Virus record (IMG/VR): IMGVR_UViG_2627853678_000004
DNA length: 15,215 nt
Strand: one strand, 5' to 3'
From: a virus
Taxonomy: Duplodnaviria > Heunggongvirae > Uroviricota > Caudoviricetes
Part shown: positions 1 to 15,215 of the stretch, piece after piece
Position numbering within the stretch: position 1 is the stretch's first letter
How the letters are laid out: every line of letters starts with the position of its first letter
The notes under the pieces: generated by a model
Database searches by the model: none
Told to the model about the DNA's origin: nothing
What the model saw: only the letters and a program-made list of their open reading frames with translations
Translations under genes and position numbers: made by a program

Positions 1-588
1 CTTGGCAGTCTCAGCCTCTCTACTGGGCAGTCGGTGATAAAAAAAGCCGAATACCAGGGTGGAGATAATTACCACATCATGGTTAGAAACATAGTGTTGC
101 AGCGCGATGTACAGCACGGCGGAGGCAAATGAGACACCGGCATACAACTCTTTCTGGAATACCAGTGGGATACGTTTACAGAACATATCGCGCAAAACGC
201 CGCCAAACACGCCGGTGGTTACCGCCGCGACAACGGCAATAATTGGGCCGTGCCCCATATCCAGTGCAACCTGTGCGCCGATGATAGAAAAGACCACCAG
301 TCCAAGCGCATCGAGCACCAGAAACACTTTGCGCAGGTAAGGCATTACAGGAGCAACGATAGTGGTGAGTACTGCGGCGGTAGCGACGATAATCACATAT
401 TCCGGGTGTTTGACCCAGCCGAGCGGATAGTGGCCCAGCAGAATATCGCGCACTGACCCTCCGCCAATTGCGGTGGCGGTCGCAATAATAATTACGCCAA
501 ATGTATCCATGCGGCGTCGCCCGGCCGCCAGAGCCCCCGTCATGGCTTCGGCAGTAATGCCAACCAAATACAAAATGTGTAACAGCAT
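1..588 (-). CDS. yicG: UPF0126-family inner membrane protein YicG, 5' portion (3' end lies beyond the window start)
   Basis: Minus-strand reading from ATG at 586-588 gives [32 protein letters not shown]..., a hydrophobic protein with the two GxxxRD-type repeats of the UPF0126 family. A GGGAGAG Shine-Dalgarno precedes the ATG. The ORF is still open at position 1. Identification as yicG is from recalled sequence and its adjacency to dinD. Confidence 0.75.
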
Positions 589-879
589 GGTTCTCTCCCT
601 AAAAATCTGTCTGGCAGGGTAGCGATTTGTGCGTATTGTCACGATTGAGATTTTTTAAGGTGAGAGGAAATTGATAACTTGTAGTTATGTGAAATCGCTA
701 TTTTCTGTAGCGTAGATGCATTCTTCTGACTTCTTGTCTGAGAAAATGCATAAGAAAAAATAGGTTAAAATTGAGGGGTGGAAAAGAAAGGTGCAATGTT
801 TAGCCATTGTGTTCACCGCACCTGGACTTTGGCTTACGCATCGGGTATCTCAATCAACAAAAAGAGTTTTTAGTTTCTG

Positions 880-1704
880 CTATTTCTTCTCTGTAATTTT
901 TACACTGTTTTCCAACTGCTTGATGCTGACCTGCGGGGTCGGCAACTCCTCAGGCATGGTTCCGCCAAGTTCCTGAATGGTTTGCCTCACCTTGCTACCC
1001 ACGTCAAAGTGTGTGGTATTAGCTTGCTGTTTTGAATTCACGCCATCCCGCTTGAGTTTTTCTTCTGTTTGGGTAGCTCGAAAGAGATTAGCCGCCAGTT
1101 CTGTTGAACCCATATGATCCAGGATCTTCTGACTCTTTTTCAGCCCCTTCCGCTGATGGATGGCTTTCTGATCTAATCCACCATACAGCCCCCGGTAACC
1201 ATGATTCTGAAATATGGCGAAATCGATAGCTGTCGCTACCCCAGCTTGCTGCGCTGCCTCAACCAATTGTTTGTTATGTTCTTTCAATTCATTTCTCAGA
1301 AAAAGACGCTTTTCGTCTTCACGAAGTTGCCTGAAAGCTTCATCGTCAGCCAGCTCCTGCCGTCGGGTCTGGATAGCAAAATAAGTTTGCCCTGCCGCAA
1401 TAACCGGTTTCGCAGGGTCGCCGTTTTGTACTACCAGGTAACAGGCATAGCGGGAGAGATGAACATCTTCAAGTTCTCGTTGAGCCCCTGAACCTAATAC
1501 AACCATTTTGGTGGTTTCAACGAAATGGTCAGATGCAGCTTGATTGCTGGCTTCGCACGCTTGAGTCGCGCGGGCCAGTACCTTTTGAAAATTGCGCCAG
1601 TCCCGATAATCCAGTAACGGTGCCAATTCTCTAGCTGACCAAAATTCTTGCCCTTCAGTGCCATAATGCCGTATTTCTTCAAAAGGTTGATGATGTTCGT
1701 TCAT
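880..1704 (-). CDS. dinD: DNA damage-inducible protein D (DinD)
   Basis: The six-frame ORF 880..1716 has its first good start at the internal ATG 1702-1704 (MNEHHQPFEEIRHYG...), preceded by GGAG at 6 nt spacing. A perfect LexA box lies 44 bp upstream and yicG is the downstream neighbour, as in E. coli K-12. Identity is from recalled sequence. Confidence 0.8.
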   Translation of the reverse strand: MNEHHQPFEEIRHYGTEGQEFWSARELAPLLDYRDWRNFQKVLARATQACEASNQAASDHFVETTKMVVLGSGAQRELEDVHLSRYACYLVVQNGDPAKPVIAAGQTYFAIQTRRQELADDEAFRQLREDEKRLFLRNELKEHNKQLVEAAQQAGVATAIDFAIFQNHGYRGLYGGLDQKAIHQRKGLKKSQKILDHMGSTELAANLFRATQTEEKLKRDGVNSKQQANTTHFDVGSKVRQTIQELGGTMPEELPTPQVSIKQLENSVKITEKK

Positions 1705-1747
1705 TGCCCACTCCATGTGATATCGATTGCAAAGAAAGTAAATCTGT

Positions 1748-1767
1748 AACTGTATTTATATACAGTT
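1748..1767. promoter_or_regulatory. LexA (SOS) box upstream of dinD
   Basis: AACTGTATTTATATACAGTT is an exact CTGT-N8-ACAG palindrome. Its reverse complement AACTGTATATAAATACAGTT matches my recollection of the dinD operator. Confidence 0.75.
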
Positions 1768-1859
1768 GTGAGTATCTCACGTTCTCAGTGTGCTGGGCAA
1801 AAAAACATCGCAAAATCTGGAGCAGGCACGCAAAACAGAATTGAAGTTGCGGGGAAGAA

Positions 1860-1898
1860 AAATGCCGCTCTGTTTGAGTGGGCGGCATTTGTGAAGGC
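1860..1898 (-). terminator. putative intrinsic terminator between the DinD paralog and the dinD promoter
   Basis: A perfect 9 bp stem (AAATGCCGC at 1860-1868 pairing with GCGGCATTT at 1882-1890) encloses a 13 nt loop. On the minus-strand RNA it is followed by UUUUUCUU. Confidence 0.4.
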
Positions 1899-2054
1899 TG
1901 AAAAGTAAGAATTGGCGTTACGAGTTATTCAATGTTGAATCTGTTTATTGAGTAGGTTGATTAAAGCTGCGTGGTTGCTGGTTTTTTTATAATGCGTTTT
2001 TTCATTAGGTACACCCTTGTGTACACCGTAAAGTGATGTGCTTAAAGGCTGCGT

Positions 2055-2879
2055 CTATTTTTTATCCAGCTTCTTGGCGGCAGATTCTAATTGTTTGATG
2101 CTTTTTTCCGGTACGGGCAGATTCTCTGGCATTGTCCCGCCTAGCTCCTGGATTGTTTGCCTAACTTTCCGGCCGACCTCGAAGTGAGTTTCATTAGCTT
2201 TTTGCTTCGATTTAACATTATCTCTGCGGAGCTTTTCTTCTGCCTGAGTCGCTCGGAACAGGTTGGCTGCCAATTCGGTAGAACCCATGTGATCGAGTAT
2301 CTTTTGGCTCTTTTTAAGACCTTTTCGCTGATGGATAGCCTTTTGGTCTAACCCGCCATAAAGCCCCTTGTATCCGTGATTCTGGAAGATTGCAAAGTCC
2401 AATGTTGTTTCAACACCAGCTTGCTGTGCTGCCTCAACAAGTTGCTTGTTGTGTTCCTTTAACTCGTTTCGGAGAAAAAGGCGCTTTTGATCCTCGCGGA
2501 GTCGCTTGAATGTTTCATCGTCAGCTAGTTCTTGCCGTCTGGTCTGTATTGCAAAATATGTTTGCCCAGCAGCAATAACTGGCTTGCTAGGATCGCCGTT
2601 CTGCACAACTAGATAGCAGGCATATCTGGACAAATGAACATCTTCCAACTCTCGTTGGGCACCAGACCCTAGAACAACCATTTTGGTGGTATCAACGAAA
2701 TGGTCTGAAACCTCTTGGTTGCTGGTTTCACACGCCTGAGCTGCTCGTGATAGAACGTTTTGAAAGTTTCGCCAATCTCGATAATCCAGTAGTGGTGCCA
2801 AATCTCTTGCTGACCAATATTCCTGCCCTTCGCTTCCATATTGTCGTAAGTCTTCAAATGGTTGATGGTGCTCGTTCAT
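2055..2879 (-). CDS. DinD-like paralog (274 aa), probably element-borne
   Basis: Full-length ORF starting MNEHHQPFEDLRQYG..., roughly 85-90% amino-acid identity to the adjacent dinD by eye but clearly diverged at nucleotide level. Same GGAGTG-type Shine-Dalgarno. No CTGT-N8-ACAG box is visible in its upstream region 2880-3013. Confidence 0.75.
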   Translation of the reverse strand: MNEHHQPFEDLRQYGSEGQEYWSARDLAPLLDYRDWRNFQNVLSRAAQACETSNQEVSDHFVDTTKMVVLGSGAQRELEDVHLSRYACYLVVQNGDPSKPVIAAGQTYFAIQTRRQELADDETFKRLREDQKRLFLRNELKEHNKQLVEAAQQAGVETTLDFAIFQNHGYKGLYGGLDQKAIHQRKGLKKSQKILDHMGSTELAANLFRATQAEEKLRRDNVKSKQKANETHFEVGRKVRQTIQELGGTMPENLPVPEKSIKQLESAAKKLDKK

Positions 2880-3013
2880 TGCTCACTCCATGTATTGGCT
2901 TGATGTTCAAGTGTGGTGACTTTTACTGGCGCTACTGCTAGCGGAGAGACTCAATATCTCACATCCTGATTAATGTATGATAGAGGTATCCCACAATAAG
3001 GAACCAGCCAGCC

Positions 3014-3373
3014 ATGAGAATGACCAACCGCAAAAAAGAGATACTCAGCTACTTTGAGCCGGATAACCTCGAATGGGTGACAGGTGAGATTGGTGCGCCG
3101 CCGTTCGATGTATCGGGCGTGGCCTACCTGCTTCACGGCATGGTGTCGTTCGATAATCGCCACCAGCTCGAATCAACCCGGCGCACGCTGGAAAACATGG
3201 TTGCTGGTGGACTGCTTGAGCGGGTGACAGTGTATGAATCGCGCCAGATACGGCGCGGCGGTGAGACTAACGCAACGGTCGTGCGCTACGGTTTACCCGG
3301 TCAGTGCGCTGTTATGCGCGATACTGGCGGCGCTGATAACGCAATATCAGGTGAATACATGCGGGTCAGTTAA
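3014..3373 (+). CDS. hypothetical protein (119 aa)
   Basis: The only convincing plus-strand ORF in the window; non-repetitive protein-like composition (MRMTNRKKEILSYFEPDNLEWVTGEIGAPPFDVSG...). An AGGAA lies upstream, and 3020 is an alternative ATG. I do not recognise the family. Confidence 0.45.
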   Translation: MRMTNRKKEILSYFEPDNLEWVTGEIGAPPFDVSGVAYLLHGMVSFDNRHQLESTRRTLENMVAGGLLERVTVYESRQIRRGGETNATVVRYGLPGQCAVMRDTGGADNAISGEYMRVS

Positions 3374-3908
3374 TAGCCTGCAATCTGTCGTTGATGCGGC
3401 TCAGGTCGTAAACCCGGCGTTCAATATCCAGCATCAGGAAATTGTGGATCTCGGCCTGCTCAGGATTATCAGACTCTCTGGCCTGTAATAGCAATTCATT
3501 GTAACCATGCAAGCCGCCTGAGTTTTCCGCCGGGGTGGTGCCTTTCCCACGCAGGCAGCTAATGGGCTGATTGCTCGTATCGTGTGTTTGCTTCTCCAGC
3601 ACAATGACGCAATCCCACCAGTCGCCAAAGTCATACGTGTAAACCAGCTTGTCACCATCATTCTGGAGCGCTGCCCATAGTGGTGTGATTGCCGCATTAC
3701 CCATGCTTTCATCCTCACCCCATACGCGATACTCGCTACCGGGATCACCTTTACGCCCTTTCTCGAACATATACAGGTGTTCGTCATTCCAGCCAAAAGC
3801 CAACTGGATCACCGCGTGAAGTTCACTAAAGGGGATTTGCTCTGGAACCAGCACACGCCGCCATATAGGTGGTTTGCTGTCTCGGATGGTTATCTTTAGC
3901 TGGTACAT
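3366..3908 (-). CDS. pRiA4b ORF-3-like family protein
   Basis: Start placed at the internal ATG 3906-3908 (MYQLKITIRDSKPPIWRRVLVPEQIPFSELHAVIQLAFGWNDEHLYMF...), with AGGA 7 nt upstream. The YQLK...PPIWRR...GW.D.HL pattern is the recalled signature of the pRiA4b ORF-3-like domain. The six-frame ORF extends to 3956 without support. Confidence 0.6.
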   Translation of the reverse strand: MYQLKITIRDSKPPIWRRVLVPEQIPFSELHAVIQLAFGWNDEHLYMFEKGRKGDPGSEYRVWGEDESMGNAAITPLWAALQNDGDKLVYTYDFGDWWDCVIVLEKQTHDTSNQPISCLRGKGTTPAENSGGLHGYNELLLQARESDNPEQAEIHNFLMLDIERRVYDLSRINDRLQAIN

Positions 3909-3991
3909 GCAAATCCTGAATAAATGCGAATCGGAAGGATAACGATACTGACGCACTCACAATTCTGTAAAGGTGAATAAAGGTAATTTGC

Positions 3992-4213
3992 TTAATAAGC
4001 ATAAGTTACATGCGGAATAATCCCGTATCTACTGCGTGGCGCTGGCTTCTTCCACTGGTAGGCAGGCGCTCGCATCATCTCCCCGAACCGTTTGCGCCGG
4101 GCTGTATCAGCTTCAATAATGCGCTCCATTTCCCGAACCTCTGCCGGGGTAAGCTGGTGGCCTTCATGCTCCAGTTTAGCGGCTGTGATTGCGGCTATCT
4201 GCTGTGGTGTCAT
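3992..4213 (-). CDS. small hypothetical protein (73 aa)
   Basis: Internal ATG at 4211-4213 with AGGGG 8 nt upstream; product MTPQQIAAITAAKLEHEGHQLTPAEVREMERIIEADTARRKRF.... The longer ORF to 4369 adds only a low-complexity basic extension and runs across a strong hairpin. Confidence 0.35.
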   Translation of the reverse strand: MTPQQIAAITAAKLEHEGHQLTPAEVREMERIIEADTARRKRFGEMMRAPAYQWKKPAPRSRYGIIPHVTYAY

Positions 4214-4294
4214 GGTTGCCCCTGTTGCGTAGTTTTGGGCGATCAATATACTGTCCAAAACATAATTGCGCCGGGTATTAGTCTGTCCGCTCTC

Positions 4295-4321
4295 AAACGC
4301 CCTTTTGGGCGTTTTGCTTTT
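4295..4321 (+). terminator. terminator-like hairpin
   Basis: AAACGCCC-TTTT-GGGCGTTT is a perfect 8 bp stem with a 4 nt loop, followed on the plus strand by TGCTTTT. It lies in the leader of the 73-aa gene; functional strand is uncertain. Confidence 0.35.
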
Positions 4322-4482
4322 ACAGCTTCGGGCCAATATCTTTGGCAGCTTTCCCCGTCTTACGCTCAATCACGCCCGTGATATAGCTGCGCGTTCTGTT
4401 TCTCACTGGCTGGCCTCCTGCGAATTACTGCGCATTAACTGCGATCTGCGCAAAAAATGAATGAGAGATAATAAGCGTTTTT

Positions 4483-4568
4483 CTGCGTACTGCGCACCAG
4501 TGGCGCGAACCAGAATATTTTGGACTGCCTAAATCGAATATGGCTTCCAGCCCGCTACTGGCGCGGTT
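4483..4568. repeat. copy 1 of an ~86 bp conserved intergenic repeat
   Basis: CTGCGTACTGCGCACCAGTGGCGCGAACCAG...GGCTTCCAGCCCGCTACTGGCGCGGTTC aligns to 5268-5354 at roughly 85% identity, and the final 26 bp are identical. Confidence 0.8.
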
Positions 4569-4638
4569 CTCTCTTCATATGGGCTTTGAGTCTGTCCAGT
4601 ACAGTCCAGTATTTCAACATTGGTGACTATACGGATTG

Positions 4639-5016
4639 CTAACATGCGCCGCTTTTTTTAACCCTTCGCAGATCCCGCCTTGCTTGCATTGAAACGGCTC
4701 TCGCTAATCTCAGCTCAAGCCGTGCGATTCTGTCGGCATGTAGCCCCATGAGTCCGTTAATCAATGTCATCTCGCGCCATTCTTCTGTTCCCGGCGTCGG
4801 ATTATTCGCCAGTAATAGCCCGTATCTCTCAGCCAGCATGAGGTTTCTTGCACGATTTCGCACCAGCGGAGAAAGCGCCTCTCCCCCCTCAAATGGGAAG
4901 AATGCCCGCCGACTGCGTTCGCCATGTTTGACGGCATTAGTATTGCCCAATGGTGCGCCTGCGCCTTTCCGCTTGCCACCCCATCCCGATCTTGATTGTT
5001 GGCTATTTTTTTTCAT
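4639..5016 (-). CDS. small basic protein with a GxGxPxGNxNAxKHG motif, possibly terminase small subunit-like
   Basis: ORF with ATG at 5014-5016 (MKKNSQQSRSGWGGKRKGAGAPLGNTNAVKHGERSRR...). I recall the N-terminal motif from some phage small-terminase or DNA-packaging proteins. The Shine-Dalgarno is weak and the function assignment is tentative. Confidence 0.4.
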   Translation of the reverse strand: MKKNSQQSRSGWGGKRKGAGAPLGNTNAVKHGERSRRAFFPFEGGEALSPLVRNRARNLMLAERYGLLLANNPTPGTEEWREMTLINGLMGLHADRIARLELRLARAVSMQARRDLRRVKKSGAC

Positions 5017-5267
5017 TTAACGGCTCACTGTGCGCATTTTTGTGCGCAAAAACCTTAACAAACCCTAACAATACCTTAATAAAACTGTATATCTAACTTC
5101 CGCCATCTACTGCGAACTGATAGCGCCCAAGCCAGAAATATCAAGCCTCTCCACCATTTTGCGAATGCGCAATTCGCGCTTACAAATTACTGCGAATTCG
5201 CAATTTCTGTACGCAATGCCACCGTTAGCATTTGTCAGGTAGTACGCACGTTGAATACGCAGTTTTG

Positions 5268-5354
5268 CTGCGCACTGCGTACCAGTGGAACGAACCAGAT
5301 ATTTAGGACGTCCTGAATCACGATTTGGCTTCCAGCCCGCTACTGGCGCGGGTC
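5268..5354. repeat. copy 2 of the ~86 bp conserved intergenic repeat
   Basis: CTGCGCACTGCGTACCAGTGGAACGAACCAG...GGCTTCCAGCCCGCTACTGGCGCGGGTC; contains the perfect palindrome AGGACGTCCT. Direct repeat of 4483-4568. Confidence 0.8.
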
Positions 5355-5420
5355 TGGCGCTGCTAGGGTTTTAAATCCGTACTAAACAGTACTAAATTTT
5401 CCGCCGTTTGGGTGCGAAAC

Positions 5421-5732
5421 TTACTGCGAACCATCGCCCCCGCTGGTGGTATGCCGTTGCCTCTTGCCGCCATTTAACCGGAAGGCGTTACCGTTCGGTT
5501 GCGCTATCCCCATGCGGTGCTGAGTTTCGGTGACAGCTTTATGCAGGTCGCCAAAGTCCTCAACCTTCACGGGCGGGCGCTTCACGTTCTCCAGACACGT
5601 TTCACGGCGGCGCTTTATCCATTCCCGATCATCGTCCTCGGTGCATAACAGCATGACTTCCATCCATCGCGCGGCGGCGCGTCGGTACAGCCCTTTTGCT
5701 TCCAGATCCTCAGCTTTGCTGTCGTTTACCAT
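5421..5732 (-). CDS. PerC-family transcriptional regulator
   Basis: ATG at 5730-5732 preceded by GAGGGGGG; product MVNDSKAEDLEAKGLYRRAAARWMEVMLLCTEDDDREWIKRRRETCL..., matching the recalled PerC-family N-terminal pattern. It sits 11 nt downstream of the ssb stop. Confidence 0.65.
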   Translation of the reverse strand: MVNDSKAEDLEAKGLYRRAAARWMEVMLLCTEDDDREWIKRRRETCLENVKRPPVKVEDFGDLHKAVTETQHRMGIAQPNGNAFRLNGGKRQRHTTSGGDGSQ

Positions 5733-5743
5733 GTTCACCCCCC

Positions 5744-6205
5744 TCAGAATGGCGTTTCATCGTCGAATGGTGGGCGCTGGTCAAAATCATCAGGGGTGTT
5801 ATATAGCTCCCATCCCGGCGCGGATTGCGTTTCGTGGCCCCTGCTGGCTCCACTTGCTTTGACTGACTCGGCCCGCTTCCCGCCGGGGCGTACCGTTCTG
5901 GCGCTGATCACGCTGTCGGCTACTACCTGATACCCCTGCTGTGTACCGCCATCCTTGCCCGCCCACTGATTGACCTGCATCGCTCCGGCAACACTGACTA
6001 AATCGCCTTTAACGTGTCCTGCCAGTGCGTCGGCCTGTTTGCCGAATGCCACCACGCCCAGCCAGAAAGTAACCTCTCCGCCCTCTGCTGCATGGCAAGG
6101 CAGTGCCACCGCTAAACGCCCCATTGTCATGCTGCCGCCGCTGTTTGTCGTTCTGGTCTGGGGATCTGCCACCAGCCGCCCGTAGGCTGATATCTGTGCT
6201 GTCAT
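5744..6205 (-). CDS. ssb: single-stranded DNA-binding protein
   Basis: 153 aa with OB-fold-like N-terminal region, a Gly/Gln-rich linker and the acidic C-terminal tail FDDETPF typical of bacterial and phage SSBs. GAGGT Shine-Dalgarno. Confidence 0.75.
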   Translation of the reverse strand: MTAQISAYGRLVADPQTRTTNSGGSMTMGRLAVALPCHAAEGGEVTFWLGVVAFGKQADALAGHVKGDLVSVAGAMQVNQWAGKDGGTQQGYQVVADSVISARTVRPGGKRAESVKASGASRGHETQSAPGWELYNTPDDFDQRPPFDDETPF

Positions 6206-6307
6206 TTTGCGAATACCTCGAATTATTAGTTTTGCTAATGAAGATTGCCCGGCACCGTCTTATTGTGGGACACCTTCGCCAGATTTTTTTGTATATAACA
6301 AAAATAG

Positions 6308-6567
6308 TGTTGTCTCTGTTGTCTTTGTTGTCTCACGGCTCTACAGGCCGCGCCACGTCTGGGTTTTGCTGAGACAACATTTGCAATTTCGTGTTGTCTC
6401 ACCCGGCATAAATGTTGTCTCACTGCCTGCCGGACTAAAAACACACGTTCGCCCTGTTGTCTCAAAATGGCTAAATGTTGTCTCAATGTTGTCTCAAAAA
6501 TTAAAATAAAATCCTTATAAATCAATGTAACTTACAAAATGAGACAACAAAGACAACAGAGACAACA
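6308..6567. repeat. iteron array and AT-rich tract: putative replication origin
   Basis: Eleven copies of TGTTGTCTC or its complement, counting two one-base variants. A perfect 27 bp inverted repeat (6308-6334 against 6541-6567) brackets the region, and an AT-rich tract lies at 6496-6540. The array sits directly 3' of the primase-helicase gene. Confidence 0.6.
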
Positions 6568-6592
6568 CTAAAACTACGTATGTGAAAAAAGA

Positions 6593-9352
6593 TTATTCTT
6601 CTGGCTGGCTGCTTTCCTCATCCATGAAGTTGAGCACATAAACGCGAATTTGCCGCCCTCCTTCCCTTACCCGCCCCTGATAACCTCGCCCGCTCGTTGG
6701 TGGTGTTAGCATTCCTGCATTCTTGAGAACTTCGGCAAACTGCCTGACATTAAAACCCCGTGCGATCTCCTGCTCAAATGTTGCCGGGAAGGTGTAGAAA
6801 ATTATCGGGTCGCCGTCGTGGTTCCCCTTCTTCCTGTACCCGGCTAAATCACGGATGGGTAAATCGCGCGGGTCATAACCCAGCGGCGCGAATCTACTCA
6901 GCCCATAGGCATTTAAAAACGCCTCCGTCTGCTCGATGATCTGCTGGTGCTCTTTGTTCCCCGTGCCGAACTCTTTCAGCCATGCGTTATAGGTGTGCTG
7001 TATCGCATCCCGGCACGTTTGAGCATCCCAGCCAGTAACCACGCCACCCAGCAGTAAAGCGGCCTCCAGAATGGCGAACCTCGCCCCTACACGGTGAACC
7101 TGTTCCCCATAGTCAGCAGGGATTAGACTTCGCCATCGGGCTTCACACTCACGAACGGCATCAATCGCCTGCTGCTGGTGGTCTGAAAGCCATCTAATCC
7201 ACTCCCGCCCGGCAGCGCCATGATGGTGCTGGTAAGCGTCTTTCAGCGCGTCGGCGTGATCTTTCCCTGTCTGGTGCTCATGAAAGCGCACCGCCTTACT
7301 CAGCGGGATATTCAGCAGTCGCACCAGTTGCCCCGCTTTTGTCTTGCGTCCTGCGGTGGCGATGAACGTTTCTAAATCCATTTCCCCGGTGCTGATTGCC
7401 ACGGTGCGCCAGCGTTTCAGATCCCGGTTGCCTCCTTCCTTTGCTCCCTGCAATTTCCCCACGCCGTTAAACAGGGCATAGGCAGACTGAGAAACGCTTA
7501 TCGGGTCTGCGCCCTGTCCGACTTCATCCAGCGGCATCAGCCCGTCATTGTGGGCGGCGGCCTCGTTTATCAGCCCCAGCGCCGTCCCATACCACGTCAG
7601 GCGCAAGGCATCAGGGTTGCCGTAAAGACTGCTCGCCACGTTCTGCGTGGTTGTTTTCCCGGCGCTCGATTGCTCATAAAAATGAATCCCGAATCCGTCA
7701 CGATCTGCCACCCCGATTAATGGCGCTGCCAGTGCTGCGGCGATGCCTGTCATCATCGCGTAGTTGCCGTATGCCAGCCGCGCAACACTGTTAAGCCAGC
7801 TTTCAGGCGTTCCTGCTACGGTATACCCGGCAGCGGCTGAACTGCGCCCGCTGAACAAAACAGGCCGCTGAGGTGTGCCGATGATTTCCCCGTCCGGCAT
7901 GATGTATGCCCCACACTGCCAGCCTGTAGCATGAGCAACGCGCCACAATTCACGCGAGCCGCTTCGCTGTAACCAGTCGGCAAGAATCGCCCGTAGGCTG
8001 TTTTTCGTTGTGACGTTGACGCCACCAGCTTTCAGGGTGCGCCAGCCTTCACGCTCGCCAATATCAGCCAGCGGGATAGCCGCTGTTGTCCGTATGCCTG
8101 CACCGAATGCCAGCCATGAGATAATAAGATACTGATCTTTGTCGTCGCGTCCCGTGCCGATAACCTCCAACGGTGAACATAACCAGCTTTCAGCGTTGAT
8201 GATCTCCCCGCTTTCCTTGTCCACCTTCGGCGTTACCCAGAAAACGCCATCTTTTCGGCTCTCAATGTGGGGTTTTAGTGGGTCTTTCTCTGGATGGTCA
8301 GTTTTACCGCCCTCAATGGCCTGCAATCGTGGTTTAACGGCTTCCCCTTGAATCTGGTACATCGAGTCGTTAAACGCAGCCGTAGCGACTTCCAGCCCGT
8401 TTTGCTGGTGGTGGTCGTTCCAGTCGGCTTTGTAGTCTGTCGGCGGCAGTGCCACCCATCCAGCCACGGACAAGGCGGCTTTCTCTGCGGCCTCCCTGCC
8501 TGTATTGGCTTCTCCGTTTTGGTGGTGGTCGTTGTCTGCGGCGATGATTATTTGTGCCTGTGGATACTTCCGGCGCATCACTTCGGCAACGGGTAGCAGG
8601 TTGCCCGCGTCAATTGCTGCCACTGCCAGCGCGTCCGGGCGCATCAGGTGAACTGAAAGGGCCGTCGCCAGCCCCTCGGCAATTAAAACGCTCTGCGGCG
8701 ATTCTGGCGCGTTTACGGCGTGATATGCCCCGCGCTTTGCCGAACCCGTCAGAAGTCGCTTTTCTCCATGCGGTGTAATGGTCTGCGCTGCTGCCACTGC
8801 GCCGGATTCATCCACCAGCTCCAGCAATAACGAACCATCTGGCATTAGCGGGTAATTAAACCCGGTCAGCCCTTTTGATTGCAGGTACTCAGCTTCGCCC
8901 TGTATGGCTCTCTGGCGCATTCCGGCATACAGACGGGAAAACGTAGCCCGGCGCTGCTCTGCGTCCTCTGCGGCCTTTTTCTGTCGCTCCTGCTCATGCC
9001 GCTGGCGGTCTGCGGCTAACTGCGTCTGTCTCTGGCTGGCAGCGTCTGGTGCTGGTTCTGCGGCCCGGTAATCAATACCCAGCACATCAGCGGCAAGGTG
9101 CGCCGCCTCCGTGGTGTCGCAGTTGTTAACCCGTTTGATTAAATCCAGCCCATCGCCCGCGCCGCACTGATTGCAGATAAAGCTACCTCGCCCGTTGTCG
9201 TCGAATCTGAAACGGTCTTTCCCACCACATGCAGGGCAGGGGGCATGACGGCGCGATGAATCAGGAACGTCGATAGACAGGCCAGCCAGCACATAAGGCC
9301 ATTTACCAGCGGCGGCGCTGGTCACTTCGCGGATAATGTCGATATTACGCAT
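6593..9352 (-). CDS. primase-helicase (zinc-ribbon, TOPRIM and P-loop domains), P4 alpha-like replication protein
   Basis: 919 aa. N-terminal CPACGG...FICNQCG zinc ribbon; TOPRIM-like segment (AEGLATA...IIAADNDHH...GEANTGREAAEKAA); C-terminal P-loop region (SSAGKTT Walker A-like, MPLDEVGQ Walker B-like). GGGAGG Shine-Dalgarno before the ATG at 9350-9352. Confidence 0.85.
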   Translation of the reverse strand: MRNIDIIREVTSAAAGKWPYVLAGLSIDVPDSSRRHAPCPACGGKDRFRFDDNGRGSFICNQCGAGDGLDLIKRVNNCDTTEAAHLAADVLGIDYRAAEPAPDAASQRQTQLAADRQRHEQERQKKAAEDAEQRRATFSRLYAGMRQRAIQGEAEYLQSKGLTGFNYPLMPDGSLLLELVDESGAVAAAQTITPHGEKRLLTGSAKRGAYHAVNAPESPQSVLIAEGLATALSVHLMRPDALAVAAIDAGNLLPVAEVMRRKYPQAQIIIAADNDHHQNGEANTGREAAEKAALSVAGWVALPPTDYKADWNDHHQQNGLEVATAAFNDSMYQIQGEAVKPRLQAIEGGKTDHPEKDPLKPHIESRKDGVFWVTPKVDKESGEIINAESWLCSPLEVIGTGRDDKDQYLIISWLAFGAGIRTTAAIPLADIGEREGWRTLKAGGVNVTTKNSLRAILADWLQRSGSRELWRVAHATGWQCGAYIMPDGEIIGTPQRPVLFSGRSSAAAGYTVAGTPESWLNSVARLAYGNYAMMTGIAAALAAPLIGVADRDGFGIHFYEQSSAGKTTTQNVASSLYGNPDALRLTWYGTALGLINEAAAHNDGLMPLDEVGQGADPISVSQSAYALFNGVGKLQGAKEGGNRDLKRWRTVAISTGEMDLETFIATAGRKTKAGQLVRLLNIPLSKAVRFHEHQTGKDHADALKDAYQHHHGAAGREWIRWLSDHQQQAIDAVRECEARWRSLIPADYGEQVHRVGARFAILEAALLLGGVVTGWDAQTCRDAIQHTYNAWLKEFGTGNKEHQQIIEQTEAFLNAYGLSRFAPLGYDPRDLPIRDLAGYRKKGNHDGDPIIFYTFPATFEQEIARGFNVRQFAEVLKNAGMLTPPTSGRGYQGRVREGGRQIRVYVLNFMDEESSQPEE

Positions 9353-9366
9353 TCGTATTACCTCCC

Positions 9367-9489
9367 TCAGTGCGCCGCTGGCATTTCAGGCAAGCCGTTT
9401 TCATTCAGATCAGCAATGAATCCATCATGCAGCTCTGCCAGCGTTTCACGTCCGAACGGGGTCAGCTCGCCGCGCTCCGTGTCGATCAT
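9367..9489 (-). CDS. unannotated 40-aa ORF, translationally coupled to the primase-helicase
   Basis: Not in the supplied ORF track. Its ATG (9487-9489) overlaps the stop of the 168-aa ORF as ATGA, and its TGA (9367-9369) lies just before the primase Shine-Dalgarno. Product MIDTERGELTPFGRETLAELHDGFIADLNENGLPEMPAAH. Confidence 0.35.
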   Translation of the reverse strand: MIDTERGELTPFGRETLAELHDGFIADLNENGLPEMPAAH

Positions 9490-9992
9490 GGCCTGATAAA
9501 AACAATGGCGTTCGCCGTTCCCTGCTCAATGCCGTAGCGCTCAATCATTGCGCCCTCGATGTTATTCGCCATCGCCAGACGTTCCGCGAACGGGTAAACC
9601 ACAATCCCCGCCGTGCCATTGGAGTAAATCGCTACTTTTGACGTTGTGCCGTCAGCCTCCGTGACGGTGGTTGTGCCGTTTTCGCGCTTCATCTCAGAAA
9701 TGAACGTGGTAGCAATCAGCCAGCGCCACATAGTGACGTTATGCTGCGCGGTAAAGTCGAACCAGCCACGCGCCCCGCCATCAGCAACGGCAAAATGTAT
9801 GGCGTATCCGATATTTGGCGTATCGTCGTACTCTCCGGCATCAAGGCGGTTTACCGCGCTCTCGTAGCTGATAAGAGCAACCTGCTCATATCCCCCGGCA
9901 TCATTGCGGGTCATGATATTGACGCCGTGCGGTGTGGCTTCGGCGTGTAATAAGTCGGCATTTCCCGATTTAATGGTCGGTGCGTTGCTCAT
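9486..9992 (-). CDS. hypothetical protein (168 aa)
   Basis: ORF in an ATGA-overlap chain with its neighbours; non-repetitive composition. Family not recognised. Confidence 0.55.
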   Translation of the reverse strand: MSNAPTIKSGNADLLHAEATPHGVNIMTRNDAGGYEQVALISYESAVNRLDAGEYDDTPNIGYAIHFAVADGGARGWFDFTAQHNVTMWRWLIATTFISEMKRENGTTTVTEADGTTSKVAIYSNGTAGIVVYPFAERLAMANNIEGAMIERYGIEQGTANAIVFIRP

Positions 9993-10252
9993 GCGCTGCC
10001 CTCCGCATCAATTCTGGCTATATCGACAATCGTCAGGACTTTACTCAGCCAGCAATACGCGATGGCTGCTTGCTCAACTTCGAGGAGTGGTAATAAATCG
10101 GTCATAACGTGAGCCAGCCCATTGCGGGCGCGGGTCATGCGTTCTGCTGTTCGGTCTGCCAGCGTAAAATCATCCGGGTATGATTCTTTGCGAGATAGCA
10201 TCGCTTCGGCTTCCAGCTCTGCCGGGTGGCGGTAGATGGTATTTATGTTCAT
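9989..10252 (-). CDS. hypothetical protein (87 aa)
   Basis: Its ATG (10250-10252) overlaps the upstream stop as ATGA, and its stop overlaps the next start as ATGA. Confidence 0.5.
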   Translation of the reverse strand: MNINTIYRHPAELEAEAMLSRKESYPDDFTLADRTAERMTRARNGLAHVMTDLLPLLEVEQAAIAYCWLSKVLTIVDIARIDAEGSA

Positions 10253-10428
10253 GCTGCCACCTCACGAATGCGGGTAATCTGGATGTGGGAAAGGCGTTCA
10301 TTTCTGGCCTGATTTAGCGCCTCAGCTTTGGCGCTGATCGCGCTGCGGGCGTCAACGATATAAACGAACTCGACTAATTCGCCGCTCCGGGCGGTGGCGC
10401 ATCCTGCAACACGGAAGTAATTAAGCAT
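10249..10428 (-). CDS. hypothetical small protein (59 aa)
   Basis: ATG at 10426-10428 with AGGGGG 6 nt upstream (MLNYFRVAGCATARSGELVEFVYIVDARS...). It overlaps the upstream stop by 8 nt. The six-frame ORF start at 10458 lacks a Shine-Dalgarno. Confidence 0.45.
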   Translation of the reverse strand: MLNYFRVAGCATARSGELVEFVYIVDARSAISAKAEALNQARNERLSHIQITRIREVAA

Positions 10429-10612
10429 GTGCGCCCCCTGTGCGAATACGTCCGGCAAAAAAGCAAACGTGATCCCGCGCCAGAATGCGGCGGGCTTCCT
10501 GCTCAGTTTCTGCGGCGATATGGTGAATTTTGGCGGTAATTGTCGGCATGTCGCGGCGAACGGCTGCGATTAACCAGATAAATTGTGGATTTTGGGTAGG
10601 GGTAGTAGCCAT
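10421..10612 (-). CDS. small protein (63 aa), possibly Icd-like
   Basis: ATG at 10610-10612 with GAGG upstream (MATTPTQNPQFIWLIAAVRRDMPTITAKIHHIAAETEQEARRILARDHVCFFAGRIRTGGAHA). Resemblance to Icd-like small proteins of P4-type islands is from memory only. Confidence 0.4.
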   Translation of the reverse strand: MATTPTQNPQFIWLIAAVRRDMPTITAKIHHIAAETEQEARRILARDHVCFFAGRIRTGGAHA

Positions 10613-10781
10613 GATGGCAGCCTCTATACAGTGAATTTTGAATTCACCACCAAGAGACGCCAATCTCAGACTGGTGGTGAGCTGAACAAGGTTGGCGTAA
10701 CCGGCCTGTATAGACACCGGCCTTCCTTTCGGAAGCCTCATCCAGCCCACCATAATTTGGGTGCGCAGGAATTTTGCCGAC

Positions 10782-10804
10782 AAAAAAACACGCTTAGTGC
10801 GTGT
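10782..10804 (-). terminator. putative intrinsic terminator or attenuator in the leader
   Basis: On the minus-strand RNA, ACACGC-loop-GCGUGU (6 bp stem, 5 nt loop) is followed by UUUUUUU. It lies inside the long non-coding-looking region upstream of the small-ORF/primase operon. Confidence 0.35.
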
Positions 10805-11132
10805 CGGCACTATACAGGTTATCGGGACGCCAATCCCGGCACCTGATTTTGCAGGTGCGCTATAACCATAAACCGGGTTGGCGATAGTCGGCAAGCCCTT
10901 TTTTATGGACTCGCAAAACTCACCTTCGCGCGTGCGCGTACTGGTCGCAAAACTCGAAAAAAACTTAGGATTTATTAGGATTCGCAGCCCAATTCTCAGC
11001 CCAGAAAACGCCTCTAAAATGTCGTCATTTGTCGCAACGGCGCGGCGATGAATGTCAGGTTTTGACAGGTTGTAAGGGTTAACATTTGTTAACAGGCTAG
11101 CCAGATTAAAGGCTTCTTTCTGGGCGGCAGGT

Positions 11133-11315
11133 TCATTCAGTATCACGGCGCACCTCCACGAACTCCTTAACGAATCTCTCCAAAGGCTGAACACATGGCG
11201 ACTGATAGCCCTCGCGGTAAAAGGTCACTCGGTTATGCTCGACGCGCTGTACGGTCACTACAGCCCCGTGCGAATCCTTGTAACGGCTTCCCGGCATCGG
11301 ATTATGGTTACGCAT
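11133..11315 (-). CDS. hypothetical small protein (60 aa)
   Basis: ATG at 11313-11315 with GGAGG upstream (MRNHNPMPGSRYKDSHGAVVTVQRVEHNRVTFYREGY...). Overlaps the antirepressor stop by 8 nt. Confidence 0.5.
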   Translation of the reverse strand: MRNHNPMPGSRYKDSHGAVVTVQRVEHNRVTFYREGYQSPCVQPLERFVKEFVEVRRDTE

Positions 11316-12140
11316 GGTTTACCTCCAGACGTTTAGCGAGCCAGCGTTGCGACAGGCGGGTGAGTTCTCCTTTGGGCTGCTCATATTCCATGCCCATATC
11401 AATTAACGTGATATTGGTGCTTTCGAGATATGAGAGGTGCTCAAGCTGTTCTGCGTTCATATGGTCGCGAGGTTCGCCAGAATAGCCATTTATCCGCGCC
11501 CACTGCTTAGCAGTTAGCCCACCAAGAACGATACGAGAAATCATATTGCTCTCGTTTGTGTAGTGGTGTTGCTGCGTCGTTTTACCCATCTCGGCACGGG
11601 CCATATTCAGCGCATCGCACATCGGCTTAAAGTTGTTTGCGGCACTGATACGGGCTTTTAGCTGGCGACGATAGCGGGCGGCGATTTCAGGCACGCTACG
11701 CTGTAATTCTTCCTCGCACTGGATGAAATAACGGCGGATAGCGCGGCCCTGTTCGGTGCGTTCGATCATTGCCAGTTCTTTCGCCATTCCGACACTTAAC
11801 AGATAGTCTTTGCCGGGTCTGCCAGAGTGCTTAATCTTGCTGTAAGCCGCGCCATTCGGGCTTTTCCCCAAATTTGGGGAAATAGTTTTATGGACTGAGT
11901 AATCGTGCCCAATGGTGAAGTCATATTCAGAGATGCGATCAGTGATCCATGTAGAGAAGTCTTTTCCCACGCCCAACGCTTTGTGTAACGCTTTTGCGCT
12001 AACAATATTGGTTTCACGCCCACCGATATGACCAGGAATAACCGGGACAATTGCGGCAAATTCATTACCGTTAATTGTGCCTGATAGGCGTTCAGATGAG
12101 GGGCGGCCTCAGAAATTAATCTGCTTTTTTCGATGTTCAT
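11308..12140 (-). CDS. phage antirepressor (AntA/KilAC-type); 5' end is in a different frame from the conserved body, possible pseudogene
   Basis: Conserved body in one frame (open 11308-12108): ...IVPVIPGHIGGRETNIVSAKALHKALGVGKDFSTWITDRISEYDF...DYLLSVGMAKELAMIERTEQGRAIRRYFIQCEE.... That frame has no ATG, GTG or TTG start with a Shine-Dalgarno before the TTG at 11976. The only good start (GGAG plus ATG at 12138-12140) is in another frame that stops at 11796. Confidence 0.55.
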
Positions 12141-12152
12141 TTTCAGTCTCCG

Positions 12153-12587
12153 TTAGGCGGCGGTGAGATTGTCCGGGTATAGATTGAGAATGTCGGCAAT
12201 TTCAGGCTGAGAAAGTCCCTGATAGCCCCCAGCGTCGGCGTTATGGTTCACAAGCCGAATAACTTTTAGAACGTCACCGCGCCCGGTAAAGCGATAGCGT
12301 AAATGTGACCCGATCCCGTCGGGATTCTTTTCGTCGATACGCTCTAACTGAATATCAAGCCTGCGTTCTAACTCGCTGGCGTAGTTCCTTCCAGACGAAA
12401 GGCGGCAGTAGCGCAGAATGTCGTTTTCTGTCCATCCCTCTACCCCAGTGCGTAGCATATAGACGCGGGCGCGGTGCTTCTTCGGTGTGCGGCGTGGCGC
12501 TTGTGTGGTGGGCGCTGGTGGCGTAACATCAGATCCGCGAATATCTATGTTAGCCGCCTGCTGTCCGGGGCGGTTTTCTTTTTTCAT
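12153..12587 (-). CDS. hypothetical protein (144 aa)
   Basis: Its ATG (12585-12587) overlaps the AlpA stop as ATGA. Basic, Pro-rich N-terminus followed by a globular region. Family not recognised. Confidence 0.55.
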   Translation of the reverse strand: MKKENRPGQQAANIDIRGSDVTPPAPTTQAPRRTPKKHRARVYMLRTGVEGWTENDILRYCRLSSGRNYASELERRLDIQLERIDEKNPDGIGSHLRYRFTGRGDVLKVIRLVNHNADAGGYQGLSQPEIADILNLYPDNLTAA

Positions 12588-12805
12588 CAGGCCACCTTCC
12601 CGCGACGCTCTGCCAGCCAGTTGTTAATCTCTACCGCATCAAAGGCGGTAATCTTCTCGCCCAGCTTTACCGGGCGCGGCAGAACCCCATTGCGAACTTT
12701 GCGATCAATGGTGGAAACGCTAACGCCCAGCAATTCAGCAAGGCGGAAGCGTCGGATATAGCCAGATTGGGGGATTGTGTGGGTTGTTGCGTTATGTGTT
12801 GCCAT
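12587..12805 (-). CDS. alpA: AlpA-family transcriptional regulator / excisionase-like protein
   Basis: 72 aa with the helix-turn-helix pattern RLAELLGVSVSTIDRKVRNGVLPRPVKLGEKITAFDAVEINNWL, characteristic of AlpA-family proteins found next to P4-type integrases. Confidence 0.8.
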   Translation of the reverse strand: MATHNATTHTIPQSGYIRRFRLAELLGVSVSTIDRKVRNGVLPRPVKLGEKITAFDAVEINNWLAERRGKVA

Positions 12806-12879
12806 ATGTCCCGTAACCTCTTTTGATGGTTGTTGCTTCGTTACGGGTATGATGGGAGCAATAGATTGTAATGTATCGG

Positions 12880-12916
12880 AATTATTAGAAAACTCCCCGG
12901 AATTTTCATAATTCCG
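12880..12916 (-). terminator. hairpin immediately after the stop of the AT-rich gene (terminator or operator-like)
   Basis: CGGAATT-TTCAT-AATTCCG is a perfect 7 bp stem at 12898-12916, followed on the minus-strand RNA by GGGGAGUUUUCU. An additional CGGAATT direct repeat lies at 12877-12883. Confidence 0.3.
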
Positions 12917-13840
12917 TTATCGGTTGACTCCCCCTTTTCGCAGCCAATCTATAAGCGTCTTATCATCATCCGGGAGTGGTAGCTCCTCACCTTTATTGTT
13001 AGCTTTATTTCTCAGTTGTGTAATGCTGCCTTTTAAATCACTATCGGTTAAGCCTATACGTTTAAGTAATGCGACAATTAGTCTCATCTGTTTTTCTGTT
13101 GTTTTTACTGGTTTTCCTACATTCATTTCCGTCGGCGGTAAGGGAATAACACCTCCGTTAATCATGCTTTTAATCGGCTCGCCTGTGTCTATTGCGTCTT
13201 TGAGTTTTAAAATGGTATCTCTGGCAATAAATAGATCGGAAGTTGTCAAAGTCTCATTAAGCGCAGGTTTTCGGCTCTCACTTAACTGAAACCCTATGCT
13301 TTCGGCTAGTTGTCTGTTTAGCGTAGGTAGCCAGCTCTGATTAAAATATCTATCGCTAATTATCTGACACGAAAGGCCAGTCTTCTCGCGGAAAGTGTCC
13401 CATCCGAACGGCCTGAAAATTGTCGTGTCTATCACCCTTGCCCTCTTAGAATAAAGAAGACTTTCTATTTCACTGTGTCCCAGACACCATAGCCCGTTCG
13501 CCAATCCTCTAAATAAAATAAGCCCACTATCTGTTTTGTATGCGTCATGTTCGGTGAGCGTGGAATTAAAATGAGATATATAGTTGCCCTCACGAAAAAG
13601 AAATGATGAGTTTCCTTTGTGTTCGTGATAAAACTCAATTGGGTCTTTTATATCTTTACCGCCTATAAAAGCCAAAGTAGAAGAAAATCCTCTCATCATT
13701 ATACACAACGGTATAGCCCCAATAACTCCATAGTGAAGTAAATCATCTGTATCGCATTGCAAAATACTAGCTGCCCTGTCGAGCTTAAAGTATTCCATAG
13801 GTGGGATTTTAATACTGCTGTGGGCTTCTTTTTTGGTCAT
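12917..13840 (-). CDS. hypothetical protein (307 aa), AT-rich orphan gene between integrase and AlpA
   Basis: First ATG at 13838-13840 with GGTGA upstream; the six-frame ORF start at 13855 is a GTG. Sampled 60 bp windows are about 33-45% GC against about 58% in the primase gene. No family motif recognised. Confidence 0.6.
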   Translation of the reverse strand: MTKKEAHSSIKIPPMEYFKLDRAASILQCDTDDLLHYGVIGAIPLCIMMRGFSSTLAFIGGKDIKDPIEFYHEHKGNSSFLFREGNYISHFNSTLTEHDAYKTDSGLILFRGLANGLWCLGHSEIESLLYSKRARVIDTTIFRPFGWDTFREKTGLSCQIISDRYFNQSWLPTLNRQLAESIGFQLSESRKPALNETLTTSDLFIARDTILKLKDAIDTGEPIKSMINGGVIPLPPTEMNVGKPVKTTEKQMRLIVALLKRIGLTDSDLKGSITQLRNKANNKGEELPLPDDDKTLIDWLRKGGVNR

Positions 13841-13955
13841 CGCGTCACCTTTCACGCTGTGCCTTAAAGAGTGATTGAGCCAGGCGGTAAGGCTTCCCGC
13901 TTTTCGCCCCGTCGGGCTAGGCTCAATCTGTCCTCTGATTCTTTACATATCTTGG

Positions 13956-15215
13956 TTACTTCGCCTTTCTCAGCGGTGTAACGTTGTACTCTTCGCCGCG
14001 CTCCAGTGCCACCAGCAATCCCGCCCACTGTGTTAACGCGGCCCGGCGTTCATCAAAGTATTGGTGGCGGTTATAGATACCCTCCACGCCTTTAATTTTG
14101 TGGTTAAGGCATCTTTCTGCGACTACAGGATCAACGCCCAGCGCGGCTAAATGGGTGCGGGCCGTGCGCCGGAAGTCGTGAATAGTGAAATTCGGCACGT
14201 CCGGCATTTCAGCGCGAACCTTCGCCAGCGCAACGGGCAGGGTGCTTTCCTGAATATGGGGGATCATGCGGTTTTGCATCTTTCTGGCTGGCAGTACCCA
14301 TGCGCTGTTGCATGAGAACGTTTTAAGCTCTCTCAGCCATTCGACTGCTGGCGGTGCTAATGGAATGTCTATAGCGTCGCCGTTTTTGCTGCGTTCCTCT
14401 GGCAAGCGCCATACGGCTTTATCAAGATCGAACTCCTCCCAGCGGGCGGCGCATAACTCCATTTTGCGGACGCATAACGCTAACAGTAATTTGAACGTGA
14501 TTTCATTCTGGCGACTGAAACCCTTAGCCGTGCGCATGGCTTTGAATAGCTGGATTAACTCATCGCGTGTTAGCCAGCGGTCGCGGCTAACCTCCTTCCC
14601 TCCAGCGTCTGCCACCTCAAAGGCTGAACAGGGGTTAATCTCCAGCGCGTGCCGTTTGATTCCGTAGTCGAATATGCGGCGCGTCCATCTCAGCACGTCC
14701 GTTGCTATGGTCGGCGCTCCACGGTCAACAATACCTTTCAGCATGTCGTCGATATGGCGCGGCTTCACGTCCTCTACCTTCATGCTGCCAATGCAGGGGT
14801 TTATATCTTTGTCGATACGGCGGCGGAGTATATCGGGGTGCTTCCAGCGGGGCAGTATCTGACGTTCAAAGTATTCAGCGGCAAGCTCTGAAACGCGCAT
14901 GGCGTTTTTTTCTGCTTCCATCTTCGCCAGTGCTTCGGATTTCCGCTCCTGCTTCTCCCCGGCAACGTCATAACCCAGCGCAACACGCGCCGAAAGCTCC
15001 TTTGCTGTCTCTCTGGCCTTTGATAGTGATAGCTCGCTATACGAACCAATTAGCATTGCGCGGGACTTCCCTGCGAGTTTATAGCGGAATCTCCATGTGG
15101 GGGTTTTGTCGGCTTCACGGTAACGCAGGTATAAGCCGTTCCCGTCCGCCCGTCCCTCGAATCGCTCTCCGGCCTTTATCCACGCGCGGATCTGCATGTC
15201 TGTGAGTTTTGGCAT
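13956..15215 (-). CDS. int: tyrosine recombinase / integrase, P4 family
   Basis: 419 aa; N-terminus MPKLTDMQIRAWIKAGERFEGRADGNGLYLRYR is typical of P4-type integrases. C-terminal catalytic region has HDFRRTARTHL and GIYNRHQYFDERR. The start codon is at the last base of the window. Confidence 0.9.
   Translation of the reverse strand: MPKLTDMQIRAWIKAGERFEGRADGNGLYLRYREADKTPTWRFRYKLAGKSRAMLIGSYSELSLSKARETAKELSARVALGYDVAGEKQERKSEALAKMEAEKNAMRVSELAAEYFERQILPRWKHPDILRRRIDKDINPCIGSMKVEDVKPRHIDDMLKGIVDRGAPTIATDVLRWTRRIFDYGIKRHALEINPCSAFEVADAGGKEVSRDRWLTRDELIQLFKAMRTAKGFSRQNEITFKLLLALCVRKMELCAARWEEFDLDKAVWRLPEERSKNGDAIDIPLAPPAVEWLRELKTFSCNSAWVLPARKMQNRMIPHIQESTLPVALAKVRAEMPDVPNFTIHDFRRTARTHLAALGVDPVVAERCLNHKIKGVEGIYNRHQYFDERRAALTQWAGLLVALERGEEYNVTPLRKAK

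What the first reader, a model, noticed from the sequence alone, without database searches (positions are those of the whole stretch)
2880..4213. Distal cargo block: divergent promoter region, orphan 119-aa gene convergent with a pRiA4b-ORF3-like gene, and a small gene with a strong leader hairpin
The 119-aa plus-strand gene and the pRiA4b-ORF3-like gene overlap tail to tail by 8 nt (3366-3373). The 119-aa gene is transcribed divergently from the DinD paralog across a 135 bp region. A perfect 8 bp hairpin with a T-run (4295-4321) sits in the leader of the 73-aa gene. None of these products has a known function, and this end of the element is where cargo would be expected.
Basis: partly seen in the sequence, partly recalled or inferred. 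Interest (0 to 1): 0.4.

Follow-up and report, generated by a model that had tools for sequence, protein, structure and literature searches.

The report
Far-end gene module of a phage satellite
This stretch is the far end of a phage-parasitic island (an EcCIMP1-type PICI) in the E. coli chromosome: a conserved small DNA-binding-type gene with its own palindromic control site faces a swappable passenger gene of unknown function, which is of modest interest and mostly ordinary.

Summary
The sequence features are real, but several labels are wrong. The window is E. coli yicG-dinD-[13.5 kb island]-yicC. The island is an EcCIMP1-type phage-inducible chromosomal island (PICI) inserted at the 3' end of yicC.

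- **Shared module:** Window 2970-4213 is a discrete 1.24 kb module, 94% identical to EcCIMP1, while the rest of the island is 68-87% identical.
- **119-aa gene:** It is not an orphan. It has over 500 protein clusters in Enterobacterales and occurs in 505 of 5426 complete E. coli genomes. It is the inward-facing gene at the island's att-distal end. A conserved 30-bp palindrome precedes it in all 25 related loci read, and in 27 of 28 viral contigs found by the palindrome. It is predicted to be winged-helix-like.
- **pRiA4b-ORF3 gene (PF07929):** This is the true passenger. It sits in a slot that holds other genes, or nothing, in related islands.
- **"73-aa" gene:** This is a 61-aa core gene frameshifted by a one-base deletion in this 454-style read.
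- **Hairpin:** It is stable, but its T-run is on the opposite strand, it lies outside the conserved module, and it is not conserved.

All three genes show a coding signature, and none has a known function. My best guess is that the 119-aa protein is an autoregulated DNA-binding protein. The passenger's role is unknown.

The parts
1926..1937 (.). attL core, an imperfect 12-bp repeat (TTAYTCRATRTT) that includes the yicC stop codon. This is the left boundary of the island.
   Evidence: K-12 empty-site comparison: K-12 homology ends here and resumes at L001 19381, beyond the window's right end.
1937..2031 (.). Conserved left-end arm of the island, about 95 bp. It probably forms part of attP.
   Evidence: The same sequence opens the island in Enterobacter and Shimwellia loci that lack dinD2 (L009, L010 in alignment A3; window sequence).
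2055..2879 (-). DinD paralog (274 aa), a passenger in the outermost slot between the left arm and the p119 module.
   Evidence: NCBIfam DinD equivalog, 493 bits against a cut-off of 242. Bro-N domain. PADLOC candidate PDC-S13, E 3e-126. No LexA box, unlike host dinD, which has one at 1750-1765. Found upstream of p119 in only one other locus, L019.
2970..2999 (.). 30-bp palindrome TTAWTGTAKGATA-N4-TATCCCACAWTAA. It overlaps a TATGAT -10-like hexamer and abuts the AAGGA Shine-Dalgarno of p119. It is a putative operator and the left edge of the conserved module.
   Evidence: Homology among loci starts exactly here. It is unique in the window, with 0 expected by chance. It is followed by a p119 homolog in 27 of 28 viral contigs found by the pattern. 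It is also present on a P1-like phage-plasmid. It is not a stable RNA hairpin, z +0.3.
3014..3373 (+). p119: a conserved 119-aa protein predicted to be winged-helix-like. It is the only + strand gene of the island.
   Evidence: 535 homologous clusters. Coding signature. AlphaFold model at pLDDT 80 with four helices and a beta-hairpin wing. Only weak winged-helix structural and Pfam matches.
3366..3908 (-). pRiA4b ORF-3 family protein (180 aa from the ATG at 3908; the open frame runs up to a GTG at 3956). It is a passenger in the slot between p119 and p61.
   Evidence: PF07929, E 2.9e-42. Homolog of PDB 2I1S, E 2.4e-21. Adjacent to p119 in 8 of 27 species-level loci. Found without p119 in Serratia.
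3942..3971 (-). Sigma-70-like promoter match (TTTACA-18-TATCGT) in the 120-nt spacer upstream of the pRiA4b gene.
   Evidence: Consensus scan only. The same match is present in EcCIMP1. This is weak evidence.
4029..4213 (-). p61: a conserved 61-aa gene. In the window a missing C after 4031 shifts the frame and gives the spurious 73-aa ORF 3992-4213. Its ATG at 4213 is the right edge of the conserved module.
4295..4321 (+). 8-bp G+C-rich hairpin with a T-run on the + strand. It looks like an intrinsic terminator for + strand transcription and is not conserved.
   Evidence: The surrounding 4323-4546 is a relic of a 203-aa gene and a spacer found in other islands.

Best explanation
The interval is the integrase-distal end of an EcCIMP1-type PICI, a phage satellite inserted at the 3' end of yicC. 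Its heart is a 1.24 kb module (2970-4213) that moves between islands as a block. The module has four parts:
- a 30-bp palindrome;
- p119, a winged-helix-like protein and the only gene that faces into the island;
- the pRiA4b-ORF3 family gene, on the opposite strand;
- the 61-aa gene p61, also on the opposite strand.

Shown:
- p119 plus its palindrome, and p61, are core features of the lineage.
- pRiA4b is an optional passenger in a slot between them. In other islands that slot holds toxin-antitoxin-like, packaging-related or other genes, or nothing.
- The DinD paralog fills a second slot between p119 and the att end.

Inferred:
- p119 binds its palindrome as a dimer. The palindrome covers the -10-like hexamer and reaches the ribosome-binding site, so binding would repress p119's own synthesis.
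- No terminator fits in the 8-nt overlap, so p119 transcription must run antisense into pRiA4b and p61, and the island's long minus-strand operon must run antisense into p119. p119 expression could therefore damp or bound transcription at the island's end.
- In this island the + strand hairpin at 4295-4321 would end that transcript.
- The biochemical role of the pRiA4b protein is unknown. From its position I expect a role in conflict between mobile elements, phages and host, not in the island's own life cycle.
For: - **Island identity and ends:**
- **Match to EcCIMP1:** same gene order as the experimentally mobilised EcCIMP1 (PMC11773190). Identity is 94% over exactly 2970-4213 and 68-87% elsewhere.
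- **p119 conservation and position:**
- **Palindrome:** conserved in all 25 related loci read, with upstream sequences unrelated. Linked to p119 in 27 of 28 viral contigs. Unique in the window. Does not fold as RNA.
- **Fold:**. All weak matches are winged-helix DNA-binding domains.
- **Slot variability:**
- **Independence of the two genes:**
- **Coding signatures:**
- **Excised circular form:** int and p119 flank attP.
Against: - No experiment or transcript data bear on p119 binding, autoregulation or antisense overlap.
- The -35 region is not conserved, and the -10-like hexamer lacks a canonical extended -10, so the promoter itself is unproven.
- Structural matches to winged-helix proteins are all above E 0.01 in the PDB.
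- In E. coli the close p119 variant and pRiA4b co-occur almost 1:1 (377 and 375 genomes). That would also fit a functional pair.
- The + strand terminator is not conserved, so it cannot be a general part of the mechanism.
Confidence: 0.55

Rival explanations
1. p119 and the pRiA4b protein form a two-gene functional system, for example a regulator plus effector, or a toxin-antitoxin-like or anti-phage pair. In this view the conserved tail-to-tail overlap couples their expression.
For: - In complete E. coli genomes the close p119 variant (377 genomes) and pRiA4b (375 genomes) occur in near-equal numbers. In every listed close-variant hit but one (H64), the pRiA4b gene lies under the end of the match.
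- The 8-nt overlap is kept in all pairs, down to 74% aa identity for both proteins.
- The genes travel inside one 94%-identical block between otherwise diverged islands.
Against: - p119 with its palindrome occurs without pRiA4b in 19 of 27 species-level loci, in about 124 E. coli genomes with divergent variants, on P1-like phage-plasmids and in a Lastavirus phage.
- A 75%-identical pRiA4b occurs in Serratia without p119, next to a Phd/Doc pair.
- The palindrome is not found upstream of pRiA4b.
- Neither protein matches PADLOC.
Confidence: 0.2
2. p119 is tied to recombination. It would be a directionality factor, or a regulator of int or attP, that sits on the other side of attP from the integrase in the excised circle.
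For: - In a 19-kb circular Klebsiella record, and in several viral contigs, int (-) and p119 (+) are divergent neighbours across attP.
- Small winged-helix proteins are the usual form of excisionases (general knowledge).
Against: - The distance from the att core to the palindrome varies from about 165 bp to over 1 kb, because cargo such as dinD2 is inserted between them.
- The island already has an AlpA-family gene.
- Homologs with the same palindrome sit upstream of a DarB-like gene on a P1-like plasmid, and a more distant homolog (no such palindrome upstream) sits in the early operon of a phage, neither next to int or att.
- There is only one palindrome copy and none near the att core.
Confidence: 0.12
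3. One reading: the hairpin is a leader or attenuator element that controls the small gene, and the block is simply unrelated cargo.
For: The hairpin is stable on both strands, z -3.2 and -3.4. It lies 82 nt upstream of the small gene's ATG.
Against: - On the gene's strand the hairpin is followed by UUUGAGAG, not a U-run.
- It lies outside the conserved module, which ends at the ATG.
- The upstream regions of p61 in 13 other loci lack it.
- The spacer is a mosaic with a gene relic.
- p119 and p61 are core genes, not cargo.
Confidence: 0.05

Closest known systems
EcCIMP1, a PICI of E. coli MP1 mobilised by phage Kapi1 (ISME J 2025, PMC11773190)
   Same: Same gene order: int, AlpA-type HTH, AntA/AntB, DUF4222, Ash/Icd, TOPRIM-DUF927 primase, PerC, 61-aa gene, pRiA4b gene, inward-facing 119-aa gene. 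Identity is 94% over window 2970-4213.
   Different: EcCIMP1 sits at tRNA-Thr next to a vat island, not at yicC. It carries P22-like ejection-protein genes between the primase and PerC, has no DinD paralog, and is only 68-87% identical elsewhere. A text search of the paper for locus tags EcCIMP1_026 to _029 found nothing.
Accessory-gene hotspots of phage satellites (P4 and PICI defence hotspots; from my own knowledge of Rousset 2022 and Fillol-Salom 2022, not read here)
   Same: A slot between conserved genes whose content changes from island to island. It includes toxin-antitoxin-like (Panacea/SocA), M78 peptidase and DprA/SLOG genes.
   Different: The gene in the slot here belongs to no catalogued defence family. 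Some alternative occupants are packaging genes (TerS, DUF2280), so the slot is not purely a defence hotspot.
PF07929 / MM3350 (PDB 2I1S); 'IS1096 element passenger TnpR' proteins
   Same: Clear sequence membership: E 2.9e-42 to Pfam and E 2.4e-21 to 2I1S over the full length. Like the IS1096 passenger, it is carried by a mobile element (H102).
   Different: The family has no assigned function. The enterobacterial subgroup is narrow, with the next relatives at 38% identity or less. Contexts of distant members are heterogeneous and uninformative.
Autoregulated winged-helix repressors (MarR, PaaX, IclR-type DNA-binding domains)
   Same: Predicted helix-helix-helix plus beta-hairpin wing. A palindrome lies over its own -10-like hexamer and 5' leader. 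Weak Pfam hits in family members are all to such domains.
   Different: No member reaches a Pfam threshold for any of them. The best PDB structural match is E 0.034, TM 0.40. A conserved C-terminal tail (YGLPG...RD..G) has no counterpart.

Membership tests
Gram-negative PICI (phage-inducible chromosomal island), EcCIMP1 type | Tyrosine integrase at one end, with flanking att repeats at a specific chromosomal site. | tested here: met
   Integrase at 13956-15215 (Arm-DNA-bind_3 plus Phage_integrase). An imperfect 12-bp core lies at both junctions relative to the K-12 empty site.
Gram-negative PICI (phage-inducible chromosomal island), EcCIMP1 type | AlpA-family regulator and a primase/replicase, a size of about 10-20 kb, and no virion structural or lysis genes. 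| tested here: met
   AlpA PF05930, E 5.6e-8. Zn-ribbon/Toprim/DUF927 primase. The island is about 13.5 kb. No structural or lysis gene appears in the RefSeq annotation of the island.
Gram-negative PICI (phage-inducible chromosomal island), EcCIMP1 type | Excision, replication and transfer induced by a helper phage. | not testable with these tools
   Shown experimentally for the relative EcCIMP1 (PMC11773190). Indirect support comes from circular 17-22 kb 'plasmid' records and from viral contigs with int and p119 joined across attP.
PF07929 (plasmid pRiA4b ORF-3-like / MM3350-like) | Full-length match above the Pfam gathering score. | tested here: met
   144.7 bits against a cut-off of 26.6, residues 2-170 of 180. 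PDB 2I1S, E 2.4e-21.
Winged-helix DNA-binding proteins (for the 119-aa protein) | Tri-helical bundle followed by a beta-hairpin wing, with significant similarity to a known winged-helix domain. | tested here: inconclusive
   The topology is present in a model at pLDDT 80. However, the best PDB match is E 0.034, TM 0.40, and Pfam hits in family members are sub-threshold. DNA binding is untested.
Known anti-phage defence or toxin-antitoxin systems (for p119, pRiA4b, p61) | Match to a catalogued defence or TA protein family. | tested here: not met
   No PADLOC hit at E<=1 for any of the three. Pfam and NCBIfam give no TA domain.
Intrinsic terminator or leader attenuator of the small gene (for the hairpin) | G+C-rich stem followed by a U-run on the transcribed strand, conserved with the gene. 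| tested here: not met
   The U-run is on the + strand only. The hairpin is absent upstream of p61 in 13 other loci and lies outside the conserved block. It does meet the form of a + strand terminator.
DinD (for the paralog at 2055-2879) | Equivalog-level sequence match, and SOS control through a LexA box. | tested here: inconclusive
   The sequence match is met: NF008573, 493.5 bits against 242. The LexA box is not met: the only perfect CTGT-N8-ACAG lies upstream of host dinD at 1750-1765, and none is found in 2880-3013.

The most novel reading that the evidence does not exclude
Two novel readings are not excluded.
1. The palindrome-p119 unit is a portable control cassette of enterobacterial satellites and phage-plasmids. 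It would set expression of whatever cargo lies next to it. Downstream genes on the same strand (a DarB-like gene on a P1-like plasmid, RHH-like genes in some islands) would be co-transcribed. Facing genes (pRiA4b, p61) would be affected by head-on transcription.
2. The pRiA4b-ORF3 protein, present in about 7% of complete E. coli genomes only in this module, is a new single-gene effector against phages or helper phages. That would give PF07929 its first function.
Probability: 0.15. Interest if true: 0.55.

Novelty: new member of a known kind. Interest (0 to 1): 0.3.

Why it matters
- PICIs and other phage satellites are major carriers of accessory and anti-phage genes. Knowing which end genes are core and which are swappable tells where to look for new cargo.
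- The module defined here is in roughly 7-9% of complete E. coli genomes and in an experimentally tractable island, EcCIMP1. Its three genes belong to families with no assigned function.
- A defined palindrome plus a small DNA-binding-type protein gives a directly testable regulatory hypothesis.
- PF07929 is a large family without any assigned function.
- The window also shows how single-base sequencing errors create false ORFs (73 aa instead of 61 aa).

Tried and rejected
- **Family libraries for p119, pRiA4b, p61 and the neighbouring 125-aa protein:** PADLOC, PHROGs and NCBIfam gave no useful hits apart from a weak TerS-like motif in the 125-aa protein.
- **First AlphaFold run for p119:** A shallow alignment gave pLDDT 55, so the model was discarded. 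A second run with distant homologs gave pLDDT 80.
- **Structure searches with the good model:** Foldseek found nothing significant in the PDB and one unnamed viral homolog. A profile search of PDB sequences gave 0 hits.
- **p119 as Rpp (PICI packaging redirector):** Rejected. Rpp is 144-153 aa with a MerR-like N-terminus (PMC6739421), and the RppC structure did not appear among the Foldseek matches. The island's 144-aa protein also has no PDB sequence match.
- **p119 as P1 Ulx:** Rejected. In P1, ulx lies downstream of darB, and P1 gave no tblastn hit.
- **Palindrome as an RNA hairpin sequestering the Shine-Dalgarno:** Rejected on folding (z +0.3). The one variable arm position does not covary consistently.
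- **Genomic contexts of distant PF07929 members:** Heterogeneous and uninformative.
- **Literature search for pRiA4b, PF07929 and MM3350:** No functional study was found.
- **LexA control of the DinD paralog:** Not supported.
- **Minus-strand hairpin over the p119 start (3005-3030):** Not more stable than shuffles.
Full report
**Where the window comes from**

The window matches E. coli chromosomes. Thirty-three of 5426 complete genomes carry the whole stretch at 99.4% identity or more. In strain SCU-308 the region is annotated as follows:
- yicG and dinD;
- a second dinD;
- a 119-aa hypothetical protein;
- a pRiA4b ORF-3 family protein;
- a 61-aa hypothetical protein, then further hypotheticals;
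- PerC, SSB and a TOPRIM-DUF927 protein;
- Icd-like, DUF4222, AntA/AntB and an HTH protein;
- an integrase, then yicC.

Bases 1-39 of the window do not match the genome and look like a sequencing adaptor. The window also differs from the complete genome by four single-base deletions, after 4031, 6296, 9497 and 12079. Three of them break conserved reading frames. I treat them as read errors.

**Ends of the element**

I compared the region with the empty site in K-12. K-12 homology stops at window 1936 and resumes at the yicC stop codon, about 200 bp beyond the window's right end. An imperfect 12-bp core (TTAYTCRATRTT) lies at both junctions. The island is therefore about 13.5 kb and is inserted at the 3' end of yicC, with its integrase next to yicC.

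The first ~95 bp inside the left end (1937-2031) recur at the left end of related islands in Enterobacter and Shimwellia. The second dinD (2055-2879) lies inside the island, between this arm and the 119-aa gene.

**What kind of element**

- Pfam finds a P4-type integrase, an AlpA-family HTH, an AntA/AntB antirepressor, an Ash/Icd-like protein, a Zn-ribbon/Toprim/DUF927 primase, SSB and PerC.
- Rfam finds isrK, C4 antisense RNA with its target, and the int-alpA RNA.
- The PICI EcCIMP1 of E. coli MP1 was shown experimentally to excise, circularise and be transferred by phage Kapi1 (PMC11773190). Its gene order is the same.
- EcCIMP1 ends with PerC, a 61-aa gene, a pRiA4b gene and an inward-facing 119-aa gene.

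The window's island is thus an EcCIMP1-type PICI at a different integration site.

**A discrete shared module**

Aligned to EcCIMP1, the window is 94% identical over exactly 2970-4213 and 68-87% identical elsewhere. PerC is the exception at 92.5%. The left edge of this block is the first base of a palindrome. The right edge is the ATG of the small gene.

**The 119-aa gene (p119)**

*Distribution.*
- It has 535 homologous 90%-identity clusters, nearly all in Enterobacterales.
- It has only 94 representatives at 50% identity, so the family is narrow but populous.
- It is in 505 of 5426 complete E. coli genomes.
- In the 27 species-level genome loci fetched through the protein, it faces the recognised island genes wherever these were found beside it. 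It lies near the end farthest from the integrase.

*Sequence and structure.*
- Codon-position differences (487/490/1679), a constant length of 360 nt in the eleven closely related loci compared, and absence of internal stops show that it is a real gene.
- No library names it.
- A first structure prediction was poor. A second, using an alignment that includes distant members, gave pLDDT 80 with four helices and a long beta-hairpin.
- Foldseek found only weak matches in the PDB. The best E-value was 0.034, and the matches are winged-helix domains of TFIIE, RTP and methyltransferase dimerisation modules.
- In the viral library there was one significant but unnamed match.
- Sub-threshold Pfam hits in individual family members are all to winged-helix families. 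One distant member carries a C-terminal MUG113/T5orf172 domain.

I conclude that p119 has a winged-helix-like, probably DNA-binding, fold. Membership in a named family is not shown.

**The palindrome**

Upstream sequences of p119 from the window and 11 loci were aligned, and 25 loci were then compared directly.
- They are unrelated until 44 nt before the ATG.
- From that point all share TTAWTGTAKGATA-N4-TATCCCACAWTAAGGA.
- The 13-nt arms are inverted repeats with two internal mismatches. The four central bases vary freely.
- The left arm contains TATGAT (or TAGGAT), a -10-like hexamer. The right arm abuts the AAGGA ribosome-binding site.
- The site is unique in the window, with none expected by chance.
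- It does not fold as RNA better than shuffled sequence. A protein-binding DNA site is therefore more likely than an RNA structure.
- An exact-pattern scan of IMG/VR found 28 contigs. In 27 of them a p119 homolog (51-97% identical) starts 13-15 nt after the site.
- The same unit sits on a 90-kb P1-like phage-plasmid, upstream of a DarB-like SNF2 gene.

I infer, but have not shown, that p119 binds this site and regulates its own promoter.

**The pRiA4b-ORF3 gene**

- It is a clear member of PF07929 and a homolog of the structural-genomics protein 2I1S. The family has no assigned function, and a literature search found none.
- The enterobacterial subgroup is small. The next relatives are 38% identical or less.
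- The gene lies directly after p119, always with the same 8-nt tail-to-tail overlap, in 8 of 27 species-level loci.
- In the others the space between p119 and the 61-aa gene is about 20 nt, or it holds other genes. These include:
  - a Panacea/SocA antitoxin pair;
  - an M78 peptidase with a membrane protein;
  - DUF2280;
  - a DprA/SLOG pair;
  - a small terminase subunit;
  - RHH-like genes on the + strand.
- A 75%-identical pRiA4b gene in Serratia lies next to DUF2280 and a Phd/Doc pair, with no p119 nearby.
- In E. coli the close p119 variant (377 genomes) and pRiA4b (375 genomes) go together. I read this as linkage within a recently spread block, because of the 94-98% DNA identity. A functional pairing cannot be excluded.

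**The small gene and the hairpin**

- With the missing C restored, the gene encodes 61 aa. Nearly all 81 homologous clusters are exactly 61 aa, and the gene shows a coding signature.
- The gene is present in most related islands.
- The hairpin at 4295-4314 is stable. Its T-run follows it only on the + strand.
- The hairpin lies outside the conserved block. The surrounding spacer includes a relic of a 203-aa gene found in other islands.
- The region upstream of the small gene is different in 13 other loci.
- It therefore cannot be a conserved leader element. In this island it could end + strand transcripts that start at p119, because no terminator can fit in the 8-nt overlap. This is inference.

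**The excised form**

A 19-kb circular Klebsiella record annotated as a plasmid is an island of this type. In it the integrase and p119 are divergent neighbours across attP. Several viral contigs show the same junction. This raised the idea that p119 acts in recombination. I consider it less likely for three reasons:
- The distance from the att core to the palindrome varies with inserted cargo.
- An AlpA-type gene is already present.
- Homologs on a phage-plasmid and in a Lastavirus phage are not next to int or att.

**The DinD paralog**

- It is an equivalog-level DinD with a Bro-N domain. It matches the PADLOC defence candidate PDC-S13.
- It lacks the LexA box that host dinD keeps at 1750-1765.
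- It occupies the outermost slot. In an O103:H2 island at the same site, that slot holds PerC genes, a transporter and an antiterminator Q gene.

**Verdict**

- the orphan status of the 119-aa gene;
- the length of the small gene;
- the role and strand of the hairpin.

What is there is the terminal module of a known kind of phage satellite:
- two core genes of unknown function, one of which is probably an autoregulated DNA-binding protein with a sharply conserved palindrome;
- one swappable passenger from a large family without a function.

It is a useful annotation and a testable lead, but not a surprising one.

Noticed in passing
window 1-39; single-base gaps after 4031, 6296, 9497 and 12079: The first 39 bases do not match any E. 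coli genome and look like a 454-type adaptor. Four one-base deletions relative to the complete genomes break the 61-aa gene, a 208-aa gene and the AntA/AntB gene. These are likely read errors.
   Followed up: yes
window 10670-10871 (-) and 13861-13927 (-): Rfam matches above gathering score: C4 antisense RNA, its a1/b1 target and isrK lie next to the Ash/Icd-like and AntA/AntB genes, giving a P1 immI-like module. The int-alpA RNA lies just downstream of the integrase gene.
   Followed up: no
window 4538-4570 and 5323-5355: A 33-nt direct repeat (94% identical) lies upstream of two successive gene slots, one before the 61-aa gene region and one before the 125-aa gene. The spacer at 4405-4500 is also rich in CTGCG motifs. 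These may be a shared regulatory element or a recombination seam between cassettes.
   Followed up: partly
window 4639-5016 (-): The 125-aa protein has a weak N-terminal match to small terminase subunits (NCBIfam E 1e-3, PHROG E 7e-3). Related islands carry TerS or DUF2280 genes in the same region, which suggests a packaging function.
   Followed up: partly
window 6394-6490 (L001 10355-10451): Repeated TGTTGTCTCA units lie just 3' of the primase gene. They are iteron-like and may be the island's replication origin.
   Followed up: no
window 1750-1765 and 2055-2879: Host dinD keeps a perfect LexA box, while the island's DinD paralog has none. DinD matches PADLOC defence candidate PDC-S13 (E 3e-126). 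The island is inserted between yicC and the dinD promoter.
   Followed up: partly
L043 (CP031370.2, 19.2 kb), and H103 and H105 in the plasmid collection: Small 'non-mobilizable plasmids' of Klebsiella and Raoultella (17-22 kb) carry p119. CP031370.2, the one whose annotation was read, is a circular island of this type with int and p119 joined across attP. It probably represents an excised or replicating PICI form.
   Followed up: partly
L041 (pPSS-10_3, 90.5 kb) 5001-5414: A P1-like phage-plasmid carries a p119 homolog with the same palindrome directly upstream of a DarB-like SNF2 gene. P1 itself has no such gene there.
   Followed up: partly
L040 (E. coli O103:H2 12009), same yicC-dinD site: A related island with a different primase occupies the same site. 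Host dinD there is a pseudogene, and the slot left of the p119-like gene holds two PerC genes, a YeeE/YedE transporter, an antiterminator Q gene and IS2.
   Followed up: no

Follow-up and report, generated by a model that had tools for sequence, protein, structure and literature searches.

The optional segment and its cassette genes

The window, which is the whole stretch of 15,215 nt analysed here, is a phage-inducible chromosomal island (PICI) and a close relative of EcCIMP1, the PICI of E. coli MP1 that was mobilised experimentally by the P22-like phage Kapi1 (Pick et al. 2025). An optional hotspot at 4214-5438 sits between perC and the terminal module, and this segment is also missing from an empty-site island. 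Its features are listed below, with a strand where one is assigned.

4214..5438, minus strand: whole optional segment with two leader-plus-gene cassettes, absent from EcCIMP1 and from the majority of islands with the same terminal module
4323..4406, minus strand: 27-aa ORF, internally deleted remnant of a 158/203-aa zinc-ribbon cassette gene
4418..4496: TGCG hexamer cluster of leader 1, with four CTGCG and with TGCGTA/TGCGCA at 4484 and 4491
4483..4568: repeat 1, conserved core of leader 1, direct relative to repeat 2
4592..4611: two tandem 10-bp direct repeats, CTGTCCAGTA CAGTCCAGTA, at the distal end of leader 1
4639..5016, minus strand: 125-aa cassette gene between the two repeats, with a small-terminase-like N-terminal motif
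5031..5075, minus strand: transcribed leader directly ahead of the 125-aa start codon, with TGCGCA-N6-TGCGCA at 5031-5048
5031..5281: leader 2 array of TGCG[ACT]A hexamers, which face either way
5137..5165, minus strand: putative sigma-70 promoter for the 125-aa gene, with -35 TTCGCA (5165-5160), 17-nt spacer, -10 GATATT (5142-5137)
5268..5354: repeat 2, conserved core of leader 2, with 48 distinct homologous copies
5377..5396: two tandem 10-bp direct repeats, CCGTACTAAA CAGTACTAAA, at the end of leader 2 that is farther from the promoter
5413..5430: two additional TGCGAA sites, beyond core 2 and within the perC 3' end

The 125-aa protein carries the conserved N-terminal motif GGKRxGAGAPxGNxNAVKHG, which weakly matches small-terminase profiles, and beyond this motif a helical hairpin followed by a long helix is predicted. 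When we compared the protein with phrog_1889, a small-terminase family, only the 20-residue motif was aligned (E 0.007), and a weak match to the same family was obtained for 35 of the 38 members of the 125-aa family, the best at 1.8e-4. The match to NF040601 (E 1e-3) was also confined to the 20-residue motif and lay far below the family cut-off. Comparison with PDB sequences, including a profile search, gave no match, the AlphaFold model searched with Foldseek gave no PDB fold match at E <= 0.001 and none to a terminase or Rpp, and the similarity to Kapi1 TerS and P22 gp3 was not significant. In Klebsiella, the 125-aa homologue is followed by a DUF2280 gene, and in phage ZF40 a DUF2280 gene occupies the small-terminase position directly upstream of the large terminase. 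The terminase-like motif encoded beside the hexamer arrays and the DUF2280 neighbour in Klebsiella point towards packaging and against a regulatory role of the leaders. Searches of the cassette proteins with PADLOC, Pfam and NCBIfam gave matches only to DUF6979 and DUF2280.

Repeat 1 had been placed upstream of the 73-aa gene in an earlier reading of the same DNA (the sequence-only reading), which is wrong; it heads the 27-aa ORF (4406-4323), whose GGAGG ribosome-binding site is abutted by the hexamer cluster of leader 1. In related islands, the intact 158/203-aa gene is headed by a leader of this type.

The repeated core and its distribution

An 86-bp pair of about 85% identity had been described at this locus, and our alignment confirmed it: 4483-4568 and 5268-5354 are identical at 73 of 88 columns (83%) with two 1-nt indels, and they lie in direct orientation 785 nt apart. 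Past the 86 bases a weaker homology extends to ~4625 and ~5410, with 74% identity over 148 columns (~140 nt). Within repeat 2 lie TGCGCAC/TGCGTAC, CCAGTGG, AGGACGTCCT, a degenerate version of the CCAGAATATTCTGG palindrome, and GGCTTCCAGCCCGCTACTGGCGCGG, which has a CCAG-N7-CTGG dyad. Neither scanning nor reading of the sequence revealed a recognisable sigma-70 promoter or intrinsic terminator in the core itself.

The tandem 10-bp units are found ~25 nt past the perC stop codon in leader 2 and ~27 nt past the stop codon of the 125-aa gene in leader 1. The paired units co-vary, with 6.63 of 8 positions identical compared with 5.79 +/- 0.24 for shuffled partners (8 of 5000 shuffles reached the observed value), which is what a putative tandem binding site bearing specificity would show. 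We rejected the interpretation of these units as recombinase arm sites, since the rest of the island, the surroundings of the att sites included, has no further copies. The repeat types differ between the two copies of one island, which is awkward for a single island-encoded reader protein.

We collected 48 distinct copies of the leader from E. coli, Klebsiella, Shimwellia and metagenomes. Its orientation is constant among them, and it heads three unrelated genes, encoding the 125-aa protein, the 203-aa zinc-ribbon protein and a DUF6979 protein, with at least four kinds of upstream neighbour (PerC alleles, a 116-aa signal-peptide protein, the 125-aa gene and SSB). A degenerate pattern scan of GTDB genomes retrieved 38 loci, 37 of them chance matches in GC-rich genomes and the Shimwellia locus a true relative. 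The terminal module is present in 379 of 5426 E. coli genomes and the leader element in only ~50 of the 5426, and ~87% of the genomes carrying the terminal module are without the element. Where present, the element occurs in one to four places per genome, and every inspected copy lies in an island like this one. A search of 50,697 phage genomes found no match, either to the element (blastn, with E values up to 10 allowed) or to the 125-aa protein (tblastn).

The repeats could be mainly blocks of recombination homology, namely cassette-borne junctions that are kept alike by exchange between islands and have little function of their own, although we regard this as unlikely. The islands are highly mosaic and the segment is optional, the same element is found next to many different genes on either side, and the variation within the element is itself strongly mosaic, with core segments recombining independently between copies. 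However, an identity of 80-95% is held across Escherichia, Klebsiella and Shimwellia as well as between the copy pair of a single island, all copies point the same way, the paired 10-bp units co-vary, and the extreme hexamer enrichment described below persists in genera whose intergenic sequence has otherwise diverged. Taken together, these four properties point to selection on the sequence itself.

Hexamer arrays, candidate promoter and possible leader RNA

Between 4380 and 5440 (1061 nt) we counted 21 positions with the hexamer TGCG[ACT]A or its complement, compared with 2.54 +/- 1.59 expected from 2000 first-order Markov simulations, in which the maximum was 9. The densest 300 nt holds 12 hexamers, compared with 3.3 +/- 0.7 (maximum 6) in simulations of the whole window. 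The sequence-only reading had named a chance control for its motif counts, and these simulations place the hexamer count far above chance. All of its short motifs were recovered: CTGCG at 4418, 4428, 4439 and 4446, TGCGAAT at 4419, 5160 and 5191, GCGAATTCGC at 5192, AGGACGTCCT at 5305, CATTTTGCGAAT at 5155 and 6203, and TACTGGCGC at 2924, 4556 and 5341. The recurrence of TACTGGCGC at 2924 is present but is a lone 9-mer match (~0.1 expected by chance), and we give it no weight. TACTGCG was found seven times on the plus strand and not on the minus strand, and the array of leader 2 includes the 12-bp palindrome TGCGAATTCGCA (5191-5202) and TGCGAATGCGCAATTCGCG (5160-5178).

Hexamer arrays also precede the 125-aa homologues of distant E. 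coli, Salmonella, Serratia, Dickeya and Klebsiella loci, the surroundings of which have diverged. Over-represented and conserved clusters of short sites are found in non-coding DNA upstream of genes (21 sites; five genera), as is expected of an operator array. Known sites were also considered. Scanning of 3900-5600 for the Ogr/Delta pattern TGT-N12-ACA, the LexA box, the IHF consensus and boxA found none of them, and the XerC arm of dif/cer, the KorB operator and the PhoB, CpxR and TorR boxes were rejected after comparison by eye, in which only a few bases fitted. Iterons of the island origin were rejected as well; the origin region (6287-6590) uses TGTTGTCTC within a 31-nt perfect inverted repeat, which is unrelated to TGCGNA.

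Within the proximal leader, conservation across E. coli, Klebsiella and Dickeya is highest in the block that holds the candidate promoter of the 125-aa gene (CTGCGAATTCGCAAAATxGxxGAGxxGCCTGATATTTCTGG in the three genera), and hexamers overlap this promoter. As read from the sequence, TTCGCA-N17-GATATT matches 8 of the 12 consensus positions and so falls below the threshold of the promoter scan; the promoter and terminator scan of the region gave results at chance level. Short-spacer variants such as L002_b have lost this block, whose promoter activity is putative, and retain the core. Closer to the gene, the transcribed leader contains the tandem repeat TGTTAGGGTT TGTTAAGG at 5053-5075 (plus strand), and both this repeat and TGCGCA-N6-TGCGCA are kept in Klebsiella and Dickeya. 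The latter may fold into a 6-bp hairpin ahead of the ribosome-binding site of the 125-aa gene.

We tentatively suggest, with a probability of roughly 45%, that the repeats are part of a cis-regulatory cassette leader which acts at the DNA level and was duplicated by cassette stacking. The leader consists of a ~170 nt core and a hexamer array of variable length (100-600 nt), is non-coding, and stands before each optional cassette in the variable region that is flanked by the replication/perC module on one side and the 61-aa/pRiA4b terminal module on the other, with the repeats as its most conserved part. It would act through numerous 9-10-bp sites that share the core TGCGNA (roughly WWAYTGCGNAYT), face either way and in part form palindromes; these sites are arranged around and over the sigma-70-like promoter in an operator-array layout and may time cassette expression. 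The upstream core, which has the co-varying pairs of 10-bp repeats and the CCAG-N6/7-CTGG dyads, would be a binding site for at least one additional factor. According to this proposal, the island has two leader copies because it has two cassettes in tandem, and the shared leader would provide homology for swapping and stacking cassettes.

A family of shared operator or activator sites had already been proposed by the sequence-only reading, with PerC, AlpA or a helper-phage factor as candidate binders. The site family itself fits the hexamer enrichment, the conservation in five genera, the TGCGAATTCGCA palindrome and the promoter overlap, but co-occurrence does not support PerC or AlpA as binders. 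The leader and arrays are present in the islands L003 and L006, which are without PerC, and EcCIMP1 has a PerC of 89% identity and no array. In the case of AlpA, L100 has identical repeats, but tblastn found no match to the AlpA of the window. PerC, the AlpA allele, the 125-aa protein and the 312-aa protein do not co-occur strictly with the element, and neither does any other protein of the island. Protein binding to the leader sites is inferred, and a helper-phage factor is a possible candidate for the binder.

Structured RNA elements had been raised as an alternative. Each transcription unit would then have one copy, encoding either a cis-acting RNA (leader or antiterminator) or a small RNA with a regulatory role. 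The put sites of HK022 and the nut sites are the antiterminator models for such elements, and the two copies, each before a leftward gene, would correspond to putL and putR. Folds of single sequences had a small advantage over those of shuffled controls (z = -1.2 to -1.9), and the potential 6-bp hairpin just upstream of the 125-aa ribosome-binding site would be in line with an RNA role. However, the consensus folds were weak on both strands. RNAalifold gave -4.6 and -5.0 kcal/mol for 41 copies, and for 18 diverse copies on the transcribed strand it gave -12.5 kcal/mol with a covariation term of -0.19 kcal/mol. When we performed the covariation analysis that had been proposed as a check, only 1 of 15 pairs was compensatory in the 18 diverse copies and several were broken, so that no conserved fold was observed. 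In addition, the predicted hairpins of the two window copies are unlike each other, the copies differ by 1-nt indels, and no pair of promoter and terminator bounds a small RNA. Rfam 15 at E <= 1 matched nothing in 4400-5440; its only matches in the whole window were at 6287-6590 (chance level), 10670-10871 and 13861-13927. The covariation analysis largely refutes a structured RNA, which we now consider highly improbable.

Packaging and comparison with known systems

The main rival to the regulatory leader is that the repeats are duplicated packaging-initiation sites of the pac or cos kind, which we consider possible though rather doubtful. Here the GC-rich core would be cleaved or recognised, and the TGCGNA hexamers would bind a packaging-specificity protein, namely the 125-aa terminase-motif protein, alone or with the small terminase of the helper. 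The same logic applies to the hexamer-flanked pac site of P1, and to cos1/cos2 and Rpp of EcCICFT073. The latter island was reported with two functional cos sites (Fillol-Salom 2018, 2019; PMC6092414, PMC6739421). In CFT073, lambda cosN occurs twice, in a 77-nt, 82%-identical inverted repeat around a 435-nt gene (presumably rpp), and this pair lies at the same island position, downstream of ssb and perC, and matches the window pair in size, divergence and layout. The weak small-terminase similarity of the 125-aa family and the DUF2280 genes in Klebsiella and ZF40 are also consistent with packaging, as are the TGCGAA sites on both sides of core 2 and the order of core, array and gene, which parallels lambda cosN, cosB and Nu1.

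Several results argue against packaging sites. First, lambda cosN is absent from both intergenic regions: GGGCGGCGACCT with <=2 mismatches was found only within genes at 7552, 9464 and 11676 and not in 4380-5440, while the same search in CFT073, as positive control, gave two exact copies. Second, neither the element nor the 125-aa protein has a match in the 50,697 phage genomes, and no similarity of the element to the cos region of a helper phage was seen. Third, the element is restricted to 50 of 5426 E. coli genomes, with all inspected copies in such islands, and is missing from most genomes with the terminal module as well as from EcCIMP1, a sister island mobilised by the pac-type phage Kapi1. 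Fourth, islands without the 125-aa gene still have the core and ~30 hexamers, and the Dickeya, Serratia and Salmonella homologues have arrays without the core. Finally, the predicted 125-aa fold matches no terminase or Rpp, and hexamer clusters are absent from Kapi1, from EcCIMP1 and from the terminase region of ZF40. The ends of 16 full-length metagenome contigs were uninformative in this respect, with no terminal overlaps and no coincidence with the element. The genome ends of HK97, which were inspected as a possible likeness, bear no resemblance to it.

A combined role is conceivable but improbable in our view, in which the leader would be a portable packaging-and-timing module of satellites with pac-type (P22-like) helpers, and the array together with the 125-aa protein would form a platform that redirects the helper terminase to the core. 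The 125-aa protein would then be a small-terminase mimic with a terminase motif and an oligomerisation hairpin and without a DNA-binding domain, and the system would be the headful-packaging counterpart of Rpp/cosB on an exchangeable cassette. If true, this would extend the Rpp paradigm to headful phages.

PICIs of E. coli attract study both as vehicles of gene transfer and for the anti-phage and virulence genes that they carry, whose context is, to our knowledge, still little described with regard to the expression and exchange of the optional cassettes and to packaging by pac-type helpers. The leader element offers a sequence handle to locate the variable hotspot of EcCIMP1-like islands, gives defined candidate operator sites together with a candidate promoter, and is a concrete candidate for a regulatory switch or packaging signal of these satellites.

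When we compare the window with known systems, cos1/cos2 of the PICI EcCICFT073 is similar in having a ~80-nt repeat pair of ~82% identity, 650-800 nt apart, that brackets one small gene, with a known or putative link to packaging, downstream of ssb and perC. However, that pair is inverted, contains exact lambda cosN and resembles the helper cos, whereas the window pair is direct and without cosN there, has no match in phage genomes, is optional in its island family, and also heads unrelated cassettes. EcCIMP1 is of the same island family, with a terminal module of 94% DNA identity, a PerC of 89% protein identity and homologous TOPRIM/DUF927 primase and AntA/B, but lacks the whole of 4214-5438, and with it the repeat, the hexamer array and the 125-aa gene.

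In the pac site of phage P1, clusters of the hexamer TGATCA/G lie on both flanks of the cleavage region. The window likewise has hexamer clusters on both sides of a central conserved segment, beside a gene with a small-terminase-like motif, although its hexamer is different, arrays of its type are far larger (up to ~30 sites/600 nt) and the element is optional. Arrays of short-repeat operators around promoters are known from the heptads of the omega repressor of plasmid pSM19035 and from other iterated operators of plasmids and phages. Although arrays of the window type are also seen in places that lack the neighbouring small gene, and the likeness is one of layout, the pSM19035-type arrays share with the window many 6-10-bp sites, direct and inverted and spaced by 6-13 bp, which lie over a promoter (a candidate one in the window) upstream of a gene for a small basic helical protein.

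Gene content of the island

The island lies between yicC and dinD on the E. coli chromosome, and every island gene in the window is transcribed leftward, in the following order.

13956-15215, leftward: integrase, first in the gene order
after the integrase: int-alpA RNA, AlpA-type regulator and AntA/B
after AntA/B: Icd-like gene with C4 and isrK RNAs
6593-9352, leftward: TOPRIM/DUF927 primase, followed by the iteron origin
after the origin, leftward: SSB, then PerC (5421-5738)
beyond the repeat region, leftward: 61-aa gene, pRiA4b-ORF3 gene and dinD paralogue

Judged by this gene content and order, the island is classified as a Gram-negative phage-inducible chromosomal island (PICI), and its nearest characterised relative is EcCIMP1 of E. 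coli MP1. Kapi1, a P22-like phage with headful (pac) packaging, induces and transduces EcCIMP1 (PMC11773190). Virion genes of P22 type occur in island relatives: EcCIMP1 contains ejection-protein genes (6481-11649 of that locus), and a second locus, L061, contains a tailspike gene with a P22 head-binding domain (3116-4948) approximately 2 kb from a copy of the repeat element. These genes point to P22-like helper phages for the island family.

Several other features of the island were observed. At 10670-10871 (- strand), Rfam matched three elements: the C4 antisense RNA (72 bits), its a1/b1 target (48 bits) and isrK (76 bits). They sit within or beside the Icd-like gene, on the downstream side of AntA/B, and together make up a P1/P7-type antisense immunity cassette on a PICI. 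The int-alpA RNA motif (RF02996, 65 bits; 13861-13927, - strand) lies directly downstream of the integrase, on the alpA side. The origin region (6287-6590, between primase and ssb) holds an inverted repeat with perfectly matching 31-nt arms (6305-6335 and 6540-6570), built from TGTTGTCTC iterons, with more iterons at 6392-6488. The integration site has two dinD (Bro-N domain) genes (880-1716 and 2055-2879; approximately 73% identity over 300 nt), one of the host and one an island-borne paralogue. A Chi sequence, GCTGGTGG, is located at 5442-5449 (+ strand) within the 3' end of perC; approximately 45 nt separate it from the distal end of the leader that contains repeat 2.

The repeat pair and its sequence family

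The sequence-only reading had proposed a repeat pair, and 4483-4568 (repeat 1) and 5268-5354 (repeat 2) are genuine direct repeats with 83% identity, 785 nt apart. The short motifs it reported are all present where it had placed them, and the control for motif excess gave 21 positions of the hexamer TGCG[ACT]A (both strands) in 1061 nt versus 2.5 ± 1.6 in composition-matched simulations, with 12 sites in the densest 300 nt versus 3.3 ± 0.7. The 73-aa gene assigned to repeat 1 was an error: this repeat precedes a 27-aa ORF whose ribosome-binding site is GGAGG. The ORF is what a deletion has left of a 158/203-aa zinc-ribbon protein that related islands carry in intact form, since its first eight and its last nineteen residues correspond to the two ends of that protein. 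After it, at 4295-4314, lies a G+C-rich hairpin (AAACGCCC-TTTT-GGGCGTTT; T-run flank on the + strand only), which may be a 3' boundary or bidirectional terminator of the 203-aa cassette.

The element is a genuine sequence family, unannotated in the inspected records. Of 5426 complete E. coli genomes, about 50 contain it, at one to four copies per genome; nearly all listed E. coli matches were unannotated intergenic sequence, and every copy inspected sat in an island of the same kind. Pattern scans also detected it in Shimwellia, Klebsiella and some 45 contigs of metagenome or viral origin. Among the 48 distinct copies collected, conservation of the central block is partly by construction, because the search pattern fixed part of it. 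Read along transcription, a copy begins approximately 25 nt past the upstream gene's stop codon and consists of a tandem pair of 10-bp repeats, followed by TTTAAAACCC, a GC-rich stretch that includes a CCAG-N7-CTGG dyad, a segment with the near-palindrome CCAGAATATTCTGG, and TGCGNAC repeats leading into a hexamer array of 100-600 nt and the downstream gene. The copies vary as mosaics. The two 10-bp units change in pairs (e.g. GTCCAGTA twice, GTACTAAA twice, or GTCCTATG with GTCCTATA) and agree at a mean of 6.63 of 8 positions versus 5.79 ± 0.24 for shuffled partners, a comparison inflated by shared ancestry.

It had also been proposed that the repeats are structured RNA, which is very improbable. 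Single-sequence folds gained marginally over shuffled controls, the two window copies folded differently, and the repeat region, like the element itself, had no Rfam match. For 41 copies, RNAalifold gave -4.6 kcal/mol on one strand and -5.0 kcal/mol on the other; with 18 diverse copies the transcribed strand reached -12.5 kcal/mol, of which the covariation term was -0.19, and one of 15 pairs was compensatory, a pair broken by five sequences. We rejected this reading on the weak folds, the blank Rfam result and the near absence of covariation.

Exchangeable cassettes and their leaders

The element heads three unrelated genes, namely the 125-aa gene (4639-5016, - strand, in the window), the 203-aa zinc-ribbon gene and a DUF6979 gene, and its upstream neighbours are PerC alleles, a 116-aa signal-peptide protein, the 125-aa gene or SSB. 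In EcCIMP1, a 94% match to the window extends up to 4213 and a 92% match resumes at 5439, inside perC; the intervening segment is missing. The terminal module (3014-4213) occurs in 379 E. coli genomes, approximately seven times the number with the element, and in an example island perC is followed by 297 unrelated bases and the 61-aa gene. Based on these observations, 4214-5438 is an optional segment, which consists of two leader-plus-gene cassettes in tandem, and the window has two repeats because two cassettes are stacked. That the repeats of such a segment are mainly recombination homology seems improbable to us. The element is a DNA-level leader marking exchangeable cassettes of EcCIMP1-like phage satellites, and it probably controls their expression. 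We assign a probability of about 0.45 to the element being a cis-regulatory leader, the mechanism of which we infer.

The hexamer arrays are older and more widely conserved than the core of the element. Homologues of the 125-aa gene (protein identity 47-72%) have arrays upstream at a distant E. coli locus and in Salmonella, Serratia, Dickeya and Klebsiella. The core is recognisable in Escherichia, Klebsiella and Shimwellia only, and approximately 30 hexamers ahead of the 203-aa gene persist in islands without the 125-aa gene. The extended site approximates WWAYTGCGNAYT, in both orientations and often at 6-7 or 10-13 bp spacing. The block of the 125-aa proximal leader best conserved in three genera comprises two features, listed here with their positions in the window.

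5165-5137, - strand: TTCGCA-N17-GATATT
5191-5202: palindrome TGCGAATTCGCA, beside it

This block is plausibly a sigma-70 promoter with overlapping operators. Downstream of the candidate promoter, the transcribed leader contains a tandem TGTTAGGGTT TGTTAAGG repeat (5053-5075 in + coordinates; transcribed strand -), shared with Klebsiella and Dickeya, and TGCGCA-N6-TGCGCA just ahead of the ribosome-binding site. PerC and AlpA, suggested earlier as binders, are unsupported, since no island protein strictly co-occurs with the element.

The 12-mer CATTTTGCGAAT of the candidate -35 region has an exact second copy across the ssb start codon (6203-6214; approximately 0.002 chance matches expected), which puts TTCGCA between the ribosome-binding site and the ATG. 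In Serratia fonticola (locus L056, 3200-3900), iteron families beyond GGTACGCA were observed (AACCGACTGAACCGAC, GGAAAC repeats and ACGGTCGGA repeats), and by sequence the 1-kb region upstream of the 125-aa homologue resembles a replication origin.

Packaging sites as a rival reading, and comparison with known satellites

The main rival reading is that the repeats are packaging sites, which would make the element more interesting and which we consider unlikely, if less so than recombination homology. A short motif in 35 of 38 members of the 125-aa family weakly matches small-terminase profiles, and a DUF2280 gene comes next after the Klebsiella 125-aa homologue; in phage ZF40, the place directly upstream of the large terminase is taken by a DUF2280 gene. 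However, the repeat-bearing intergenic regions contain no cosN, the element has no phage match, and it is optional in the island family and missing from EcCIMP1, which is mobile in experiments. The core without the 125-aa gene and the 125-aa gene without the core both occur, and the 125-aa protein, predicted to fold as a helical hairpin and then a long helix after a disordered N-terminus, gave no terminase or Rpp structure match.

EcCICFT073 reportedly carries two functional cos sites and Rpp, which retargets the helper small terminase (PMC6092414, PMC6739421). The CFT073 genome contains lambda cosN in two copies, which make up an inverted repeat (77 nt, 82% identity) on either side of a gene of 435 nt that is presumably rpp; the whole arrangement is located downstream of ssb and perC. 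This layout of a cos pair around a small gene is strikingly like that of the window pair and favours the packaging reading. We regard the element as a new version of cis-elements already known from satellites.

Follow-up and report, generated by a model that had tools for sequence, protein, structure and literature searches.

A basic protein with a small-terminase peptide as a candidate packaging factor of Enterobacterales satellite islands

What does a small basic protein bearing a peptide of phage small terminases (TerS) do on an element that carries no other morphogenesis genes? The question is posed by a 125-residue protein, here called the target, encoded in a stretch of 15,215 nucleotides, the whole of which we refer to as the window. 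A preliminary description of this DNA had read the element as a satellite and the protein as resembling a small terminase or DNA-packaging protein, and had suggested that the satellite redirects the packaging of a helper phage.

The window region is present in 51 of 5426 complete E. coli genomes, in 29 of them at an identity of at least 99%. It corresponds to an island of ~13 kb between yicC and dinD of E. coli, and its presence and absence among E. coli genomes suggest that the island is mobile. A search for att direct repeats of at least 16 nt found none in the island. The gene order begins with the integrase, the int-alpA RNA, AlpA, an AntA/B antirepressor, DUF4222, the Ash ORF, the primase-helicase and the iterons, and ends with SSB, PerC, the target, orfX, a PRiA4_ORF3 protein and a second dinD-like gene. 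The following features define the backbone.

13956..15215, minus strand: tyrosine integrase, at the island end beside yicC
13861-13927, minus strand: int-alpA RNA motif (RF02996, 64.9 bits), between the integrase and the next gene
12587..12805, minus strand: AlpA-family regulator
10421-11194, minus strand: Ash-family ORF of 257 aa, with a Pfam Ash match over part of it
6593..9352, minus strand: primase-helicase of 919 aa, with zinc ribbon, Toprim and DUF927
6287..6590: replication origin (ori) next to the primase-helicase gene, on its downstream side, with some dozen TGTTGTCTC iterons (6300-6570) and an inverted repeat of 31 nt whose arms match perfectly (6305-6335 and 6540-6570)
3992..4213, minus strand: orfX, 73 aa, with a C-terminal APAYQWKKPxPR

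Every sizeable ORF of the window was compared with Pfam and PHROGs, and ten ORFs also with NCBIfam; no capsid, portal, tail, lysis or large-terminase (TerL) gene was found in the window. By gene content the element is a PICI-type satellite, with an integrase at its end, AlpA, a primase with an adjacent ori, no structural or lysis genes and a size of ~13 kb, an architecture described for PICIs of Gram-negative bacteria (PMC6092414). The preliminary description is borne out on these points: the replication module that it named is present (TOPRIM/DUF927 primase-helicase, SSB and iterons), the capsid, tail and large-terminase genes are absent from the Pfam, PHROG and NCBIfam matches of the window ORFs, and the whole has the architecture of a satellite. 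Packaging and interference genes of PICIs sit in the post-ori region (PMC6092414; PMC6739421), and the post-ori region of this island is where the target is located. Known packaging sites were sought in the island: the best match to lambda cosN has one mismatch, lies inside the primase gene and is at chance level, and no P2/P4-type cos was found. Rfam gives no match over 3900-5500.

The small gene orfX has homologues 0.2-4 kb from the target, on either side, in many related islands, and it matches no family. Reading orfX from a TTG start would give 125 aa (3992-4369), but a hairpin at 4295-4314 would then fall inside the gene, and this version is probably too long.

Several further loci accompany this backbone. 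Rfam detects isrK (75.8 bits), a C4 antisense RNA (72.4) and a1/b1 targets (48.4), all above the gathering score; the isrK/C4 motifs, at 10670-10871 on the minus strand, overlap the Ash-matching part of the 257-aa ORF, and the AntA/B antirepressor gene lies upstream of this region, which is predicted to be a P1/P7 immI-like antisense RNA switch on a PICI. Two dinD (Bro-N) genes stand in tandem on the minus strand (880-1716 and 2055-2879), their DNA ~73% identical over 300 nt, and PADLOC assigns the copy on the island side (2055-2879) to its defence candidate PDC-S13 (3e-126). The gene for the PRiA4_ORF3-family protein (3366-3956, minus strand, E 3e-42) is convergent, with an 8-nt overlap, with a family-less 119-aa ORF on the plus strand (3014-3373); this pair is possibly island cargo.

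The target gene lies between perC and orfX.

4639..5016, minus strand: target gene, ATG start, 125 aa, of an unnamed family restricted to Enterobacterales

The protein begins MKKNSQQSRSGWGGKRKGAGAPLGNTNAVKHGERSRRAFFPF... and is strongly basic, with a pI of 11.6 and 25 K+R against 10 D+E. Among 5.8 billion proteins searched, 108 are homologous to the target at E<=1e-3, every one of them labelled hypothetical and essentially all from Enterobacterales, with hosts that include Escherichia, Klebsiella, Salmonella, Serratia, Dickeya and Pectobacterium. The ORF is a genuine conserved gene, because these 108 homologues share its start (MKK..QQSRSGWGG) and residues 7-40 are almost invariant in the family alignments. 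The middle of the protein is helical and moderately conserved (RNLxLAE...WRExxL..G..WQHT), and the C-terminal third varies in sequence and length. A Pfam search, one of the checks that the preliminary description had proposed, assigns the target to no family, and no regulator family is matched either; PADLOC is equally silent, and none of the 108 homologues contains a Pfam domain. PDB chains gave no match to the single sequence or to the family profile at E<=10. When the gene and its flanks were searched against 50,697 phage records (tblastn, blastn), no enterobacterial phage matched, and a plasmid search with the target returned just two marginal matches. Judged by these searches, the family is confined to chromosomal islands and is not seen in sequenced phages.

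The most conserved part of the protein is its N-terminal arm, which contains the motif.

4897..4998, minus strand: near-invariant N-terminal arm, aa 7-40, QSRSGWGGKRxGAGAPxGNTNAVKHGERSRRAFF, predicted disordered
4921-4965, minus strand: TerS-type motif GAGAPLGNTNAVKHG, aa 18-32 of the target

Residues 18-32 (G-A-G-A-P-L-G-N-T-N-A-V-K-H-G) fit GxGxPxGNxNAxKHG exactly, just as had been reported for the 125-aa protein. To see what other proteins carry this peptide, we draw on an unbiased search of the target-family HMM against 1.84 billion representative proteins: among its 253 matches, ~30 are true members and the rest align at positions ~5-45 only. NF040601 (TerS_not_xtmA) is matched by 68 of 98 motif-bearing proteins (best 3.5e-15); the PHROG matches that recur among the 98 are five TerS families, and no other functional class recurs. 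Annotated phage genes that match the motif are essentially all TerS. The target itself scores 18.9 bits against NF040601 (E=1e-3), for which the curated cut-off is 120 bits, with the match limited to its residues 9-33 (profile positions 75-100 of 233), and PHROG 1889 is matched in the motif region only (E=7e-3).

Searches of the phage records with the target give motif-level matches to Streptococcus-phage TerS genes and to a few unannotated ones. Streptococcus phage Javan247 encodes a 227-aa protein with a helix-turn-helix (HTH), two motif copies and a helical region, immediately upstream of TerL. Aligning the target family with the TerS family of Javan247 by hhalign gives a probability of 95.2% (E 2.6e-8) over target residues 6-62 and TerS residues 34-110. 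The aligned part of the TerS begins where the HTH ends, takes in the motif and an FxP segment, and reaches the first long helix. Proteins with the motif also occupy the TerS position elsewhere. In two Vibrio-type prophage contigs (L027, L024) proteins of 303-305 aa with HTH, motif and long helices precede TerL and portal. In two further phage contigs, HTH-less proteins of 108-109 aa overlap the TerL start (L025, 3339-3668; L026, 4769-5095); they begin ..NGWGGKREGAGAPTGNTN.., the GWGGKRxGAGAPxGNTN peptide, and at the N-terminus they share 57% identity with the target over residues 3-30. These 108-109-aa proteins match no PHROG family and look like an undescribed minimal type of small terminase.

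The N-terminal arm of the target is, on this profile evidence, homologous to a TerS signature module. The homology spans ~55 residues, mostly the glycine-rich peptide, and ends at about residue 62. An HTH is absent from the target, in which just 17 residues precede the motif, as against an HTH at residues 3-38 in real members; a beta-hairpin and a detectable TerL-binding region are missing as well, and TerL is absent from the window and from every fetched island locus. Taken whole, the target belongs to no TerS family, because it lacks the HTH, scores below the cut-off and has no TerL neighbour. The resemblance to small terminases seen at the outset thus divides: the motif is a genuine TerS signature (68 of 98 motif-bearers match NF040601, and the hhalign probability is 95.2%), but identification of the complete protein as a small terminase fails on the missing HTH, the 18.9 against 120 bits, the end of homology near residue 62 and the lack of an adjoining TerL. 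Among the sequenced phages searched, no enterobacterial phage was found with the motif in its TerS, and the target therefore does not mimic a known helper TerS. A Klebsiella phage TerS, reached via the HTH of the Vibrio-type TerS, was rejected as a relative, as it lacks the motif. A literature search on the motif, PF10668, COG5484 or DUF2280 returned nothing relevant.

Structure prediction reveals a similar division.

4645..4869, minus strand: predicted antiparallel helical hairpin, H50-71 and H77-124, pLDDT >90

In the AlphaFold model of the target, residues 1-30 are disordered and are followed by helices H31-38, H50-71 and H77-124. The model of a motif-bearing TerS has a disordered motif region (residues 50-78), followed by H99-121, a beta-hairpin and H148-177. 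The motif is thus predicted to be disordered in the target and in real TerS, and long helices come next in both; the hhalign alignment with TerS reaches only into the first helix of the target. Fold searches with the target model return just generic coiled-coil or hairpin matches. Structure prediction, also proposed in the preliminary description, therefore supports the comparison in the order of disordered motif and helices, but yields no HTH and only a generic hairpin.

A second connection with packaging comes from the neighbours of the target in related islands. A gene for a DUF2280 protein (PF10045, phrog_546) lies 75-750 nt from the target in 19 fetched loci. It is downstream of the target at 75-750 nt in L007, L008, L010-L016, L018, L019, L023 and L062, is reduced to a 40-aa remnant in L009, and stands immediately upstream of the target in L021 and the Salmonella loci L036-L039. 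In phages, DUF2280 is present in 324 records and is found at the TerS position: Pectobacterium phage ZF40 has the order gp40 (DUF2280), TerL gp41 and portal gp42, and Burkholderia phage vB_E192a has, upstream of TerL and portal, a DUF2280 gene with the annotation TerS. Since DUF2280 holds the TerS position of phages, part of the island family encodes its own terS, like certain other PICIs, with the target adjoining. Target and DUF2280 TerS are not themselves homologous (hhalign probability 0.1%), and their relation is one of adjacency only.

The same gene order as in ZF40 is seen in a lambdoid prophage of E. coli O145:H28 RM12581 (L042, 4381-8597), with a metallopeptidase, DUF2280, TerL and portal; DUF2280 is annotated there only as a domain of unknown function, yet it stands in the TerS position. 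DUF2280-bearing prophages of this kind are candidate helpers for the island family.

The Salmonella enterica elements (L036-L039, L021) have a PICI-like left half with integrase, DUF4222 and DUF927 primase. In these elements (at ~9400-20300 in L036), that half passes through DUF2280 and the target homologue straight into E217/Pam3-like genes for cement protein, major capsid, neck, sheath, tube, tape-measure and baseplate, with no TerL, portal or scaffold gene in between. A satellite may here sit inside a prophage of the myovirus type or be joined to one.

The island of the window lacks the DUF2280 gene, and no remnant of it was found in the window at E<=5. When the window is aligned with L007 and L012, homology extends from the target through a short repeat to the DUF2280 start codon of the relatives.

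4590..4613: CTGGAC-N4-CTGGAC repeat, just past the target stop, the last stretch shared before the DUF2280 start of the relatives

After this break the window has a second copy of a box plus hexamer array (described below), and homology resumes at orfX and its 3' flank. The terS of the island in the window has been replaced, because the box-plus-array copy stands where L007 and L012 carry DUF2280. In species-dereplicated genomes DUF2280 is adjacent to the target in only 1 of 25 loci, so that islands without terS are common; islands with terS are probably over-represented among the IMG/VR loci, an enrichment that may arise from how viral contigs are called. In complete E. coli genomes, matches to a query of target plus DUF2280 cover one part or the other, never both. 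The adjacency in relatives strengthens a packaging role for the target.

The DNA upstream of the target gene carries a dense array of related hexamers, together with a box that recurs downstream.

5262..5355: duplicated box, copy 1, ~95 nt, preceded by the perC stop and followed by the array
5017..5300: upstream hexamer array, 12 copies of TGCGCA/TGCGAA/TTCGCA/TACGCA/TGCGTA
5191-5202: palindrome TGCGAATTCGCA, within the upstream array
5031-5048: TGCGCA-N6-TGCGCA pair, beside or overlapping the ribosome-binding region of the target
4400..4570: second partial box (4477-4570) plus array, 5 hexamers at 4419-4496

The 12 hexamers compare with a mean of 0.8 per 284-nt window, and 12 is reached in 2 of 747 sliding windows. 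In 14 of 20 related loci the cluster in which the hexamers are densest, taken over the whole locus, begins no further than 575 nt upstream of the target, and in 11-13 of 15 loci the 600 nt before the gene are enriched 20-60-fold in the 8-mers TGCGAATT, GGTACGCA and TGCGCAAT. Some related islands also carry runs of GGTACGCA direct repeats and GTTTCCA inverted repeats, and L007 and L009 have paired palindromes ~34 nt apart. The two ~95-nt boxes are 785 nt apart and 88-94% identical; each is followed by TGCGNA hexamers and then by a gene, the target in one case and orfX in the other. An RNA-structure reading of the box was rejected, with z-scores of -2.0 and -0.9 and discordant folds.

Across related islands the backbone order of primase, ori, arrays and target is always kept. 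Islands of Dickeya and Pectobacterium, and some of Serratia, keep the array by the ori and have cargo genes between array and target, the arrays being 2-4 kb from the target gene in Dickeya and Pectobacterium; in Dickeya and L020 the arrays come directly after the ori iterons. The Salmonella elements contain the target gene and no hexamer arrays, and none were found near genuine phage terS genes. The ori iterons vary between islands (TGTTGTCTC in the window, GAACCGAC in Dickeya and L020). A conserved hexamer core and arm combined with differing iterons fits recognition of the hexamers by the arm, as far as conservation patterns can suggest it.

We tentatively propose, at a confidence just short of even, that the target is a satellite-specific packaging-specificity or hijack factor of a PICI-type island. 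The disordered, glycine-rich basic arm, the same peptide that one TerS class carries beside or instead of its HTH, would contact DNA, and the TGCGCA/TTCGCA/TACGCA array next to the gene would be its most likely target. The helical hairpin would serve in self-association or in docking onto terminase subunits, so that the protein would mark island DNA for the terminase of the helper. Where an island has its own DUF2280 TerS, the protein may work together with it; in terS-less islands such as that of the window, it may work with the DUF2280-type TerS/TerL of the helper, as Rpp does. We infer the DNA binding, the binding site, the partners and any packaging effect; the analysis itself established the gene and its family, showed the homology of the motif and a predicted architecture, and linked the gene to DUF2280 and the arrays in the setting of a satellite.

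Counting in favour of the packaging role are the motif homology, the position of motif proteins upstream of TerL, the HTH-less proteins of L025 and L026, the shared disorder, the DUF2280 linkage, the hexamer array upstream and the post-ori location. Against it count the shortness of the TerS homology, the missing HTH, beta-hairpin and TerL-binding region, the lack of an enterobacterial phage TerS with the motif, the adjacency of DUF2280 in 1 of 25 dereplicated loci, the arrays that lie 2-4 kb away in Dickeya and Pectobacterium, and the array-less Salmonella elements.

The arrays can also be read as operators. With two copies, each before a gene, a promoter/operator function fits at least as well as a pac site, and the target could be a DNA-binding regulator (an autoregulator or late-gene switch) with no direct packaging role, its terminase-derived basic arm and dimerising coiled coil binding hexamer or palindrome operators before target and orfX. 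The TGCGAATTCGCA palindrome and the paired palindromes of L007 and L009 resemble dimer operators, the TGCGCA pair overlaps the ribosome-binding region of the target, box and array are duplicated before both genes, and real phage terS regions are devoid of such arrays. We nevertheless consider a regulator rather unlikely, given that no regulator family of Pfam, PHROG or NCBIfam matches the target, that the motif is elsewhere essentially confined to proteins in the TerS position and that the target repeatedly adjoins a TerS gene.

This last association is shared by a reading in which the target only interferes with the helper, as a Ppi-like protein that binds the TerS or TerL of the helper and blocks its packaging, without being needed to package the island. 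Its truncated, HTH-less TerS-like architecture, the restriction of the family to satellites, with none found in sequenced phages, and its place beside the island terS in relatives, as for Ppi-type genes in SaPI packaging operons (PMC6092414), would suit such a protein, but the candidate helpers have a TerS of the DUF2280 type, to which the target shows no homology, PADLOC gives no match for the target, and a near-invariant basic arm with linked arrays suggests DNA contact over pure protein mimicry; we regard pure interference as improbable. Slightly more improbable still is an unrelated role tied to the repeats near the origin, such as control of replication or copy number, or segregation of the excised island. 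The arrays that directly follow the ori iterons in Dickeya and L020 and the constant order of primase, ori, arrays and target point in this direction; however, the iterons differ (TGTTGTCTC against GAACCGAC), unlike the conserved hexamer core and protein arm, and the TerS motif and the adjacency to terS would be left unexplained.

A role in packaging specificity invites comparison with known systems. The closest sequence relation is to TerS of the YjcR, NF040601 and PHROG 509-1889-370 type and to the HTH-less proteins in the TerS position, which have the (G)WGGKRxGAGAPxGNxNAxKHG peptide in common with the target. YjcR/NF040601-type TerS are likewise small basic proteins, and in the models of both the peptide is disordered and is followed by the FxP segment and a long helix. 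In contrast to them, the target is without an N-terminal HTH, a beta-hairpin and a C-terminal segment, does not lie beside TerL, scores 18.9 against 120 bits and occurs in islands only.

The Rpp proteins (RppA/B/C) of E. coli PICIs such as EcCICFT073 are 144-153 aa long, combine a winged HTH with a coiled-coil helix for dimerisation and have structures in the PDB; rppA is found in the post-ori region (PMC6739421). Like them, the target is small, lies post-ori in a Gram-negative PICI without terS or capsid genes, and has a long C-terminal helix in its model; the retargeting of a helper terminase to island DNA is a further likeness that we propose for the target. Whereas the winged HTH of Rpp mimics lambda Nu1, the target has a disordered glycine-rich arm, its island contains no lambda-type cosN, and the candidate helpers are phages with DUF2280 TerS rather than lambda or phi80. 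Identity with Rpp was rejected, as the target matches no PDB entry, including the deposited RppC, and has no winged HTH. With the SaPI-type TerS and Ppi the target would share a place in satellite packaging specificity within a post-ori operon, and relatives of the window's island carry their own TerS homologue (DUF2280) beside the target; the island of the window, in contrast, has lost terS, and the target is not a full TerS.

EcCIMP1 is a functional PICI said to be without an identifiable packaging module ('Type C', PMC11773190). It has the same backbone of integrase, AlpA, antirepressor, Ash, primase and PerC as the island of the window, and no recognisable terminase or capsid. It differs in its integration site (proA-yagU instead of yicC-dinD), and the packaging candidates proposed for it are other proteins (PMC11773190).

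The recurrence of the peptide raises a further, more doubtful possibility. GWGGKRxGAGAPxGNxNAxKHG may be an autonomous module for DNA recognition or terminase docking that small terminases of many lineages fused to different cores, and the island protein would then be a minimal HTH-less adaptor that alone retargets a DUF2280-type terminase to the arrays. If so, PICIs would redirect packaging by a third, undescribed route besides those of satellite TerS and Rpp, and this would explain the packaging of abundant PICIs that have no recognisable packaging module.

Redirection of helper packaging by satellites is already known from the SaPI TerS with Ppi and from Rpp; what is new here is an uncharacterised protein family that would redirect packaging differently. 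Our analysis also draws attention to a highly conserved peptide of several TerS families that is structurally and functionally undescribed. Many Gram-negative PICIs, including the experimentally mobile EcCIMP1, have no recognisable packaging module. The target family, widespread in Enterobacterales islands and combining a terminase peptide, linkage to a TerS gene in relatives and a conserved DNA array, offers a concrete candidate for the packaging module that this common class of Gram-negative PICIs is missing.

Follow-up and report, generated by a model that had tools for sequence, protein, structure and literature searches.

PICIs of Gram-negative bacteria have their replication origin immediately 3' of the gene for the initiator, and it consists of sets of iterons that flank an AT-rich region (Fillol-Salom et al. 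2018, PMC6092414). In EcCICFT073, the segment that comprises pri-rep and ori is a replicon, and both parts are needed (PMC6092414). A survey includes DUF927 primases among the primases of Gram-negative PICIs, with the origin downstream of pri (PMC10111431). The SaPIs have a similar arrangement: passages of PMC9371898 describe, from Ubeda 2007/2012, 6–12 iterons that surround an AT-rich centre and lie immediately downstream of rep. According to the same passages, each side has at least two iterons, the two sides point in opposite directions, and the iterons are read by a winged-helix domain within the C-terminal domain of Rep. Two hexamers of Rep are thought to self-load, one on either side (as stated there).

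Here we describe a repeat array that fills the 387-bp gap between two genes of a 15,215-nucleotide viral contig (the window, by which we mean the whole stretch of DNA that we analyzed). A first-pass annotation had proposed that an iteron-type origin lies here, directly downstream of a primase-helicase gene. Our results support this, in that the layout matches that of the published PICI and SaPI origins. By this analogy, we propose, with a probability of roughly 85%, that 6305–6570 serves as the origin for vegetative replication of a Gram-negative PICI-type satellite located at yicC-dinD in E. coli. This architecture has been known from SaPIs since 2007 and from Gram-negative PICIs since 2018, and will not surprise a specialist. 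What is new is the conserved scaffold in 40 loci, the five classes of iterons, and that the class tracks a motif at residues 893–897 of the initiator. The anatomy of the array, its conservation, the covariation of the iterons with the C-terminal domain of the initiator, and the homologies of the proteins were all established directly.

Gene content of the island

The array is part of an island of ~13 kb that lies between dinD and yicC in E. coli. Of 5,426 complete E. coli genomes, 33 have the same DNA in their chromosome (99.8% identity). All of the island's genes are on one strand; they include int, an AlpA-type regulator, antA, an Icd/Ash-like gene, a DUF4222 gene, pri-rep, ssb, and perC. 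The set and order of int, alpA, pri-rep, ssb, and perC, together with the yicC-dinD site, identify a Gram-negative PICI-type island. The island has the features by which these are recognized: a size within ~10–15 kb, a unidirectional int-alpA-pri-rep arrangement, and a PICI-specific att site. (PMC6092414 lists yicC-dinD as the attachment site of a PICI, EcCIRM13514. The published att core of EcCIRM13514, GAGCAGATTCAA, is absent from the window.) The array lies between these two genes:

6593–9352, minus strand: pri-rep, 919 amino acids, with a Zn-ribbon and TOPRIM primase, a DUF927 AAA+ helicase/initiator, and a C-terminal domain
5744–6205, minus strand: ssb, directly downstream of the array and part of its replication module; EcCICFT073, EcCI042, and EcCIRM13514 likewise have ssb in this module

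The next gene after ssb is perC. EcCICFT073 is the same type of island and has the same order of DUF4222, pri-rep, a gap, ssb, and perC. However, the two islands have Pri-Rep proteins of unrelated sequence, and the iteron in EcCICFT073 is CTGTCTACC instead of TGTTGTCTC. This is a counterpoint to our proposal: the Gram-negative PICI origin that has been validated experimentally has an unrelated initiator. Compared to the EcCICFT073 type, the origin in the window is of a long form, with 12 sites, and its inverted repeat of 31 bp is perfect. The initiators of EcCIRM13514 and EcCI042 are described as "DNA primase family protein" and "helicase RepA family protein," and it is only by annotation that we set them apart from the window's. 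The "DNA primase family protein" of ATCC 25922 has 584 amino acids, the same as CFT073's, and we liken the two by length only. The fourth published Pri-Rep allele from a Gram-negative PICI is that of EcCIED1a, from E. coli ED1a.

Arrays of repeats with inverted symmetry are also known at parS, pac, and cos sites. So we also considered that the array might be a packaging site (pac or cos) or a centromere-like partition site. This seems extremely unlikely, as we found neither par genes nor a terminase gene on the island. Also, the location of the site right after the initiator gene, and its covariation with the C-terminal domain of the initiator (see below), suggest that the protein that binds the site is the initiator.

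The array is inside a co-directional operon, and a scan of 6100–6700 predicted no terminator around it, so transcription across the array would not count against an origin. The same scan for promoters and terminators gave no signal on the gene (minus) strand above what was expected from shuffled sequences. No Rfam family was found at the array; sub-threshold matches to plant miRNAs just mirror the long inverted repeat. We found no tRNA genes.

Elsewhere in the window, Rfam models for the C4 antisense RNA (10670–10757), isrK (10783–10858), and the c4 a1/b1 targets (10819–10871) match the minus strand at gathering level. These matches are in the region of the Icd/Ash-like gene and together form a P4/P1-type RNA immunity module. 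Rfam also places an int-alpA RNA (13861–13927, minus strand) in the interval that separates int from the gene next to it. There are two adjacent dinD paralogues with Bro-N domains, at 880–1716 and 2055–2879 (both on the minus strand), one of which is the host's copy and the other is borne by the island. Both match PDC-S13, a candidate defence family from PADLOC (E = 1e-125). A gene of the PRiA4_ORF3 family is at 3366–3956. Among IMG/VR contigs, the class A iteron triple (defined below) occurs only in IMGVR_UViG_2700989566_000001 (13,892 bp), which has its origin at nearly the same coordinates as the window. This record is probably a provirus entry for the same island.

The repeat array and its spacer

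If one mismatch is allowed, the 9-mer TGTTGTCTC has 15 sites across the 15.2-kb window, of which 12 fall within 6308–6567. By chance, 3.0 ± 1.7 sites would be expected in the whole 15.2-kb window, and none of 200 shuffles reached 15. The cluster of repeats is real and is far beyond chance. Within the array, ten iterons match TGTTGTCTC exactly and the other two are TGTTGTCTT. (The first-pass annotation had noticed the clustering and the two one-base variants, with a total of eleven copies instead of 12.) The array begins 26 nt past the stop codon of pri-rep and ends 102 nt short of the start of ssb (6205). From pri-rep towards ssb, its parts are:

6541–6567, minus strand: proximal iteron triple, the tandem 9-mers TGTTGTCTC, TGTTGTCTT, TGTTGTCTC; one arm of the 31-bp inverted repeat
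6496–6540, no strand: AT-rich spacer, 45 bp, 13% GC; the proposed DNA-unwinding element
6455–6495, plus strand: three iterons facing the proximal triple, at 6487–6495, 6476–6484, and 6455–6463, with spacing of 11 and 21 bp
6371–6421, mixed strands: distal iterons 7–9, at 6413–6421 (plus), 6392–6400 (plus), and 6371–6379 (minus)
6341–6362, no strand: GC-rich block without iterons, CCAGACGTGGCGCGGCCTGTAG (minus strand), flanked by iteron 9 and the distal triple
6308–6334, plus strand: distal iteron triple, mirror of the proximal triple; the other arm of the inverted repeat (6305–6335)
6282–6304, no strand: AT-rich tract of 23 bp, after the distal triple

The spacer divides the array into three iterons and nine, and the orientation is opposite across it, with the three facing the nearest three of the nine. 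Iterons 7–9 start 42, 21, and 21 bp from the start of the previous site. With spacings of 11, 21, 42, and 21 bp, the sites that are not in tandem lie on one face of the helix (they are helically phased). The inverted repeat is perfect, as had been claimed; its arms (6305–6335 and 6540–6570) have 31 bp each, and the 27 bp that had been reported are the core of three tandem 9-mers, without the flanking bases.

The spacer has a GC content of 13%, versus 51% for the window. It is the window's least stable 45-bp duplex (rank 1 of 15,171 by nearest-neighbour free energy; −45.3 versus a mean of −63.4 ± 4.8 kcal/mol, or 3.8 SD below the mean). With the iterons numbered from the pri-rep stop codon, it separates iteron 3 from iteron 4, and so it is within the array; an AT-rich tract had been recognized before, but was placed adjacent to the repeats. 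Inside the spacer, TTGATTTATAAGG (6513–6525, minus strand) is conserved across the iteron classes, and it does not match the consensus for IHF or DnaA.

Plasmid iteron origins of the RepA class, such as those of pSC101, R6K, and P1, have direct iterons of ~17–22 bp, DnaA boxes, and an IHF site. The array does not fit this class, because the units in the array are 9 bp and occur in both orientations, because the one match that resembles a DnaA box (6581–6589) is at chance level, and because our scan of the array region found no IHF consensus. (The DnaA box-like match is conserved in 9 of the 40 loci described below.)

The distal half of the array also contains sequence other than iterons. The GC-rich block at 6341–6362 forms a weak hairpin on the plus strand, and a block similar to CTGGCTGGCAGT (minus strand) is at 6422–6433. 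Both the CCAGACGTGGCGCGGCCTGTAG block and the CTGGCTGGCAGT-like block are conserved in classes A, B, and C, despite their differing iterons. Directly after the distal triple is an extended −10-like element, TGnTATATA (~6290–6301, minus strand). As a possible ssb-perC promoter, it could be occluded when the initiator binds.

Could the region encode a protein instead? There are two open reading frames, at 6207–6509 on the plus strand (100 amino acids) and at 6235–6525 on the minus strand (96 amino acids). Both have TTG starts and neither has a match in Pfam or PHROG, and their translations consist of RQH/RQQ and VVS repeats derived from the iterons. Furthermore, both frames are broken in three close relatives (L003–L005, with Pri-Rep 88% identical), where the longest open stretch is 61–63 amino acids and is in a different frame. 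PGAP does not call a gene at 6207–6525. A coding function thus has a practically negligible chance of being correct, and we agree with the first-pass annotation that the two frames are artefacts of the repeats.

Spacing and iteron classes among relatives

We scanned one genome per species and found 63 related loci across the Enterobacterales. We compared 40 loci: the window and 39 full-length loci with 56–96% identity to its Pri-Rep protein. We aligned the proteins (alignment A1) and the 500 nt past the stop codon (alignment A2).

All 40 loci have an array of a repeated 8-mer, which begins 29–54 nt past the stop codon (most often 30–36). The iterons fall into five classes, GTTGTCTC, GTTGGTTC, GTCGGTTC, GTCGGGTA, and ACGGGTTA, and within a locus the sequence changes in concert at all sites. 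GTTGTCTC (class A) is found in the window and in L002–L005 and L013; GTTGGTTC (class B) is found in 27 loci; and the remaining loci have GTCGGTTC, GTCGGGTA, or ACGGGTTA. A search for the same iterons after the primase genes of related elements had been suggested from the window alone: an array is present in every locus, but the window's own iteron is present only in class A.

In contrast to the iterons, the scaffold is fixed. Spacing within the array is constant to within a few bp across the 40 loci. In the window, with the two orientations shown as > and <, the starts past the stop codon are >30 >39 >48, the 45-nt spacer, <101 <112 <133 <175 <196 >218 <262 <271 <280. The spacer is 44–45 bp in nearly all of the loci (median 45, maximum 63), with a mean GC content of 0.21. 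Fixed positions with a concerted switch in sequence are what would be expected of sites that are read by one co-evolving protein.

Every one of the 40 loci has a core of six iterons (the proximal triple, the spacer, and the three facing iterons), with occasional degenerate units; a few relatives have only two recognizable units in the proximal triple. About half of the loci have a long form, with a full or nearly full array (10–13 sites). The others have a short form, with the first six iterons or fewer, and in some of these ssb follows directly. Since about half of the loci have the short form, the distal half is optional. Six-iteron examples include L009, L014, L018–L020, and L031, as well as L071 (E. 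coli A28). Within E. coli, the long form of class A and a six-iteron form of class B are both found. The optional half (6308–6421) could be a crr-like enhancer or a copy-control (handcuffing) element, rather than being part of the origin proper.

We also considered that the array might be a transcriptional operator, through which Pri-Rep or another regulator of the island controls ssb-perC, and that it has no function as an origin. The array is in the 387-bp gap upstream of ssb, the −10-like element lies just beyond the distal triple, and half of the array is missing in about half of the relatives, all of which would fit an operator. However, the consensus scan did not find a promoter on the minus strand, and relatives that have other genes in place of ssb still have the six-iteron core. 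Also, the window's least stable duplex is flanked by opposed iterons, as it would be in an origin. An operator without an origin is therefore improbable. That said, an origin and autoregulation are mutually compatible, and a role as an operator may be an additional function of the array. Separately, just upstream of the ribosome-binding site of ssb is a palindrome, ATTAG-N5-CTAAT (6225–6239), which is conserved in classes A, B, and C (at about columns 508–535 of alignment A2). A possible function is control of ssb, either as an operator or as an RNA hairpin.

In class A, the two 31-nt arms of the inverted repeat are identical to each other in all six elements, even where the elements differ from one another (T to A at a junction, and TAG to GGG in the flank). 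The identity of the arms within each element (including L003–L005 and L013) points to gene conversion or to selection that keeps the inverted repeat perfect. In class B, the arms differ from each other by 1–10 mismatches; given these, the inverted repeat is probably not required as a cruciform or hairpin.

Pri-rep genes and origins of the enterobacterial type (84–96% identity) also turned up in assemblies labelled as Bacteroidota and Firmicutes, namely Chryseobacterium sp. 18061 (L006) and Paenibacillus oleatilyticus (L064). The likely cause is contamination of these assemblies.

Pri-Rep and the proposed mechanism of initiation

The 919-amino-acid Pri-Rep contains the domains Zn_Ribbon_Prim, Toprim_3, and DUF927 (E = 7e-49 for DUF927 in Pfam). 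Residues 11–336 align to the alpha protein of P4 (39% identity; hhalign E = 3e-44), and past residue 336, hhalign detected no similarity to alpha. Instead, residues 471–816 match the Rep initiator-helicase of SaPIbov1 (8tch; E = 3e-7). Also, the top fold match for an AlphaFold2 (AF2) model of residues 440–919 is Cch from SCCmec (5dgk; Foldseek E = 4e-8, ~530 columns). Among proteins with solved structures, Rep and Cch are the nearest to this part of Pri-Rep. The helicase/initiator part is a DUF927 protein of the SaPI Rep/Cch type, which is an MCM-like AAA+, and it is not of the alpha type. So the label "P4-alpha-like," which the first-pass annotation had given to the whole protein, holds for the primase domain and not for the helicase/initiator. 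Many homologues of the helicase and C-terminal part have ~705–715 amino acids and contain DUF927 only, with neither TOPRIM nor Zn-ribbon, so the primase domain appears to be a swappable N-terminal module. (Cch is also of the DUF927 family and lacks the fused TOPRIM primase.)

The similarity to alpha raises the possibility that this is strictly a P4-type system, in which the cluster is a homologue of P4's ori or crr and is bound by a C-terminal winged-helix domain of the alpha family. P4 is a satellite as well; its alpha has a homologous Zn-ribbon/TOPRIM primase, its crr iterons also lie directly downstream of the alpha gene, and it shares the C4/isrK immunity RNAs with the island. However, the helicase and DNA-binding domains of alpha are not homologous to those of the window's Pri-Rep. 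In P4, ori is 4.5 kb from crr and both are made of repeats of the octamer TGTTCACC, while the window has a single cluster. And, as had been noticed at the outset, the window's iteron, TGTTGTCTC, is unlike P4's. A strict P4-type system is highly improbable.

The SaPI modules (SaPIbov1, SaPI1, and SaPI5), as described in the passages of PMC9371898, share more with the window: a DUF927 MCM-like self-loading helicase, 6–12 opposed iterons, and an AT-rich region. Relative to that description, the window's iterons are 8–9 bp instead of 5–6 bp, and its AT-rich region is off-centre (3 versus 9 iterons), which is a second counterpoint to our proposal. The window also differs from SaPIs in having the fused primase of the P4 alpha/TOPRIM type and a Gram-negative host.

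In these passages, the iterons of SaPIs are read by the C-terminal domain of Rep. The corresponding part of the window's Pri-Rep is encoded next to the array:

6596–6877, minus strand: C-terminal domain coding region, ~residues 826–919; the AF2 fold is beta-beta-alpha-alpha-beta-hairpin and resembles a winged helix

A first AF2 model, of residues 780–919, had a pLDDT of 60, and a fold search with it gave no significant match. In a second model, of residues 440–919, the C-terminal domain had a pLDDT of about 74–88 and the ATPase core was poorly predicted. The best local fold match for the C-terminal domain is TcpK, with an RMSD of 2.2–2.6 Å over 60 residues, which is not significant (E is about 0.1). 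TcpK is a winged helix-turn-helix protein whose structure was solved on oriT DNA. A profile search of the C-terminal domain against the sequences in the PDB returned only spurious matches to HCN channels. Overall, the models suggest, if weakly, that the C-terminal domain is winged-helix-like. In AF2, residues 893–897 (codons at 6662–6676) are at the tip of the beta-hairpin, after two helices.

Only seven columns of the protein alignment fully separate class A (TGTTGTCTC) from class B (TGTTGGTTC): residues 841, 893–897, and 911 of 919. The class A motif is GYQ-GRV--RE-G, while class B invariably has G[YF]Q-RKS-PRI. The C-terminal domain is otherwise divergent within class B, and the RKS-PRI motif is constant. 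L016 has an iteron that is one base off from class B, and its motif is RKT-PRI. Other variants occur in classes C to E. L013 is 76% identical to the window's protein overall, which is below the class B proteins (84–86%), yet it has the window's iteron and the window's last ~115 residues. This covariation at residues 893–897 supports the idea that the C-terminal domain of Pri-Rep recognizes the iterons. Binding by this domain of the initiator had been predicted by the first-pass annotation, and the class-separating columns argue in its favour. The co-inheritance of the domain and the iterons could in part reflect linkage in one recombination block, instead of direct readout, since the codons for the C-terminal domain are only 60–240 nt from the iterons.

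More tentatively, the Pri-Rep family might be a natural series of specificity swaps, in which the scaffold of 12 or 6 sites is fixed and the identity of the iterons is set by 3–5 residues at the tip of the hairpin. We give this somewhat less than an even chance. The pairing that would go with it, which is part of the same tentative reading, is GRV-RE with GTTGTCTC, RKSPRI with GTTGGTTC, and RKTPRI with GTCGGTTC.

We propose that Pri-Rep would recognize the 9-bp iterons via its winged-helix-like C-terminal domain, with specificity that comes largely from the hairpin tip (residues 893–897). Hexamers would assemble on the opposed sets of iterons that flank the 45-bp spacer (6496–6540) and melt it. 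The DUF927 AAA+ helicase would load itself, the fused TOPRIM primase would prime synthesis, and the island's own SSB, from the gene just downstream, would coat the single strands. The core origin would be the six proximal iterons and the spacer (6455–6567), and the six distal iterons (6308–6421) would be an optional accessory half. We infer the binding, melting, and replication by analogy to the systems described above and from the covariation.

Full-text searches for the iteron strings returned only papers about primers and aptamers; these searches cover text and not figures, such as Fig. 2a of PMC6092414. In our search of the full-text literature, we found no text that describes the window's iteron or the origin of this allele.

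If our proposal is correct, it assigns the cis-acting origin of a widespread satellite replicon of enterobacteria, with relatives across the Enterobacterales. It also corrects the family to which the replication module is assigned: it belongs with the Rep-type modules of PICIs and SaPIs, and not with those of the P4 alpha type. Five classes of iterons on one scaffold, each with its own short C-terminal motif, offer a testable view of how self-loading helicases of the Rep type read their origins. If the family is indeed a series of specificity swaps, then it would provide a readable code for how initiators recognize origins, and it would define replication-specificity groups among co-resident satellites. 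The pairing of iterons and motifs also makes it possible to ask if satellites that reside in the same cell avoid cross-talk through the specificity of their origins.

Follow-up and report, generated by a model that had tools for sequence, protein, structure and literature searches.

The stretch of DNA analysed here (the window; 15,215 nt, Caudoviricetes, IMGVR_UViG_2627853678_000004) has four protein genes ahead of its primase-helicase gene, namely an icd-like gene of 63 aa, orf59, orf87 and orf208, and not five. A complete immunity-type RNA cassette of the P1 immI / P4 kind lies directly upstream of this chain. The apparent fifth gene, an ORF of 40 aa, is the C-terminal remnant of orf208, which is frameshifted in this copy, and not an independent gene. 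We consider it likely that this is the early (replication) operon of a small integrative phage satellite and that it is RNA-gated, with a C4 RNA controlling the translation of icd and of the coupled chain behind it.

Overlapping genes ahead of the primase

All genes of the chain lie on the minus strand:

10421..10612, minus strand: 63-aa ORF (icd-like), which opens the chain
10249..10428, minus strand: 59-aa ORF (orf59), with an 8-nt overlap with the end of icd
9989..10252, minus strand: 87-aa ORF (orf87), with an ATGA overlap with orf59
9486..9992, minus strand: 168-aa ORF, the N-terminal piece of the split orf208
9367..9489, minus strand: 40-aa ORF, the C-terminal piece of the split orf208
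9367..9992, minus strand: orf208 (phrog_1515 family), split here by a 1-nt deletion in a T-run
6593..9352, minus strand: primase-helicase of 919 aa, with Zn-ribbon, Toprim and DUF927 (Pfam)

Read 5' to 3', the junctions are an overlap of 8 nt, three ATGA overlaps (4 nt) and a gap of 14 nt before the primase. The initial annotation had described small ORFs of 63, 59, 87, 168 and 40 aa that run with start/stop overlaps in series into the primase-helicase. This is borne out, and the coordinates and the junctions of 8, 4, 4 and 4 nt were confirmed; what had been counted as five genes are four, because the 168-aa and 40-aa ORFs belong to a single gene. A Shine-Dalgarno sequence (SD) is seen for every start in the chain except that of the 40-aa ORF, and the SD of the primase (GGGAGG, 9361-9366) sits right behind the orf208 stop codon, inside the 14-nt gap. 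The arrangement goes beyond chance, given that 66 junctions across 19 related loci are overlaps of 4 or 8 nt and that the ORFs of the chain have dN/dS values of 0.05-0.46. C4, icd, the ATGA or 8-nt overlaps, the 208-aa gene and a primase are all retained in the relatives, as are small ORFs, which are swappable.

A single-base deletion splits orf208

The T-run at 9498-9502 has five Ts in the window (the T5 allele) and six in relatives (T6), and the window copy of orf208 is interrupted at codon 166. The sole difference from a 99.9%-identical E. coli genome over this stretch is one extra T in that genome's run, which turns the 168-aa and 40-aa ORFs into a single coding sequence of 208 aa. The T5 form was found in none of the 65 complete E. 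coli genomes that bear this stretch, and the 208-aa protein is uninterrupted in all of them. Diverged relatives (19 loci) have a single gene of 181-208 aa, the exception being one low-coverage MAG with a different break. The ATG of the 40-aa ORF, which lacks an SD, is the internal Met169 of orf208; loss of one base from the T6 run puts a TGA across this codon by accident and so imitates an ATGA junction.

The intact form matches phrog_1515 (E 1.5e-48) over residues 31-208, which align to positions 23-203 of the 203 in the profile. We found 559 homologues, and 118 of the best 120 listed are 208 aa long. Clustering at 50% left 119 representatives; the full-length ones span about 190-215 aa with identities down to 23%, and their alignments reach residue 208 or close to it. 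Y166, G181 and the terminal H208 are near-invariant, and the last 40 codons, read in the 208-aa frame, show purifying selection. An AF2 model (pLDDT 92.4) has one compact fold, in which helices 155-169 and 179-199 are packed together. The 40-aa ORF had been put forward as an unannotated gene, with conservation of its frame as the check. The frame is conserved, but only within the 208-aa gene, and wherever relatives keep that gene intact the 40 codons are fused into a protein of 181-208 aa.

The T5 allele was also assembled from two independent public read sets (Logan assemblies), which makes a genuine if rare frameshift allele more probable than a mere sequencing error. One of these T5 assemblies is 100% identical over 2.8 kb, and one has an otherwise intact AntA. 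With T5 present in two other read sets, orf208 may be truly broken in this element, which could be in decay; AntA/AntB is likewise frameshifted in the window.

It is possible, if rather unlikely, that the T-run deletion arose as an artefact when the window's source was sequenced or assembled and that the true element has an intact 208-aa gene. Set against a 99.95%-identical genome, the window differs by only two substitutions but by four 1-nt deletions, every one of them in a homopolymer, and two of these deletions split genes that are intact in relatives, AntA/AntB and orf208. However, the assembly of T5 from the two independent read sets, one of them 100% identical over 2.8 kb, speaks for a genuine variant here.

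We regard it as improbable that the allele is real and yet functional, whether by reinitiation at the accidental AUGA, which would reassemble the protein from pieces of 168 and 40 aa, or by a -1 slip. Such a reading would fit the occurrence of T5 in three independent sources (the window and both Logan assemblies) and the exact coincidence of its stop with Met169, and a -1 slip of tRNA-Phe on GUU UUU A would give the exact wild-type I-V-F-Y-Q-A-M. On the other hand, the allele is rare (0/65 complete genomes), the break loses Y166 and cuts helix 155-169, five Us in a row, unaided by a stimulatory element, make a poor slippery site, and the other gene-breaking homopolymer deletions in the window fit decay or sequencing error. 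A programmed frameshift at the T-run as an evolved feature was considered separately and rejected, because the run is T6 and in frame in every other complete E. coli genome that bears this stretch and the gene is uninterrupted in all diverged relatives.

Five separate genes, with the 40-aa ORF as a genuine micro-gene translationally coupled to a 168-aa gene, are hardly credible: the ORF exists with its ATGA junction, is called separately in two other assemblies with the T5 allele and has codons under purifying selection, but that selection operates in the frame of a 208-aa protein that is unbroken in the complete E. coli genomes, in the diverged loci (bar the low-coverage MAG) and in the wider family, the ORF has no SD of its own, and its residues are needed by the fold model.

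The isrK/C4 cassette and the icd-like gene

The following features lie upstream of the icd-like gene:

10865..10894, minus strand: putative promoter-like stretch (TTGCCG, 17 nt, TTATGG/TATGGT), conserved in the alignment, just upstream of the start of the isrK-like RNA
10783..10858, minus strand: isrK / P4 seqA-like leader RNA (Rfam RF01394, 75.8 bits, E 4.8e-15)
10819-10871, minus strand: c4-a1b1 (Rfam RF03163, 48.4 bits)
10827-10833, minus strand: a1 site, within the isrK-like leader
10810-10817, minus strand: b1 site, within the isrK-like leader
10787-10805, minus strand: intrinsic terminator hairpin, then a U-run, at the 3' end of the isrK-like leader
10670..10757, minus strand: C4-type antisense RNA (P1 c4 / P4 CI class; Rfam RF01695, 72.4 bits, E 8.3e-13, full length)
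10706-10714, minus strand: b' loop of C4
10692-10698, minus strand: single-stranded a' region of C4
10621..10663, minus strand: leader target sites a2 and b2 with the icd SD, between C4 and icd
10657-10663, minus strand: a2 target site in the leader
10623-10631, minus strand: b2 target site in the leader, overlapping the icd SD
10621-10625, minus strand: icd SD (AGAGG), overlapped by b2

The isrK, c4-a1b1 and C4 matches are all above their gathering scores (45 for C4), and of the 18 related loci that were scanned, 17 have both isrK and C4 above these scores. A scan for consensus promoters upstream of isrK did not call the conserved promoter-like stretch. This cassette is key to the operon and had been overlooked in the first reading.

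The three internal helices of C4 are 100% paired, with compensatory changes. Between C4 and its targets, 91-100% of cells are paired for a'-a2 and b'-b2, against about 40% in slid controls, and compensatory changes were seen at 7 of the 9 pairs of b'-b2 and 6 of the 7 pairs of a'-a2 (13/16 in all). Cognate complementarity amounts to 8-10 bp, compared with a mean of 4.3 bp for non-cognate combinations. The C4 loops and both sets of target sites covary across at least ten specificity types, in every one of which b2 lies over the icd SD. In the minimum free energy (MFE) fold, a1/b1 are paired in cis with the C4 loops. Exact matches to the isrK-C4 leader in IMG/VR come from related satellites only, and a megablast search of the leader against phages returned no near-identical cassette, so that a known helper phage with this exact immunity specificity is unsupported. 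A short version of the operon with identical C4 specificity consists of icd, an 8-nt overlap, a 73-aa ORF, an ATGA junction and the primase.

The small proteins had been described as free of recognisable motifs, which is wrong for the first of them. The 63-aa ORF matches NCBIfam NF033153 (phage_ICD_like; E 1.4e-20), is 36% identical to Punavirus Icd (E 8e-9) and 41% identical to the P4 Kil region, which also matches phage_ICD_like, and has dN/dS values of 0.05-0.30. A tblastn search of the phage collection with this protein gave no match, and its homology to P1-type Icd is thus shown by pairwise comparison. By sequence, the first ORF is Icd-like and homologous to P1 Icd and P4 Kil; by analogy with these two proteins, it probably arrests cell division. 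Icd-like genes are present in most Enterobacter satellites (PMC13612085).

That the first gene is instead the 241-aa 'Icd-like protein' of RefSeq/PGAP, which starts about 530 nt farther upstream and leaves no non-coding leader, is scarcely tenable: an open frame of 257 codons is present and RefSeq genomes carry the long form as an annotated CDS, but the extension spans the three Rfam RNA matches and shows compensatory covariation of the RNA type, the Icd domain is confined to the last 63 residues, the annotated length varies widely among close relatives (696, 726, 831, 873 and 897 nt), P1-like Icd begins at the homologous MAT(I/T)PT motif, and P4 was once mis-annotated in the same way ('cI gene product AA 1-137').

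A proposed switch for the operon

In the resting element, by analogy with P1 and P4, the C4 RNA would be processed out of the leader by RNase P, pair with a2/b2 and block ribosome binding at icd. Because every downstream start overlaps the preceding stop, the untranslated message would be translationally silent and open to premature termination, which by the same analogy would probably be Rho-dependent. Icd, the accessory proteins and the primase would thereby be kept off. Induction of a helper phage would bring strong AlpA-dependent transcription through the region and titrate C4, with a1/b1 perhaps serving as a decoy; icd would then be translated and ribosomes would be passed along the chain to the primase SD. 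Given its own strong SD and the 14-nt gap, the primase need not depend on coupling.

For Rho dependence, as for the direction of regulation, the model follows P1 and P4, where they were reportedly described by Citron & Schuster in 1990, Biere et al. in 1992 and Forti et al. in 1999.

What the leader part does is less certain, given that the IsrK short RNA of Gifsy-1 activates, rather than represses, downstream translation (PMC4825925). The cassette could work as Gifsy-1 IsrK or P4 does, the short leader RNA activating translation of the long transcript in trans or C4 mainly enforcing termination at the leader terminator, and the coupling would then be incidental packing. We consider this unlikely as a replacement for the proposed switch. 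It would accord with the strong isrK match with its intrinsic terminator, with the pairing of a1/b1 to the C4 loops in cis in the MFE fold, and with the precedents of IsrK as an activator in Salmonella and of P4 CI acting via termination (PMC4825925). However, the position of b2 over the icd SD in every specificity type, as in P1, points to ribosome occlusion, and the two modes are not mutually exclusive.

The accessory proteins

The orf59 protein belongs to a narrow enterobacterial family (13 homologue clusters), and its 180-nt CDS is annotated in relatives. The orf87 protein has 342 homologues, all of 87 aa, and dN/dS values of 0.14-0.36; its AF2 model (pLDDT 83) consists of three helices and helices only, and a Foldseek search of the PDB with it gave no match at E <= 0.001. 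Neither protein matched Pfam, NCBIfam or PHROG. We propose that orf59 and orf87 are swappable accessory cassettes. No significant similarity was found by BLASTP between P4 epsilon, ORF151 or ORF106 and the products of orf59, orf87, orf208 and the optional cassettes (65, 66, 73, 92, 104 and 113 aa). The names that databases give to the conserved proteins of orf59, orf87 and orf208, 'nicotinic acetylcholine receptor subunit beta', 'ubiquitin family protein' and 'HAD family hydrolase', are backed by none of the family matches obtained and look spurious.

The orf208 gene also occurs in early-left operons of temperate phages, and nothing related to its confidently predicted fold is seen in solved structures or in predicted viral ones. 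We propose that it encodes a conserved accessory protein, most likely a factor that manipulates the host or the helper. More tentatively, the fold without relatives, the position immediately before the replication gene under C4 control in satellites and the early-left operons of temperate phages raise the possibility of a new kind of effector, for example an analogue of P4 epsilon or an anti-defence factor, of which the T5 allele would be a natural knock-out. If so, the presence of this allele in three data sets would mean that orf208 is dispensable for maintenance of the island.

Element identity and comparison with known systems

In E. coli, the element is an island of about 12.5 kb between yicC and dinD. 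Its genes are unidirectional and include int, alpA, an antirepressor ('Bro zone'), the Toprim-DUF927 primase, SSB and PerC; the AntA/AntB antirepressor gene and a DUF4222 gene lie upstream of the RNA cassette. Gram-negative PICIs are characterised by unidirectional int, alpA and pri genes, a length of about 10-18 kb and a specific site in the chromosome, and the gene set of the island resembles that of members such as EcCICFT073 and EcCIMP1. The combination of AlpA, antirepressor, primase and PerC agrees with EcCIMP1 (PMC11773190), and relatives of CI/seqA have been detected in Gram-negative PICIs with the C4 and isrK profiles (PMC10111431). Unlike those elements, the island has no capsid or packaging module that we could recognise. 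The best reading of these sequence comparisons is a satellite of the Gram-negative PICI type whose left arm is P4-like and which has a putative dependence on a helper.

The region had been likened to the small-gene cluster ahead of alpha in P4, and the likeness is stronger than was stated, since the first ORF is a homologue of P4 Kil (41% identity). As in P4, a CI/C4-class RNA lies between complementary upstream and downstream sites, a Vis/AlpA-type gene is located upstream (AlpA is 37% identical to P4 Vis), and a chain of small ORFs with 8-nt overlaps ends in a 14-nt gap before the primase or alpha gene. The CI-type RNA with seqA and seqC and the kil homologue thus precede an alpha-type primase within a single leftward operon, and the N-terminal 330 aa of the primase are 36% identical to P4 alpha. 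In contrast, the likeness does not extend to the middle ORFs, as the proteins of 59, 87 and 208 aa are not homologues of epsilon, ORF151 or ORF106. The helicase part is DUF927 and not of the P4 type (some relatives carry a P4-family primase), and AntA/AntB and the DUF4222 gene lie upstream here. P4 sid, delta and psu were found neither in the RefSeq annotation of the whole island nor in Pfam scans of the ORFs in the window.

With P1/P7 immI the region shares the C4 RNA fold (by model match), the a'/b' loops complementary to a2/b2, the upstream a1/b1 sites, the placement of b2 at the ribosome-binding site of an icd homologue that comes first, a gap of 54-57 nt between C4 and icd, and an ATGA junction that couples icd to the gene behind it. 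This layout (C4, a 54-nt gap, icd, ATGA, the next gene) recurs in a P1-like phage. In contrast to P1/P7, ant is not coupled downstream of icd, where orf59, orf87, orf208 and the primase are found, and the antirepressor homologue lies upstream. The Gifsy-1 IsrK locus of Salmonella also has an isrK-type leader that includes a terminator, and a stable processed RNA and small ORFs come after it (PMC4825925); its downstream genes are orf45 and the antirepressor gene anrP, and IsrK activates translation, whereas here the icd-like gene and the primase follow. IsrK and P4 SeqA are structural homologues, and CI base-pairs with both seqA and seqC (PMC4825925).

Implications

The design of this operon is ordinary and already known, and the current understanding of satellites is unchanged by these findings. 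They show that an apparent, unannotated micro-ORF with an ATGA junction can stem from a single-base homopolymer deletion, a question that near-identical genomes settle. The RefSeq 'Icd-like protein' of 230-300 aa covers the isrK/C4 RNA cassette together with the 63-aa gene and repeats the error of the P4 'cI protein'. Three conserved proteins, those of orf59, orf87 and orf208, are flagged. The comparative set, with three-way covariation in at least ten specificity types, indicates that the RNA switch of P1 and P4 is under selection in PICI-like satellites, in which it would gate the operon for replication.

The 40-aa reading frame

Between the RNA genes and the end of the primase, the window sequence contains the following frames, all on the minus strand (ORF listing and direct reading; for the primase, ORF listing and domain scan).

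10421-10612 (-), icd-like ORF, 63 aa
10249-10428 (-), 59-aa ORF (orf59)
9989-10252 (-), 87-aa ORF (orf87)
9486-9992 (-), 168-aa ORF
9367-9489 (-), 40-aa ORF
9361-9366 (-), primase Shine-Dalgarno sequence GGGAGG, in the 14-nt gap directly after the stop codon
6593-9352 (-), primase-helicase, 919 aa, with Zn-ribbon, Toprim and DUF927 domains

The junctions are, in order, an 8-nt overlap, three ATGA overlaps and the 14-nt gap before the primase. The initial annotation described five small ORFs overlapping in series; its ORFs, coordinates and overlaps are accurate for the window sequence, but its gene count is wrong. A purine-rich Shine-Dalgarno sequence precedes every start in the chain except that of the 40-aa ORF, upstream of which direct reading gives ...tttttatcaggccATG.

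What reads as a 40-aa ORF is the 3' end of a 208-aa gene (orf208) interrupted by a frameshift. Chromosomal islands in many E. coli genomes are 99.9% identical to the region, and the sole difference from E. coli D5 over 1.4 kb is one more T in D5 (T6, versus T5 in the window, at 9498-9502). T6 fuses the 168- and 40-aa frames into one 627-nt CDS that reads continuously (...I-V-F-Y-Q-A-M-I-D-T...), and the "start" of the 40-aa ORF is therefore the internal Met169. The ATGA junction between the two frames is an accident of the frameshift. T5 occurs in none of the 65 complete E. coli genomes matched by a 76-nt probe across the site. The 40-aa ORF is not the new gene it was taken for.

All diverged islands compared (85-96% DNA identity) have the 627-nt gene annotated, and a single ORF of 181-208 aa is found in all but one of 14 loci from other genera (Kluyvera, Enterobacter, Lonsdalea, Shimwellia, Kosakonia, Klebsiella, Xenorhabdus and others; 34-89% protein identity), the exception being a MAG at 4.9x coverage with a break different from that of the window. 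Of 559 homologues found, 118 of the best 120 listed are 208 aa long, and a search of 1.84 billion representatives gave 119 relatives. The full-length ones among these 119 (about 190-215 aa, identity down to 23%) align through or near residue 208, and the intact protein matches the phrog_1515 profile through to its end. Y166, G181 and the final residue, H208, are near-invariant across 44 diverse aligned members, and the window frameshift removes the first of these. The AlphaFold model is one compact domain (pLDDT 92.4, pTM 0.87), in which helices 155-169 and 179-199 fall in the part cut off. The last 40 codons of the 208-aa frame are under purifying selection (dN/dS 0.14-0.46). The 40-aa frame, for which conservation had been proposed as a test, is conserved in relatives, but only within the larger gene.

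Sequencing error or rare allele

Compared with D5 over 15.2 kb, the window shows two substitutions, a 2-bp deletion and four deletions of a single nucleotide. Each of these four falls in a homopolymer, and those in AntA/AntB and orf208 disrupt genes that relatives have intact; this pattern resembles sequencing error. However, two independent assemblies of public read sets encode the identical 168-aa product. One matches the window at 100% identity over 2.8 kb, and the other has an intact AntA gene. For this reason T5 is probably a genuine frameshift allele, though a rare one. Whether T5 is allele or error, an evolved micro-gene is ruled out.

The AntA/AntB antirepressor gene (11308-12140, -) is split into ORFs of 114 and 222 aa by a 1-nt deletion at 12081 in a G-run (GGG to GG); it is an intact 277-aa CDS in D5 and in the Logan read-set contig L025. 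The other two homopolymer deletions are at 6298 and 4032. Non-coding T-runs at ~10962 and ~10787 also differ in length between the window and L025; one of these two runs forms the isrK terminator's U-tract.

The isrK/C4 RNA cassette

Upstream of icd lies an RNA cassette with these elements.

10819-10871 (-), c4-a1b1 (Rfam)
10783-10858 (-), isrK (Rfam, 75.8 bits)
within the isrK-like leader (-), a1 and b1 sites
10670-10757 (-), C4 antisense RNA (Rfam, 72.4 bits)
10706-10714 (-), b', the loop of C4 hairpin 2
10692-10698 (-), a', the single-stranded stretch after C4 hairpin 2
10657-10663 (-), a2 site, between C4 and icd
10623-10631 (-), b2 site, between C4 and icd

The a' and b' segments are complementary to both site pairs, a1/b1 and a2/b2, and b2 overlaps the icd Shine-Dalgarno sequence AGAGG (10621-10625). 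An intrinsic terminator ends the leader, and in the minimum-free-energy fold a1/b1 pair in cis with the C4 loops. Of 18 related loci scanned, 17 have both isrK and C4 above the gathering score. The window and related loci have 10 distinct a'/b' combinations, with cognate b'-b2 pairings of 8-10 contiguous bp (versus a non-cognate mean of 4.3) and cognate a'-a2 pairings of 7 bp in every case. In an alignment of 17 sequences, P1-like phage included, compensatory double changes occur at 7 of 9 b'-b2 pairs and 6 of 7 a'-a2 pairs, C4-target cells are 91-100% paired versus about 40% with partners slid, and none of 500 shuffles reached the observed covariation score.

Among loci L003-L021 in the C4-region alignment A2, at least 10 specificity types combine about 5 a-types with 9-10 b-types. 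The a-type ACGCCAA is common to the window, L003, L010 and L015. Since some types with the same a differ in b, the sequences suggest that b determines heteroimmunity.

The same architecture is found in P1/P7 immI (c4-icd-ant) and in P4 immunity (seqA-CI-seqC-kil), and the P1-like phage likewise has a 54-nt C4-icd gap and an ATGA after icd. P4 SeqA is a structural homologue of IsrK (PMC4825925), CI/seqA relatives in Gram-negative PICIs are known to be picked up by the C4 and isrK profiles (PMC10111431), and most Enterobacter satellites contain Icd-like genes (PMC13612085).

The icd-like gene

The 63-aa ORF has a match to NCBIfam phage_ICD_like (E 1.4e-20) and 36% identity to Icd of a P1-like Punavirus (E 8e-9). 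It also shares 41% identity with the last 65 residues of what used to be called the P4 "cI ORF", a region that we take to be Kil of P4 and that itself matches phage_ICD_like (E 7.8e-21). RefSeq (PGAP) annotates here a 241-aa 'host cell division inhibitor Icd-like protein' (10421-11146, -), of which only the last 63 aa are Icd-like. Its 5' extension overlies the isrK, c4-a1b1 and C4 matches, and the annotated length is erratic among relatives (696-897 nt), so the long ORF is a spurious 5' extension across genes for non-coding RNA. The old 'cI protein' annotation of P4 is a parallel case.

Operon layout and products of the small genes

Relatives share a constant layout: isrK and C4, then, after 54-57 nt, icd (62-67 aa), followed by small ORFs and the 208-aa gene, a gap of 8-16 nt, optionally a 113-aa ORF with an 8-nt overlap, and finally a primase of the Toprim-DUF927 or P4 family type. 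From icd to the 208-aa gene the small ORFs form a mosaic of cassettes (59, 63, 64, 65, 66, 73, 87, 92 and 102 aa), yet the junction overlaps are retained (-4, n=50; -8, n=16). The P4 chain is kil, 8-nt overlap, epsilon, 8-nt overlap, orf151, orf106, 14-nt gap, alpha. Two IMG/VR contigs (L027, 937-3574; L028) have a minimal operon of icd, 8-nt overlap, 73-aa ORF, ATGA and primase; they lack orf59, orf87 and orf208, and their C4 loop sequence is identical to that of the window. The operon core is thus icd and primase, and coupling can extend as far as the primase. The Enterobacter adelaidei locus (L016) has two tandem 208-aa-family paralogues (3462-3974 and 4001-4576), the second only 24% identical; no isrK/C4 match above gathering score was found in it.

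The orf59 product belongs to a narrow enterobacterial family (13 clusters). orf87 has 342 homologues of constant length and a predicted three-helix structure with no match among solved structures. For orf208, family and structure searches found no family besides phrog_1515 and no structural relative. Temperate phages (phiP27 L06, Stx phages, Klebsiella phages) carry its homologues in their early-left operon, which at that point lies between the repressor region and xis-int. From context we would guess that orf59, orf87 and orf208 encode accessory factors that interact with host or helper. No family search run supported the names that databases give them ("HAD family hydrolase", "nicotinic acetylcholine receptor subunit beta", "ubiquitin family protein"), which are probably spurious. 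A further name propagated in RefSeq and nr among these and the 102-104-aa cassette proteins, 'ubiquinol-cytochrome C reductase', is apparently spurious too; the 102-104-aa cassette has no NCBIfam match.

The island

In D5, the island sits between yicC and dinD, with the order int, 307-aa protein, AlpA, 144-aa protein, AntA/AntB, DUF4222, RNA cassette, icd, orf59, orf87, orf208, primase, SSB, PerC and cargo that includes a PRiA4_ORF3 protein. Gram-negative PICIs such as EcCIMP1 have the same gene set (PMC11773190). P4 is homologous to the left arm. Since sid, delta, psu and epsilon were not found in the island, we do not count it among P4-like satellites sensu stricto.

Several other features accompany these genes. 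An int-alpA RNA motif (Rfam RF02996, 64.9 bits; 13861-13927, -) lies between the integrase gene and a 312-aa ORF, and recurs in three related loci. The PerC-family regulator (5421-5738, -) is downstream of SSB; a PerC homologue in EcCIMP1 reportedly represses LEE1 expression (PMC11773190). The PRiA4_ORF3-family protein (PF07929, E 3e-42) and a convergent, overlapping 119-aa ORF (3014-3956, both strands) may form a cargo or defence-type module. Two tandem dinD-like genes with a Bro-N domain (880-1716 and 2055-2879, both -) are at the right end; one is probably chromosomal and the other element-borne, which suggests that the island integrated at dinD or beside it, bringing a replacement copy.

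A model for regulation

Anatomy, homologies and covariation come from the present analysis, and the regulatory steps are carried over from P1 and P4, whose regulation is reportedly as described by Citron & Schuster 1990, Biere et al. 1992 and Forti et al. 1999. Icd would act as a cell-division inhibitor. In this scenario, C4 would be processed out of the leader and pair with a2/b2, occluding the icd Shine-Dalgarno sequence. Without icd translation the stop-start-coupled ORFs would remain untranslated and the naked RNA would terminate prematurely, so that neither Icd nor the replication genes would be expressed while the island is resting. Strong transcription, induced by the helper and dependent on AlpA, could then titrate C4 and open the operon. 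Because IsrK activates translation in Gifsy-1 (PMC4825925), it is uncertain whether isrK contributes activation or repression.

The analogy with P4 drawn in the initial annotation was right, and for the RNA, Kil/Icd, Vis/AlpA and the primase domain it can be raised to homology. As a whole, the region adds one more example to a well-known kind of regulatory and replication module.

Follow-up and report, generated by a model that had tools for sequence, protein, structure and literature searches.

The region described here belongs to a well-described type of RNA-based element, the mechanism of which has previously been worked out in P4, P1 and Gifsy-1. The C4-family RNAs of P1 and P4 mature from a longer precursor through the action of RNase P, and the isrK RNA of Salmonella Gifsy-1 binds Hfq and activates its own read-through mRNA in trans. 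In P4, as summarized in PMC10111431 after Forti et al. 1999, the CI RNA is encoded within eta, a constitutive promoter lies inside eta, and Kil is the truncated form that results from read-through; translation of full-length eta occurs exclusively from an upstream late promoter, coupled to the alpA homologue, and prevents termination. The P4 timm fragment spans coordinates 8365-8209 (PMC3177188), and C4 and isrK matches have been reported in Gram-negative PICIs (PMC10111431). In Gifsy-1 a cis helix between isrK and downstream RNA, termed structure A, has been shown experimentally, and the homologous short RNA activates translation rather than acting as a passive target (PMC4825925).

The window (the whole stretch of 15,215 nucleotides analyzed here) is an E. 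coli chromosomal island, with the segment 10400-11350 at least 99% identical in 26 complete genomes and 116 genomes giving a match, and in RefSeq the island sits between yicC and dinD. The minus-strand gene order begins with an integrase, a 312-aa ORF, an AlpA-type HTH protein, a 144-aa ORF, AntA/AntB and DUF4222 and continues with an "Icd-like" protein, three unnamed ORFs, a Toprim/DUF927 primase, SSB and PerC. A preliminary description of positions 10613-11132 had placed this region between an antirepressor module and a replication operon, and the placement is right because the RefSeq and profile gene order puts AntA/AntB and DUF4222 upstream and the Icd-like protein, the three ORFs and the primase downstream. 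The operon headed by the 63-aa icd gene is composed of same-strand, tightly packed genes running from icd to the Toprim/DUF927 primase. Scanning the window for tRNA or tmRNA genes returned none, and a weak match to MIR2655 at 6287-6590 (29 bits compared with a gathering score of 122) was discarded as chance.

The whole is best explained as the region for immunity, or lysogeny maintenance, in an integrated E. coli satellite that is P4-like and PICI-like, an assignment we hold to be very probable. The region is an RNA-based immunity switch in which a small antisense RNA, two target sites and a short terminated RNA are placed inside a frame that is kept open (Table 1). Judged from sequence comparison, it is homologous to the P4 PLE-seqA-cI-seqC-kil/eta region and related to P1 c4-icd. 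The suggestion of an immunity RNA or attenuator comparable in position to the P4 CI-RNA region is thereby extended beyond position alone to homology, with the same Rfam families present in the same order in P4 (isrK at 8692..8615 in the seqA region and C4 at 8507..8420 for the CI RNA, with a1b1 just under the gathering score).

Table 1. Features of the immunity region, in window coordinates, ordered along the minus strand
Feature	Coordinates	Strand	Remarks
Likely eta-like start	11144..11157	-	GGAGG 11157..11153, 6-nt spacer, GTG 11146; from sequence
eta/kil-like nested frame	10421..11146	-	241 codons from GTG 11146; spans isrK and C4, with Icd/Kil at its end
Probable internal constitutive promoter, P4 PLE analogue	10865..10904	-	From conservation
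seqA/isrK-type RNA with a1 and b1 targets	10783..10871	-	isrK 10858..10783; c4-a1b1 10871..10819
b1 target, GAUUGGCGUC	10826..10835	-	Loop of second isrK hairpin; complementary to b'
a1 target, CCUGUAUAG	10810..10818	-	Inside isrK; 9/9 complementary to C4 loop
Intrinsic terminator of short isrK-type RNA	10782..10805	-	7-bp stem and U7
C4/CI-type antisense immunity RNA	10670..10757	-	Closed by a long stem; contains two hairpins
a' recognition loop of C4, UCUAUACAGG	10705..10714	-	Complementary to a1 and a2
b' recognition segment of C4, ACGCCAACCU	10689..10698	-	Unpaired in Rfam consensus
seqC-type downstream targets b2 and a2	10623..10665	-	Exact repeats in window
b2 target, GAUUGGCGUC	10656..10665	-	Complementary to b'
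C-rich, G-poor RNA stretch	10500..10656	-	C/G up to 2.45; candidate Rho loading/termination zone
a2 target, CUGUAUAGA	10623..10631	-	Complementary to a'
icd/kil Shine-Dalgarno and start	10610..10624	-	GAGG 10624..10621; AUG 10612..10610; from sequence
Icd/Kil-like gene, 63 aa	10421..10612	-	NCBIfam phage_ICD_like (NF033153), 73.1 bits, cut-off 25

The covariance-model search that the preliminary description had proposed finds three Rfam families on the minus strand, all scoring above their gathering scores. In the scan of the window isrK (RF01394) scores 75.8 bits compared with a gathering score of 50, the c4-a1b1 targets (RF03163) score 48.4 bits compared with 46.7, and C4 (RF01695) scores 72.4 bits compared with 45 and is matched over its full length (1-87). 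The isrK-type RNA is arranged as two 5' hairpins followed by a terminator hairpin with a U-run, and its fold has a z-score of -3.7 relative to shuffled sequences. The hairpin followed by U7 that had been noticed at 10782-10804 is real, with slightly shifted coordinates (hairpin 10805..10787 and U-run 10788..10782, both on the minus strand), and constitutes the isrK terminator. The homopolymer runs recorded with it, A7 at 10782-10788 and T6 at 10899-10904, are present and correspond to the tail of this terminator and to an A-tract just upstream of the -35 element of the probable promoter, respectively.

Folding of the 281-nt whole pairs a1b1 with a'b' in cis (z-score -5.5), and the predicted base-pairing between the central part of isrK and the C4 region resembles structure A of Gifsy-1. 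This likeness, together with the strength of the isrK family match, fits a positive switch of the Gifsy-1 IsrK type, in which the 76-nt RNA (10858-10783) would act in trans to displace the cis a1b1:a'b' pairing, open an internal start at AUG 10753 or 10741 and mainly activate icd and the genes downstream. Counted from the 5' end of isrK, the two AUG codons are at +106 and +118, compared with +107 and +119 for Gifsy-1 orf45, and they are in frame with icd. However, no Shine-Dalgarno sequence is found ahead of AUG 10753, and this codon falls within the conserved 5' stem of C4 (AUGG in the Rfam consensus), so its conservation requires no coding explanation. In a further difference the downstream cargo is a replication operon, as in P4, and not an antirepressor as in Gifsy-1. 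A switch working mainly in this way is a tentative proposal that we consider possible but the less probable account of the region; it can coexist with the P4-type model, and by analogy a Gifsy-1-type trans-activation by the short isrK RNA may operate here as well.

The C4 RNA has a fold z-score of -5.1 relative to shuffles and an ACCACCA 3' motif visible after its closing stem. An alignment of 29 relatives and loop types, the window included, shows compensatory double changes in 15 of the 24 C4 base pairs. The a' loop pairs at 9/9 positions with both a1 and a2, b' matches b1 and b2 at 9/10 positions, and the first two bases of the icd Shine-Dalgarno sequence are covered by the a2 target. The three copies of TATACAG or its complement pointed out earlier are found at 10625-10631 (+), 10706-10712 (-) and 10811-10817 (+) and belong together functionally as the C4 loop a' with its complementary targets a1 and a2. 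The motif occurs six times in the whole window compared with 0.94 expected, a count reached in 0 of 200 shuffles, and three of the six copies fall inside 193 nt of this region. The inverted repeat TCACCACCA/TGGTGGTGA is likewise real and 100% complementary, although it is located at 10644-10652 and 10672-10680 and not at 10640-10675 as first given. It forms the stem of the hairpin presenting b2, and because one of its arms doubles as the 3' strand of the C4 closing stem, the two pairings are mutually exclusive.

Viral contigs scanned with an exact pattern for the core of isrK gave 120 loci, reduced to ~95-100 distinct sequences depending on the stretch compared. The C4 loop-2 sequences among these relatives fall into 41 types, most of which have an exact reverse complement in both their own upstream and their own downstream flanks. 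Over the 41 loop types the cognate loop-flank exact matches have medians of 8 and 9 nt compared with 4-5 nt in non-cognate combinations. At the level of sequence, this three-site co-variation of a', a1 and a2 shows immunity-specific recognition between RNAs.

The 257-codon open frame with a GTG start that was reported to run through the region exists as the stop-to-stop frame 10421..11194 on the minus strand, and PGAP annotates the 241 codons from GTG 11146 as a single 241-aa "Icd-like protein" (WP_016244013.1). The GTG 11146 start region precedes the stop codon of DUF4222 (11135..11133) by 9 nt, an arrangement permitting translational coupling. In relatives the aligned start consists of GGAGGT and then ATG, with the Shine-Dalgarno sequence and the start kept. 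The corresponding P4 frame (NC_001609) has 214 codons (8812..8168), spans both isrK and C4 and has the 65-aa Kil sequence at its end; it aligns with the window frame from the C4 region to the end with a BLASTP E value of 4e-12. The sequence comparison indicates that the 257-codon frame is an eta/kil homologue.

Openness of the frame was assessed in elements picked by the presence of a downstream P4-alpha-like or DUF927 primase, a choice independent of the frame. The frame is open in 23/23 viral loci with such a primase, and these together with the window and P4 make up 25 elements forming 8 clusters at 85% identity, with a median pairwise identity of 76%. Over the 246-nt RNA region all 25 elements have zero stops in this frame, whereas the other two frames have means of 2.24 and 2.88. 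The classing of loci as open or closed was first made on loci drawn from one exact isrK pattern, a sample in which types with b1 = UUGGC are over-represented; the primase-linked subset and the E. coli island L123, which was not found via the pattern, provide checks independent of that selection. L123 combines the same upstream part with a different isrK/C4 module, and its frame of 270 codons is open to the Kil stop, bringing the primase-linked open frames to 26/26. The frame thus persists through module swaps and through changes in length (257, 270 and 214 codons). In the pattern-derived sample 53 of 95 loci, of phage type, lack the long open frame that the window has, and a downstream primase or kil is detectable in 0/53 of these closed-frame loci, 28/53 of which extend 5 kb or less past the motif. 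In one lineage (L011 and 8 related loci) kil is shifted out of frame, yet the frame is open through kil and for 172-202 nt beyond it.

The pattern of substitution divides the frame into dissimilar parts. In Kil the differences at codon positions 1, 2 and 3 are 0.19, 0.16 and 0.48, with 426 synonymous and 360 non-synonymous codon differences. In the RNA part the corresponding values are 0.29, 0.28 and 0.28, with 71 synonymous and 706 non-synonymous differences, and in the N-terminal part, compared among close relatives, they are 0.13, 0.14 and 0.12, with 33 synonymous and 138 non-synonymous differences. The P4 subgroup shows the same codon-position behavior. Since the substitution pattern is protein-like in the Kil part only, the frame is kept translatable but not as a polypeptide. 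The coding role that had been left possible for the long frame also holds, its Kil part evolving as a protein and its RNA and N-terminal parts not. Conservation of the frame, put forward as a refuting observation, leaves the RNA reading standing, as the RNA genes of this family are nested in a translatable frame (P4 eta/kil; PMC10111431).

The Pfam Phage_ASH match (45 bits) covers residues 110-202 of the 257, equivalent to approximately 10867-10589, and thus falls on isrK, C4, the a2/b2 targets and the first Icd codons. This match, the PGAP protein call and the open state of the frame are what would be expected if the 241-257 codons encoded a folded, functional "long Icd/Ash" protein to which the RNA-family matches were incidental. 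The excess of third-position changes is, however, absent outside Kil, C4 carries compensatory base-pair changes, the loops and targets co-vary over 41 types and an intrinsic terminator is located in mid-frame. The codon-position and covariation evidence leads us to reject a real long protein, which we regard as extremely improbable, and the Phage_ASH conservation is best explained by the RNA genes.

The flat codon-position pattern and the non-synonymous excess outside Kil, and the position of the Phage_ASH match, are also compatible with a frame that plays no role and owes its openness to descent or chance, in which case only the RNAs and the 63-aa Icd/Kil would be functional and both the 241-aa PGAP protein and the Phage_ASH match would be artefacts. 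This is unlikely given the consistent lack of stops in all 8 clusters, the survival of openness through module swaps and length changes, the conserved Shine-Dalgarno sequence and start and, in P4, the reported prevention of termination by eta translation (PMC10111431). The non-Kil part of the frame is instead probably kept open for the passage of ribosomes, by analogy with P4. Whether this extends to P4-like and PICI-like satellites generally, so that an eta-type frame would serve as a ribosome track only, free of amino-acid constraint and providing translation-gated anti-termination over the immunity RNAs, is a broader proposition, supported by the L011 lineage described above, for which we judge the prospects evenly balanced. 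If it is true, Phage_ASH, the PGAP "ash family protein" and the 241-aa "Icd-like protein" are mostly conceptual translations of RNA genes.

The preliminary description regarded the whole segment as a structured leader of about 0.5 kb, and this holds for the ~260 nt of 10871-10612, which is structured RNA, whereas the ~260 nt upstream form the 5' part of the long frame. Within 10868-11132 no Rfam match is found; the fold of 10868-11000 resembles that of shuffles (z-score -0.6), and that of 11000-11132, situated upstream of the likely promoter, is marginal (z-score -2.9). The segment 11132-10872 is the 5' part of the eta-like frame and not a leader RNA of the immunity transcript. At the boundary between the two halves, an internal constitutive promoter is probable from conservation at ~10894-10865. 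Its parts on the minus strand are an A6 tract (10904..10899), a -35 element TTGCCG (10894..10889), an 18-nt spacer and a -10 element TATGGT (10870..10865), placed for a start near G 10858, the first base of isrK. This block is kept in 10 relatives and agrees with the consensus at 8/12 positions, which is under the scan threshold; a sigma-70 scan of 10300-11500 at the default threshold returned no minus-strand promoter. A mosaic or recombination junction between modules is located at ~10895, at the -35 element. The tandem GTTAAC palindromes described near 11075-11095 are present at 11078-11083 and 11088-11093 but are not conserved and are lineage-specific; relatives keep one copy, the second arising from a 3-nt difference, and a conserved operator composed of the tandem was rejected. 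A second A7 run occurs at 10957-10963.

The organization of the window and of P4 is alike in the RNA families and their order, in having one target set upstream and one downstream, in a long frame ending in an Icd/Kil of 63-65 aa, in a C-rich stretch at the timm position, in a Zn-ribbon/Toprim primase downstream and in an AlpA-type gene upstream. The P4 counterpart of the C-rich stretch has a C/G ratio of 1.7-1.9 over 8408-8279 and overlaps the start of the timm fragment, and by this analogy 10500..10656 is a candidate zone of Rho termination. Differences are apparent in the recognition sequences, with b being UUGGCG/CGCCAA and a being CUGUAUAG in the window compared with GUGAGAA/UUCUCAC and UUCACAGG in P4. 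In the window alpA is separated from the eta-like frame by a 144-aa ORF, AntA/AntB and DUF4222; in P4, by contrast, orf88 directly adjoins eta. The window primase has 36% identity to P4 alpha over 338 aa, confined to the N-terminal Zn-ribbon/Toprim part, and its C-terminal part is DUF927 in place of the alpha helicase part. Unlike P4, the window has no annotated sid, psu, delta or epsilon, none being listed in the identical RefSeq island, which is therefore not a canonical P4. The whole window also lacks a P2 Ogr/P4 Delta-type TGT-N12-ACA site (0 matches, compared with a chance expectation of 2.7), which sets the upstream inducible promoter apart from the P4 PLL type.

The immI region of P1/P7 (c4 - icd - ant1/2) shares with the window a C4-family RNA with a' and b', the a1b1 and a2b2 targets and control over icd translation, and P1-like phages match it at the DNA level across icd and the RNA module. 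The cargo in P1 is an antirepressor downstream of icd, whereas the window has an antirepressor-family gene upstream and the replication operon as cargo. The Salmonella Gifsy-1 isrK - orf45 (STnc1160) - anrP region is similar in having isrK with a leaky terminator, a C4-like RNA downstream, the AUG offsets and the cis helix (PMC4825925). Its orf45 is a separate frame of 45 codons coupled to the antirepressor, whereas the window frame begins far upstream of isrK and continues into icd. The Bro zones of Gram-negative PICIs and HE-PICIs also resemble the window, being parts of integrated satellites with int, alpA, Bro-network genes, primase and SSB, and having their immunity RNAs embedded in an eta-like gene (PMC10111431).

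The mechanism proposed for the region follows from these likenesses to P4, P1 and Gifsy-1. The internal promoter at ~10894-10865 would be constitutive and start transcripts near 10858, most of which would end at the hairpin and U7 to give the 76-nt RNA, while the read-through transcripts would be processed to a C4 RNA of ~88 nt. Pairing of C4 with a2/b2, and with a1/b1, would block icd translation, and on the untranslated C-rich RNA of 10656-10500 Rho would terminate transcription ahead of the replication genes, leaving the island quiescent. On induction, transcripts from the upstream alpA-antA-DUF4222 operon would be translated from GTG 11146 through the RNA region. Ribosomes on the frame would prevent both C4 pairing and Rho action, allowing expression of the replication operon; translation of the eta-like frame is thus proposed to be what lets the upstream-operon transcripts escape termination.

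The understanding of the mechanism is unchanged by this region, and its practical value is in annotation. RefSeq lists no RNA gene here and one 241-aa "Icd-like protein" instead, an annotation that hides two small RNA genes, an intrinsic terminator and a probable promoter, and annotations of other genomes give this stretch as "ash family protein" or "Rha family regulator". Reading such loci as RNA immunity switches reveals satellites and prophages with a common immunity specificity, and the 41 loop types with their matching targets constitute a simple typing scheme for them. A recognizable copy of the isrK-C4 module is present in about half of the complete E. coli genomes (2632 of 5426).

A module junction lies in the window at ~10895. 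The island in NZ_CP050173, another E. coli island, is 98.8% identical to the window over 10895 to 11140, and downstream of this match it carries an isrK/C4 immunity module different from that of the window. The breakpoint between the two islands falls at the -35 element of the putative promoter internal to the eta/kil-like reading frame. The 5' part of this frame in the window includes a lineage-specific insertion with short direct repeats, listed in the table, which could be protein-binding sites. Also within this 5' part, related isrK/C4 loci (L023, L026, L038, L040, L063, L105, and L107) keep a further direct repeat, ACCTGTCA-AA-ACCTGTCA, which may be an operator or other DNA site; the aligned sequence of the window, at ~11052-11071 on the minus strand, is ACCTGTCAAAACCTGACA.

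The Pfam Phage_ASH match in the window coincides with RNA genes as well as with the beginning of a coding gene (table), and the substitution pattern of isrK, C4, and the start of icd under the match is without a protein-type signature. The names given to this stretch vary, with PGAP calling it "Icd-like protein" (241 aa) in the window and "Rha family" or "Bro-N" being used elsewhere, in addition to the name given in L123, an E. coli island with another isrK/C4 module behind the same upstream part.

Features of the window and of L123 and their positions
Feature	Position	Strand	Remarks
Phage_ASH match (Pfam)	10867-10589	-	coincides with isrK, C4, and start of icd
Corresponding stretch in L123	1210-1773		PGAP name "ash family protein" (pseudogene)
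Short direct repeats inside the lineage-specific insertion, 5' part of frame	10965-11003 and 10911-10955	+
Tandem direct repeat ATTCGCAGCCCA/ATTCTCAGCCCA		+	in the insertion
Direct repeat TTAGGATT		+	in the insertion; two copies, 10 nt apart
Direct repeat TCGCAAAACTC		+	in the insertion; two copies, 34 nt apart
Two adjacent dinD genes	880-1716 and 2055-2879	-	85% protein identity to each other
int-alpA RNA (Rfam RF02996)	13861-13927	-	64.9 bits (gathering score 35.8)

In a related group of nine loci (L011, L023, L028, L038, L040, L041, L089, L107, and L121) kil is shifted to frame +2 with respect to the eta-type frame, yet the latter stays open across the whole of kil and for 172-202 nt further; the equivalent alternative frame of kil in other elements has 0-3 stops. 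In L029, L046, L053, L088, and L117 the frame through isrK and C4 runs on into a longer protein (…QITRDGFAFLAMGFTGK…), which looked Rha-like by eye; genes ending as Kil are thus not the only ones with a long frame spanning the RNA module.

The island in NZ_AP022482 is otherwise identical to the window, which differs from it by four deletions of one base each, at ~4032, ~6297, ~9498, and ~12080, and by a 9-bp insertion near 1930 (1926-1934). Three of the deletions fall within short homopolymer runs. The deletions near 4032, 9498, and 12080 frameshift a short annotated ORF, the 208-aa ORF, and the AntA/AntB gene, respectively. These indels reflect either errors in sequencing or the beginning of gene decay, and the isrK/C4 immunity region is free of all of them.

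An Rfam scan of the window places the int-alpA RNA between the integrase gene and a 312-aa ORF. One gene of the dinD pair is the chromosomal copy, and its neighbour seems to be part of the island, at its far end. This arrangement suggests that the island either integrated at dinD and supplied a replacement copy or carries dinD as cargo.

Follow-up and report, generated by a model that had tools for sequence, protein, structure and literature searches.

The frame break in antA of a putative chromosomal island very probably reflects a homopolymer error of Ion Proton sequencing

Is the antA gene carried on this DNA broken, recoded or simply misread? In the window (the whole 15,215-nt stretch that was analysed), the conserved body of an AntA-family protein lies in one reading frame, and the start codon with its Shine-Dalgarno sequence opens another. 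The first-pass annotation proposed three readings of this arrangement, namely a recent inactivating frameshift in a decaying element, a sequencing or assembly indel, and recoding. The two-frame layout that it described is borne out on the minus strand in every coordinate: a GGAG Shine-Dalgarno (12151-12148) lies 7 nt 5' of the ATG at 12140, this ATG opens a frame of 114 codons whose stop ends at 11796, and a second frame, preceded by the TGA 12111-12109, stays open from 12108 until a stop that ends at 11308. The second frame, which encodes the body, is -1 relative to the frame of ATG 12140, and the two overlap over 313 nt (12108-11796). The features of the locus are as follows.

12148 to 12151, minus strand: Shine-Dalgarno GGAG, read from the sequence, 7 nt before ATG 12140.
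11308 to 12140, minus strand: antA/AntB antirepressor family gene, 833 nt here and 834 nt (277 aa) in all relatives, with 1 base lost at codon 21.
11796 to 12140, minus strand: 114-codon ORF, in which codons 1-20 are the authentic N-terminus and codons 21-114 are out-of-frame read-through.
12080 to 12081, minus strand: lesion site, GG (CC on the plus strand) in place of GGG, from alignments and a 70-nt probe (deleted allele in 0 of 633 records).
11755 to 12003, minus strand: AntA domain (PF08346), which covers residues 47-129 in the intact protein and is here in frame -1 with respect to ATG 12140.

The body frame was said to have no usable start codon, and this is what we find: its earliest ATG, GTG or TTG is the TTG at 11976, followed by the GTG at 11970, and both lie within the AntA domain. 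A non-canonical start was considered for this frame and rejected, given that only ATT and ATC codons are found 5' of TTG 11976 and that the homologues all start at the ATG equivalent to 12140.

Alignment to intact homologues, the check suggested with the first-pass annotation, places the indel at GG 12080-12081, in codon 21 of a 277-codon gene, where one G of a GGG is missing. Relatives read TAT CAG GGC ACA (Y19 Q20 G21 T22) at this position, and the window reads TAT CAG GCA CAA. In the alignments, TATCA-GGCAC of the window faces TATCAGGGCAC in EcPF20 and PT62 (96% nucleotide identity), and also in MP1 and a Logan contig, which were aligned later; near the start of antA the missing G is the only difference from any of them. 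With the G put back, the encoded protein is identical to WP_113976358.1 of strain EcPF20. The frame discontinuity is not a matter of chance; it stems from a single-base difference from every relative.

The deleted allele is confined to this sample among the sequences searched. Matches to a 1-kb probe were found in 787 complete E. coli records; among those listed, the span in each record was the query plus one base, and each coincided with a feature named "antA/AntB antirepressor family protein". With a shorter probe of 70 nt, centred on the lesion, matches came from 633 complete E. coli records (631 genomes), and a record was scored as lacking the deleted allele if its identity was below 99%. 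The top identity was 98.6%, which equals one gap, none of the 633 reached 99%, and the deleted allele is therefore present in 0 of 633. PGAP annotates an intact 834-nt CDS from the same ATG in EcPF20, PT62, SCU-308, 268.2 and MP1, a single intact 277-aa ORF being what the records whose annotation was examined contain. In a collection of 15 billion proteins, the intact 277-aa protein occurs in 105 contigs, and 277-aa forms dominate among the members listed of two clusters (2,809 and 88 members). By exact look-up, the same collection holds neither the 114-aa product nor the 222-aa product that would start at the TTG, and the 220-aa fragment starting at the GTG, which marks the deleted allele, is found in a single contig, from run SRR1765575.

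These comparisons bear directly on programmed recoding, in which a -1 ribosomal frameshift or transcriptional slippage would join the ATG frame to the AntA body and yield a full-length protein. The shift needed is indeed -1, and a slip after CAG that re-reads the G would restore the wild-type YQGT; this restoration, however, follows trivially from the loss of one base in a run. As in programmed -1 frameshifting of dnaX, IS3-family transposases and the phage tail chaperone G/GT, there are two overlapping frames with the downstream domain in -1, but here no heptamer is in register, the overlap is not conserved and the relatives have one ORF. A search for slippery heptamers and long A/T runs over 12140-11796 returned none in register within 12108-12003. 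No X XXY YYZ heptamer occurs in the -1 register from the stop at 12111-12109 up to the AntA domain at 12003. The sole A-rich heptamer (A AAA AAG, 12130) is out of register and 5' of that stop, and there is no run of at least 7 A/T on which a polymerase could slip. The two-frame layout is absent from all relatives (0 of 633), the annotations examined showing one 834-nt ORF. We therefore reject the suggestion of recoding, to which we attach next to no probability.

The origin of the sequence is informative. The window is nt 1-15215 of GenBank JXRF01000022.1 (GCA_000832005.1), a contig of a draft genome, and the genome announcement describes an Ion Xpress library, an Ion Proton run at ~101x coverage and de novo assembly in CLC (PMC4384488). 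The draft comprises 453 contigs and 5,305 CDS for 4.9 Mb (PMC4384488); near-identical complete genomes of 4.8-5.0 Mb have ~4,700-4,900 annotated features. The draft is labelled strain E24377A (PMC4384488), and the closest complete genomes listed for the region are SCU-308, CFS3313, EcPF20 and others. The chemistry has also left a physical trace at the start of the contig.

1 to 38, plus strand: untrimmed sequencing adaptor, with no E. coli match before position 40.

This remnant consists of the last 14 nt of the 454 B adaptor (CTTGGCAGTCTCAG) followed by Ion Torrent trP1 (CCTCTCTA(C)TGGGCAGTCGGTGAT), the trP1 copy having one extra C; the adaptor sequences were identified from PMC4712552 (Table 4) and PMC7221428. 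E. coli sequence (the yicG 3' region) begins at about position 40, and bases 1-38 should be trimmed off. Both the announced Ion Proton platform and the trP1/454-B remnant at 1-38 thus point to a flow-based platform, as a homopolymer artefact presupposes. A long-read error at a Dcm or Dam motif was considered separately and discarded: the lesion site is neither CCWGG nor GATC, and the platform is Ion Proton.

Comparison of the contig (40-20615) with the complete genome of SCU-308 reveals a pattern in which every indel is a deletion. There are six 1-nt deletions, all six in homopolymers (C2, A3, A6, C3/G3, T8 and C4), and two substitutions, of which EcPF20 shares one; insertions are absent. Within the window (40-15215), SCU-308 differs by the two substitutions and four of the deletions (4031, 6296, 9497 and 12080), and EcPF20 by one substitution, one 2-nt polymorphism that also occurs among complete genomes, and the same four deletions. 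The contig backbone at 15216-20615 (~5.4 kb) has no substitution relative to the complete genome and two further 1-nt deletions. The deletions are listed below, the last two lying beyond the window.

4031 to 4032: CC to C, in the last sense codon of a 61-aa ORF, which consequently reads on to 73 aa.
6296 to 6298: AAA to AA, in the ssb-primase intergenic region.
9497 to 9502: A6 to A5, by which a 208-aa ORF is cut to 168 aa (9486-9992, minus strand).
12080 to 12081: CCC to CC on the plus strand, in the minus-strand gene antA, a frameshift at codon 21.
JXRF01000022.1 nt 17147: T8 to T7, in the rph-pyrE spacer.
JXRF01000022.1 nt 17278: CCCC to CCC, a frameshift within pyrE.

The deletion in the CCCC run splits pyrE, a housekeeping gene for which the deposited annotation has no gene call. 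CDS mapping shows that the remaining 16 CDSs lying wholly in the window (element and flanks) encode proteins identical to those of complete genomes, and the only other damaged genes, pyrE among them, also carry 1-nt homopolymer deletions. The density of deletions is ~1 per 3.4 kb of contig; at this rate the whole assembly would contain about 1,400 of them. An excess of like lesions in the same assembly, including one in a housekeeping gene, is what a flow artefact would produce, and so is a change of homopolymer length (GGG to GG) that is absent from near-identical genomes (0 of 633).

The same pattern weighs on the possibility that the deletion is genuine. According to this reading, replication slippage in the GGG very recently removed one base and inactivated antA in this isolate, such that the ATG would give a 114-aa nonsense product and the AntA domain could be translated only from TTG 11976 or GTG 11970, as a fragment shortened at its N-terminus. 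Accessory genes of integrated elements do decay, and residues 19-21 are a patch that varies (YQG here against SLS in the related island EcCIMP1), suggesting that the region is not tightly constrained. Loss of one base from a run close to the 5' end would also be a classic inactivating lesion, as in slippage pseudogenes of decaying prophages and islands; unlike in those, the rest of this element is intact save for lesions of the same type, and the allele is in no other genome. It is a singleton both among the 633 complete records (0 of 633) and in the 15-billion-protein collection (one contig). It also comes with five companion 1-nt homopolymer deletions in 20.6 kb and at most one private substitution, and one of the companions would render the strain a pyrE auxotroph. 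E. coli lineages diverge by roughly 1 indel per 10 substitutions in mutation-accumulation studies, a ratio far exceeded here. As a rough gauge, and supposing this 1:10 ratio, the probability of at least five indels among six private events is ~5e-5. We therefore disfavour the view of a decaying element with a recent inactivating frameshift: 16 other CDSs are intact, and the other damage consists of 1-nt homopolymer deletions, pyrE included.

A second assembly sharpens the comparison. Run SRR1765575 appears to be the run behind JXRF01, judging from sequence identity that extends to the private deletions. Its Logan re-assembly departs from the deposited contig at only two places: at 9497 it reads A6 in place of A5, which leaves the 208-aa ORF intact, and at 17147 it reads T8 in place of T7. 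The deletions at 4031, 6296 and 12080 and that in pyrE are common to both. The two assemblies thus differ at two of the six deletion sites and concur at the antA site. Because they differ at A6 and T8, homopolymer length is ambiguous in these reads; and because the re-assembly reproduces the antA deletion, this deletion is not a mistake of the CLC assembler but the majority call in the reads.

As a separate observation, Logan assemblies also show the A5 allele at 9497 in two unrelated runs (ERR2098936 and ERR14117370). The ERR2098936 assembly has an intact antA, and in it both the Ash/Icd-like gene and the 208-aa ORF are called in two pieces. Position 9497 seems to be prone to error and does not look like a marker of lineage, with either recurrent error or real slippage at the A6 tract.

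The re-assembly cuts both ways for a genuine deletion. The antA lesion is present in the CLC contig and in the Logan re-assembly alike, while two of its companion lesions are contradicted by the latter, and the platform is known for exactly such errors (PMC3623719). We consider a genuine deletion unlikely, if worth keeping in mind. Two related proposals fare worse: a phase-variable on/off switch of antA by homopolymer slippage, and a mismatch-repair-deficient mutator in which the indels are real. Both would account for the finding that all six deletions are homopolymer-length changes. Phase-variable tracts, however, are typically at least 7 nt long, and the antA tract has only 3 nt; its length does not vary among 633 records. 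In a mutator, many transitions and occasional +1 insertions would be expected as well, and neither is observed. For switch and mutator alike, the disagreement of the assemblies at A6 and T8 indicates measurement error and not a fixed allele. We regard such a switch or mutator as scarcely credible; even taken jointly, recoding and a phase-variation or mutator background are very unlikely.

We conclude that the antA frame break is, with high probability, a one-base homopolymer error of Ion Proton sequencing in a gene that is ordinary and intact. The GGG at codon 21 would have been under-called as GG in most reads of the run, so that the consensus would lose one base of an otherwise intact 277-codon antA/AntB-family gene, which would thereby appear as a 114-codon ORF from the true ATG and a start-less AntA body in the -1 frame. 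The lesion, its absence from relatives, the platform, the adaptor remnant, the deletion-only pattern and the disagreement between assemblies are direct observations, from which we infer that the GG at 12080-12081 is one of the run's homopolymer errors. The earlier option of a sequencing or assembly indel is accordingly supported, more exactly as a read-level base-calling error, since a second assembly of what is apparently the same run repeats the deletion.

Errors of this kind are documented for Ion Torrent data. Run-specific "high frequency indel" errors were reported at ~1 per 1-2 kb of reference, and of those that were strand-asymmetric, which were mostly C and G deletions, 82% lay in homopolymers of length 2-3; such errors are said to give frameshifts in assemblies (PMC3623719). 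In a related finding, Ion Torrent genomes are over-represented among those excluded from RefSeq for many frameshifted proteins (PMC12046094). The antA lesion resembles the errors described by Bragg et al. (2013; PMC3623719) in arising on a flow-based semiconductor platform, in being a single G/C deletion in a 2-3-nt run, and in being reproducible within one run, hence kept in the consensus with a frameshift as the result; the density in the window's contig, ~1 per 3.4 kb, is of the same order as 1 per 1-2 kb. It is unlike them in that PMC3623719 studied the PGM and not the Proton, and in that the best-matching subclass is defined by strand asymmetry, whereas the present lesion is known from the consensus only. 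Two further points speak against an artefact: the antA deletion is found in an independent k-mer assembly (Logan) at a nominal 101x, where a GG majority call would also be expected of a real mutation, and a run of 3 nt is short compared with those in which flow under-calls classically occur.

The element that carries antA has the gene constellation of a Gram-negative phage-inducible chromosomal island (PICI), with an integrase, an alpA gene and a pri-rep primase in ~10-15 kb and no structural genes; neither capsid nor tail genes are present in the island.

13956 to 15215, minus strand: int, integrase.
12587 to 12805: AlpA-family HTH protein gene.
6593 to 9352: Zn-ribbon/Toprim/DUF927 primase gene.

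Gene constellation, synteny and 95% AntA identity argue for an EcCIMP1-like PICI, EcCIMP1 being an experimentally mobilised PICI of E. coli (PMC11773190). The antA product of EcCIMP1 (WP_001019374.1; PMC11773190) has 277 aa, starts at the same ATG and is 95% identical (263/276) to the intact form of the window's protein. The neighbourhood in common comprises int, an alpA-like HTH gene, a 144-aa ORF, antA, DUF4222, an Ash/Icd-like gene, small ORFs, the Zn-ribbon/TOPRIM-DUF927 primase, PerC and PRiA4_ORF3; the window's element also encodes an SSB beyond this set. In contrast to EcCIMP1, which adjoins tRNA-Thr/proA, the element lies between yicC and dinD, its residues 19-21 are YQG and not SLS, and its antA copy is one base short.

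Several further observations concern the island and its surroundings. Between ssb and the TOPRIM/DUF927 primase gene, a 9-nt unit, TGTTGTCTC, is clustered in both orientations at 6308-6334, 6455-6497 and 6542-6567. These clusters look like iterons of an island replication origin, and the Logan contigs break at them (6308-6567). Window positions 40-1704, with yicG and dinD, belong to the chromosome and lie outside the island. Two full-length dinD genes with a Bro-N domain (880-1704 and 2055-2879; 85% protein identity) represent the chromosomal copy and an island-borne neighbour, and an 80-nt direct repeat, 84% identical, is found at the 5' ends of the two. This suggests that the island integrates beside or into the dinD region, bringing its own dinD copy. 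A direct-repeat search across the element for an att core gave no convincing core, the dinD 80-nt repeat being the only one found. Between the dinD copies, at 1935-1941, a TC dinucleotide present in some complete genomes is missing both here and in SCU-308, and a C/T substitution is private to this sample; this polymorphic spot may lie near the island boundary. Position 15215, the end of the window, is the first base of the int start codon, and the int-proximal island end and the att site consequently lie outside the window.

What antA may do in such an island can be approached from its domains. The body frame and the repaired, intact protein both match AntA (PF08346) with 76 bits against a cut-off of 27 (E=3e-21) over the full 68-position profile, and for the intact protein PHROG anti-repressor Ant families gave E-values as low as 1e-36. 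The body had been described as AntA/KilAC-like. The AntA part of this description stands, and the KilAC part does not, as the intact protein has no match to PF03374 even at E<=1. For its C-terminal half, PHROG families labelled "transcriptional regulator" and "anti-repressor" are the sole matches, a search of NCBIfam with the intact protein gave no match, and a profile search with the 114-aa product gave no family match at all. The lesion lies 5' of the AntA domain, in the short variable patch of residues 19-21.

The gene owes its antirepressor name to homology only, and the EcCIMP1 orthologue likewise is labelled "antirepressor" by annotation (PMC11773190). What has been demonstrated as the induction switch of Gram-negative PICIs is AlpA; the helper phage activates its transcription (PMC6092414). 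The AlpA protein encoded at 12587-12805 is identical to that of the complete genomes. The AntA-like gene is not known to act in induction, so that a lesion in it, even if real, would have no obvious effect on the response to a helper. We therefore find no support for the earlier argument that antirepressor status matters for whether the element can still respond to a helper. Should the GG allele be real, which we think improbable, it could make this a natural knock-out of a conserved PICI gene, or some antA product could still come, at a low level, from unprogrammed -1 slippage at CAG-G; the strain would then be a ready tool to ask what role the AntA-like protein has in Gram-negative PICIs.

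In sum, the frame break in antA itself brings no new biology, and its chief value is one of caution: drafts from flow sequencers such as this contig contain genes that seem frameshifted, decaying or recoded every ~3-4 kb, here including the housekeeping gene pyrE and two island genes besides antA. The strain would, on the reading of a homopolymer under-call, carry the usual intact antA of an EcCIMP1-like phage-inducible chromosomal island, and antA should be counted as intact when the gene content or competence of this island is scored.

Follow-up and report, generated by a model that had tools for sequence, protein, structure and literature searches.

What does the AT-rich gene lodged between the integrase gene and alpA do for a phage satellite? 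AlpA is the master activator of Gram-negative PICIs (PMC6092414, PMC11773190). However, no global repressor of these islands has been identified, and both the inducer and the route by which helper phages activate alpA are unknown (PMC6092414). The window analyzed here, a stretch of 15,215 nucleotides of viral DNA (IMG/VR record IMGVR_UViG_2627853678_000004), carries an element of this kind. Its int, alpA, and primase-replicase genes lie in one orientation, the gene order of a Gram-negative PICI or P4-like satellite, and neither Pfam searches nor the RefSeq annotation of the 13-kb island reveals a phage module for structure or lysis. Immunity RNAs of the P4 C4/isrK type were found, and the P4 hallmark genes psu, sid, and delta are not among the RefSeq-annotated genes, as judged from the annotation alone. 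In Escherichia coli, the RefSeq context places the island between yicC and dinD, with int at its integrase end; alpA is the first gene of an operon that extends to the primase. Between int and alpA, in the order int, X, alpA and on the same strand as both, lies the gene called X here.

An earlier note on this DNA had described X as an AT-rich orphan gene between integrase and AlpA and had proposed it as accessory or defense cargo. Its coordinates, length, neighbors, and compositional contrast are all borne out: the GC content (Table 1) compares with 0.548 for int, 0.553 for alpA, 0.574 for the primase gene, and 0.514 for the entire window, and GC3 is 0.373 versus 0.617 in int. RefSeq likewise has a 924-nt coding sequence annotated as a hypothetical protein; an alternative start, GTG at 13855, would give 312 amino acids. 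As to function, we put at roughly one in two the probability that X and the 40 bp following it form a swappable regulatory cassette controlling alpA in this P4-like/PICI-type satellite. X is more likely the on/off regulator of the island than an anti-phage gene, because its family is always found in this slot, beside a matching pair of repeats at the candidate alpA promoter.

Table 1. Features of the int-alpA region, in window coordinates
Feature	Position	Strand	Details
P4-type tyrosine integrase gene (int)	13956..15215	-	419 aa; Pfam Arm-DNA-bind_3, Phage_int_M, Phage_integrase
int-alpA RNA motif, Rfam RF02996	13861..13927	-	64.9 bits versus gathering score 35.8
Gene X	12917..13840	-	307 aa + stop codon; ATG 13840; GC 0.406
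X residues 15-45, winged helix-turn-helix	13706..13798	-	MerR/excisionase/AlpA type
X residues 46-222, hypervariable alpha+beta middle domain	13175..13705	-	proposed sensor part
X residues 223-247, flexible linker	13100..13174	-	recombination joint to C-terminal module; pLDDT <60
X residues 248-307, basic C-terminal module	12920..13099	-	four helices; pLDDT ~90
Operator-like array	12877..12916	.	directly after X stop codon
Dyad O1, CGGAATT-N5-AATTCCG	12898-12916		first base is the base after the X stop
Second, weaker dyad or half-site	12877-12890		21 bp from O1
Candidate sigma-70-like alpA promoter	12881..12909	-	-35 ATGAAA 12904-12909; -10 AATAAT 12881-12886; spacer 17 nt
alpA leader hairpin	12810..12847	-	CCCGTAAC ... 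GTTACGGG
alpA, AlpA/HTH_17 regulator	12587..12805	-	72 aa; Pfam Phage_AlpA E=5.6e-8

The failure of the earlier note to recognize a family motif was repeated in the database searches. No model in Pfam, NCBIfam, or PADLOC matched X (nothing at E<=0.1 in Pfam and 0 families even at E<=10 in PADLOC-DB 2.0.0), and the sole PHROGs match was phrog_7144, of unknown function, at E=0.035. This PHROG was also matched by 6 of 67 relatives of X (best E 2.5e-6), and 66 of 67 family members were without a Pfam match. The word "orphan" has nevertheless to be given up: a profile search gives at least 434 representative clusters, defined at 50% identity, at E<=1e-3, of which 114 also pass E<=1e-10. The N-terminus of X is conserved throughout the larger set, and nearly all members are 260-340 amino acids long. 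A profile search of a word-indexed database made few additions, the C-terminal 72 residues as a query returned only fragments, the whole-family profile found nothing among PDB sequences, and tblastn gave no match in phages. The order int, X, alpA was seen in all six relatives whose encoding contig was looked up and at every profile match within the loci fetched with an integrase. X is a member of a large, unnamed protein family that occupies a fixed slot between int and alpA in phage-satellite islands.

The slot itself is more uniform than its sequences. An identical X gene is found in 33 of 5426 complete E. coli genomes, and in about 136 others only an int-proximal leader of about 100 bp is shared, with a different ORF of about 280-320 amino acids standing in place of X. 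Three plasmid records appear to represent elements of this kind as well. In related islands of about 35 species, an int-alpA gap of 0.8-1.2 kb holds one co-directional, AT-rich ORF; of 42 such islands, drawn from many genera, about 36 have this ORF on the same strand, with locus L042 carrying two in tandem and IS elements also occupying the slot in some loci. These ORFs have a GC content of 0.33-0.49, compared with 0.43-0.58 for int, encode 216-350 amino acids, and fall into five recurrent classes with shared modules. Modules are called shared only where sequence clustering shows them, and common ancestry is not claimed, because profile-profile comparison found no significant relationship among classes A, B, and C (best E=0.039, over the HTH). 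Pfam searches of ten occupants from unmatched classes or unclassified gave no match except one AlpA-like HTH. The earlier description of a variable cargo slot holds for its content, which differs between E. coli genomes, but the slot does not behave as a generic cargo or defense hotspot would. Conservation of the gene in every related element, which had been named as evidence against a defense role, is nearly seen for slot and architecture but not for sequence. In the prototype EcCICFT073, neither a gene nor the int-alpA RNA lies between int and alpA, so that X is lineage-specific and a regulator of this type is not a general feature of Gram-negative PICIs.

These features also bear on the possibility that X is single-gene anti-phage cargo, an abortive-infection or sensor-effector protein whose variable middle domain recognizes phage proteins while another part is the effector; the repeats would then serve alpA and be unrelated to X. 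Several traits typical of new defense genes are present: X is rich in AT, its alleles are hypervariable, the gene is swapped as a cassette while its flanks stay conserved, and curated family libraries do not contain it. However, a true hotspot would be expected to hold varied systems of varied sizes, whereas this slot holds one ORF built of shared modules. When 11 occupants including X were compared with PADLOC, none matched at E<=0.001, and the one weak match, to PDC-S31 (E=0.002), was among the ten others. The only fold recognized in X is a regulator-type winged HTH; no effector domain, whether enzymatic, toxin-like, or transmembrane, was recognized. Defense cargo would also leave unexplained the phased repeats described below, which change with the C-terminal module of X and not with AlpA. 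None of the computed results speaks for an anti-phage role, which is judged unlikely, and for the X family, AT-richness and adjacency to an integrase are insufficient grounds for counting its clusters as candidate defense genes.

The architecture of X is consistent with a regulator. Three parts make up the protein: the N-terminal winged helix is acidic, the middle domain hypervariable, and the C-terminal module (hereafter C-module) basic and composed of four helices. A second AF2 model has a mean pLDDT of 84.3. The N-terminal domain has the fold of DNA-binding regulators and excisionases, with a winged HTH of the MerR type, and is the sole segment conserved family-wide (R22, A23, L27, C29, D33). 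It is net acidic, as it is in 90% of family members, and does not have the basic residues that excisionases carry in the recognition helix. Past residue 46, the model shows a beta-rich domain and no coiled coil; this middle domain is hypervariable, as would fit a part to which a helper-phage protein binds. At the linker, alignment between C-terminal types breaks, and identity between locus L066 and the window falls from 0.93 to 0.40. Seventeen C-terminal clusters are shuffled among the N-terminal/middle types. The C-module, with the consensus TxKQxxxIVxLLxxxGLTDxDxxGSIxxLxxK...PxxDDKTLxDWLxKxG, is the only basic part of the protein, its charge being +5 in X and positive in 74% of members. No relative of it was found in Pfam or the PDB; matches to designer-PPR entries of the PDB were rejected as an artifact, each being a sum of about 10 repeats with i-Evalues of 40-90. 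The tandem paralogues of L042 are 58% identical in the C-module, 29% at the N-terminus, and 24% in the middle, and this locus has a single repeat array, after the second gene.

Further evidence comes from the array between X and alpA. In the window, CGGAATT/AATTCCG units occur three times about 21 bp apart, and these are the only copies in 15 kb, all within 40 bp. Other alleles have the same layout with a different sequence: in the intergenic stretch after X, 8-mer direct repeats (at most one mismatch) at a spacing of 20-22 bp are present in 21 of 27 loci, compared with 3.5 expected and a maximum of 10 in 300 shuffles. The spacing histogram peaks at 21 bp (14 loci versus 1.3 expected), and smaller, secondary maxima are seen at 10 and 40. 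Repeat similarity goes with similarity of the C-module (Mantel r = 0.28, p = 0.001), a modest correlation among phylogenetically related loci, and not with the N-terminal/middle part (r = 0.08, p = 0.18) or AlpA (r = 0.01, p = 0.47). Thus, the repeats associate with the C-module rather than with AlpA, an association much of which is explained by linkage alone, because module and repeats are physically adjacent.

Particular pairs illustrate the association. C-modules of the KQ..IV.LL type occur with GAAAAYTCC/GGAATT dyads, those of the NRE..YPDEC type with AGGNACAGTA-N-TACTGTNCCT repeats, and those of class B with TTCGCAGCGAAAA..TTTTCGTTGCGA repeats. Between the window and L007, nucleotide identity is 94% in the repeats, 77% in the DNA encoding the C-module, 75% in the 5'UTR, and 40-53% in the rest of X. 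C-module similarity does not, however, predict the site exactly, because the C-module of L088 is close to that of the window and its repeat is noticeably different (GAAAACTCCAC type). Other binders were considered and rejected: AlpA, since the AlpA proteins of L005 and L024 are 97% identical and stand behind unrelated repeats, and host factors, since the repeat sequences are allele-specific. Int is about 86-92% identical to that of the window across alleles with different repeats.

Alternatively, the inverted repeats could be a terminator of X, or hairpins for RNA stability, inherited with its 3' end, with the role of X unrelated to alpA. The earlier note had seen a hairpin here that could insulate X from the alpA operon, and this is correct insofar as the inverted repeats begin right after the stop codon and can fold as a 17-bp RNA hairpin; the 136-nt stretch that holds this hairpin and that of the alpA leader has a fold z of -3.4. 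Several of the repeats can form RNA hairpins as well, the palindrome of at least one allele, L004, is followed by TTTTTATT, a T-run resembling a terminator, and symmetric changes of the arms would also be expected of an RNA stem. On the other hand, there is no U-run in the window and a terminator scan of the X strand was negative, while in several alleles (L002, L018, and L023) the array consists of direct repeats alone or of two palindromes set apart, neither of which a terminator would need. The spacing of 20-22 bp, kept whatever the sequence, is that of sites on one face of the DNA helix rather than of RNA stems. We regard the terminator explanation as improbable.

About equally improbable is that X is a recombination-directionality or integrase-accessory factor, whose winged helix works with the co-transcribed Int and for which the repeats are architectural sites comparable to Cox/Apl or Vis boxes. 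The N-terminal domain has a suitable fold but is acidic, and it is invariant while the repeats vary. Furthermore, more than 2 kb separates the repeats from the island end expected for attP; they lie directly at the alpA promoter, and AlpA already supplies an excisionase-type function in these elements (PMC6092414, PMC11773190).

Whether X would repress or activate alpA depends on where alpA transcription begins. By consensus scan, a candidate promoter with 9 of 12 consensus matches is embedded in the operator-like array, in a region in which the number of sigma-70-like sites is not above chance. If transcription instead started at the alpA leader hairpin, X could act as an activator, with the repeats at about -48 and -69. 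The 3' arm of this hairpin lies between the Shine-Dalgarno sequence GAGG and the ATG. Read directly from the sequences, its arms co-change in other loci (CTCGTAAC/GTTACGAG, CCCCTAAC/GTTAGGGG, CCCCATAAC/GTTATGGGG), and its similarity tracks that of AlpA (Spearman r = 0.77). RNAalifold predicted no pairs in the leader, where the variable loop was misaligned by MAFFT.

A second structured RNA, missed in the earlier note, lies upstream of X. It matches the int-alpA motif, which Rfam lists as a candidate sRNA named for its flanking genes (RF02996), over the full length of the model (positions 1-71), with an 8-bp outer stem around two hairpins; a single-sequence fold reproduces this structure (z = -2.5). 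Starting 28 nt past the stop codon of int, the RNA ends 20 nt short of the X start codon, ATG. Its nucleotide identity is 88-99%, versus 40-53% in the adjacent coding DNA, and it also precedes unrelated slot ORFs of classes A, B, and E. Because it always stands directly before the ORF, 12-20 nt from the start, we suggest that it is a cis-acting leader of the slot ORF rather than a free sRNA.

These results have led to the following model. X, probably co-transcribed with int, would begin translation within the conserved leader that carries the int-alpA RNA. Most likely, the C-module, as a dimer, binds the pair of phased dyads located at the alpA promoter or immediately upstream of it, and the middle domain senses a partner, probably a helper-phage protein; the acidic N-terminal winged helix may contact something common to all alleles. 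X would most likely be a master repressor, like Stl of the SaPIs or lambdoid cI, that keeps the alpA operon off while the island is integrated. A cognate phage signal would bind X and so release alpA from repression, and different alleles would make up different specificity or immunity groups. A bolder extension, offered tentatively and with rather less confidence than the cassette itself, is that the X family is the missing helper-sensing master regulator of a large enterobacterial lineage of int-alpA satellites. It would pair a previously unrecognized C-terminal DNA-binding module of four helices with tandem operators that co-evolve with it, and would add a hypervariable sensor locked in an arms race with helper phages and an acidic winged helix that does not bind DNA. 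The int-alpA RNA would set its expression in cis, and alleles would define immunity or helper-specificity groups.

If X and its repeats are such a gatekeeper, then pairs of phages and the islands they induce become directly testable, as do cassette differences between co-resident islands and the role of the otherwise orphan Rfam motif. The C-module would be a small DNA-binding module of a new kind, whose naturally occurring pairs of protein and operator are a possible source of orthogonal regulators, and names could be given to several hundred "hypothetical protein" clusters from Enterobacterales and their relatives.

Among known proteins, YfjH of the cryptic prophage CP4-57 in E. coli K-12 (318 amino acids, uncharacterized, AT-rich gene with GC 0.37) is also encoded between intA and alpA, but on the opposite strand, divergent from alpA; no homology with the X family was detected (hmmsearch E = 0.06, score -0.9). 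X differs from the MerR family in having no match to Pfam MerR/MerR_1 and no dimerization coiled coil, and its helix that should read DNA is acidic (DTDDLLHY), unlike those of MerR, excisionase, and AlpA proteins. From AlpA/HTH_17 it differs in being four times the size of AlpA, not a profile-matching, small (~60-75 amino acids), basic protein. The lambdoid immunity regions (cI/cro, imm434 versus imm-lambda) offer a parallel in organization. There, a regulator and tandem dyad operators form a cassette between conserved flanks, as proposed for X; in both, the cassette is AT-rich relative to its flanks and many specificity types occur on similar elements. Fold and architecture differ, the X repeats being 3' of the gene and the cI/cro operators between divergent genes, and X has no Cro-like partner, although AlpA follows it. 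Comparison with Stl/Rpr, from the SaPIs and other Gram-positive PICIs, revealed no similarity in sequence. Stl is divergent, whereas X is co-directional with the alpA operon; the DNA-binding part is an N-terminal HTH in Stl and, as proposed, the C-terminal four-helix module in X; and the downstream master gene at the X locus is an activator, AlpA, unlike in the Stl/Rpr systems. Nevertheless, Stl/Rpr and X are alike in being encoded beside int at the boundary of the regulatory/replication operon, in being highly divergent between elements, and in joining a DNA-binding part (a putative one in X) to a variable partner-binding part. By analogy, X, like Stl/Rpr, may silence its satellite until a helper-phage protein binds.

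The 307-aa gene between int and alpA, here termed X, was described in an earlier note as an AT-rich orphan and candidate accessory or defence cargo. Its composition and position have been upheld: GC is 0.406 (GC3 0.373), compared with 0.548, 0.553, and 0.574 in int, alpA, and primase, respectively, and the minus-strand gene order places integrase on one side and AlpA on the other. The window represents the integrase end of a ~13-kb island, whose insertion site in E. coli lies between yicC and dinD. A 1150-base query is matched at 100% identity over its full length in each of 20 E. coli chromosomes among the matches listed, and at ≥99% identity in 32 in all. Two dinD genes lie in the same orientation, ~340 bp apart, encoding proteins 84% identical; the island seems to have inserted at dinD and to contain a copy of its own. 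The PerC homologue of another E. coli PICI is a reported repressor of LEE (PMC11773190). The C4, isrK, and c4-a1b1 RNAs downstream of alpA constitute a P4-type CI RNA immunity system, found likewise in five related loci (L005, L009, L014, L022, L038).

Features of the window, and repeats found 3' of the slot ORF in related loci (L labels)
Feature	Position	Strand	Remarks
int	13956-15215	minus	first in gene order
int-alpA RNA (Rfam RF02996)	13861-13927	minus	64.9 bits, gathering score 35.8
X	12917-13840	minus	307 aa, start ATG 13840
Operator-like repeats	12877-12916		3' of X stop codon
alpA leader hairpin	12810-12847	minus	CCCGTAAC...GTTACGGG; between alpA Shine-Dalgarno and ATG
alpA	12587-12805	minus	AlpA/HTH_17 protein, next after X
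144-aa protein, AntA/B (Bro-network), DUF4222, Icd-like region		minus	in this order after alpA
C4 antisense RNA, isrK, c4-a1b1 target	10670-10871	minus	72.4, 75.8, 48.4 bits; inside Icd-like region
primase		minus	last in listed order; 919 aa, Zn-ribbon/Toprim/DUF927
PerC-family regulator, SSB, pRiA4b ORF-3 family protein	5421-6205, 3366-3956	minus	RefSeq annotation of identical island
dinD, two genes	2055-2879, 880-1716	minus
L002 repeat			AATAAAATTTA, two copies
L005 and L009 repeat			TTTCGCAGCGAAAA..TTTTCGTTGCGA
L023 repeat			GGAATATTCC, two copies
L018 and L042 repeat			GAAAC(T/C)TCAC-type units
L004, L012, L024, L025, L026 repeat			AGGNACAGTA-N-TACTGTNCCT
Class C repeat			TTAATAGA or TTGATGGAA, three or four units

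X has no match in Pfam, NCBIfam, or PADLOC, and its best match in PHROGs is at E=0.035. A word-indexed search gave ~50 close relatives, every one named 'hypothetical', in Klebsiella, Raoultella, Citrobacter, Enterobacter, Dickeya, and Lonsdalea, and profile searching against 1.8 billion representatives gave 434 clusters at E<=1e-3, of which 114 reach E<=1e-10; consequently, X is not an orphan. Nearly all of these clusters are 260-340 aa long, and most align to the X profile over two segments, one covering the first ~50 residues and the other lying farther along. No relatives were found among phage genomes, and when the encoding contig of proteins of the X family was looked up, the order was int, X, alpA in 6/6. 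Three 'plasmid' records carry an X relative; the one inspected is the same kind of element, and all three appear to be. A 22,859-bp circular K. pneumoniae 'plasmid' (L094, NZ_CP033626.1), typed as non-mobilizable, contains pRiA4b-ORF3, int, an X-like gene, an HTH gene in the AlpA position, AntA/B, DUF4222, Icd-like genes, and a tape-measure gene; it probably represents a satellite of this type in excised, circular form.

Using integrase as bait, 79 related loci were fetched, one per species, of which ~42 were informative. In ~36 of these, the int-alpA gap (the slot) holds a single co-directional ORF; L042 has two in tandem, and a few other slots also contain IS elements. The slot measures 0.8-1.2 kb, save where an IS element has inserted, and in the tabulated loci the GC of the slot ORF (0.33-0.49) is below that of int (0.43-0.58). 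About half of the slot ORFs match the X-family profile (class A); other recurrent kinds are B (~295 aa), C (~216-237 aa), D (~240 aa), and E (238-287 aa, two loci). Profile-profile comparison gives no proof of homology between classes, but modules are shared: the class-B C-terminal module is also found on class-A N-termini. Among ten occupants, from unmatched classes or unclassified, Pfam matched none bar one AlpA-like HTH; of ten occupants compared with PADLOC, nine had no match and one a weak match (E=0.002). Within E. coli, the window's X allele is present in 33 of 5426 complete genomes; in ~136 others, similarity is limited to query ~1025-1150 (window 13830-13955), and the same place is taken by another 'hypothetical protein', 281-321 aa long. 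Thus, the slot varies in sequence, whereas its occupancy, orientation, size, and composition stay constant. This pattern does not look like a generic defence hotspot, and X is not random cargo; a defence role, suggested originally by composition and position, is considered improbable. Repeated IS insertion has occurred in or beside the slot (L004 4357-5967, L017 7381-9524, L025 7705-8475, L054, L061); in E. coli ECONIH4, for example, ISSpu7 lies between X and alpA.

The int-alpA RNA upstream of X, whose structure is reproduced by a single-sequence fold, is a ~100-bp segment common to E. coli islands with different X alleles. It precedes ORFs of classes A, B, and E at a fixed 12-20 nt from the start codon, and this spacing holds in the window and six other loci whatever the ORF class. 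Where the slot ORF directly adjoins the int stop codon, as in classes C and D, and is thus translationally coupled to int, the motif is missing. No promoter-like sites were found between int and X; X is presumably co-transcribed with int, and the RNA would be its leader. Rfam classes RF02996 as a candidate sRNA, whereas the window copy looks like a cis-acting leader.

Downstream, the dyad CGGAATT-ATGAA-AATTCCG starts at the first base after the X stop codon, with a third AATTCCG copy 21 bp beyond it; the heptamer occurs nowhere else in the 15-kb window. A candidate sigma-70-like -35/-10 pair, a consensus match only, is embedded in these repeats. Equivalent repeats lie directly 3' of the stop codon in every allele, and their sequence differs each time. 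An 8-mer recurs at 20-22 bp (<=1 mismatch) in 21 of 27 loci, compared with 3.5 expected and a maximum of 10 in 300 shuffles, and 21 bp is the commonest spacing (14 loci versus 1.3 expected), lesser maxima lying at 10 and 40. Such sequence-independent helical phasing is what protein-binding sites on one DNA face show, and there is no reason for RNA stems to be so phased. Some palindromes, such as that of L004, could double as terminators; repeats that serve solely as terminators are a less probable explanation than defence cargo. Immediately before the alpA leader hairpin lies a -10-like box (TTTAAT or ATCATA); if it sets the transcription start, the repeats would lie near -48 and -69, typical activator positions. 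The arms of this hairpin change together across loci (CTCGTAAC/GTTACGAG, CCCCTAAC/GTTAGGGG, CCCCATAAC/GTTATGGGG, ACGTAAC/GTTACGT), which suggests a conserved RNA structure controlling alpA translation.

An AlphaFold2 model of X (50-sequence alignment; mean pLDDT 84) comprises an alpha+beta domain (residues 46-222), which is the most variable part and has no convincing structural relative, a linker of low confidence (223-247), and a four-helix C-module (248-307; pLDDT ~90), the sole basic part of X (+5), with no known sequence or structural relatives. The 177 full-length members fall into one N-terminal, ~26 middle-domain, and 17 C-terminal clusters, types that have recombined freely. The linker is the joint: Shimwellia L066 shares 89-93% identity with the window's X up to residue 225 and ~40% thereafter. 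The tandem paralogues of Leclercia adecarboxylata (L042 7347-8915) are 58% identical in the C-module, 29% in the N-terminus, and 24% in the middle, with only one repeat array, 3' of the second gene.

Each C-module family has a separate repeat family. In Mantel comparisons of 19 loci related by descent, based on the 58 nt next to the stop codon on its 3' side, repeat similarity correlated with the C-module (r = 0.28, p = 0.001), but not with the N-terminal/middle part of X (r = 0.08, p = 0.18) or with AlpA (r = 0.01, p = 0.47); similarity of the alpA leader tracks AlpA (Spearman r = 0.77). L005 and L024 have AlpA proteins 97% identical and unrelated repeats. Int is ~86-92% identical to the window integrase across loci with differing repeats. 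Linkage contributes to the association, the module and repeats being neighbours in loci related by descent. Between the window and Enterobacter L007, identity is 94% in the repeats, 77% in C-module coding DNA, 75% in the leader, 71% in alpA, and 40-53% in the rest of X; consequently, the non-coding repeats are more strongly constrained than the sequences on either side. In Lonsdalea L088, the C-module is near the window's and the repeat is visibly shifted; specificity, if real, would then be set by a few residues rather than by overall similarity. X might instead be a recombination-accessory factor, a role likewise rated below defence.

The best-supported interpretation is that X together with the repeats acts as a regulator-operator cassette for the alpA operon, and the probability that X regulates alpA via these repeats is put at about 0.5. 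The cassette would be bordered by the int-alpA leader on the left and the alpA leader hairpin on the right, and would be exchanged whole or at the linker. In the favoured form of this model, X would act as a repressor and detect a product of the helper phage through its hypervariable middle domain, a reading preferred because of the analogy with Stl of SaPIs and lambdoid immunity regions; this specific form is a tentative proposal, less likely than regulation as such. For Gram-negative PICIs, no global repressor is known, nor is the phage-encoded inducer of alpA (PMC6092414), and in another E. coli PICI alpA induction is helper-dependent (PMC11773190). X and its repeats would be a variant of a satellite master regulator or immunity cassette. 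In EcCICFT073, the prototype Gram-negative PICI, int adjoins alpA, with no ORF, int-alpA RNA, or C4 RNA; therefore, the cassette is a trait of one particular lineage that is nearer to P4. The prototype alpA locus, CP4-57 of E. coli K-12, also has an AT-rich, uncharacterised gene between intA and alpA (yfjH; L085 3145-4101, 318 aa, GC 0.37), but yfjH, encoded on the opposite strand at a distance of 43 bp from alpA, is no homologue of X.
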